Assembly: GCA_044373065.1 (NCBI GenBank)
Contig: JBILQT010000066.1
Span: 4,836-28,835 of the forward strand
Reading direction: 5' to 3'
Source: Sandaracinaceae bacterium
Lineage (GTDB): Bacteria > Myxococcota_A > Polyangia > Polyangiales > Sandaracinaceae
Length of the DNA stretch: 24,000 bases
A model generated the notes under the pieces. It saw only the letters and a program-made list of their open reading frames with translations, ran no database searches and was not told where the DNA came from. The position numbers and the translations under genes were made by a program. Below are positions 1 to 24,000 of the stretch, one piece after another (the stretch's first letter is position 1; the number at the start of each line of letters is the position of its first letter).

Positions 1-174
1 GACGCGCGCCTCGCCTTCGACCACCAGGTACATGTCGTCATCGCGCTCGCCCTCACGCACGACGAAGGTCCCGCGTGTCACGCGCAGCGGGTCGAAGAAG
101 GGCGTGAGGCGCTCACGGCACGTGCTGTCGAGGAGGGAGAGGCATCGGCCGAGCGTGGGCACGTCTTGAGTCAT
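1..174 (-). CDS. cyclic nucleotide-binding (cNMP/Crp-like) domain protein, N-terminal 58 codons only; gene runs off the left edge
   Basis: Not in the ORF track because it is partial. The reverse complement of 174..1 starts with ATG (174..172) and reads MTQDVPTLGRCLSLLDSTCRERLTPFFDPLRVTRGTFVVREGERDDDMYLVVEGEARV without a stop. The F..G..VvREGE..D.MYLVveGea.V pattern is the typical start of a cNMP-binding beta-roll. It lies 58 nt downstream of, and co-directional with, the two small membrane protein genes. Confidence 0.5.
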   Translation of the reverse strand, partial: MTQDVPTLGRCLSLLDSTCRERLTPFFDPLRVTRGTFVVREGERDDDMYLVVEGEARV

Positions 175-232
175 CGGTGCGCATCGTATCGGAGGCGCCT
201 TGGATGACCGTGCTCTCGCGCACGAATGCGCT

Positions 233-727
233 TCACTCGCGGTGCTCGATCCCCGTGTGGCTGACGATTTGCGCGCAGAGCTTCTTCAACTCGCGGCAGT
301 CCTCGGCTTCTTCAGTCGACGCGCTCTGGATGATCCATCGCTTCCCGTTCTTGAGCATGAGCATCAGCTCCATCCGATGCTCCGTCTCGTCGATCTGCAG
401 ATGCGAGATGCCGACGAAGATGGCTTGCGAGCCATTCCCTCGACGTACGACGCGGGCTTGGCGATCGAAGTGATACGTCGCAGCGCCTGCGATGCTTCGC
501 GCGAAGACGAGCAGGAGGAGCCCCAAGAGGGCCGCGCCTGGCCCAAGCACGAGAAAGAGCAGGTGGTAGATGCGGAAGTGATGGGCGAAGAGAACCACCG
601 CCATCGAGATGACCGTCACCGCGATGCCACCCAGCAGGAGGACGAGCCCCGCCCACAAGACGCTACGCGTGTTCACGACGATGGAGAGCACATCGCCCTC
701 AAGAGAAATTGCTTTGCCTTGGCTCAT
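233..727 (-). CDS. small 2-TM membrane protein with soluble C-terminal domain (paralog B of a tandem pair)
   Basis: ORF 233..874 trimmed to the internal ATG at 727 (MSQGKAISLEGD...). A GAGGGGGAA purine run sits 5-13 nt upstream and overlaps the TGA stop of the upstream paralog. There are two long hydrophobic helices (VLWAGLVLLLGGIAVTVISMAVVLF and LLFLVLGPGAALLGLLLLVF), then a ~90-aa C-terminal domain. It aligns along its length with the product of 739..1215. The layout resembles membrane-flanked bacterial PH-like (bPH/DUF304-type) proteins, but I cannot verify that. Confidence 0.6.
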   Translation of the reverse strand: MSQGKAISLEGDVLSIVVNTRSVLWAGLVLLLGGIAVTVISMAVVLFAHHFRIYHLLFLVLGPGAALLGLLLLVFARSIAGAATYHFDRQARVVRRGNGSQAIFVGISHLQIDETEHRMELMLMLKNGKRWIIQSASTEEAEDCRELKKLCAQIVSHTGIEHRE

Positions 728-738
728 GGTGTTCCCCC

Positions 739-1215
739 TCAGTGCTGTGTGAACCCAGTGAAGCGCGCGATCTGATTCGACAGCAGCTCCACATCGCCCT
801 CGTCGCGGCTCACGCCGATGCGCATGCGCTTTCCGTTGTGCAGCACCACGTCGAGCGATCGACCAACCACCCACTCATTCCGTGTCTCGAGATGCGCGAT
901 GCTCGAGAAGAGCACTGTCTGCCCGCCGTCATCGCGCTGGATGGCGCGCATCTTTCGGTCGACGGTGAATGAGCGTTGCTTGGCGATGCGCCTGGCGAAG
1001 AGAAGCCCGTAGGAGCCCCCAAGAATCGCGAACGGGATCATCAAGACAACGTAGGGGCGATAGTGGTCGTCGTAGACGATTTCCACGAACTCAAGGATGG
1101 CGAGGAAGAGCCCGCACACCGCCATGACAGCGGCCATCATCCGGAGCTTTCCTGCATCCGTCTCAACGCGCATCACGTCCCCATCGGTACTGATCTCAGG
1201 CAGAAGCTCGAACAT
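739..1215 (-). CDS. small 2-TM membrane protein with soluble C-terminal domain (paralog A of a tandem pair)
   Basis: ORF 739..1305 trimmed to ATG at 1215 (MFELLPEISTDGDV...), with a strong AAGGAGAG Shine-Dalgarno 4 nt upstream. Two hydrophobic helices (MMAAVMAVCGLFLAILEFVEIV and VVLMIPFAILGGSYGLLFA) are followed by FTVDRKMRAIQRDDGGQTVLFSSIAHLE...VLHNGKRMRIG. This parallels YHFDRQARVVRRGNGSQAIFVGISHLQ...LKNGKRWII in the downstream gene. Confidence 0.6.
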   Translation of the reverse strand: MFELLPEISTDGDVMRVETDAGKLRMMAAVMAVCGLFLAILEFVEIVYDDHYRPYVVLMIPFAILGGSYGLLFARRIAKQRSFTVDRKMRAIQRDDGGQTVLFSSIAHLETRNEWVVGRSLDVVLHNGKRMRIGVSRDEGDVELLSNQIARFTGFTQH

Positions 1216-1303
1216 CCGACTCTCCTTGGATTGCTCACCTGGCTGGCGCGTTTGGCGCCTCCCATCTCTCGACTTGCGCCCGACCTTCGCGCACGAAGCG
1301 CGC

Positions 1304-1792
1304 ATGAGTCAACCGAAGTTTTGCCTTCGCTGCGGCACCGCACTTGTCCCCGTCACACTCGAAGAGCGCACGCGCTTGCGCTGCGCCTCGGATGACTGCG
1401 GCTACATCCACTACGGCAATCCGACGCCTGTGGTCGCGGCGATTGTGCAGCTGGGCGAGGATGTGATTCTCGCGCGAAACAAGGGCTGGCCTGAGGGGAT
1501 GTACGGGCTTGTGACGGGCTTTCTTGAGGCGAACGAGACGCCGGAGGAAGGCGCGCTGCGCGAGGTGAAGGAAGAGCTCTCGCTGGTCGGCGAGGTGCGC
1601 TCTCTCGTCGGTGCGTATGCCTTCCCGCATCGCAATGAGATCATCATCGCCTACCACGTGGTGGCAGAGGGCGAGCCGGTGGTCGGCGAGGAGCTCGCGG
1701 GCATCAAGCGCGTGCCGATTGCGAAGCTGCGGCCCTGGCCCTTCGCGACGGGCGATGCGGTGCGGGATTGGCTCAAGACGCGATCGCGCTGA
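1304..1792 (+). CDS. NUDIX hydrolase with N-terminal zinc ribbon (NudC / NADH pyrophosphatase-like, short form)
   Basis: ORF 1097..1792 trimmed to ATG 1304 (MSQPKFCLRCG...). It has a CxxC...CxxxxC zinc ribbon (CLRCG...CASDDCG) and a Nudix box GFLEANETPEEGALREVKEELSL (Gx5Ex7REUxEExGU). The downstream RPWPFATG resembles the NudC-type SQPWPFPxS motif. The upstream part of the long ORF overlaps the divergent gene at 739..1215. Confidence 0.85.
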   Translation: MSQPKFCLRCGTALVPVTLEERTRLRCASDDCGYIHYGNPTPVVAAIVQLGEDVILARNKGWPEGMYGLVTGFLEANETPEEGALREVKEELSLVGEVRSLVGAYAFPHRNEIIIAYHVVAEGEPVVGEELAGIKRVPIAKLRPWPFATGDAVRDWLKTRSR

Positions 1793-1801
1793 TCGCGTCT
1801 T
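1775..1801. terminator. perfect 11-bp-stem hairpin between convergent genes (possible bidirectional terminator, no strong U-tract)
   Basis: AAGACGCGATC (1775-1785), loop GCGCT, GATCGCGTCTT (1791-1801). All 11 pairs were checked by hand. It spans the NUDIX stop codon (1790-1792) and sits 22 nt from the S9 peptidase stop (1823). Only TT/TCTT follows the stem, so the assignment is tentative. Confidence 0.4.
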
Positions 1802-1822
1802 GCACGTAGTTGCCGCTGCGCC

Positions 1823-3858
<2,036 letters not shown>

Positions 3859-3862
<4 letters not shown>

Positions 3863-4866
3863 CGGTTGGCCTGCATCATCTGAAGGAGTGCTGCGGCTCC
3901 GAGCGCGCGGCGTGTCTCATCGGGCGTGAGGTTCGTCTGAAGGTCGATGGCGGTGCCTGCACGCGTGCCTTGAAGTGCTTCGAGCGGGCGGCTCAAACCG
4001 GCGCTGCGCACAAGGAAATGGCCTGCGTACTGGGCTGCGTATGCGGTGACCCAATCGAGTGCGGATTGCGCGTCCGCTTCATTCGCGAAGTCCGCGTGGA
4101 TGTAGACGAAGAGGTAGTGGGTCGCGTCGTCTTCCATCACGTTGACGCGCGTCGTGTTGGGTGGCGTTGGGTAGCCCGCGTAGGCCGGAAGACGATCACG
4201 GATGTCAGCCGTCGCGAGCTCTTGCGCGGCGAAGTTCAACGTCGGCTCGACGACCATGTCGGCGTTGCCTGCACGACGAAGCGCCTGGTTGCGCGCGACC
4301 TCTGCGATGCGTGCGACGTCATCCGTTGGGCAGATGACAATCTCATGTGCGGCCGTGAGCACGACCGAGTGTGGAATCGCGAGGGGGACGGGCAGCGTGC
4401 TGACCGCGAAGCCGCCAGCCTCACTCCATGTGAGCGGGATCGAGCGCGCGATCGACATCTGCAGCAGGTGATCGCGAATCATCGCCTCGGTGCCCACGTA
4501 GCGCAGCACAGCGACACGCCTGTCGGCGTAGAGCGCCTCGGAGGCGATCACCATCGCGTCGAGCTCCTGCACTGGCTGAATGCCCGAGCCTGCCGTCAGC
4601 TCCTGCCACATCGCCTGGCCTGCAATCGCTGACTCCACATCGGCTGCGACGGGCGAGCGACGCACGCGCGCCATGTCGAGCTTCGCAAGGACGCGGTGCG
4701 CCTCAGGCAGGAACGAGGGCGGCGGTCCGACAGGCGCTTCCGATCCAGAAGTGCCGTTGTTGCTGTTGCCTTCCTCGGGCGACGCGCCTCCGCCGCAACC
4801 GATGAGCGCGGTGAAGGCGAGTGCGTAAAGCGTGAGCAGGAGGAAGGGTCGTCGAGCGTTCGTCAT
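3859..4866 (-). CDS. hypothetical lipoprotein
   Basis: 335-aa ORF, ATG at 4866. The signal/lipobox is MTNARRPFLLLTLYALAFTALIGCGG, followed by a Gly/Ser/Pro linker. It is translationally coupled (ATGA overlap) to the S9 peptidase gene. I recognise no family. Confidence 0.7.
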
Positions 4867-4887
4867 GCCCGCGAATGTACAGCGAGA

Positions 4888-5373
4888 TCACACAGGCCAC
4901 AGGCGTCGAAAGCTGACGGCGAGAATCGTCTTGGCCTCGTTCTCCACGAGCGCGCCGTAGCGACATTTCTCGACGAGCATCCCGGACTGCATCGCGTTCT
5001 TGCGATCGACAAAGCGCACGCGCGCGCCCTCATGAAGCTGCGCGAAGACGAGCGCATCGGCGGCCACATCGGCCAGCGCATGCCCGTGGGAGGCGTCGGC
5101 TGTGCCCCGAATGCGCGCGTGCGGCACGCGGTGCAGTCGCCCCTCACCCACCCAGACATCGGCATCCTCGTGCGAGGCAAAGACAAGCGCGCCCTCGAGC
5201 GCCTTGCCCCGCACATCGACGAACTGCACGAGCACGCCGGGATTCATCCCAAGGGGCGGAAACATCGCAGCCTCGATGCGCCCGCCGAGGGCCGCGCGGG
5301 CCTCATCCACCGAGGGCGGGGCATGGCTCACGGAGGCGGCGGCGCCGAGGGAGGGCAGGCTTCGCTTGGTCAT
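4888..5373 (-). CDS. hypothetical protein (about 161 aa)
   Basis: This is the C-terminal part of ORF 4888..5847, trimmed to ATG 5373 (MTKRSLPSLGAAAS...). In a hand count of 5221-5280, the third-codon phase is about 80% GC, consistent with coding. That phase bias disappears upstream of about 5400. The start is uncertain; the internal ATGs MFPPLG and MNPGVL are alternatives. No family recognised. Confidence 0.5.
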   Translation of the reverse strand: MTKRSLPSLGAAASVSHAPPSVDEARAALGGRIEAAMFPPLGMNPGVLVQFVDVRGKALEGALVFASHEDADVWVGEGRLHRVPHARIRGTADASHGHALADVAADALVFAQLHEGARVRFVDRKNAMQSGMLVEKCRYGALVENEAKTILAVSFRRLWPV

Positions 5374-5453
5374 CCTGGCAGTGTGACCGCTCCGTCGCGG
5401 ATTCCGAATCGGAACCTGCGTCGTTTTCCAGGGACTCTCTGCGTCTTGAGCCG

Positions 5454-5723
5454 CCCACGAGCCCGTGGTTTGCAAAACGAGGGGAGGAAAGGGCAACCAC
5501 GAGCTCGTGGTTGGGAGAACGAGACGAAGAAAGCGAATCCACGAGGCCGTGGGTGCGCTTTCCTCTGCCGGGATCGCCAACCACGAACTCGTGGGCGGCG
5601 CTTTGTGTGCTGGAATTCCGAACCACGAGGCCGTGGTTGGACAAACCTTGCCTCCTTGTGCCAACCACGAGGTCGTGGGCCGCGTTTGGAGCGGGCGTTG
5701 GCACAACCACGAGGTCGTGGGTC
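5454..5723. repeat. array 1: seven inverted-repeat units (consensus AACCACGA-N3-CGTGGTT) at an exact 42-bp period
   Basis: The invariant core CCACGA...CGTGG starts at 5455, 5497, 5539, 5581, 5623, 5665 and 5707, so all six intervals are exactly 42 bp. The unit at 5494-5513 is a perfect 20-bp palindrome (CAACCACGAGCTCGTGGTTG). The ~24-bp spacers are diverged. Non-coding by phase-GC count; see findings. Confidence 0.85.
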
Positions 5724-5740
5724 CGCGAAACCCTAGGCGC

Positions 5741-6253
5741 TCACTCGGTCCAGGCGCCGTGCATCGCGGTGCACTGTGTCTGCGCGGCTTCCGTCGTGGA
5801 GGGGTGCTCGCCGGTTGCGTAGAAGTAGGAGACGTAGGCGCCAGCACCCATCGTCATCGCACAGCCGCCCGCGACCCCTGGGACGCGTCCCTCGGTGGGG
5901 CAGCGCACGGTGTTGGACACGGCGCCTGGGCCGCCCTGGCCTGCGGTGCGGACGGCCATCCCGTTGAAGCCCTGGAGCATTGCGGCGGCTGCGGCGGGGT
6001 CGTCGGGCAGATCGGCGGCGATCTCCATGCACTGACCGTTGGCCGCAATCGTGTTCACCGAGAGCTGGAAGGTGCCGTAGTTGCCGATGCGTGCGGGCGC
6101 GGCAGGTGCAGCAGGCGCTGCAGGTGCGACCACGGCGGGTGCCTCCACAACGGCGGGCACAACCGACGCGACGGGGGCTGCACCCTCGGGCGCCGCGGTC
6201 TCCCCGCATCCAACAAGGGCCAACGAGAGGAGGAGGGATCGCGTCTTGGTCAT
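5741..6253 (-). CDS. hypothetical lipoprotein with Ala/Pro-rich linker and Cys-containing C-terminal domain
   Basis: ORF 5741..6352 trimmed to ATG 6253 (MTKTRSLLLSLALVGCGE, classic lipobox), with GGAGAAA 6 nt upstream. An AP-rich linker (APAVVAPAAPAAPAAPA) precedes a ~110-aa domain with 4 Cys. No family recognised. Confidence 0.7.
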   Translation of the reverse strand: MTKTRSLLLSLALVGCGETAAPEGAAPVASVVPAVVEAPAVVAPAAPAAPAAPARIGNYGTFQLSVNTIAANGQCMEIAADLPDDPAAAAAMLQGFNGMAVRTAGQGGPGAVSNTVRCPTEGRVPGVAGGCAMTMGAGAYVSYFYATGEHPSTTEAAQTQCTAMHGAWTE

Positions 6254-6379
6254 GCTGTTTTTCTCCACGCCGTGAATGGCGGAGTCGAACGATGCGGTGC
6301 CTCCACCGCGCGCGCTTGGAGATGAATCGGACGGCGTCCGGCCCTCACGCACGCCCTCGCGCGCTCAGCTCACGACGCC

Positions 6380-7786
6380 TCACGCACCCATGGAAGCGCG
6401 CGCCCGCGTCACAACGCCCTCGATGTCCGCACGAATCTCATTCATGCGGGCCTCGGTGTAGGCCTCGAAGCGAAGGACGAGCACGGGCTGCGTGTTGGAG
6501 GCGCGCACGAGGCCCCAGGCGCCGTCGTCGAAGAGGATGCGAGCGCCATCGACATCGACGATGCGGTTGGTGGGCTTGTAGTGCGCGAGCACGCGGTTCA
6601 CGACGTCGAACTTCGTCTCGTCCGAGCAATCCACGCGCAGCTCGGGGGTCGAGAACGTCTCGGGCACGCCCTCGAGCAGTGCCTCGATGCTCAGGCCGGT
6701 GTGGGTCGCAATCTCGACGAAGCGAAGGGCGGCATAGATGGCGTCGTCGAAGCCGAAGAAGCGGTCGGCAAAGAAGACGTGTCCGCTCATCTCGCCCGCG
6801 AGGAGCGCGTGCTCCTCCTTCATCTTCTTCTTGATGAGCGAGTGACCTGTCTTCCAGAGCACGGGGCGTCCGCCGCGCTTGGCGATGTCGTCGTAGAGCA
6901 CCTGCGAGCACTTCACCTCACCGAGCACGGGCGCACCGGGATGACGTGCGAGCAAGGCGCGCGCGTAGATGATGAGGAGCTTGTCGCCAAAGACGACGTT
7001 GCCCTTGCGATCGACGACACCGATGCGGTCTGCGTCGCCATCGAAGGCGATGCCGAAGTCGAGGTTGTGCTCGCGCACGGTCGAGATGAGCAGCGCGAGA
7101 TTCTCGGGGAGGGAAGGGTCGGGGTGATGCACGGGGAAGTGCCCGTCGGGCTCGCAGAGAAGCGAGATCGGCTGAAGCCCAACCGTCTTCATCGCAAGGA
7201 GCGCCATCGGACCACCCGCGCCACTGCCGGCATCCATCGCAAAGCGCACGGGGTGTGGCCCGAGCTGGATGTTGCCGCGGATGAAGCCGGCATACGCCGC
7301 GCTCGGGTCGAGGGCTGTGACTGTCCCGTCGTAACGGTCGGTGAAGTACTCGGCCGGGTTGCCATCCGCGTCACGGCGGCTGTCGAGCTCGATCATCTCG
7401 CGCAGCTCAAGGATGTCAGCGTTCGTGATGCCAGCCTTGCCGAGCATGATCTTGAAGCCGTTGTCATCCGGCGGGTTGTGGCTCCCGGTGATCTCCACGC
7501 CGCCATCGAGGTCGTAGTGAAAGACGGTGAAGTAGAGCAGGGGCGAGGGCACCATCCCGATGTCGATAATGTCGAGCCCGCAGCGTGTCAGGCCCGCCAT
7601 CAACGCGGCATGAATGCGCGGTGAGGAGAGCCGACAATCGCGACCCACCGCGACGCGCTTACAGCCGCGTCGTTGCCAGAAGGTGCCAAGGGCGCGGCCC
7701 AAAGCCTTGATGAAATCATCGGGGAAGTCGCGCGCAGCCAGGCCTCGGATGTCGTACTCGCGGAACACATTCGGGTTCGGAATCAT
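6380..7786 (-). CDS. manB: phosphomannomutase / phosphoglucomutase (alpha-D-phosphohexomutase family)
   Basis: 468-aa ORF, ATG 7786 with GGGAGA Shine-Dalgarno. It has the phosphoserine loop TGSHNPPDDNGFK, the metal loop FDGDADRIGVVD and the sugar loop GEMSGHVFF, which are the three hallmark motifs of the PMM/PGM (AlgC/ManB) family. Confidence 0.93.
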   Translation of the reverse strand: MIPNPNVFREYDIRGLAARDFPDDFIKALGRALGTFWQRRGCKRVAVGRDCRLSSPRIHAALMAGLTRCGLDIIDIGMVPSPLLYFTVFHYDLDGGVEITGSHNPPDDNGFKIMLGKAGITNADILELREMIELDSRRDADGNPAEYFTDRYDGTVTALDPSAAYAGFIRGNIQLGPHPVRFAMDAGSGAGGPMALLAMKTVGLQPISLLCEPDGHFPVHHPDPSLPENLALLISTVREHNLDFGIAFDGDADRIGVVDRKGNVVFGDKLLIIYARALLARHPGAPVLGEVKCSQVLYDDIAKRGGRPVLWKTGHSLIKKKMKEEHALLAGEMSGHVFFADRFFGFDDAIYAALRFVEIATHTGLSIEALLEGVPETFSTPELRVDCSDETKFDVVNRVLAHYKPTNRIVDVDGARILFDDGAWGLVRASNTQPVLVLRFEAYTEARMNEIRADIEGVVTRARASMGA

Positions 7787-7956
7787 CAGTATCTCCCGTT
7801 GGATTGGTTCATTTTGCAGTTCAACAGAGTCGCTCTTTCGGCACGCAAGATTTTGGTTTCAGCGCGAGCGCGCCCGCAGGGACCGATAGTCGTGCACTCC
7901 CAGCCACAGGGAGGGACCGAGGACGTAAGCCGCGATCAAACCAAAAGATAAGTGCC

Positions 7957-9027
7957 CTAGATGGCGTCGTCGCGGAGGCCGCGCAGGGCGTCCACCACGG
8001 CACGAACGTCTTGCGCCTTGCTGCGCGGCATCACGAGAAGGGCGTCGGGCGTGTCGACGACGACGAGGTCTTCGACGCCGATGAGCGCGACAATCTTGCC
8101 GGGTGCGGCGTGGACAAAGTTGCCGCGGGCATCGACCCACACAGGCGTGGCGCCCTTCGCGGCGTTGCCGAGCAAGTCTTTCTCGGCGAGCTCCCAGGCG
8201 GTTGTCCAGCTGCCGACATCGCTCCAGCCGAAGTCACCGGGCACCACACGCACACGCTCTGCGCGCTCCATCACGCCGTTGTCGATCGAGATGCTCTGCA
8301 CGGTCGCGTAGGCGCTCTTTACGATGCTCGCTTCCTCGCTCGGCGCGCTCGTGCTCACGCCCTGCAGCAGCGCGGCCACCTCCGGCAGATGACGCTCGAA
8401 GGCCTGCACAATCGCGTCGGCGCGGAAGAAGAACTGACCGCTGTTCCAGAGGAAGTTGCCCGCGGTGAGAAACTCTTGGGCCCGCGCCAGGTTGGGCTTC
8501 TCGACGAAGCGTGAGACCTCAAAGGACTCGCCCGTCTCACGTCCCACCTCGATGTAGCCGTAGCCCGTCTCAGGGCGCGAGGGACGAATGCCGATGGTGA
8601 CGAGCGAGCCATCCCGCGTGGCGCGAAGCGCTTGCTGCATCGTCGCGAGGTAAGCGGCCTCGTTGGCGACGAAATGATCGGCCGCGAGCACGGCCAGAAT
8701 CGCATCCTTGTCGCGGCGGAGGGCGTGGTAGGCGGCCCAGGCGACACAGGGCGCGGTGTTCTTCGCGCTTGGCTCGGCGAGGATGTTCTCGGCCGGCACG
8801 TAGGGCACGGCGGCACGCGTTGGCTCGGCGAGATGCTCGCCCGTCACGATGAGGACGCGCTCTGCGGGGACGAGGTCTTTGATGCGCTCCAAGGTCGATG
8901 CGAGCAGCGTCTTCTGCGCGTCGACGAGACCCAGGAGTTGCTTTGGCGTTTTCTTCCGCGAGAGGGGCCAGAAGCGGGTGCCTGAGCCGCCCGCCATGAC
9001 GACCGCAAAGACGTGAGACGTGTCCAT
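7957..9027 (-). CDS. manC: mannose-1-phosphate guanylyltransferase (GDP-mannose pyrophosphorylase), without a C-terminal PMI/cupin domain
   Basis: 356-aa ORF, ATG 9027. It has the N-terminal nucleotidyltransferase signature VVMAGGSGTRFWPLSR, GYGYIE, and FVEKP...A..F...G.FLWNSG, which is typical of ManC/CpsB-type enzymes. Confidence 0.88.
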   Translation of the reverse strand: MDTSHVFAVVMAGGSGTRFWPLSRKKTPKQLLGLVDAQKTLLASTLERIKDLVPAERVLIVTGEHLAEPTRAAVPYVPAENILAEPSAKNTAPCVAWAAYHALRRDKDAILAVLAADHFVANEAAYLATMQQALRATRDGSLVTIGIRPSRPETGYGYIEVGRETGESFEVSRFVEKPNLARAQEFLTAGNFLWNSGQFFFRADAIVQAFERHLPEVAALLQGVSTSAPSEEASIVKSAYATVQSISIDNGVMERAERVRVVPGDFGWSDVGSWTTAWELAEKDLLGNAAKGATPVWVDARGNFVHAAPGKIVALIGVEDLVVVDTPDALLVMPRSKAQDVRAVVDALRGLRDDAI

Positions 9028-9036
9028 GCCGCGGGT

Positions 9037-9858
9037 CTATCGCATCCCAGCCGCAAACAGAAAAAGACCGAGCGGGATGAGGTAGATGGCGAAGGCCCAG
9101 AAGCGCCCACGGGCAACGATCTCGCGCAATCCGGCGAGCGAGACGAGCCCAACCACGAAGGAGACCGTCACGCCGACGAGGCCCGGCATTCCAAGCTCGC
9201 TCCACACTTCGGGGTGCCGAAGCTGGAGCAAGACGGCGCCGAAGATGGCGGGCAGGGAGAGCAAGAACGAGAGACGAAACGCCGCCGAGCCAGTGAGGCC
9301 AAGCCACATCGCCAGTGCGATCGTCGAGCCGCTGCGCGATGCACCCGGGAGCACTGCGAGGCCTTGGATGACGCCGAGAAAGAGCGCCTGCGCGACGGGC
9401 AGTGAGGCCTCGTCCTTGGTGGCGCGCGCGCCCGCCCACTTCACGGAACCAACCCAGGCTGCCGAGTAAAGAAGGCAGCCCGCGACGACGGGCATCATGC
9501 GCGACCACGTCTCCACCTGGCCTTCGATCGCGAGCCCGATGATGCCCGTAGGGATCGTTGCGACGAGCACGGTGAGGATGGTGCGTCCCTCCGCTGTCTT
9601 CATCGCCTCGCGCGGATTTCGGAGGACGCGGAAGAGGTCGGCGGAGAGCTTCTTCACATCGTCGCGCAGCACGACGACGGTCGCGATCAGCGTGCCGAGA
9701 TGGAGGAGCACCACCATCGAGAGCGGCACCTCCACCTCGCCCCAGAGCCATGCGGCAATCGCGAGATGGCCATCGCTTGAGATGGGGAGAAACTCAGTGA
9801 CGCCCTGCACGATGCCGAGAAGCATCGCGAGCGTGAGGCTCATTTCGTTGTCCGGCAT
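9037..9858 (-). CDS. uppP: undecaprenyl-diphosphate phosphatase
   Basis: 273-aa polytopic membrane ORF, ATG 9858 (alternative ATG at 9843). It carries the BacA/UppP signatures VQGVTEFLPISSDGHL and LPGASRSGSTIALAMWLG. Its stop lies 9 nt before the manC start. Confidence 0.93.
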   Translation of the reverse strand: MPDNEMSLTLAMLLGIVQGVTEFLPISSDGHLAIAAWLWGEVEVPLSMVVLLHLGTLIATVVVLRDDVKKLSADLFRVLRNPREAMKTAEGRTILTVLVATIPTGIIGLAIEGQVETWSRMMPVVAGCLLYSAAWVGSVKWAGARATKDEASLPVAQALFLGVIQGLAVLPGASRSGSTIALAMWLGLTGSAAFRLSFLLSLPAIFGAVLLQLRHPEVWSELGMPGLVGVTVSFVVGLVSLAGLREIVARGRFWAFAIYLIPLGLFLFAAGMR

Positions 9859-9864
9859 GAGGCT

Positions 9865-10806
9865 TCAGTTGATGTGCGCGGCAACGTCGAGCGTGATCTG
9901 CCAGGCGACGACACGGCCCGAGCGCGGCGCCGTGAGGTTGGCCGTGAGCGCACGCGCGACGCAGGGGCCAAAGCCGTCGTCGTTGAGCTCGGTGTGCGAG
10001 ACGGTGAGCTCCGGCACGTAGGAGTCGTAGTCACCCATGTCGCGCATCCGTGTCGCGTAGCGCATGACGAGCGAGGCGCGTGCTTCGCGCTCGTGCCGCA
10101 CTTCCCAGTCCTGGATGAAGCACTCGGCCACGGCGTGCTTCGACATATCCGCCGCGAGTTGCTCACGCAGGTCGCCGATGTTCGGCTGCTCCTCGGTGGG
10201 CATCTCGAGCGTGGCAGTGACGGCATCGACGGTCGGCGGAGATTGTTCCTGCGTGAAGAAGCGCTCAGCCGGTGTCGCCTGATCGAAGAGCGCGACATCG
10301 AGGCCCTGAAAGCGAAGACGTGCGACTGCGCGACGCACCTCCTCACGCGGTGCAAAGCCCGGCACGGAGGCGCGGAAGCATGCATCGGCTTGATGTGCGC
10401 CTGCCTCACGCGTCGCGGTGTCTGTTGCGGTGCTCAAGATGAGCGTTGCGTGCTGACATGAAATCTCCGCGGGCACGGGTGCGTGCGCCGCCTCGTAGGC
10501 ATGCTGTGCATCGCCATAGGCCCGGATGGCGCCCTCCCAATCGCCTGCTTGCGCGAGGGATTCCGCCGAGCTTGCGAGAATCTCTCCGGCCACGCTCGTC
10601 GCTGCATGCCTGCAGTGATGCTCGACGCAGAGCAGGCCCTCGCCGCAATCCAACTGGCCTCCGCAGGTCGTGCCGGGACGTGCGACGGGCGCGCCCGACT
10701 CACTCTGCGCCGAGACAGGAGACGCGCCCAGATGCGGGGTCTGCGCGGGCCCATTGCAACCACCTGCGACCAAGAGAACGAGAGAGCTCCACCGCTTGAA
10801 CTGCAT
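9865..10806 (-). CDS. hypothetical lipoprotein; Cys-knot-like N-terminal segment, C-terminal region reminiscent of the AgmX/PglI-type C-terminal domain
   Basis: 313-aa ORF, ATG 10806, lipobox LVLLVAGGCNG. It contains CGGQLDCGEGLLCVEHHC. The C-terminal ...AVAECFIQDW...GPCVARAL...VVAWQITLDV pattern resembles myxobacterial AgmX/PglI C-terminal domains. That comparison is from memory and unverified. Confidence 0.65.
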   Translation of the reverse strand: MQFKRWSSLVLLVAGGCNGPAQTPHLGASPVSAQSESGAPVARPGTTCGGQLDCGEGLLCVEHHCRHAATSVAGEILASSAESLAQAGDWEGAIRAYGDAQHAYEAAHAPVPAEISCQHATLILSTATDTATREAGAHQADACFRASVPGFAPREEVRRAVARLRFQGLDVALFDQATPAERFFTQEQSPPTVDAVTATLEMPTEEQPNIGDLREQLAADMSKHAVAECFIQDWEVRHEREARASLVMRYATRMRDMGDYDSYVPELTVSHTELNDDGFGPCVARALTANLTAPRSGRVVAWQITLDVAAHIN

Positions 10807-10878
10807 TCGGCGAGCCTACTCGCGCGCCCCCACGCATGAAAGCGCGAAGGCAGGAAGAGAACGACGTAGGATGCCGCG

Positions 10879-11925
10879 ATGGAAGACGCGAAGGACTTTG
10901 CAGCACGCGCGAACGTGAGCCTCGAAGCCGTCCAACTCTTGCGCGCGAGTGAGGTTATCGACCTGCACTTGGAGACGTACATCCCGCCGCGTCTCTGGGG
11001 CTACGACCTTCACAAGGACCACCTCGGGCGCTTCCCCTGGGGCTACTTTTTCGGGCACCTCGATCTGCCCCGCGTGCACTCGGGTGGGCTCACCGGTGCG
11101 ATGTGGTCGATCGCGACGAACATCACGCGCTCGGGCCCAAAGCGGCCAAGCATCGCGAAGGCGAACGTCGAAGGCTTGCAGGCGGCGCTGCGACAAGACC
11201 CGCGCGTTTCGGTGGTGCGCAATCGAAGTGAGTACGACGCGGCGCGCAGGGAAGGGCGTCATGCAGCGCTCATCACGATTCAAGGTGGCAACGCTTTCGA
11301 AGACGGCTTCGTCGATGCGAGCGGTGTCATCACGCGCGTGACCGTCGTGCATCTGAGCAACTCCACCTTCGGCGACACCTCGAGCCCCGCGCGTTTGGGC
11401 AAGGCGCGCGGGCTCACAGATCTTGGCCGCGCATACATTCGAGCGCTCAATCAGGGGCGAGTGTTCGTCGACCTCGCACATGCCAGCGAGCAGACCTTCT
11501 GGGACGCGCTCGAGGTGCACGACCGCACGCAGCCACCCATCGTCACGCACACCTGCATGCGCTCGGTGAACGACATGTGGCGGAACATCACCGACAAGCA
11601 GGCGAAGGCAATTGCAGACCTCGGCGGTGTCGTGGGCGTGATGTTTCATCGCGGCTTTCTGGGTCGTAGGCACGACGGAAAACCAACCGACGGAAGGCAC
11701 GTGATCACGCACCTTGAGGCCATCCTCCGTGCAGGCGGCGAGCATGCGGCCGCGCTCGGAAGCGACTACGACGGCTTCATCGTCCCGCCCTCCGATTTGC
11801 TCGATGGCGGCGTCGCATTCGCGCGTCTGGTTCAGTACATGCTCGATGCGAAGTGGACGACCGAGCGCATTCAAAACGTGCTCGGCCAGAACTTCCTTCG
11901 CTCGTTCGCAGCGCTGCGGCCGTAG
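10879..11925 (+). CDS. membrane (renal-type) dipeptidase, peptidase family M19
   Basis: 348-aa ORF, ATG 10879. The ordered motif series matches M19: VIDLHLETY (metal His-x-Asp/Glu region), ITIQGGNAFE, VTVVHLSNSTFGD, FVDLAHAS, PIVTHTC, GGVVGVMF and LGSDYDGF. Confidence 0.85.
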   Translation: MEDAKDFAARANVSLEAVQLLRASEVIDLHLETYIPPRLWGYDLHKDHLGRFPWGYFFGHLDLPRVHSGGLTGAMWSIATNITRSGPKRPSIAKANVEGLQAALRQDPRVSVVRNRSEYDAARREGRHAALITIQGGNAFEDGFVDASGVITRVTVVHLSNSTFGDTSSPARLGKARGLTDLGRAYIRALNQGRVFVDLAHASEQTFWDALEVHDRTQPPIVTHTCMRSVNDMWRNITDKQAKAIADLGGVVGVMFHRGFLGRRHDGKPTDGRHVITHLEAILRAGGEHAAALGSDYDGFIVPPSDLLDGGVAFARLVQYMLDAKWTTERIQNVLGQNFLRSFAALRP

Positions 11926-11928
11926 CGC

Positions 11929-12591
11929 CTACGCGCCTCGCTCGAGGCGAGACCGAACGATGCCAAGCGCCTTGGTGTGGATGCGGCTTGCCCATGACTT
12001 CGAGATGCCGAGGTCTTTGGCGATGTCATCCAGCACGCGGCCTTCAAAGTAGAACTCGCGCACGACCTTCAACTCGCGCTCGGGAAGCTCAAGCAGCGCC
12101 TCGCGCACACGCTTCGACTCCACGGCGCGGATCAGTTGATCGTCCGGCTTCTCCACTTCCGCTTCTTCCGCGCTGACAGCCTCGATGACGTAGCTCGCCG
12201 TCAACCTACCGAGCACATCGTCGATGGCTTGGACGGTGGCGTCGATGTCTGCCTTCGCGCTCGCCGTTGCAGCACGATCTTCGGCTGCCTGCTCAAGCAC
12301 GGCATCGGCCGCCTCCGCGAGCTTGCGGGCTTGGTGTGCGCGCCGCGGCAGGTAGGCCATCTTGCGGATGCTGTCGATGCAAGCGCCACGCACACGGTAG
12401 TAGGCGAACGTTGTGAAGAGGACGCCGCGCGTTGGATCAAAGCGCCCCTTCGCCTCCATGAGGCCCAAATAGCCAGCGCTGATGAGGTCTTCGAGATCGC
12501 AGTTCAGGTCCATCTCGGAGCGCACGCGGAGCGCAACGTTACGTACGAGGCCCTGATGTTCGCGAACGAAGTCGTCATCGGCATGCGCCAT
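11929..12591 (-). CDS. RNA polymerase sigma factor, sigma-70 family group 3 (FliA/WhiG/SigB-like)
   Basis: ORF 11929..12600 begins with GTG at 12600. I use the ATG at 12591 (MAHADDDF...), and either start is possible. Region 2 is LVRNVALRV...DLEDLISAGYLGLMEAKGRFDPTRGVLFTTFAYYRVRGACIDSIRK. The region 4.2 HTH is LDDIAKDLGISKSWASRIHTKAL. The stop is only 3 nt from the stop of the convergent dipeptidase gene. Confidence 0.85.
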   Translation of the reverse strand: MAHADDDFVREHQGLVRNVALRVRSEMDLNCDLEDLISAGYLGLMEAKGRFDPTRGVLFTTFAYYRVRGACIDSIRKMAYLPRRAHQARKLAEAADAVLEQAAEDRAATASAKADIDATVQAIDDVLGRLTASYVIEAVSAEEAEVEKPDDQLIRAVESKRVREALLELPERELKVVREFYFEGRVLDDIAKDLGISKSWASRIHTKALGIVRSRLERGA

Positions 12592-12664
12592 GGGAAGCAC
12601 TAGACATTGCCGTCGCGTTCGCCGTCAAGGTTGCGATTCACCTGGGAACGGCGCGTTTCAACGG

Positions 12665-12693
12665 TTGACGCAGCGCGGCGGCTTCTCGATGAT
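12665..12693 (+). promoter_or_regulatory. possible sigma-70-type promoter for lysC (TTGACG-N17-GATGAT)
   Basis: TTGACG at 12665-12670, a 17-nt spacer, then GATGAT at 12688-12693. The homology-supported GTG start at 12703 would then lie about 3 nt from the predicted TSS, giving a near-leaderless transcript. The -10 element is weak, so this is tentative. Confidence 0.3.
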
Positions 12694-12702
12694 GCGGGCC
12701 GC

Positions 12703-13911
12703 GTGAGCTTCATCGTTCAAAAATTTGGTGGCACGAGCGTCGGTACCCCGGAGCGCATTCGTGCGGTTGCGGAGCGCGTCAAGCGCACGCGTGAGGCGGG
12801 CCACGATGTTGTGCTCGTCGCGAGTGCCATGTCCGGCGAGACAAATCGCCTGATTGCGCTCGGTCAACAGTTCTCAGCGCGCCCTGATCCGCGTGAGATG
12901 GATGCACTCGTCGCGACGGGCGAGCAAGTGAGCGTCGCGCTCCTCTCGATTGCGCTGAACGAGATCGGCGTCCCCGCGACGAGCTTTCTCGCGCATCAAG
13001 TTCGCCTCCGCACCGACTCCGCATTCACCAAGGCGCGCATTCGGGGCATCGATGCGGATCGCCTGATCGAGACGGTCAAGCAAGGCCGCGTGGCGATTGT
13101 CGCCGGCTTCCAAGGCATCGACGACGACGGCAACACAACGACGCTCGGTCGCGGTGGCTCCGACACGACGGCCGTCGCGATCGCCGCTGCGCTCGGCCAA
13201 GGCGTTCCGTGTGAAATCTACACAGACGTCGACGGCGTCTACACGGCCGACCCGAATGTCTGCCGCAACGCGCGGAAGGTCTCGCGCATTAGCTACGAAG
13301 AGATGCTTGAGCTCGCTTCGCTTGGCGCGAAGGTGCTGCAGATTCGCTCGGTGGAGCTCGCCATGAAGTACGCCGTGCCTGTGCACGTGCGAACCAGTTT
13401 TTCGGACGCAGAAGGGACGTGGGTCGTGAACGAAGAAGAGTCGCTTGAGTCGGTCGTGGTTGCAGGTGTGACGTCCGACAAGAACGAGGCGAAGGTCACG
13501 ATTCATCGCATCGAGAACAAGCCCGGACGTGCCGCGGCACTCTTCGAAGCACTCGCGGAGGCCCGCATCTCCGTCGACATGATCATCCAGAACCCGTCGC
13601 ACGACGGCTTCACGGACATGACGTTCACGGTCGCCAAAGGTGACCTCCTCCCCGCGCGCGAGATCGCGGCGAAGGTCTTCACCACCAACGAACTCTTCGT
13701 GCGCGAGGACGTCGTGAAGGTCTCGATCGTCGGCCTCGGCATGCGCTCGCATGCGGGCGTCGCCGCGAAGATGTTCGGGCTGCTTGCGGCCGAGGGGATC
13801 AACATCGAGGCGATCACCACAAGCGAGATCAAGGTCAGCTGCCTCGTGCAGGCGAAATACCACGAGCTTGCAGTGCGGGCGCTCCACGACGGCTTCGGCC
13901 TCGGTACCTGA
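12703..13911 (+). CDS. lysC: aspartate kinase
   Basis: ORF 12607..13911 starts at the first TTG after a stop. Aspartokinases begin M-x-x-IVQKFGGTSV, which matches a GTG at 12703 (V/M-SFIVQKFGGTSVGTPERI). It has VVLVASAMSGETNRLI, GFQGIDDDGNTTTLGRGGSDTTA and two C-terminal ACT-like repeats. Trimmed length is 402 aa, typical for monofunctional LysC. Confidence 0.92.
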   Translation: MSFIVQKFGGTSVGTPERIRAVAERVKRTREAGHDVVLVASAMSGETNRLIALGQQFSARPDPREMDALVATGEQVSVALLSIALNEIGVPATSFLAHQVRLRTDSAFTKARIRGIDADRLIETVKQGRVAIVAGFQGIDDDGNTTTLGRGGSDTTAVAIAAALGQGVPCEIYTDVDGVYTADPNVCRNARKVSRISYEEMLELASLGAKVLQIRSVELAMKYAVPVHVRTSFSDAEGTWVVNEEESLESVVVAGVTSDKNEAKVTIHRIENKPGRAAALFEALAEARISVDMIIQNPSHDGFTDMTFTVAKGDLLPAREIAAKVFTTNELFVREDVVKVSIVGLGMRSHAGVAAKMFGLLAAEGINIEAITTSEIKVSCLVQAKYHELAVRALHDGFGLGT

Positions 13912-13939
13912 TCGACGAATCGTTCCCTGAGAACGCAAC

Positions 13940-13979
13940 AGAGGTGCGCAGGACGCGATGAACGCGTGTGCGCACCTCT
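13940..13979 (+). terminator. long hairpin 29 nt after the lysC stop (11-bp outer stem plus 5-bp inner stem); probable lysC terminator/attenuator
   Basis: AGAGGTGCGCA (13940-13950) pairs with TGCGCACCTCT (13969-13979). Inside, ACGCG-atgaa-CGCGT forms a second stem across a 2x1 internal loop. TTCGC follows the hairpin. The 3' arm contains the only plausible start codon (GTG 13968) of the next gene. Confidence 0.5.
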
Positions 13980-14354
13980 TCGCATGTCCCCACCGCTCCG
14001 ATTGCAGCGATCGGCGTCTTGATCGCCGCACTGGCGATAGCCTCGCTCGCTCGCGTGCGGCCTCCCGAAGCGCCGCCGGAGAGGGTGCATGCAACGGGTG
14101 AGCGCGCACCCGCCTGTGTGAACATCAACCGCGCGAACTCGGAGGAGCTTGAGACCTTGCCGCGTGTCGGGCCCAGCCTTGCCGCTCGGATTCTTGCGGA
14201 TCGCGAGGCCCACGGTGCCTTTCCCGATCTGGACTCCCTCGACCGCGTGCGCGGCATTGGGCCCGCCACGCTGCGGGTACTTCGCCCCCATCTCTGTGAG
14301 CTTCGCGTGTCAACGCGCGCGGACGCCTTGCCCGATGCGGGCCCGCCGCGTTAA
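13968..14354 (+). CDS. comEA: ComEA-like helix-hairpin-helix DNA-binding protein with N-terminal membrane anchor
   Basis: 128-aa ORF with a GTG start at 13968. An in-frame TGA at 13959 excludes longer forms. The TM anchor is PIAAIGVLIAALAIASLA. VNINRANSEELETLPRVGPSLAARILADREAHGAFPDLDSLDRVRGIGPATLRVL is the canonical ComEA tandem HhH module. Confidence 0.75.
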   Translation: MRTSSHVPTAPIAAIGVLIAALAIASLARVRPPEAPPERVHATGERAPACVNINRANSEELETLPRVGPSLAARILADREAHGAFPDLDSLDRVRGIGPATLRVLRPHLCELRVSTRADALPDAGPPR

Positions 14355-14384
14355 ACGATCGCTTTCCCTTTCCGAGGAGTTCGC

Positions 14385-15389
14385 ATGCGTCGTTTGTCCA
14401 TTGGCTTGATGGTTTGTGTCGGTGGTTGGGCCATTGCCGGCTGTCCCCCGTCCACACGTACCGACGCAGGCGTCGGAATTGATGCCAACCTTGGAACGAC
14501 GGACGCGAACGTTCCGCGCAATGACGCTTTCGTGGCAGCCTGCGCGACGATGGGCCCCGAGGACACGGCAACGGCCTGTGCTGACGGTTGCAACAACGAC
14601 GGCGACGGCTTCGCGGATTGCGATGACTTCGATTGCTGCGACGTCGTCACCTGCGGCCCCGCGACGGGCTGTGGCCGCCGCACGATGAATGACGCTGGTG
14701 TTCGCGCCGACGCGTTCGTTCCGGCCTGCGCAACGACGGGCCCTGAGGACACCGCGACGGCATGCGCCGACGGCTGCAACAACGATGGCGACGCCTTCGC
14801 CGACTGCAACGACTTCGACTGCTGTGACGTCGTTACCTGCGGTGCGGACACGGGCTGCGGACGTCGTGCGATGCGCGATGCCGGCCCACGCGCCGACGCG
14901 GCTGTGATGGCCTGCGCGGTCACGGGCCCTGAGAACACCGCGGGTGCCTGTGGCGATGCCTGCGACAACGACGGCGACGGCTTCTTTGATTGCGGCGATT
15001 TCGATTGCTGCCGCGTCATCTCGGGCTGCGGCCCGACGACGGCATGCGGACGCGATGCTGGCACGAGCACCCGCGATGCAGGCCCGAGTACCCGCTGTGA
15101 TGCAGGCGCTGGCGCTGCTGCCGAAATGGGCATGGCCGCTTGCACGGACGGCATCGACAACGACTGCGATGGCTTCACCGATTGCCGCGACTTCGGCTGC
15201 AACCGCGATGCGCCCACGCCGCGTGACTACTGCGTCACGACGCCGGAGAACACGCTCGCAGCCTGCTCCGACACAATGGACAACGACCTGAACGGCTTCA
15301 TCGACTGCAACGATCGCAACTGCTGCGGCATCCGCACCGTCGCGTCGTGCGAGGCGGGTTCGTACATCGCTCGCGGCAGCTGCCCCTGA
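14385..15389 (+). CDS. Cys/Asp-rich repeat lipoprotein with five DxDxDG-type (MopE-like putative metal/Ca-binding) modules
   Basis: 334-aa ORF, ATG 14385 with GAGGAG 5 nt upstream, lipobox GGWAIAGC. There are five copies of C-x-DG-x-(N/D)NDGDGF-x-DC-x-DFDCC, for example CADGCNNDGDGFADCDDFDCC and CTDGIDNDCDGFTDCRDFGC. DNDGDGFADCDD fits an EF-hand/Excalibur-like DxDxDG loop. The gene starts 30 nt after comEA-like. Confidence 0.8.
   Translation: MRRLSIGLMVCVGGWAIAGCPPSTRTDAGVGIDANLGTTDANVPRNDAFVAACATMGPEDTATACADGCNNDGDGFADCDDFDCCDVVTCGPATGCGRRTMNDAGVRADAFVPACATTGPEDTATACADGCNNDGDAFADCNDFDCCDVVTCGADTGCGRRAMRDAGPRADAAVMACAVTGPENTAGACGDACDNDGDGFFDCGDFDCCRVISGCGPTTACGRDAGTSTRDAGPSTRCDAGAGAAAEMGMAACTDGIDNDCDGFTDCRDFGCNRDAPTPRDYCVTTPENTLAACSDTMDNDLNGFIDCNDRNCCGIRTVASCEAGSYIARGSCP
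14520..15059 (+). repeat. intragenic tandem repeat: three ~186-189-bp (62-63 aa) modules; two degenerate modules follow to ~15386
   Basis: ACATMGPEDTATACADGCNNDGDGFADCDDFDCCDVVTCGPATGCGRR, ACATTGPEDTATACADGCNNDGDAFADCNDFDCCDVVTCGADTGCGRR and ACAVTGPENTAGACGDACDNDGDGFFDCGDFDCCRVISGCGPTTACGR. The module Cys positions recur at 63- and 62-aa offsets. Confidence 0.75.
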
Positions 15390-15410
15390 ACGGTTGAGGG
15401 GTTAGTAGAG

Positions 15411-15436
15411 AAGGGCGCCTTTCGGGGCGCCTTTTT
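15411..15436. terminator. rho-independent, probably bidirectional terminator between convergent genes
   Basis: AAGGGCGCC (15411-15419), loop TTTCGG, GGCGCCTTT (15426-15434). The GC core GGCGCC/GGCGCC is extended by a G-U and two A-U pairs, so the hairpin and its T run (TTTTT, 15432-15436) together span 15411-15436. The A-rich left flank gives a U-tract on the other strand. It lies between the stop at 15389 (+) and the stop at 15455 (-). Confidence 0.7.
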
Positions 15437-15454
15437 CGTTCCGTCGCTCGGTTC

Positions 15455-15985
15455 TCAGAGTTCGATCAGGCGCTGCACCCGAAGCAGCACCGCGACATCG
15501 ATGGGCTCACTCGCGAAATGGAGGACCATCACATGCGGACGGACTTCAAAGCCGAGCGTCCACTCGCGGTCGAGGACGACATCGCCGCCGACCACCGCGC
15601 CGAGGAGAAGATCACCGCGCAGTTGGCTCGGTAGAAGGCCGTTTGCGTCGACATTCGTGAGGGCGCCGCCCACCGAGAGGCCGACATAAGGAACGAAGCT
15701 CAGCACGTCGATCAAGTAGACGAGATCGGCTGTGAGGGCGCCGCGGTGCGCGCTGGTGAAGAGGAAGGCGTAGTCGACGCGACCACGAATTTCCCATGTA
15801 TCGCCAAGGCCATACGAGACGCCGATGCCCGCGCTGGCACCGTGGGCGGGAAGGGTGGTGTCACCGAAGATCCCCGTGTACCCGAGTGTTGCGCTGAGCC
15901 CGAGCTGGTCCTCGTAGGCGCGCGCGGGCGTCGTGGCCGCGCTGACGGCCAACACCACGGCCGCAGTTCGGAGGAGTGCCTTCAT
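15455..15985 (-). CDS. small outer-membrane beta-barrel protein (OmpA-N/OmpW-like 8-strand class)
   Basis: 176-aa ORF, ATG 15985. The signal peptide is MKALLRTAAVVLAVSAATTPARA-YE. The mature ~150 aa shows alternating hydrophobic/Gly/aromatic strand patterns (LSATLGYTGIF, AGIGVSYGL, WEIRGRVDYAFLF, LTADLVYLI, PYVGLSVGGAL, LLLGAVVGGDVVL, WTLGFEVRPHVMV). The C-terminus is not the usual terminal Phe. Confidence 0.65.
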   Translation of the reverse strand: MKALLRTAAVVLAVSAATTPARAYEDQLGLSATLGYTGIFGDTTLPAHGASAGIGVSYGLGDTWEIRGRVDYAFLFTSAHRGALTADLVYLIDVLSFVPYVGLSVGGALTNVDANGLLPSQLRGDLLLGAVVGGDVVLDREWTLGFEVRPHVMVLHFASEPIDVAVLLRVQRLIEL

Positions 15986-16038
15986 GCGCTAGGGCATAAC
16001 ACGAAGCCGTGATCGCGCGTCGCGGACGGGCGAAAGCG

Positions 16039-16066
16039 TTGACTCATCGAGGTGCGTAGATATCAT
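16039..16066 (+). promoter_or_regulatory. sigma-70-type promoter candidate for the yfgM-like/bamB pair (TTGACT-N16-TATCAT)
   Basis: TTGACT at 16039-16044, a 16-nt spacer, then TATCAT at 16061-16066. This is a close match to consensus and unusual in such GC-rich DNA. It lies about 45 nt upstream of ATG 16112. The longest-ORF start (16052) would sit inside the promoter spacer, which supports the 16112 start. Confidence 0.45.
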
Positions 16067-16111
16067 CCGCCGCCTTTTGTCCTCGGTAGGCATCGAGGGA
16101 CTCGAGAAACC

Positions 16112-17317
16112 ATGTCCAGCAACGACGAAACGAATCGCGACCCCAACCTTGATGACGACGCACGCAGTGATGCGGGTGACGCGAGCGACGAAGGCGAGAC
16201 CTCTGAGAAGACGTCCCAGAGCCCTGAGAGCGAGTCGGAGTCGAGCAGCAGTGACGAGAGTGCTTCGACATCGGGCGCGCCGAGCGGGCGTCCCATGTCC
16301 GCAGGCGCCCGTCTGGCAGCGCAGAAGGCCGCCAAGGCCGTGCTCAAGGCGCAGAAGAAGGAAGAGCGCAAGGCCGCAGGGACGCCTGAGCCCACCGACG
16401 AGGTTCCCGAGGAACTCGACGAGACTGCCGAAGCAGCCCCGGAAGTGGAGCCGCTGGAGCAGACAGACCTGGGTCGCGCGACCTTGCGTGCGGGTGATTG
16501 GTGGGCCGCGAACTCCCAGCTTGCGATCGGCGCCCTGGTCGCAGTTGGCGTGGGCCTCGCTGGCTACCTTGGTTACCGCGCGTTCAACGAGAGCAAGGCG
16601 GCTGCTGCAGGCACGTTGCTCGAAGGGGCCGTCGAAGCTGCGAACGCGCCCGTCGTCGAAGCCGACGAGACCACGCCGGACTCAGAGGAAGAAGACCGCC
16701 TTACCTTCGCAACCGCAGCGGCGCGCGACGAGGCGGCCCTCGCAGCCTACCAACGCGTGATCTCCGAACACGGCGACACGGATGCAGCCGCATTCGCGCG
16801 CTTGGGTGCGGCGCGTGCCCTGGTGTCACTCGGTCGCGCGGAAGAAGCTCGGCCGCTCTACCAGGCGGCCGCAGATCACGGCGGCGAGAACGGCATCATC
16901 GGGTTCCAGGCACTTGAGGGAATCGGCGCCATTCAGGAGGGCGCAAACGACCTCGCGGGCGCACAGGCCACCTACGAGCAGTTGGGTCAGCTCTCTGAGC
17001 ACCGCTTTGAGTCGGTGTCGAAGTACCACCTGGCGCGCCTTCAGATTGCGCGCGGCGAAGAGGACGAGGCGCGGACCGCGCTGCGTGAGCTTGTGGCGGC
17101 ACTTCGCAGTGAAGATGCGGATGCACCCGAGCCCGAGTTCCCCTACGTCCTTGCACAGGCTGAGATGCGACTCCGCGAGCTTGATCCGAGCACGGCAGCA
17201 GCAGCGCCTTCGTTCGGCGGCGGTGGCGCTGGGGCTGAGATGGACCCGCAGATTCAAGAGATGATTCGCCGTATGCAGGCGGAAGCGGCTGCGGGCGGCG
17301 CTGGCGGCGGCGAATGA
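16112..17317 (+). CDS. YfgM-like (UPF0070/TPR_21-type) single-pass membrane TPR protein with a long acidic N-terminal tail
   Basis: ORF 16052..17317 trimmed to ATG 16112 (MSSNDETN...). A ~130-aa Asp/Glu/Ser-rich low-complexity tail is followed by a TM helix (WWAANSQLAIGALVAVGVGLAGYLGY). The periplasmic TPR-like region (AAFARLGAARALVSLGRAEEARPLY...KYHLARLQIARGEEDEA) is typical of YfgM. It lies immediately upstream of a BamB-like gene, as in the E. coli yfgM-bamB arrangement. Confidence 0.65.
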   Translation: MSSNDETNRDPNLDDDARSDAGDASDEGETSEKTSQSPESESESSSSDESASTSGAPSGRPMSAGARLAAQKAAKAVLKAQKKEERKAAGTPEPTDEVPEELDETAEAAPEVEPLEQTDLGRATLRAGDWWAANSQLAIGALVAVGVGLAGYLGYRAFNESKAAAAGTLLEGAVEAANAPVVEADETTPDSEEEDRLTFATAAARDEAALAAYQRVISEHGDTDAAAFARLGAARALVSLGRAEEARPLYQAAADHGGENGIIGFQALEGIGAIQEGANDLAGAQATYEQLGQLSEHRFESVSKYHLARLQIARGEEDEARTALRELVAALRSEDADAPEPEFPYVLAQAEMRLRELDPSTAAAAPSFGGGGAGAEMDPQIQEMIRRMQAEAAAGGAGGGE

Positions 17318-18528
17318 TCCCAGCGAGCAACCTGATGCGCGGCCTAAGCGGGGCTTGCCTCGCCGGCGTCACGTTGCTCGCAAGCGCTTGCTCCGGGGCG
17401 TTTCCGGCCATCGCAAGCTACTCGGACAGGATGGACCGGATCACGGGTGATTCGGGCATGGGGCGTTTCTCGCTCCGCTGGTCACGACGCCTTGGGGCGG
17501 ACCTGGCCCTGAACGAGTTGATGTCGGGCGTGACGGTCCCGGTCGAGCGCGCGGTTCCGACGCTGGATTCACTGCACGACCGCATCTTCGTGGGTTCGAG
17601 CACGGGCCAGTTGTGGTGCTTCACGGGCTCAGGATTGCGGCTCTGGATGTATCAGGCCGGCGGTGGAATTGGCGCTCCGCCAAGCCTCAGTCTCGACCGC
17701 CGGACGATCTACGTCGGCAGCGATGACGGCTTTCTCCATGCGCTCGACGCGACCTCCGGCCGCCTGCTCTGGCGCGGGGAGATGCTTGGCTCGCTCGGCA
17801 AGTCGCCGGTCGTCACCGAGGACGCTGTCTACATCGTGACCGACAACGATGTGGTGGGCGCCTACGACCGAAGCACGGGCGATGCGCTCTGGCGCTTTGA
17901 ACGCCAAGCCCCCGAGGGCTTCTACGTCACCGACCACGCAGGTCTTGTGCTTGCCGACCGTCGCCTCATCACGGGCTTTACGGACGGCGCCGTCGTCGCG
18001 CTCGACCCAAGTGATGGCCGCGTGCTCTGGGTTCGCGACACCACCGCCGACATGGACACGCACTCCGACGAGCTGCGCTTCACCGATGTCGATACGACCC
18101 CCGTTGTGCTTGGCGAGAGCGTCTACGTCGCCTCGTTCGCGGGTGGCCTCTACGCCCTTGAGGCGGCGAGCGGGAGCGTGCGCTGGGTGCGCCCCGAGTG
18201 GACGGGCGTGGTTGCGTTGGCTGACGCCGGAGGAGGCCGTTTGGCGCTCGCATCGGGCGACTTCGGGATTCAATCGGTCCGCATGGACAACGGCGACAGG
18301 CTTTGGAGCACGCCCGTCCGGCGCGGGGCTCCCACGAGCATCAGCATCGTTGGCGACAGCATCGTCTACGGCGAGACCACGGGCGGGCTTGTGACGCTCA
18401 CCTCGCTCGGTCGCGAGATCTCGCGCTATGAGGATGGCCACGGTTTCGCGGCACCGATCGCCATCGAAGCAGGCCTCGCAGCGGTCGTCTCGAACGCCGG
18501 CACGCTTCTCGTCTTCGCGGTGCGCTAG
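17314..18528 (+). CDS. bamB: outer membrane protein assembly factor BamB-like lipoprotein (PQQ-like beta-propeller)
   Basis: 404-aa ORF. ATG 17314 overlaps the upstream stop (ATGA at 17314-17317); ATG 17335 is an alternative. The lipobox-like signal is GVTLLASACSG. It has repeated PQQ/BamB blade motifs (IFVGSSTGQLWCF, IYVGSDDGFLHALDATSGRLLWR, VYIVTDNDVVGAYDRSTGDALWRF, GAVVALDPSDGRVLWV, GGLYALEAASGSVRWV). Confidence 0.8.
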   Translation: MIPASNLMRGLSGACLAGVTLLASACSGAFPAIASYSDRMDRITGDSGMGRFSLRWSRRLGADLALNELMSGVTVPVERAVPTLDSLHDRIFVGSSTGQLWCFTGSGLRLWMYQAGGGIGAPPSLSLDRRTIYVGSDDGFLHALDATSGRLLWRGEMLGSLGKSPVVTEDAVYIVTDNDVVGAYDRSTGDALWRFERQAPEGFYVTDHAGLVLADRRLITGFTDGAVVALDPSDGRVLWVRDTTADMDTHSDELRFTDVDTTPVVLGESVYVASFAGGLYALEAASGSVRWVRPEWTGVVALADAGGGRLALASGDFGIQSVRMDNGDRLWSTPVRRGAPTSISIVGDSIVYGETTGGLVTLTSLGREISRYEDGHGFAAPIAIEAGLAAVVSNAGTLLVFAVR

Positions 18529-18534
18529 CCCAAA

Positions 18535-18555
18535 CGGGCTGGGAGAACCAGCCCG
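18535..18555. terminator. 8-bp-stem hairpin between convergent bamB-like and TPR genes (weak terminator candidate)
   Basis: CGGGCTGG (18535-18542), loop GAGAA, CCAGCCCG (18548-18555). On the minus strand it is followed by TTTGGG, and there is no U-tract on the plus strand. Confidence 0.3.
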
Positions 18556-18583
18556 CGAAGGTCGTGGCGAAGCAGGCCGCCGC

Positions 18584-19591
18584 TCAGTTTGGGCGTTCGT
18601 CCAAGAGCGGGACGCTGCCGAAGAAGAGCTGGCGAATCTCCTCGGCGATGGCGCGCGCGACATCGTCCTTGCTGGGCATGCCCATGCGCTCGATGTTGCG
18701 GCGGTAGACGAAGATGCGTGAGGCCTTGGGCACTTCGCCCTCGGCCGAGAGCCCGTCGAGCAGCACGGGGATACGCGGGTCCACGCCCTCGGCCACGACC
18801 TCTGCACCTGGCACGTCGCTCACGATGACAAATGCGCCGTCGATGATGGGGCCGAACTCTTCTGGCACGCTCTGCATCGCATCACGAATGATCGCCTCAA
18901 AGTCTTCTTGCGACATCGTGCTCGCCGGATAGCCCTGCTTGAGCTCGGCATCACGCGCGTGAAGGAAGGCGACGGCCATCCCCGCCAAGTCTTTGCGGCT
19001 CTCACGACAGAGCCCGATGTAGTAGTGGGCATCGGCAAGGAGGGGCTCAACCTTGATCGCACGCTCCAAGAAGGGCTCGGCGAGCGTTGGGTTTCCGAGT
19101 TCGAACCAGGCGCGGCCCAGTGCGGCATCAATGCCGGCGTTCTCGGGGAGCTTCTTCGGCACACGCTTCAGCACGGCCTCCGCGCCCGCTTTGTCTCCCT
19201 TGCCCAAGTAGCCATCGAACTTGAGCAGAAGTGCATCCGCAAGCTCGGTCTCGTCCTCGATCCACTCGAGCGCGCTGTCGATCATCGCAATCGCGGCATC
19301 CCAATCGTGCAGCGGATGCAGCAGGACTTCGCTGGCATTCAGCATGGCTTCGACGAAGCTCTCATCGAGGTCGATCGCCTGCTTGTAGTGCTCGATCGCC
19401 TTCTCAGCGTTGCCCGAGGCGGCATGCACATAACCGAGCAGGTTCTGAACTTCGGGGGATTCGCGATCGAGTTCAGCAGCTTTCTCGGCCGAACGGAGCG
19501 CCCCCTCCGCGTCGCCTGCAGACATGCGATCCCAGGCCCGATCAATGTGGGCGCTGAGCTGATTCATCGGGTTCTTTTCTCGGCTTGCCAT
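18584..19591 (-). CDS. TPR-repeat protein with C-terminal zincin-like (DUF1025/Zincin_1-type) domain lacking the HExxH histidines
   Basis: ORF 18584..19852 trimmed to ATG 19591 (MASREKNPMNQ...), with AGGAAG ~12 nt upstream; ATG 19567 is an alternative. TPR-like helices include AEGALRSAEKAAELD, NLLGYVHAASGNAEKAIEHYKQAIDLD and LGRAWFELGNPTLAEPFLERAIKVEP. The C-terminal FEAIIRDAMQSVPEEFGPIIDGAFVIVSDVP...RIFVYRRNIER...AIAEEIRQLFFG resembles the DUF1025 layout. The upstream part of the long ORF is the repeat array and a promoter-like region. Confidence 0.72.
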   Translation of the reverse strand: MASREKNPMNQLSAHIDRAWDRMSAGDAEGALRSAEKAAELDRESPEVQNLLGYVHAASGNAEKAIEHYKQAIDLDESFVEAMLNASEVLLHPLHDWDAAIAMIDSALEWIEDETELADALLLKFDGYLGKGDKAGAEAVLKRVPKKLPENAGIDAALGRAWFELGNPTLAEPFLERAIKVEPLLADAHYYIGLCRESRKDLAGMAVAFLHARDAELKQGYPASTMSQEDFEAIIRDAMQSVPEEFGPIIDGAFVIVSDVPGAEVVAEGVDPRIPVLLDGLSAEGEVPKASRIFVYRRNIERMGMPSKDDVARAIAEEIRQLFFGSVPLLDERPN

Positions 19592-19620
19592 CGTGTGCGC
19601 TGCTTCCTGAAGGGGGCGGC

Positions 19621-19648
19621 AAGGTACGTGCGCGGGAGGGTGCGTCAA
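19621..19648 (-). promoter_or_regulatory. sigma-70-type promoter candidate for the TPR gene (TTGACG-N16-TACCTT on the minus strand)
   Basis: On the minus strand, TTGACG is the complement of 19643-19648, followed by a 16-nt spacer and TACCTT (complement of 19621-19626). It lies ~30 nt upstream of ATG 19591, with AGGAAG in between. Array 2 lies directly upstream of it. Confidence 0.4.
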
Positions 19649-19730
19649 GCGATTTGCCGCTGTTCGGGACGTTCCCGGGGCTTTCAGGCTCGCTTCAGCC
19701 TCAACACAGGGAGCCACCCCCTTTTCCAGG

Positions 19731-19924
19731 CGACAAACCACCTCGAAGCCAGGGAAGGCCTGCCCCGGAAGTGGTTTGCGTTGCCGAAAACGCAGGGCCT
19801 GCCCGATGCAGAAGTGGTTTGCGTTGCCTCGAACGCGGGCACTGCCTGACACCAGATGGTTTGGGTGGCCTTGGAGTCAGGGGATGGCCGATGCACGGGT
19901 GGTTTGGCGGTTGGCAGCCCCGCC
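19731..19924. repeat. array 2: GTGGTTTG-core units at 43/42/43-bp spacing plus one inverted copy
   Basis: TGGTTTG starts at 19772, 19815, 19857 and 19900. The first two units share an identical 18-mer, GAAGTGGTTTGCGTTGCC. An inverted core, CAAACCAC, is at 19734-19741. Units 1 and 2 each carry a small hairpin (TGCGTT-gccgaa-AACGCA and GCGTT-gcctcg-AACGC). Confidence 0.7.
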
Positions 19925-19939
19925 GACGTGAGGGGGCGA

Positions 19940-20650
19940 TCAGCGCATGCCTGGCGGACGCTCGCGGTCCATCTCCGCACTCTCGGCGCGGGTCGGAGCG
20001 TTGGTTTGCCGCTCAGGGAAGTTCTGTTCCGATTGCGGTGCGGCCGGGCGAATCGTCGCGGTGCCGTCTTCGGAGCGACGTGCGGGGGGCTGCACGGGCG
20101 CAAGGTCGGCCGGTCGGTAGTGGCCTGCGCTGAAGTCGATGTAGGTGAAGCTGAACGTGCCCTCGCTGCCGTTCGAGATCTGCGGGGCGACCTGCGCGCG
20201 CATCATCATCACGAGCACCATGTCGTTGCCGCGACGCTCGAAGCGCGCACGCACCACAGGGGTTTCGAAGAACTGCGTCTCAAGCCAGCGGCCGCTGTTC
20301 GAGAGGTGAATCGCCGTGTTCGGAAAGAGCACTTCGACGCGCCCATCGGACTCGCTCACCGTCGTTGCAACCGCGGCGGTCGTCTGCACAAAGAAGCGCG
20401 AGCCGCCCGAGGAAGTCATCTGGAAGCCGGGCCACGTCACGATGGACGTTGGCGCGGGGCGACGGCCACGGCGACGCGATGCAATCCGGTTCGCAGCAGG
20501 AGGCGGGTTCGCGCGACCGGGAGCAACACCACCGTACTCGGTGAGGTTGTGCGGCGTCCCAGCAGGACGCACTTCCTGGGCTGCGGTGGGCAGGGTGCCC
20601 AGGCTCGCGAGCCCAAGCGAGAAGACGATGGCGGTGAGTTCTTTGCGCAC
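19940..20650 (-). CDS. secreted hypothetical protein, possible AMIN-like beta domain, Pro/Arg-rich termini
   Basis: ORF 19940..20686 starts with TTG. A GTG at 20650 gives a clean signal peptide, (M)RKELTAIVFSLGLASLGTLPTAAQE. The central region VTWPGFQMTSSGGSRFFVQTTAAVATTVSESDGRVEVLFPNTAIHLSN...VVRARFERRGNDMVLVMMMR resembles AMIN-type domains. That comparison is from memory. The start is uncertain by 36 nt. Confidence 0.55.
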   Translation of the reverse strand: MRKELTAIVFSLGLASLGTLPTAAQEVRPAGTPHNLTEYGGVAPGRANPPPAANRIASRRRGRRPAPTSIVTWPGFQMTSSGGSRFFVQTTAAVATTVSESDGRVEVLFPNTAIHLSNSGRWLETQFFETPVVRARFERRGNDMVLVMMMRAQVAPQISNGSEGTFSFTYIDFSAGHYRPADLAPVQPPARRSEDGTATIRPAAPQSEQNFPERQTNAPTRAESAEMDRERPPGMR

Positions 20651-20741
20651 GAGGCGATGGTAGGCGAGAGGCCACGCGCTCCGCAAAGTGTTGGCAAGTT
20701 TCGGCTGGGTTCATGCGCGCATCGCGCACACTGGGCGACGC

Positions 20742-21899
20742 GTGAGCTCATCCAACGTCCATCTCTACAAGGCATCCGACTACGCAAACATCGCGTGGCC
20801 AAAGGCAGAGGATGCGCAGCGCGCACGCGCCTACCTCGAGCCGATCCTCCGCCAAGGGACGCGCTTTGTGGCGCCCAATCTCTCGGCGGAGCTCTTCATT
20901 GCCATCGCCGGTGAGCATGTCGTGCCCTGCACGCGCTCGCTTGAGCAACCCGCACAGAGCTACATCGTCTCGCCCTTCACGCACTACATCACCTACGGCG
21001 CCGAGGAGATCAGCAAGCTCAAGAACCCGGCGCTGGAGGCGCCACTGCGCGGCATCGTGACGGCACTCGGTGGCGTGTTGCAGCGCGCGCACTTTGATCG
21101 CGTGGTCTACGTCGACAACTGGCTCACCTCGACAAGCCTTCATCCGAGCTTCACCGAGAGCGAGCTCAAGGCGCTCATTCATGCGCTCGTCCAGGCCCAT
21201 CCTGATTGCGCGATTGTGCTGCGCTCGGTCGATGTGCGGACGGGGAGGGCGCTCGATGCGCAAGTGCGCGCGCTCGGTGCGCGGCTGGTCTTTAGCCGTC
21301 GCGTGCTCTTTCAAGACCCAAAGCAGGCGCAGCACCGGCGCGACCACCGGAAGGACAAAGCGCTGCTGAATGCAGCGCTCGCATCAGGCGCCTACCGTGT
21401 GCTTGATGCGCGGACGCTCGACCCCGAAGGCATGCGGCGCATCACCGAGCTCTACGATTTGCTCTACGTGGGCAAGTGGTCGCAGCACAACCCCAAGCTC
21501 ACCGTCGCGTACGTCACGCATGCGCTCGCCTGCGGCTTTTTGGAGGGCCAGGTGCTCGTCTCTAGGTCGGGATCGATCGACGGAGTCTTCGCCGCGTGGA
21601 CGCGCAACGGCCTCTACTACGTGCCGCTTCTTGGCTACGACACGCACCTGCCGCAGTCGCTCGGGCTCTATCGGATGCTCGCAGCACTCTCGACCGAGGA
21701 TGCGCTTGAGCGCGGTGTGCTCGTGCATGACAGCGCAGGCGTCTCCGACTTCAAACAGAACCGCGGCGCGGTGCCGGTGGTGGAGCATTCAGCCGTGTTT
21801 GACGGGCATTTGCCGCTTGCTCGACGTGCGCCTTGGGCCTTGCTCGCTGCGTTGATGTCGAAGGTGGGCGTGCCTCTGATCGAGCACTACGACCTCTGA
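20742..21899 (+). CDS. GNAT-fold acyltransferase of the FemAB/CelD/BioF2-like (Acetyltransf_6) type
   Basis: ORF 20688..21899 (GTG). I prefer the GTG at 20742 (MSSSNVHLYK...), which leaves a ~90-nt divergent promoter region, but the start is uncertain. The C-terminal ...LYDLLYVGKW...GFLEGQVLVSRSGSIDGVFAAWTRNGLYYVPLLGYD...LGLYRMLAALSTEDALERGVLVHDSAGVSDFKQNRGAVP matches the pattern of CelD/FemAB-like GNATs (...G..va......g..y....G.d......g.y........A...G...fD.g.g...yK...Ga.p). Confidence 0.6.
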   Translation: MSSSNVHLYKASDYANIAWPKAEDAQRARAYLEPILRQGTRFVAPNLSAELFIAIAGEHVVPCTRSLEQPAQSYIVSPFTHYITYGAEEISKLKNPALEAPLRGIVTALGGVLQRAHFDRVVYVDNWLTSTSLHPSFTESELKALIHALVQAHPDCAIVLRSVDVRTGRALDAQVRALGARLVFSRRVLFQDPKQAQHRRDHRKDKALLNAALASGAYRVLDARTLDPEGMRRITELYDLLYVGKWSQHNPKLTVAYVTHALACGFLEGQVLVSRSGSIDGVFAAWTRNGLYYVPLLGYDTHLPQSLGLYRMLAALSTEDALERGVLVHDSAGVSDFKQNRGAVPVVEHSAVFDGHLPLARRAPWALLAALMSKVGVPLIEHYDL

Positions 21900-21907
21900 T
21901 CGCGTCG

Positions 21908-22846
21908 TCAGTTGAGCAGCGTCCGAACGAGCAAGAGCGCGTCGATCGTCTCGGTCTCGGAGAGCCGCAGAGACACGTGCACATGCGCGCCTTCGCTCCG
22001 TGCCTCGGTCTGCATCAGCGCGGGTCGCAGCGCGCTTCGCATGAACTCCTCCCGCGCACGCCACGCCTCAAGCTGGTGCGCGATGTCGCTCGCAAGGGAA
22101 CGCGCGTCGTCTTCATTGGGCATCGCGAGCGAGGCCTCTGCATCGACGCCGTGTTCGAGCGAGATGCCGATCGCAATGTGCTCTGGACGATGCGCATCGC
22201 CACGCGGTCGCTGGCCAAAGAACGAACGCCAATCCTCTGGAAGCGTGCCGACGACGCGAACATCGCGACGCGTCTGAAGGCCCTCCCAGAGTGGGCGCCA
22301 AGCGGCATCTGCACTCGCAGTTTCACCCGCGAGTTGACGCAGTGATGAAGCCACCGCTGTGGCAGGCCCCGTCATCACGCCGTGCTCACCCAGTGGTGCC
22401 GCGACGCTTGTCCCCTGGTCGCTCGCAAGCGCAGGCGTGCCTTCAATCTCGGTCTCGTGCAGCGCGGAGCCCATGCCTTCGTTCGCGCGTGCGACGCATT
22501 GCGTGAGCTCCTCTAGCGCGAACGTACCGTGCGCACTCGCGACGACCTCTGCGAGCTGCCCGGCATCGTTGAGGAGCAAGTACCCGCGCACGCGCTGGAT
22601 GGCATCGATCGAAGCGCCGCAGTCCTCCCGAAGGCGACGAAGCGCTGCGCTGTCGGAGGCCGCGCGCGCGATCCAAGGAGCGCGCTTCAACGCCTCGATG
22701 TTCACCTCGACGACGAACGCGGTGCGCGTCGGTGCGAGCCCGAGTGCATCGGGCTCCTCGCGATGGAGTTGCGTGAGCCCGAACGTCCCAAGCGCCACGA
22801 TGGCGGCGAGCGCGAGAAGGAACGCGAGGCTTCGAGTTGGGCGCAT
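21908..22846 (-). CDS. hypothetical membrane-anchored protein
   Basis: 312-aa ORF, ATG 22846. The N-terminal anchor is MRPTRSLAFLLALAAIVALGTFGL. The start is 6 nt after the DUF58 gene stop, so it is likely the same operon. No family recognised, and it is not a vWA/BatA-type sequence. Confidence 0.65.
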   Translation of the reverse strand: MRPTRSLAFLLALAAIVALGTFGLTQLHREEPDALGLAPTRTAFVVEVNIEALKRAPWIARAASDSAALRRLREDCGASIDAIQRVRGYLLLNDAGQLAEVVASAHGTFALEELTQCVARANEGMGSALHETEIEGTPALASDQGTSVAAPLGEHGVMTGPATAVASSLRQLAGETASADAAWRPLWEGLQTRRDVRVVGTLPEDWRSFFGQRPRGDAHRPEHIAIGISLEHGVDAEASLAMPNEDDARSLASDIAHQLEAWRAREEFMRSALRPALMQTEARSEGAHVHVSLRLSETETIDALLLVRTLLN

Positions 22847-22851
22847 GGAGC

Positions 22852-24000
22852 CTAGAGAAGGTTGCGCGCTTTGATCTCGAGGTAGCGATTCACCGTGTCG
22901 ACCGCGAGGCTTCCGACTGGTGCCTCCACAAGCCCAACACCGCTGCGCCGAAGATGCGCTTTCACGTTGTCGCGATCGTTCAAGAGGTCTGCCGCGGCCG
23001 CACGTTCGTAGGCCTGCTCGCGCGACGAAACGGGGGATGCCGCAAGGCGTTCTGCAATCGCGTCTTGCATCGTAACGCAGACGGGAAGGTGCTTGTTGCG
23101 GATGCCCGCGAGGTGCTCGGCCAATGGCAGTGCATGCGTGTCATCCAGCAGATCCGAGAACATCACAACGAGCGAGCGACGTGGCACGCGGATGCGGAGG
23201 AACTCCACGAAGCGTCGAAAGTCGACGTAGGAAGAGTTCGCCTTCACGGCGTAGAGGGCTTCGAGAAGCACGCGGTATTGCCCGGGCCCGCGGTTGGCTG
23301 GCACGAACTTGTGCACGTCCTCCGCGAAGAGGATGAGCCCGACGCGGTCTCCATGACGCAGCGCGACCCAGGCGAGCAGGAGCGCAGCGCGAATCGTGTG
23401 GTCGAGCTTCGTCGTCGCCGTGTCACCTTCCGTCAGACGAATCGCCATCAGGCGGCCCACATCGAGCGCGAGCAGCACGGTCTGGCTTCGCTCGTCGCGC
23501 ATCACGCGCGTCACCGGCCGCAGTCGCTTGGCGCTCGACTTCCAATCGAGGTCGCGAAATGCATCGCCCTGTACGTACTCACGCAGTTGGTCGAATTCAC
23601 CACCGCCACCGCTTCGACGCACATTGCGAAAGCCGATGCTGCGCAGGTCGCCAAGGCGTGACGCGAGGTCCTGGCCGCCTGCGCCAAGCACATTCGGGTA
23701 GACGCGCACGTTGCGCTCGGAAGCGATGGTCAGGAGGCGTGCACCCAAGCCGAAGATGCCGTCGGTGCGCACGTGAAGGTCTCCGAAAACGTGATCGCCG
23801 CGCTCATGCGGGATGACCTCGTAGTGGGCCTCACGTCGCGCGAACGCGGGCACGATCACGCTCACTTCATCGGGTACGGCGCGCCATCCCGCAGGGATGT
23901 CATCGCGGATCGTGAGACGCAGCGCGCTCGACGAGGGATTGTGAATCTGCAGCGTGACGCGGTTCTTCACGCCGACGGTCATGCGCCCGTCGAAGCTCCT
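22852..24000 (-). CDS. DUF58 domain protein (MoxR-associated, vWA-like fold), 5' end outside the window
   Basis: The track ORF is 22852..23982, but the frame stays open to 24000 (RSFDGR upstream of the listed Met), so the gene is probably N-terminally truncated by the window edge. The hallmark DUF58 core is GEFDQLREYVQGDAFRDLDWKSSAKRLRPVTRVMRDERSQTVLLALDVG, followed by the vWA-like LILFAEDV...SLVVMFSDLLD. Confidence 0.85.
   Translation of the reverse strand, partial: RSFDGRMTVGVKNRVTLQIHNPSSSALRLTIRDDIPAGWRAVPDEVSVIVPAFARREAHYEVIPHERGDHVFGDLHVRTDGIFGLGARLLTIASERNVRVYPNVLGAGGQDLASRLGDLRSIGFRNVRRSGGGGEFDQLREYVQGDAFRDLDWKSSAKRLRPVTRVMRDERSQTVLLALDVGRLMAIRLTEGDTATTKLDHTIRAALLLAWVALRHGDRVGLILFAEDVHKFVPANRGPGQYRVLLEALYAVKANSSYVDFRRFVEFLRIRVPRRSLVVMFSDLLDDTHALPLAEHLAGIRNKHLPVCVTMQDAIAERLAASPVSSREQAYERAAAADLLNDRDNVKAHLRRSGVGLVEAPVGSLAVDTVNRYLEIKARNLL

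What the first reader, a model, noticed from the sequence alone, without database searches (positions are those of the whole stretch)
5454..5723. Seven operator-like inverted repeats locked to an exact 42-bp period in an intergenic gap
**What the sequence shows.**
- The core CCACGA-N3-CGTGG starts at 5455, 5497, 5539, 5581, 5623, 5665 and 5707, so every interval is exactly 42 bp.
- Both 5-bp arms and the A after the left arm are invariant in all seven units.
- Most units extend to AACCACG-N4-CGTGGTT, and one (5494-5513) is a perfect 20-bp palindrome.
- The ~24-bp spacers are clearly diverged. Examples are TGCAAAACGAGGGGAGGAAAGGG, GAGAACGAGACGAAGAAAGCGAAT and CGCTTTCCTCTGCCGGGATCG. No indel has shifted the phase.

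**Why it is probably not coding.** At least four of the six frames are open across the array, as expected for a stop-free palindrome in GC-rich DNA. My hand count of 5401-5580 gives only about 50-70% GC in each of the three codon phases. The third-position phase of the flanking CDS sample (5221-5280) is about 80% GC.

**Interpretation.** A period of 42 bp is 4.0 helical turns, which would put all dyads on one face of the DNA. That is the geometry of iteron, centromere (parC-like) or phased operator/UAS arrays bound by a dimeric protein. Alternatively, if transcribed, the array would form seven evenly spaced 7-9-bp hairpins in the 3' UTR of the lipoprotein gene (stop 5741) and the 5' UTR of the next gene (start 5373), like a REP/BIME element. 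I know of no described element with this exact architecture.
Basis: partly seen in the sequence, partly recalled or inferred. Interest (0 to 1): 0.8.

Follow-up and report, generated by a model that had tools for sequence, protein, structure and literature searches.

The report
Portable seven-palindrome 42-bp phased repeat element
The seven evenly spaced palindromes are real, but they are one copy of a self-contained, non-coding ~275-bp repeat element that also sits in unrelated places in other bacterial DNA, so it is not a control region built for the neighbouring gene, and what it does is still unknown.

Summary
CCACGA-N3-CGTGG occurs seven times, at 5455-5720, exactly 42 bp apart, between a lipoprotein gene and a 161-aa gene, both on the minus strand.

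The interpretation needs revising. Window 5447-5722 aligns unit by unit, without a single gap, to two arrays (L150, L160) from another metagenome, and all flanks differ. The orthologous gaps of close relatives lack the array. It is therefore a discrete, portable element and not a local operator array.

- **Conservation:** palindrome arms are about 94% conserved and spacers about 67%. Two spacers are flipped between copies. The register never shifts.
- **Not coding:** there is no codon periodicity and no GC3 signal, no reading frame is shared by the copies, and no protein family matches.
- **No RNA signal:** no covariation and no Rfam family.
- **Abundance:** it looks low-copy. There is one array in 32 kb of the source genome and two array loci in a whole-collection scan.

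My best reading, at about 0.45, is a BIME/REP-cluster-like element whose cores are recognition sites for a sequence-specific protein. A sopC-like phased binding platform remains open at about 0.25; the locus lies ~13.5 kb from rnpA-yidC. I rate it a new variant of a known kind, of moderate interest.

The parts
5447..5722 (.). The whole element: seven 42-bp units plus the short conserved end GCGGCTCA. Its 'forward' orientation, as in L160 (+), is the window's minus strand.
   Evidence: BLASTN aligns L160 1140-1415 to window 5722-5447 at 72.1% identity over 276 bp with 0 gaps. L150 1129-1386 aligns to 5721-5464. nhmmer gives E=6e-90. The flanks are unrelated.
5455..5468 (.). Core 1 on the + strand (forward unit 7): CCACGAGCCCGTGG
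5497..5510 (.). Core 2: CCACGAGCTCGTGG. It is the centre of the perfect 20-bp palindrome 5494-5513.
   Evidence: I19
5539..5552 (.). Core 3: CCACGAGGCCGTGG. It forms the tip of the extended hairpin 5526-5565.
   Evidence: I9: 18-nt arms, 83% complementary. The equivalent unit 5 in L160 and L150 is a perfect 30-nt hairpin at -21.2 kcal/mol.
5581..5594 (.). Core 4: CCACGAACTCGTGG
5623..5636 (.). Core 5: CCACGAGGCCGTGG
5665..5678 (.). Core 6: CCACGAGGTCGTGG
5707..5720 (.). Core 7: CCACGAGGTCGTGG (forward unit 1, the element's left end)
5637..5664 (.). Spacer (forward spacer 2) that is inverted relative to the homologous spacer in L160. It is itself a quasi-palindrome.
   Evidence: It matches L160 at 21/28 when reverse-complemented and 15/28 when read directly. 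As CGTGG+spacer+CCACG it folds at -17.6 kcal/mol, against -10.7±2.6 for shuffles.
5741..6253 (-). Upstream flanking gene, a 170-aa lipoprotein. Its stop codon lies 21 bp before the element.
   Evidence: Six homologues at 48-93% identity, with the C-terminus conserved up to the stop. No Pfam match.
4888..5373 (-). Downstream flanking gene, a 161-aa protein built of two SH3/Tudor/KOW-like beta-barrels. Its start codon lies 82 bp after the element.
   Evidence: 48 homologues, the best named one from Sandaracinus amylolyticus at 50% identity. AlphaFold mean pLDDT 89, and Foldseek matches to tandem Tudor/KOW domains. No Pfam, NCBIfam or PADLOC match.

Best explanation
The seven dyads are one copy of a discrete, non-coding, apparently low-copy repeat element of about 275 bp. 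It consists of seven 42-bp units. Each unit has a 14-bp palindrome (consensus CCACGA-SS-TCGTGG, usually followed by TTG) and a 28-bp spacer.

**How it behaves.** The element is carried or rearranged as a block. It sits in intergenic DNA, often just after a stop codon, in either orientation relative to the flanking genes. In architecture it is closest to a BIME, that is, a regularly spaced cluster of REP-like palindromic units.

**What is shown.**
- Block homology in three contexts, with sharp ends.
- Absence from the orthologous sites of close relatives.
- Conserved half-sites with drifting, flippable spacers.
- An invariant 42-bp register.
- No sign of coding and no RNA covariation.

**What is inferred.**
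- The conserved half-sites are the recognition sequence of a sequence-specific protein. This could be a REP-associated Y1 transposase-like enzyme or a host dimeric DNA-binding protein.
- The 42-bp spacing (4.0 turns at 10.5 bp per turn) places all sites on one face of the helix.
- Each spacer is bracketed by inverted half-palindromes, so it can flip by hairpin-mediated template switching or recombination.
- When the element is read through from an upstream gene, the hairpins would stabilise or end that transcript, as REPs do.
For: 1. **Block homology.** Window 5447-5722 matches L160 1140-1415 at 72% identity with no gaps, and it also matches L150. The flanks are unrelated. The flanking proteins are not homologous.
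2. **Independent assemblies.** Two other assemblies contain the window array at the same locus: L121 at 99.98% identity and L169, which carries the same seven cores and array.
3. **Absent from close relatives.**
   - L172 (lipoprotein 93% identical, PMM-lipoprotein synteny kept) loses homology right after the stop codon and has no core.
   - L173 (87% identical) has no array.
   - The 161-aa orthologues in L124-126 and L128-132 have gaps of 50-112 bp and no core.
4. **Differential conservation.** Between the window and L160, cores match at 82/98 and arms at about 94%. Spacers match at 113/168 once flips are allowed.
5. **Spacer flips.** Unit 2 is flipped between the window and L160 (21/28 reverse-complemented against 15/28 direct). 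Unit 3 is flipped between L150 and L160 (26/28 against 9/28).
6. **Not coding.**
   - Substitutions by codon phase are 9:18:16.
   - GC by phase is 0.69/0.70/0.49, against GC3 of 0.76-0.86 in genes.
   - Stop codons fall in different frames in different copies.
   - An exhaustive HMMER search of 1.84 billion proteins found only the ORF called across the L160 array itself.
7. **No RNA-structure signal.** 73.1% of cells pair, against 74.0% in shuffles. The covariation score is 0.150 against 0.149. Rfam gives nothing at gathering thresholds.
8. **Precedent.** Regularly spaced REP clusters (BIMEs) are described, for example in Xanthomonas campestris (PMC2817692).
9. **Repeat-like assembly behaviour.** The L150 contig ends inside the array.
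Against: - **Copy number looks low, not REP-like.**
  - There is one array and no solitary core in 32 kb of the source genome.
  - About 32 kb from eight related contigs holds no core.
  - A scan of the metagenome collection for the 20-mer found only two array loci, both in one sample.
- No RAYT, transposase or recombinase gene is present in the window or in the L169 extension.
- Strict alternation of unit orientation, typical of BIMEs, is not seen.
- Amplification history alone does not easily explain why 276 bp at 72% identity carries no indel. That points to a functional constraint on phasing, which favours the DNA-platform rival.
- No target-site duplication or clean empty site could be defined.
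- Only three independent copies are known.
Confidence: 0.45

Rival explanations
1. Host-functional DNA platform. The array would be a low-copy, phased set of seven binding sites for a dimeric sequence-specific DNA-binding protein, assembled on one face of the helix. It would resemble the F-plasmid centromere sopC and serve chromosome segregation or organisation near the origin, or titration of a regulator.
For: - The period is exactly 42 bp and is kept without any indel, while the spacers diverge to 55-79% identity and even flip.
- Both half-sites are conserved as sequence, with no covariation.
- Orientation relative to the flanking genes does not matter.
- Copy number appears low.
- The window locus lies ~13.5 kb from jag-yidC-yidD-rnpA, which is origin-proximal.
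- The architecture parallels sopC, which has 12 direct repeats of 43 bp, each with a 16-bp inverted repeat bound by SopB (PMC3177203).
Against: - No ParA, ParB or other DNA-binding gene lies next to any copy.
- The array is absent at the same positions in relatives with 87-93% identical neighbouring genes.
- Three of seven cores are imperfect in L160 and L150.
- There is no similarity to any plasmid or phage record.
- The chromosomal position of L150 and L160 is unknown.
Confidence: 0.25
2. RNA-level element. Transcribed from the upstream gene, the array would form a series of stable hairpins in the 3' UTR or intercistronic region. These would block 3'-5' exonucleases or terminate transcription (REP-like function). 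Alternatively it could act as a multi-hairpin protein-sponge RNA.
For: - The array starts 21 bp after the lipoprotein stop codon in the window and 5 bp after a stop codon in L150.
- In the window and in L160 it lies between co-directional genes.
- Both strands fold far better than shuffles, at -151 and -157 kcal/mol with z-scores of -5.9 and -6.4.
- Individual core hairpins fold at about -10 to -21 kcal/mol.
Against: - There is no compensatory change in any stem.
- An exact 42-nt spacing has no obvious use in RNA.
- Spacer inversion changes the RNA sequence to its complement and is nevertheless tolerated.
- The element occurs in both orientations relative to transcription.
- No conserved promoter lies inside the homology block. 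No U-tract terminators exceed chance, with 2 found against 1.0±1.0 expected.
- No Rfam match.
Confidence: 0.15
3. Locus-specific regulatory array. The dyads would be operators, or upstream activating sites, for a regulator of the adjacent 161-aa gene or of the lipoprotein operon.
For: - The array lies 82 bp upstream of the 161-aa gene's start.
- In L127, whose 161-aa orthologue is 79% identical, a different-looking 42-bp periodic repeat lies directly upstream of the orthologue.
- A half-core-like ACCACGAG(G/C) is conserved in the glmM-proximal gap of L127, L131 and L124.
Against: - The same block occurs next to unrelated genes in L150 and L160.
- Five orthologue lineages of the 161-aa gene have no array.
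- No sigma-70-like promoter is found in the gap.
- nhmmer does not detect the L127 repeat as homologous.
Confidence: 0.05
4. Protein-coding 14-aa repeat, for example TTSWL- or NHEVV-type units. It would be an extension of the 161-aa protein (the TTSWL frame is in phase with it) or a read-through tail of the lipoprotein.
For: - 42 bp equals 14 codons, and no indels are seen.
- Five of six frames are open.
- ORF 4888-5847 (-) runs through the array in frame with the 161-aa gene.
- A gene caller called a 182-aa ORF through the L160 array.
- The same DNA core does encode TTTPW repeats in an actinobacterial secreted protein.
Against: - There is no third-position excess among substitutions, which fall 9:18:16 by phase.
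- No frame reaches the genes' GC3.
- The open frame and strand differ between copies. L150 and L160 carry stops in several frames.
- Spacer inversions would rewrite whole repeat units.
- No homologous protein family exists among 1.84 billion representatives apart from the L160 ORF itself.
- Gene callers left the array uncalled in L121 and L169.
Confidence: 0.03

Closest known systems
BIMEs: clusters of REP / palindromic units (E. coli BIME-2; Xanthomonas campestris REP clusters)
   Same: - Extragenic, GC-rich short palindromes arranged at regular spacing in clusters.
- Often found just downstream of genes.
- Units occur in both orientations.
- An invariant GTGG/CCAC tetranucleotide sits at the palindrome edge, comparable to the REP GT[A/G]G head.
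- The sequence-conserved stems suggest recognition by a protein.

(PMC2817692 and PMC3333891.)
   Different: - REPs usually number more than 100 per genome and include solitary copies and doublets. Here only whole seven-unit blocks are seen, and copy number appears low.
- There is no strict alternation of orientation.
- Unit order is conserved as a block between species.
- Whether a RAYT gene exists is unknown.
sopC centromere of plasmid F (and other ParB/ParR centromere repeat arrays)
   Same: Tandem units of about four helical turns (43 bp against 42 bp), each carrying a short inverted repeat (16 bp against 14-20 bp), so that dimer-binding sites sit on one face of the DNA (PMC3177203).
   Different: - No adjacent sopAB or parAB genes.
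- Chromosomal location, and found in several contexts.
- The spacers are diverged and can flip, and are not near-identical direct repeats.
- No sequence similarity to plasmids.
MIRUs / intergenic VNTR-type tandem repeats of mycobacteria
   Same: Tandem repeats of 40-100 bp located between co-directional genes, with a period that is a multiple of three. This comparison rests on my own knowledge and was not tested here.
   Different: - MIRU units are near-identical direct repeats with small coupled ORFs and variable copy number.
- Here the cores are palindromic, the spacers differ, and the copy number was seven in every copy seen.
CRISPR arrays
   Same: Short, partly palindromic repeats regularly interspaced with non-identical spacers.
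   Different: - The repeat core is only 14-20 bp and the period only 42 bp.
- The spacers are homologous unit by unit between copies in different genomes, so they were not acquired.
- There are no cas genes.
Type III toxin-antitoxin loci (toxI-like RNA repeat array upstream of a ~170-aa toxin)
   Same: A tandem array of short repeats (36-45 nt in toxI/cptI) lies directly upstream of a protein gene of about 160-170 aa.
   Different: - The 161-aa protein has a tandem Tudor/KOW-like barrel fold and no PADLOC hit.
- Its orthologues lack arrays, and arrays occur without it.
- The units are not near-identical.

Membership tests
REP/BIME | Short (about 20-40 nt), GC-rich, imperfect palindromes | tested here: met
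   Every unit has a 14-bp core. Palindromes extend to 20 bp (5494-5513) and 30-40 bp (5526-5565).
REP/BIME | Extragenic location | tested here: met
   All three contexts are intergenic.
REP/BIME | Regularly spaced units in clusters, in alternating orientation | tested here: inconclusive
   The spacing is perfectly regular at 42 bp. The cores are almost symmetric, so their orientation cannot be read. The spacers occur in both orientations but do not alternate strictly.
REP/BIME | High copy number (>100 per genome), with solitary and doublet copies | tested here: inconclusive
   - One array and no solitary core in 32 kb of the source genome.
- No core in about 32 kb from related contigs.
- The metagenome scan found two array loci and 34 isolated chance-like matches.
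- This leans towards 'not met', but no complete genome was available.
REP/BIME | Conserved GT[A/G]G tetranucleotide at the REP's 5' end | tested here: inconclusive
   GTGG (CCAC on the other strand) is invariant in all seven window cores and in 17 of 18 units compared. Whether it is functionally equivalent to the REP head was not tested.
REP/BIME | A cognate RAYT (Y1 transposase) gene flanked by REPs | not testable with these tools
   None occurs in the window or in the 8.2-kb extension. The rest of the genome is not available.
ParB/SopB-type centromere (sopC-like) | Tandem repeats of about four helical turns, each with an inverted-repeat binding site | tested here: met
   Seven units of 42 bp, each with a 14-20 bp inverted repeat. 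sopC has 12 units of 43 bp with a 16-bp inverted repeat (PMC3177203).
ParB/SopB-type centromere (sopC-like) | Adjacent partition operon (parA/sopA plus parB/sopB) | tested here: not met
   No ParA or ParB Pfam domain in the window, in L169, or in the L150/L160 neighbours.
ParB/SopB-type centromere (sopC-like) | Specific binding by a partition protein, and a segregation function | not testable with these tools
   This needs EMSA, ChIP or plasmid-stability assays.
CRISPR | Repeats of 23 bp or more with unique acquired spacers, and cas genes or a leader | tested here: not met
   The core is 14-20 bp and the period 42 bp. The spacers are homologous between copies in different genomes. There are no cas domains.
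Type III toxin-antitoxin | Near-identical RNA repeats followed by a terminator and a ToxN/AbiQ/CptN-family toxin gene | tested here: not met
   - The spacers differ between units.
- The 161-aa protein has tandem Tudor/KOW-like barrels and no PADLOC hit.
- The gene's orthologues lack arrays.
Rfam RNA families | A match to any covariance model at its gathering score | tested here: not met
   No match at gathering thresholds. The best sub-threshold hit is a miRNA-precursor-like hairpin at 32.6 bits, against a gathering score of 67.

The most novel reading that the evidence does not exclude
The array would be a previously undescribed chromosomal centromere-like or nucleoid-organising site of a myxobacterial lineage. 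Seven palindromes phased at exactly four helical turns would nucleate a higher-order complex with an unknown dimeric DNA-binding protein near the replication origin. Selection would act only on site sequence and phasing, which would explain why the spacers can drift and flip while no indel is ever tolerated.
Probability: 0.2. Interest if true: 0.8.

Novelty: new variant of a known kind. Interest (0 to 1): 0.55.

Why it matters
- **A repeat family in an under-surveyed group.** If this is a BIME-like element, it extends phased palindromic-unit clusters to uncultured Sandaracinaceae-like Myxococcota, whose repeat content has hardly been surveyed. It would do so in an unusual form: low copy number, a fixed seven-unit block, and an exact four-turn register.
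- **A clean natural example of hairpin-bracketed micro-inversion.** Single 28-bp spacers flip between copies while the cores and the phase stay fixed. The conservation pattern separates what is constrained (site sequence and spacing) from what is free.
- **A possible new protein-DNA assembly.** If the constraint reflects a host DNA-binding protein, the array is a ready-made probe for finding a new chromosome-organising or partition factor.
- **Practical consequence.** The element lies at synteny breakpoints, and one contig ends inside it. It therefore matters for assembling and comparing these genomes.

Tried and rejected
- **Genome-collection scan.** I searched for two cores with a variable gap. 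The hits were chance pairs inside coding-like sequence or unrelated coding repeats.
- **Viral contigs.** One chance hit inside coding-like sequence.
- **Plasmid and phage BLASTN.** No match.
- **Six-frame concatenated translation against 5.8 billion proteins.** I replaced it with an exhaustive HMMER profile search.
- **Walking the source genome.** The right-end protein was not on record. The left side gave 8.2 kb more sequence with no further copy.
- **Type III toxin-antitoxin idea.** Rejected on the fold of the 161-aa protein and on the distribution of arrays.
- **CRISPR idea.** Rejected because the spacers are conserved between copies and there are no cas genes.
- **Sigma-54 or sigma-70 promoter in the gap.** The sigma-70 scan found none. 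For sigma-54 I inspected the sequence by eye and found no GG-N10-GC match in the right register.
- **Target-site duplication or empty-site reconstruction.** I compared the window with L172 and with L131, L124 and L127. The flanks are not alignable beyond the stop and start codons.
- **L127's 42-bp repeat as a degenerate homologue.** It is suggestive by eye, but nhmmer does not support it, so I left it open.
- **Literature search** for a 42-bp palindromic intergenic repeat, or for REPs in myxobacteria. Nothing relevant.
Full report
**1. The observation**

CCACGA-N3-CGTGG starts at 5455, 5497, 5539, 5581, 5623, 5665 and 5707, which is a 42-bp period with no exception. Allowing one mismatch, the 24-kb window holds 15 strand-matches against 1.18 expected. 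None of 100 shuffles reached 15, and the single match outside the array is a one-mismatch site at 18438. TRF reports period 42 independently. Positions 5494-5513 form a perfect 20-bp palindrome.

The array occupies the 367-bp gap between two genes, both on the minus strand:
- The upstream gene encodes a lipoprotein of about 170 aa, with its stop at 5741.
- The downstream gene encodes a 161-aa protein, with its start at 5373.
- Homologues confirm both genes and both gene ends.

Two details need correcting:
- Only two of the seven units carry both the AA and the TT extension.
- The spacers are not unrelated. Neighbouring units match at 71-78%, and the GA-rich spacers are about 76% reverse-complementary to the TC-rich ones.

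**2. Source and surroundings**

The best named relative of the 161-aa protein comes from Sandaracinus amylolyticus, at 50% identity. The window therefore comes from an uncultured Sandaracinaceae-like myxobacterium.

The same locus, array included, appears in independent assemblies. L121 is 99.98% identical. L169 carries the same seven cores and array. L169 also extends the sequence 8.2 kb to the left and ends in jag-yidC-yidD-rnpA. That places the array about 13.5 kb from rnpA, which is origin-proximal.

No other core or array occurs in these 32 kb. No transposase, recombinase, ParA/ParB or Cas domain is present.

**3. The key result: the array is a discrete element found elsewhere**

A scan of the metagenome collection for CAACCACGAGNNCGTGGTTG returned 36 loci. 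Thirty-four are isolated single matches in unrelated contigs, with GC content from 0.32 to 0.73, about what chance predicts. Two contigs from one sample (L150 and L160; JGI 3300007517) carry seven-unit arrays with the same exact 42-bp period.

Read on the window's minus strand, the window array aligns to them unit by unit. L160 1140-1415 matches window 5722-5447 at 72.1% identity over 276 bp, with no gap. Homology starts at the first core and ends 8 bp after the last one (CGTGG|GCGGCTCA).

The flanks are unrelated in all three cases:
- In the window, a lipoprotein gene and the 161-aa gene.
- In L150, the array begins 5 bp after the stop of a 372-aa secreted-protein gene.
- In L160, the array lies between a lipoprotein operon and a Uma2-family nuclease gene, in the opposite orientation relative to transcription.

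The L150 contig ends inside the array.

**4. Orthologous loci mostly lack the array**

Downstream of the lipoprotein orthologues:
- In L172 the lipoprotein is 93% identical and PMM-lipoprotein synteny is kept. Homology with the window stops right after the stop codon. A 449-bp gap without any core follows, and then a different gene.
- L173 (87% identical) also lacks the array.

Upstream of the 161-aa orthologues:
- L131, L124/125, L126, L132 and L128-130 (52-75% identity) have gaps of 50-112 bp or different neighbouring genes, and no core.
- L127 (79% identity) is the exception. Its 347-bp gap has a 42-bp periodic repeat that looks different. CCACAAnTGTTGG occurs at 381 and 423, and an exact 20-mer occurs at 435 and 477. 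It may be a degenerate relative, but nhmmer does not detect it.

The window array therefore sits at a synteny breakpoint. It is not a conserved regulatory region of either neighbouring gene.

**5. What is constrained and what is free**

Between the window and L160:
- The cores match at 82/98 positions.
- The 5-bp arms match at about 94%.
- The spacers match at 113/168 positions once orientation is allowed for.

Two spacers are inverted between copies:
- Forward spacer 2 (window 5637-5664) matches L160 at 21/28 when reverse-complemented and 15/28 when read directly.
- Spacer 3 of L150 matches L160 at 26/28 reverse-complemented and 9/28 direct.

Each spacer is bracketed by the inverted half-palindromes of adjacent cores, and spacers 2 and 4 are themselves quasi-palindromes. 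Hairpin-mediated micro-inversion is therefore the natural mechanism; this is an inference.

The register is never disturbed, in any copy. For neutral DNA at about 28% divergence, zero indels in 276 bp is unexpected. This rests on my own rough estimate that a few indels would be expected.

**6. Not coding**
- Substitutions between the window and L160 fall 9:18:16 across the three codon phases.
- GC by phase is 0.69/0.70/0.49, against GC3 of 0.76-0.86 in five neighbouring genes.
- The open frames differ between copies, and L150 and L160 carry stops in several frames.
- Gene callers left the array uncalled in L121 and L169.
- An exhaustive profile search of 1.84 billion protein representatives returned only the ORF called across the L160 array itself, plus unrelated low-complexity proteins.

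One caution applies. The same DNA core does encode TTTPW-type repeats in an actinobacterial secreted protein (L040, L056, L058). Palindromy alone would therefore not have excluded coding.

**7. No evidence for a selected RNA structure**
- Both strands fold much better than shuffles (z = -5.9 and -6.4). The minimum-energy fold is one long composite hairpin, not seven separate ones.
- Across 18 aligned units, pairing is no better than in column shuffles. 73.1% of cells pair against 74.0%, and the covariation score is 0.150 against 0.149.
- The core pairs simply never vary, which says nothing either way.
- Rfam gives nothing at gathering thresholds, and only weak miRNA-like hairpin hits below them.
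- Promoter-like and terminator-like sites do not exceed chance.

**8. The neighbouring 161-aa protein**

It folds confidently (mean pLDDT 89) into two SH3/Tudor/KOW-like barrels. It has no Pfam, NCBIfam or PADLOC match. This removes the type III toxin-antitoxin idea. Arrays occur without this gene, and the gene occurs without arrays, so I do not link the two.

**9. Interpretation**

What is shown is a portable, non-coding block of seven phased palindromes, apparently at low copy number. Its half-site sequence and spacing are conserved, while its spacers drift and flip.

The closest known kind is a BIME, a regularly spaced cluster of REP-like palindromic units. Such clusters dominate in Xanthomonas campestris, for example (PMC2817692). 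Shared features are:
- extragenic location;
- position after stop codons;
- a GTGG/CCAC edge;
- occurrence in several contexts;
- a contig that breaks inside the array.

The departures are:
- apparent low copy number;
- no solitary units;
- a fixed seven-unit order conserved between species;
- no strict alternation of orientation;
- no RAYT gene in view.

The indel-free four-turn register, the sequence-only conservation and the origin-proximal position keep a sopC-like DNA-platform reading alive. sopC has 12 repeats of 43 bp, each with a 16-bp inverted repeat (PMC3177203). No partition genes are nearby, however, and close relatives lack the array at the same site.

My probabilities are:

| Reading | Probability |
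|---|---|
| BIME-like portable element | ~0.45 |
| Host DNA-binding platform | ~0.25 |
| RNA-level hairpin role | ~0.15 |
| Local operator array | ~0.05 |
| Coding repeat | ~0.03 |

**10. Limits**
- Only three independent copies are known.
- No complete genome of the source organism was accessible, so copy number and RAYT presence are untested.
- The relation between L150 and L160 is unresolved. A homologous signal-peptide gene lies on opposite sides of the two arrays.

Noticed in passing
window 14385-15389 (+); tandem repeat at 14523-14984: A 186-bp tandem repeat (2.5 copies, 77% matches) lies inside a 334-aa Cys/Asp-rich lipoprotein. The protein has repeated C.DGC(N/D)NDGDGF.DC.DFDCC modules and no Pfam family.
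   Followed up: partly
window 6376 (just after the PMM stop codon): This is a strain-level synteny break. Contig L123 is 100% identical over PMM and then diverges abruptly into a convergent gene. A JGI 3300059473 contig that encodes the identical PMM protein is likewise followed by a different, convergent gene (no DNA held). ENA contigs from one sample overlap by exactly 140 bp here, which is a graph branch.
   Followed up: partly
L169 11719-14694 (8 kb to the left of the window): jag(KH/R3H)-yidC-yidD-rnpA lie about 13.5 kb from the array. The window is therefore origin-proximal on the chromosome.
   Followed up: no
L040 7127-7330; L056 622-816; L058 928-1085: Actinobacterial loci carry the same core with the same TTG tail (CCACGGCGTCGTGGTTGTC) at periods of 33, 39 and 36 bp. 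These are coding repeats (TTTTPW... units) of a secreted Pro/Thr-rich protein conserved between a Mycobacterium species and an Actinomycetota MAG. They are unrelated to the myxobacterial element.
   Followed up: yes
L127 380-506: In a relative whose 161-aa gene is 79% identical, the gap upstream of that gene holds 42-bp-spaced repeats with different cores. GCCACAAnTGTTGGT occurs at 380 and 422, and the exact 20-mer GTGTCGCGCGGCTTTGCGCT occurs at 435 and 477. A gene caller had absorbed this region as an N-terminal extension (P0002, 215 aa).
   Followed up: partly
L127 170-190; L131 ~905-925; L124 ~3935-3950: The motif ACCACGAG(G/C)C, which resembles a half core, is conserved next to the glmM start in the divergent glmM/161-aa-gene gap of three relatives. 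In L127 it matches window cores over 12 nt. It could be the seed or a remnant of the repeat.
   Followed up: no
L150 21-115 and L160 2720-2812: An 87%-identical 95-bp segment, which encodes the signal peptide of a small secreted protein, lies on opposite sides of the two Ga0105045 arrays. Either two arrays bracket a ~3.5-kb secreted-protein cassette, or the array has moved locally.
   Followed up: partly
L160 1097-1645 (-) / protein P0049: A gene caller's 182-aa ORF starts with a lipoprotein-like signal peptide (VKRVLLASLLMLGCSETA) that resembles the one on the window lipoprotein. The ORF then reads straight through the array. The array portion is probably not translated, but the recurrence of lipoprotein or secreted-protein genes beside all three copies is unexplained.
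   Followed up: partly
window 4888-5373 (-): The 161-aa protein is a confidently folded pair of SH3/Tudor/KOW-like barrels (mean pLDDT 89). It is confined to Sandaracinaceae-like lineages and has no family assignment.
   Followed up: partly

Follow-up and report, generated by a model that had tools for sequence, protein, structure and literature searches.

A strain-variable, lineage-specific array of 42–43-bp units upstream of a conserved promoter candidate in a Sandaracinaceae bacterium

Genomic setting of array 2

The 24,000-nucleotide stretch of DNA analysed here (the window) has a GC content of ~65% and is chromosomal, and the homologues of its flanking proteins are named Sandaracinaceae or Sandaracinus. 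The neighbouring genes are of the housekeeping kind and include those for aspartate kinase, phosphoglucomutase, UppP, a BamB-like protein and MoxR/DUF58. Beyond the left end, the genes yidC, yidD and rnpA lie 8–14 kb from window position 1 (L149, positions 11719–14694), and the window is therefore probably origin-proximal. A short repeat array, here called array 2, occupies the interval between two co-directional minus-strand genes, as had been described in the original prediction. The features of the locus are as follows.

18584..19591, minus strand: gene for a TPR-repeat protein of 335 aa, downstream of array 2; start codon at 19591
19621..19648, minus strand: candidate sigma-70-type promoter of the TPR gene; −35 element TTGACG at 19648–19643, 16-nt spacer, −10 element TACCTT at 19626–19621
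19734..19753, minus strand: inverted partial unit copy; its core reads CAAACCAC on the plus strand, and it forms one arm of an inverted repeat whose partner is 19759–19778
19754..19796, plus strand: unit 1; core 19772–19778, 18-mer GAAGTGGTTTGCGTTGCC at 19768–19785
19797..19838, plus strand: unit 2; core 19815–19821, 18-mer GAAGTGGTTTGCGTTGCC at 19811–19828
19839..19881, plus strand: unit 3; core 19857–19863, preceded by A and not G
19882..19906, plus strand: end of the third spacer and terminal fourth core, 19900–19906
19940..20650, minus strand: gene for a hypothetical protein, 236 aa as called, with no family match; stop codon 19940–19942

The stop codon of the upstream gene is 33 bp from the last core and the inverted copy is ~140 bp from the TPR start codon, with non-repeat DNA separating array 2 from both genes. 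No gene was called across array 2 in any of five independent assemblies, and no open reading frame with a coding GC3 signature runs over it. Together with periods of 43, 42 and 43 bp, these results uphold the non-coding nature first proposed for the array. No gene for a DNA-binding protein adjoins it.

The TTGACG-N16-TACCTT promoter candidate was left uncalled by a consensus promoter scan because its −10 element matches at only 3/6 positions. In two relatives that encode TPR orthologs of 90% protein identity (L006 and L007), TTGACG-N16-TACC(T/C)T is kept at an equal distance to the start codon, and this conserved spacing supports the candidate that had been proposed. No sigma-54 promoter was seen near array 2 on inspection by eye only. 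The direct cores lie ~125–260 bp upstream of the −35 element and the inverted core 85 bp upstream, which is far for a simple sigma-70 activator.

Anatomy of the array

The heptamer TGGTTTG starts on the plus strand at 19772, 19815, 19857 and 19900, so that successive starts are 43, 42 and 43 bp apart, and occurs on the minus strand at 19734–19740, within the plus-strand sequence CAAACCAC (19734–19741). These positions and spacings reproduce the phased copies and inverted copy originally reported, and the 18-mer said to be common to units 1 and 2 was likewise found in both. The window as a whole contains nine copies of TGGTTTG against 1.16 expected (sd 1.13; maximum of 4 in 100 shuffles), five of which are packed into the 173 bp of the array 2 region. 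The clustering of cores is far beyond chance. A high background frequency of the motif had been named as grounds for abandoning the array; the background is low and chance is therefore excluded.

A repeat search recovered direct units of 42–43 bp across 19750–19906 and an inverted pair of 20 nt, 75% complementary, at 19734–19753 and 19759–19778. Autocorrelation across 19725–19930 reached 0.485 at a lag of 43 and 0.372 at a lag of 42, over a background of ~0.26. Tandem Repeats Finder (TRF) did not call array 2, even at a score of 30, because the units are less than 70% alike. When the register is set as core plus following spacer, array 2 has three periods that are homologous to one another, a fourth core that closes the array, and one partial copy in inverted orientation. 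Spacer lengths are 36, 35 and 36 nt, with a mutual identity of 54–66%, and past the fourth core (19907–19939) there is no homology to the other units. The core consensus is (G/A)TGGTTTG, which reads CAAACCA(C) in the direction of the TPR gene. Hairpins within the units are only 5–6 bp and occupy non-equivalent positions from one unit to another, that of unit 1 being a small TGCGTT/AACGCA stem at 19777–19794.

One further TGGTTTG is found at 20002–20008, in the 3’ part of the upstream gene and 102 bp away from the final core of array 2. The flanks of this copy are similar to those of unit 4 (GTTGGTTTGCCGCT vs GGTGGTTTGGCGGT) and its phase differs from that of the array; the likeness is probably coincidence.

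Copy-number variation and age of the array

An identical TPR protein is encoded on five metagenome contigs, four of which span the intergenic region. The four-core allele is present in the window and in 3–4 other contigs, with an identical intergenic region. A three-unit allele, which is based on one assembled contig (L001), is without exactly 43 bp, corresponding to the interval between the two 18-mers and thus to the loss of unit 1 or unit 2. L001 and the window are otherwise 99.75–100% identical over 9.7 kb. The loss of 43 bp in such a background indicates that copy number changes faster than point mutations accumulate, and collapse of the assembly across 18 nt of identity seems an unlikely cause of the L001 allele. 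Because the carrier strains are near-clonal around array 2, comparison among strains gives no independent evidence of purifying selection. The strain sequence L002 is identical to the window over 17187–21500, and all but ~7 of its 124 mismatches fall in 21500–24000, a pattern that looks like a tract of between-strain recombination.

Array 2 is absent from the TPR locus of both 90% relatives, in which a divergent M74 peptidase gene lies directly upstream of the TPR gene. The intergenic region in L006 is 185 bp, and in L007 the M74 start codon is ~65 bp from the −35 element. The array is also absent from 70% relatives, whose synteny is as in L006 and L007. On the other side, a clean hairpin-plus-T terminator and a convergent gene come after the 84% ortholog of the upstream gene in L144, again with no array 2, and a 62% ortholog is followed by an H+-PPase gene. 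Given the differing neighbours and the lack of an array in relatives, array 2 is lineage-specific and sits on the junction of two synteny blocks. By the same comparison, it is young.

Constraint on the core and candidate precursor sites

Within the three spacers, 15/36 columns are invariant, yet all four direct cores (4/4) are intact. An invariant block of seven columns that extends to a fourth copy has p ~0.003 after correction for register, and a column-permutation test in a different register gave p = 0.0015. The core is selectively conserved, in excess over the spacers.

A 15-nt matrix built from the four array 2 units was used to search for precursors of the core upstream of the orthologous promoters. 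In L007, CGTCAAACCATCCGA is present in the 69 bp upstream of the conserved −35 element in the same orientation, with a score of 10.5 bits and a region-corrected p = 0.002, which becomes ~0.02, a borderline value, after correction for 8 tests. The same 69-bp region holds a weaker site, GCAAATACCACCTCC, and L006 carries a core-like site, GGAGATACCACTTCC, with a region-corrected p = 0.056. With this matrix no core-like site was found in the 70% relatives. Local alignments of whole units to the upstream region of the relatives gave p = 0.06–0.08, so that derivation of the entire unit is not significant. There is a hint here that the amplified segment may have carried a pre-existing promoter-upstream element. 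In L007 (1523–1572) the stop codon of the 90% TPR ortholog is directly followed by an 18-bp tandem repeat of 2.8 copies with the unit TCGACGCTGCGCTTCGCA.

A possible amplified binding site

Array 2 is a genuine minisatellite, non-coding and lineage-specific, that varies among strains and lies upstream of a conserved promoter. An origin by tandem duplication, through slippage or unequal recombination, is well supported. In the reading tentatively preferred here, array 2 would be a tandemly amplified, helix-phased, putative protein-binding site that acts on the TPR promoter. A segment of ~43 bp upstream of this promoter was duplicated head-to-tail, by slipped-strand mispairing or by unequal recombination between short direct repeats; the outcome is three periods, a final core and a partial copy in inverted orientation, and near-identical strains still gain or lose units. 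The core of 7–8 nt has been kept constant while the remainder of each unit drifted. Multiplication of the putative core site may in this way have produced a phased landing pad through which the TPR promoter, 85–260 bp downstream, is modulated. Since a recurrence of 42–43 bp approximates four helical turns, all cores would face the same side of the helix. The excess conservation of the core and the borderline precursor motif are the reasons for reading the core as a binding site; that a protein binds it, and that transcription responds, would follow if this reading is right. The absence of array 2 from the nearest relatives implies that any role it has is dispensable at this locus.

Nearly as likely is a neutral minisatellite with the same slippage or recombination origin and without function, in which the 7-mer would be the microhomology of the first duplication and the survival of the cores a matter of luck or local gene conversion. 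In its favour, copy number outpaces point mutation in array 2. Three periods with a terminal core are also the product expected from duplication between two short direct repeats. The neutral account is favoured further by the lineage-specific location at a synteny breakpoint, with nothing at the orthologous sites of relatives at 84–90%, and by unrelated intergenic arrays of 40–43 bp in related genomes (43 bp in L144, 40 bp in L008–L010). It is less comfortable with the cores themselves, as 0/28 core positions changed against ~40% divergence in the spacers is unlikely under neutrality (p ~0.003). Head-to-tail slippage also leaves the extra inverted core unexplained, and in the 90% relatives the orthologous promoter is preceded by core-like sites.

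If the core is a binding site, array 2 represents a regulatory site multiplied by tandem duplication, with a dose that varies among co-existing strains. This would be a simple natural route to the tuning of one promoter in an uncultured myxobacterium. On present evidence, it is a fairly ordinary strain-variable minisatellite.

Relationship to the palindromic array 1

The window contains another intergenic array, array 1 (5455–5740), which consists of seven 42-bp units, each with the palindrome CAACCACGAGnnCGTGGTTG, a palindrome of 20 bp. By palindrome coordinates its period is 42 with no 43-bp step. The segments between the palindromes take two forms that are mutual reverse complements, and units are therefore present in both orientations, as in BIMEs. 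Relatives of array 1 were found in metagenome Ga0105045, in L141 (1140–1415; 72% identical over 276 nt) and in L138 (4090–4340), with flanking genes unrelated to those of the window. Array 1 is absent from the orthologous site of 74% and 68% relatives (L168 and L169). Array 1 is a member of a dispersed palindromic repeat family with core CAACCACGAGnnCGTGGTTG and a 42-bp period, located at non-orthologous loci. The metagenome scan used the array-1 double palindrome as query and did not retrieve the window’s own contig; it is therefore silent on other loci in this organism.

A common origin of the two arrays had been suggested on the basis of a shared core and flank. Array 2 would in that case be a decayed offshoot of the array-1 family that lost the left half-site and kept the right half, GTGGTT(T/G)G, with the function of a REP/BIME-like family of 42-bp period, such as 3’-end RNA stabilisation or service as the target of a mobilising enzyme. 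The arrays do have in common a 7–9-mer, a period of ~42 bp and a position after a stop codon. Their periods are similar (42 vs 42–43 bp) and they share GTGGTT, each begins ~15–33 bp past the stop codon of a co-directional gene, and neither occurs at the orthologous sites of relatives. Array-1 unit 1 (CGTGGTTTGC) is identical over 9 nt to array 2 units 1 and 2. The flank string cited in the original prediction is present in array 1, at 5465–5484, one base off the position given for it. The array-1 family is dispersed, with members at other loci in L141 and L138, and decay of half-sites is seen in the terminal units of those arrays.

Direct comparison of the two arrays was nevertheless negative or weak throughout, and a common origin is not borne out. 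In nhmmer searches the array-1 profile matched array 2 only at E = 78 and out of register, the array-2 profile found nothing in array 1 at E ≤ 100, and the latter also found nothing in L138 or L141. The best Smith–Waterman score between the arrays was 18, from the 9-mer GTGGTTTGC, and lies under the shuffle mean (20.3 ± 2.6). With a 13-nt half-site matrix built from 19 array-1-family units, array 2 cores scored 2–8 bits and several coding sites scored higher, the best coding match in the window reaching 15 bits; the most informative positions of the matrix (CTCG) are missing in array 2. The sequence CCACGAGNNCGTGG had no match in 19700–19950 with up to two mismatches. Of the features that define the array-1 family, array 2 has the 42-bp period and lacks both a CAACCACGAGnnCGTGGTTG palindrome per unit and homology of the units. 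Descent of array 2 from the array-1 family is accordingly unlikely, and a distant relationship, though possible, is unproven and similarly doubtful. The tempting link between the arrays is removed as unsupported, and any definition of the palindromic array-1 family should leave array 2 out.

An RNA-level element, with array 2 in the 3’ UTR of the upstream gene or in a long TPR leader and its four CAAACCAC and one GUGGUUUG copies pairing alternatively or binding an RNA-binding protein, is very improbable: the two co-directional genes are not separated by any terminator-like site and, in the minimum-free-energy fold, a 12-bp stem joins the inverted copy to a direct one, but the fold has z = −0.5 on the transcribed strand (56/200 shuffles fold equally well or better), there is no Rfam match, the unit hairpins are at non-equivalent positions, and the conserved promoter lies downstream of array 2, so that the TPR leader excludes it.

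Comparison with known repeat systems

Array 2 was compared with the described classes of bacterial repeat. CRISPR arrays have near-identical repeats of at least 23 nt, unrelated spacers and cas genes. The units of array 2 all have just 7 nt in common, its ‘spacers’ are 54–66% identical to one another and the window has no cas genes, and a CRISPR identity was rejected. A structured RNA, terminator or tRNA was rejected as well (fold z = −0.5 as RNA and −0.24 as DNA, no terminator-like site, no tRNA). Rfam 15 gave nothing at 19700–19950, and its sole match in the window, to a miRNA model at E = 0.99, was at chance level and fell inside array 1.

Intergenic VNTRs or minisatellites of bacteria, for example mycobacterial MIRUs, resemble array 2 in their head-to-tail units of tens of bp between co-directional genes, and in the difference of copy number between very close strains (3 vs 4 units). 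Array 2 thus shows both marks of a minisatellite or VNTR, namely head-to-tail non-coding units and a strain difference in copy number, the latter seen in one contig. In MIRU-type VNTRs the units contain short ORFs that run at their ends into the stop and start codons of the genes on either side, and a single unit family recurs at many loci. Array 2 differs in that it has no small ORFs over its neighbours’ codons, its periods (43/42/43) are not divisible by 3, a search of ~34 kb of the same genome revealed no second locus, and a short core is kept while the rest of the unit drifts. Assignment to the MIRU type was rejected on the periods, the gap to both genes and the missing second locus.

Reiterated upstream activator or operator sites and iterons consist of a short conserved core that recurs in phase with the helix ahead of a promoter. 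Array 2 has the short core, the helical phase and the location upstream of a promoter; it departs from this class in its lack of conservation in relatives and in its long promoter distances.

REP/BIME elements contain an imperfect palindrome of 20–40 nt per unit, occur in tens to hundreds of dispersed copies and are associated with a RAYT transposase. They are extragenic, and their palindrome is marked at one end by a GTAG or CGTC tag (PMC3733652). Array 2 is similar in that it is extragenic, lies just past a stop codon, is tandem with flanking DNA and allows a small hairpin to be drawn for each unit. It differs from REP/BIME elements in having no conserved palindrome, no fixed GTAG/CGTC tag and no dispersed copies found in the window, L149, L001 or related loci. 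Membership was rejected given hairpins of only 5–6 bp, the same fold z values and the absence of a fixed tag. Array 1 fits REP/BIME well, with its 20-bp palindrome, both unit orientations and dispersal.

The sopC centromere of the F plasmid is composed of 12 direct 43-bp repeats, in each of which SopB binds a 16-bp inverted repeat (PMC3177203). Array 2 shares with sopC a period of 43 bp, one short motif of the protein-binding type per period and direct orientation; it differs in its chromosomal, housekeeping context and in units that have no inverted repeat. No canonical parS is present in the window or L149. A partition site or iteron array was rejected, as nearby ParA, ParB and Rep genes, a canonical parS and any plasmid or phage match are all missing.

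Searches for further copies and a wider family

No copy of the array 2 unit was found elsewhere in the window, in L149 (8 kb past the left end), in L001 or in ~120 kb of related Sandaracinaceae loci. The 18-mer GAAGTGGTTTGCGTTGCC is absent from IMG/VR, and blastn against plasmids and phages gave no match. The original prediction was to fall either on a high chance frequency of the motif or on a lack of other phased instances and of conservation in relatives. Chance frequency leaves it standing, as described above; of the second kind of evidence, no other instance or conservation was found in the closest relatives or in ~34 kb of the same genome.

A scan of GTDB for three TGGTTTG at 42–43 bp returned more than 119 loci. 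Most of the matches listed are arrays of period 42, 21, 14 or 7 from other phyla. Genuine 42–43-bp TGGTTTG arrays were identified in six Myxococcota or ‘delta’ MAGs (L015, at 1553–1760, L097, L105, L115, L126 and L129), and among the matches listed, ~4–5 of ~14 with period 43 are from Myxococcota MAGs (L015, L105, L115, L129). In the MAG arrays TGGTTTG is often within or beside a hairpin, and L115 and L129 share CTTTAAGTGGTTTGAGTT. The flanks of the six arrays are no closer to the units of the window than are controls, and the unit profile detects none of them. As only the selected 7-mer is common, these arrays were rejected as an array 2 family, and the best reading is of unrelated arrays in which the 7-mer happens to occur.

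Two unselected intergenic arrays were observed in related genomes. In L144 (562–760; also L145, 891–1001) a 43-bp array with the near-palindromic core TAGTCCAATTGGG comprises 2.6 clean copies and degenerate ones, and lies upstream of the 84% ortholog of 19940–20650. A 40-bp array of four copies, 99% identical, is located between the amidohydrolase and HU genes of a 70% relative (L008 14082–14241, L009 14063–14222, L010 14082–14241), with the palindrome GCAAGCTTGC at the unit junction and an overlapping repeat of 111–130 bp. Three other related loci, 54 kb in all, showed no array of 40–43 bp.

Whether arrays of ~42–43 bp are general in Sandaracinaceae genomes is the more interesting question. 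It is quite unlikely that array 2 is one case of a habit common to the Myxococcota, in which intergenic arrays with a period fixed near 42–43 bp would each be built around a short core or palindrome, as a landing pad for architectural or regulatory DNA-binding proteins or as the product of dedicated amplification, with rapid turnover at synteny breakpoints. Such a reading is hinted at by the two arrays in the window, the L144 and L008–L010 arrays and the Myxococcota share of the period-43 matches, and is opposed by the 54 kb with none and by GTDB flanks no closer than controls. A full-text literature search returned no description of such arrays in myxobacteria.

Two other repeat features of the window were recorded. 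The intergenic region between the mannose-1-phosphate guanylyltransferase and phosphoglucomutase genes (7787–7956) is unusually AT-rich and holds inverted copies of TTTTGGTTT at 7852 and 7938, 86 bp apart. At 14523–14984 a coding tandem repeat of 186 bp, in 2.5 copies, is part of a secreted protein that matches the acidic double-disulfide repeat family NF033662.
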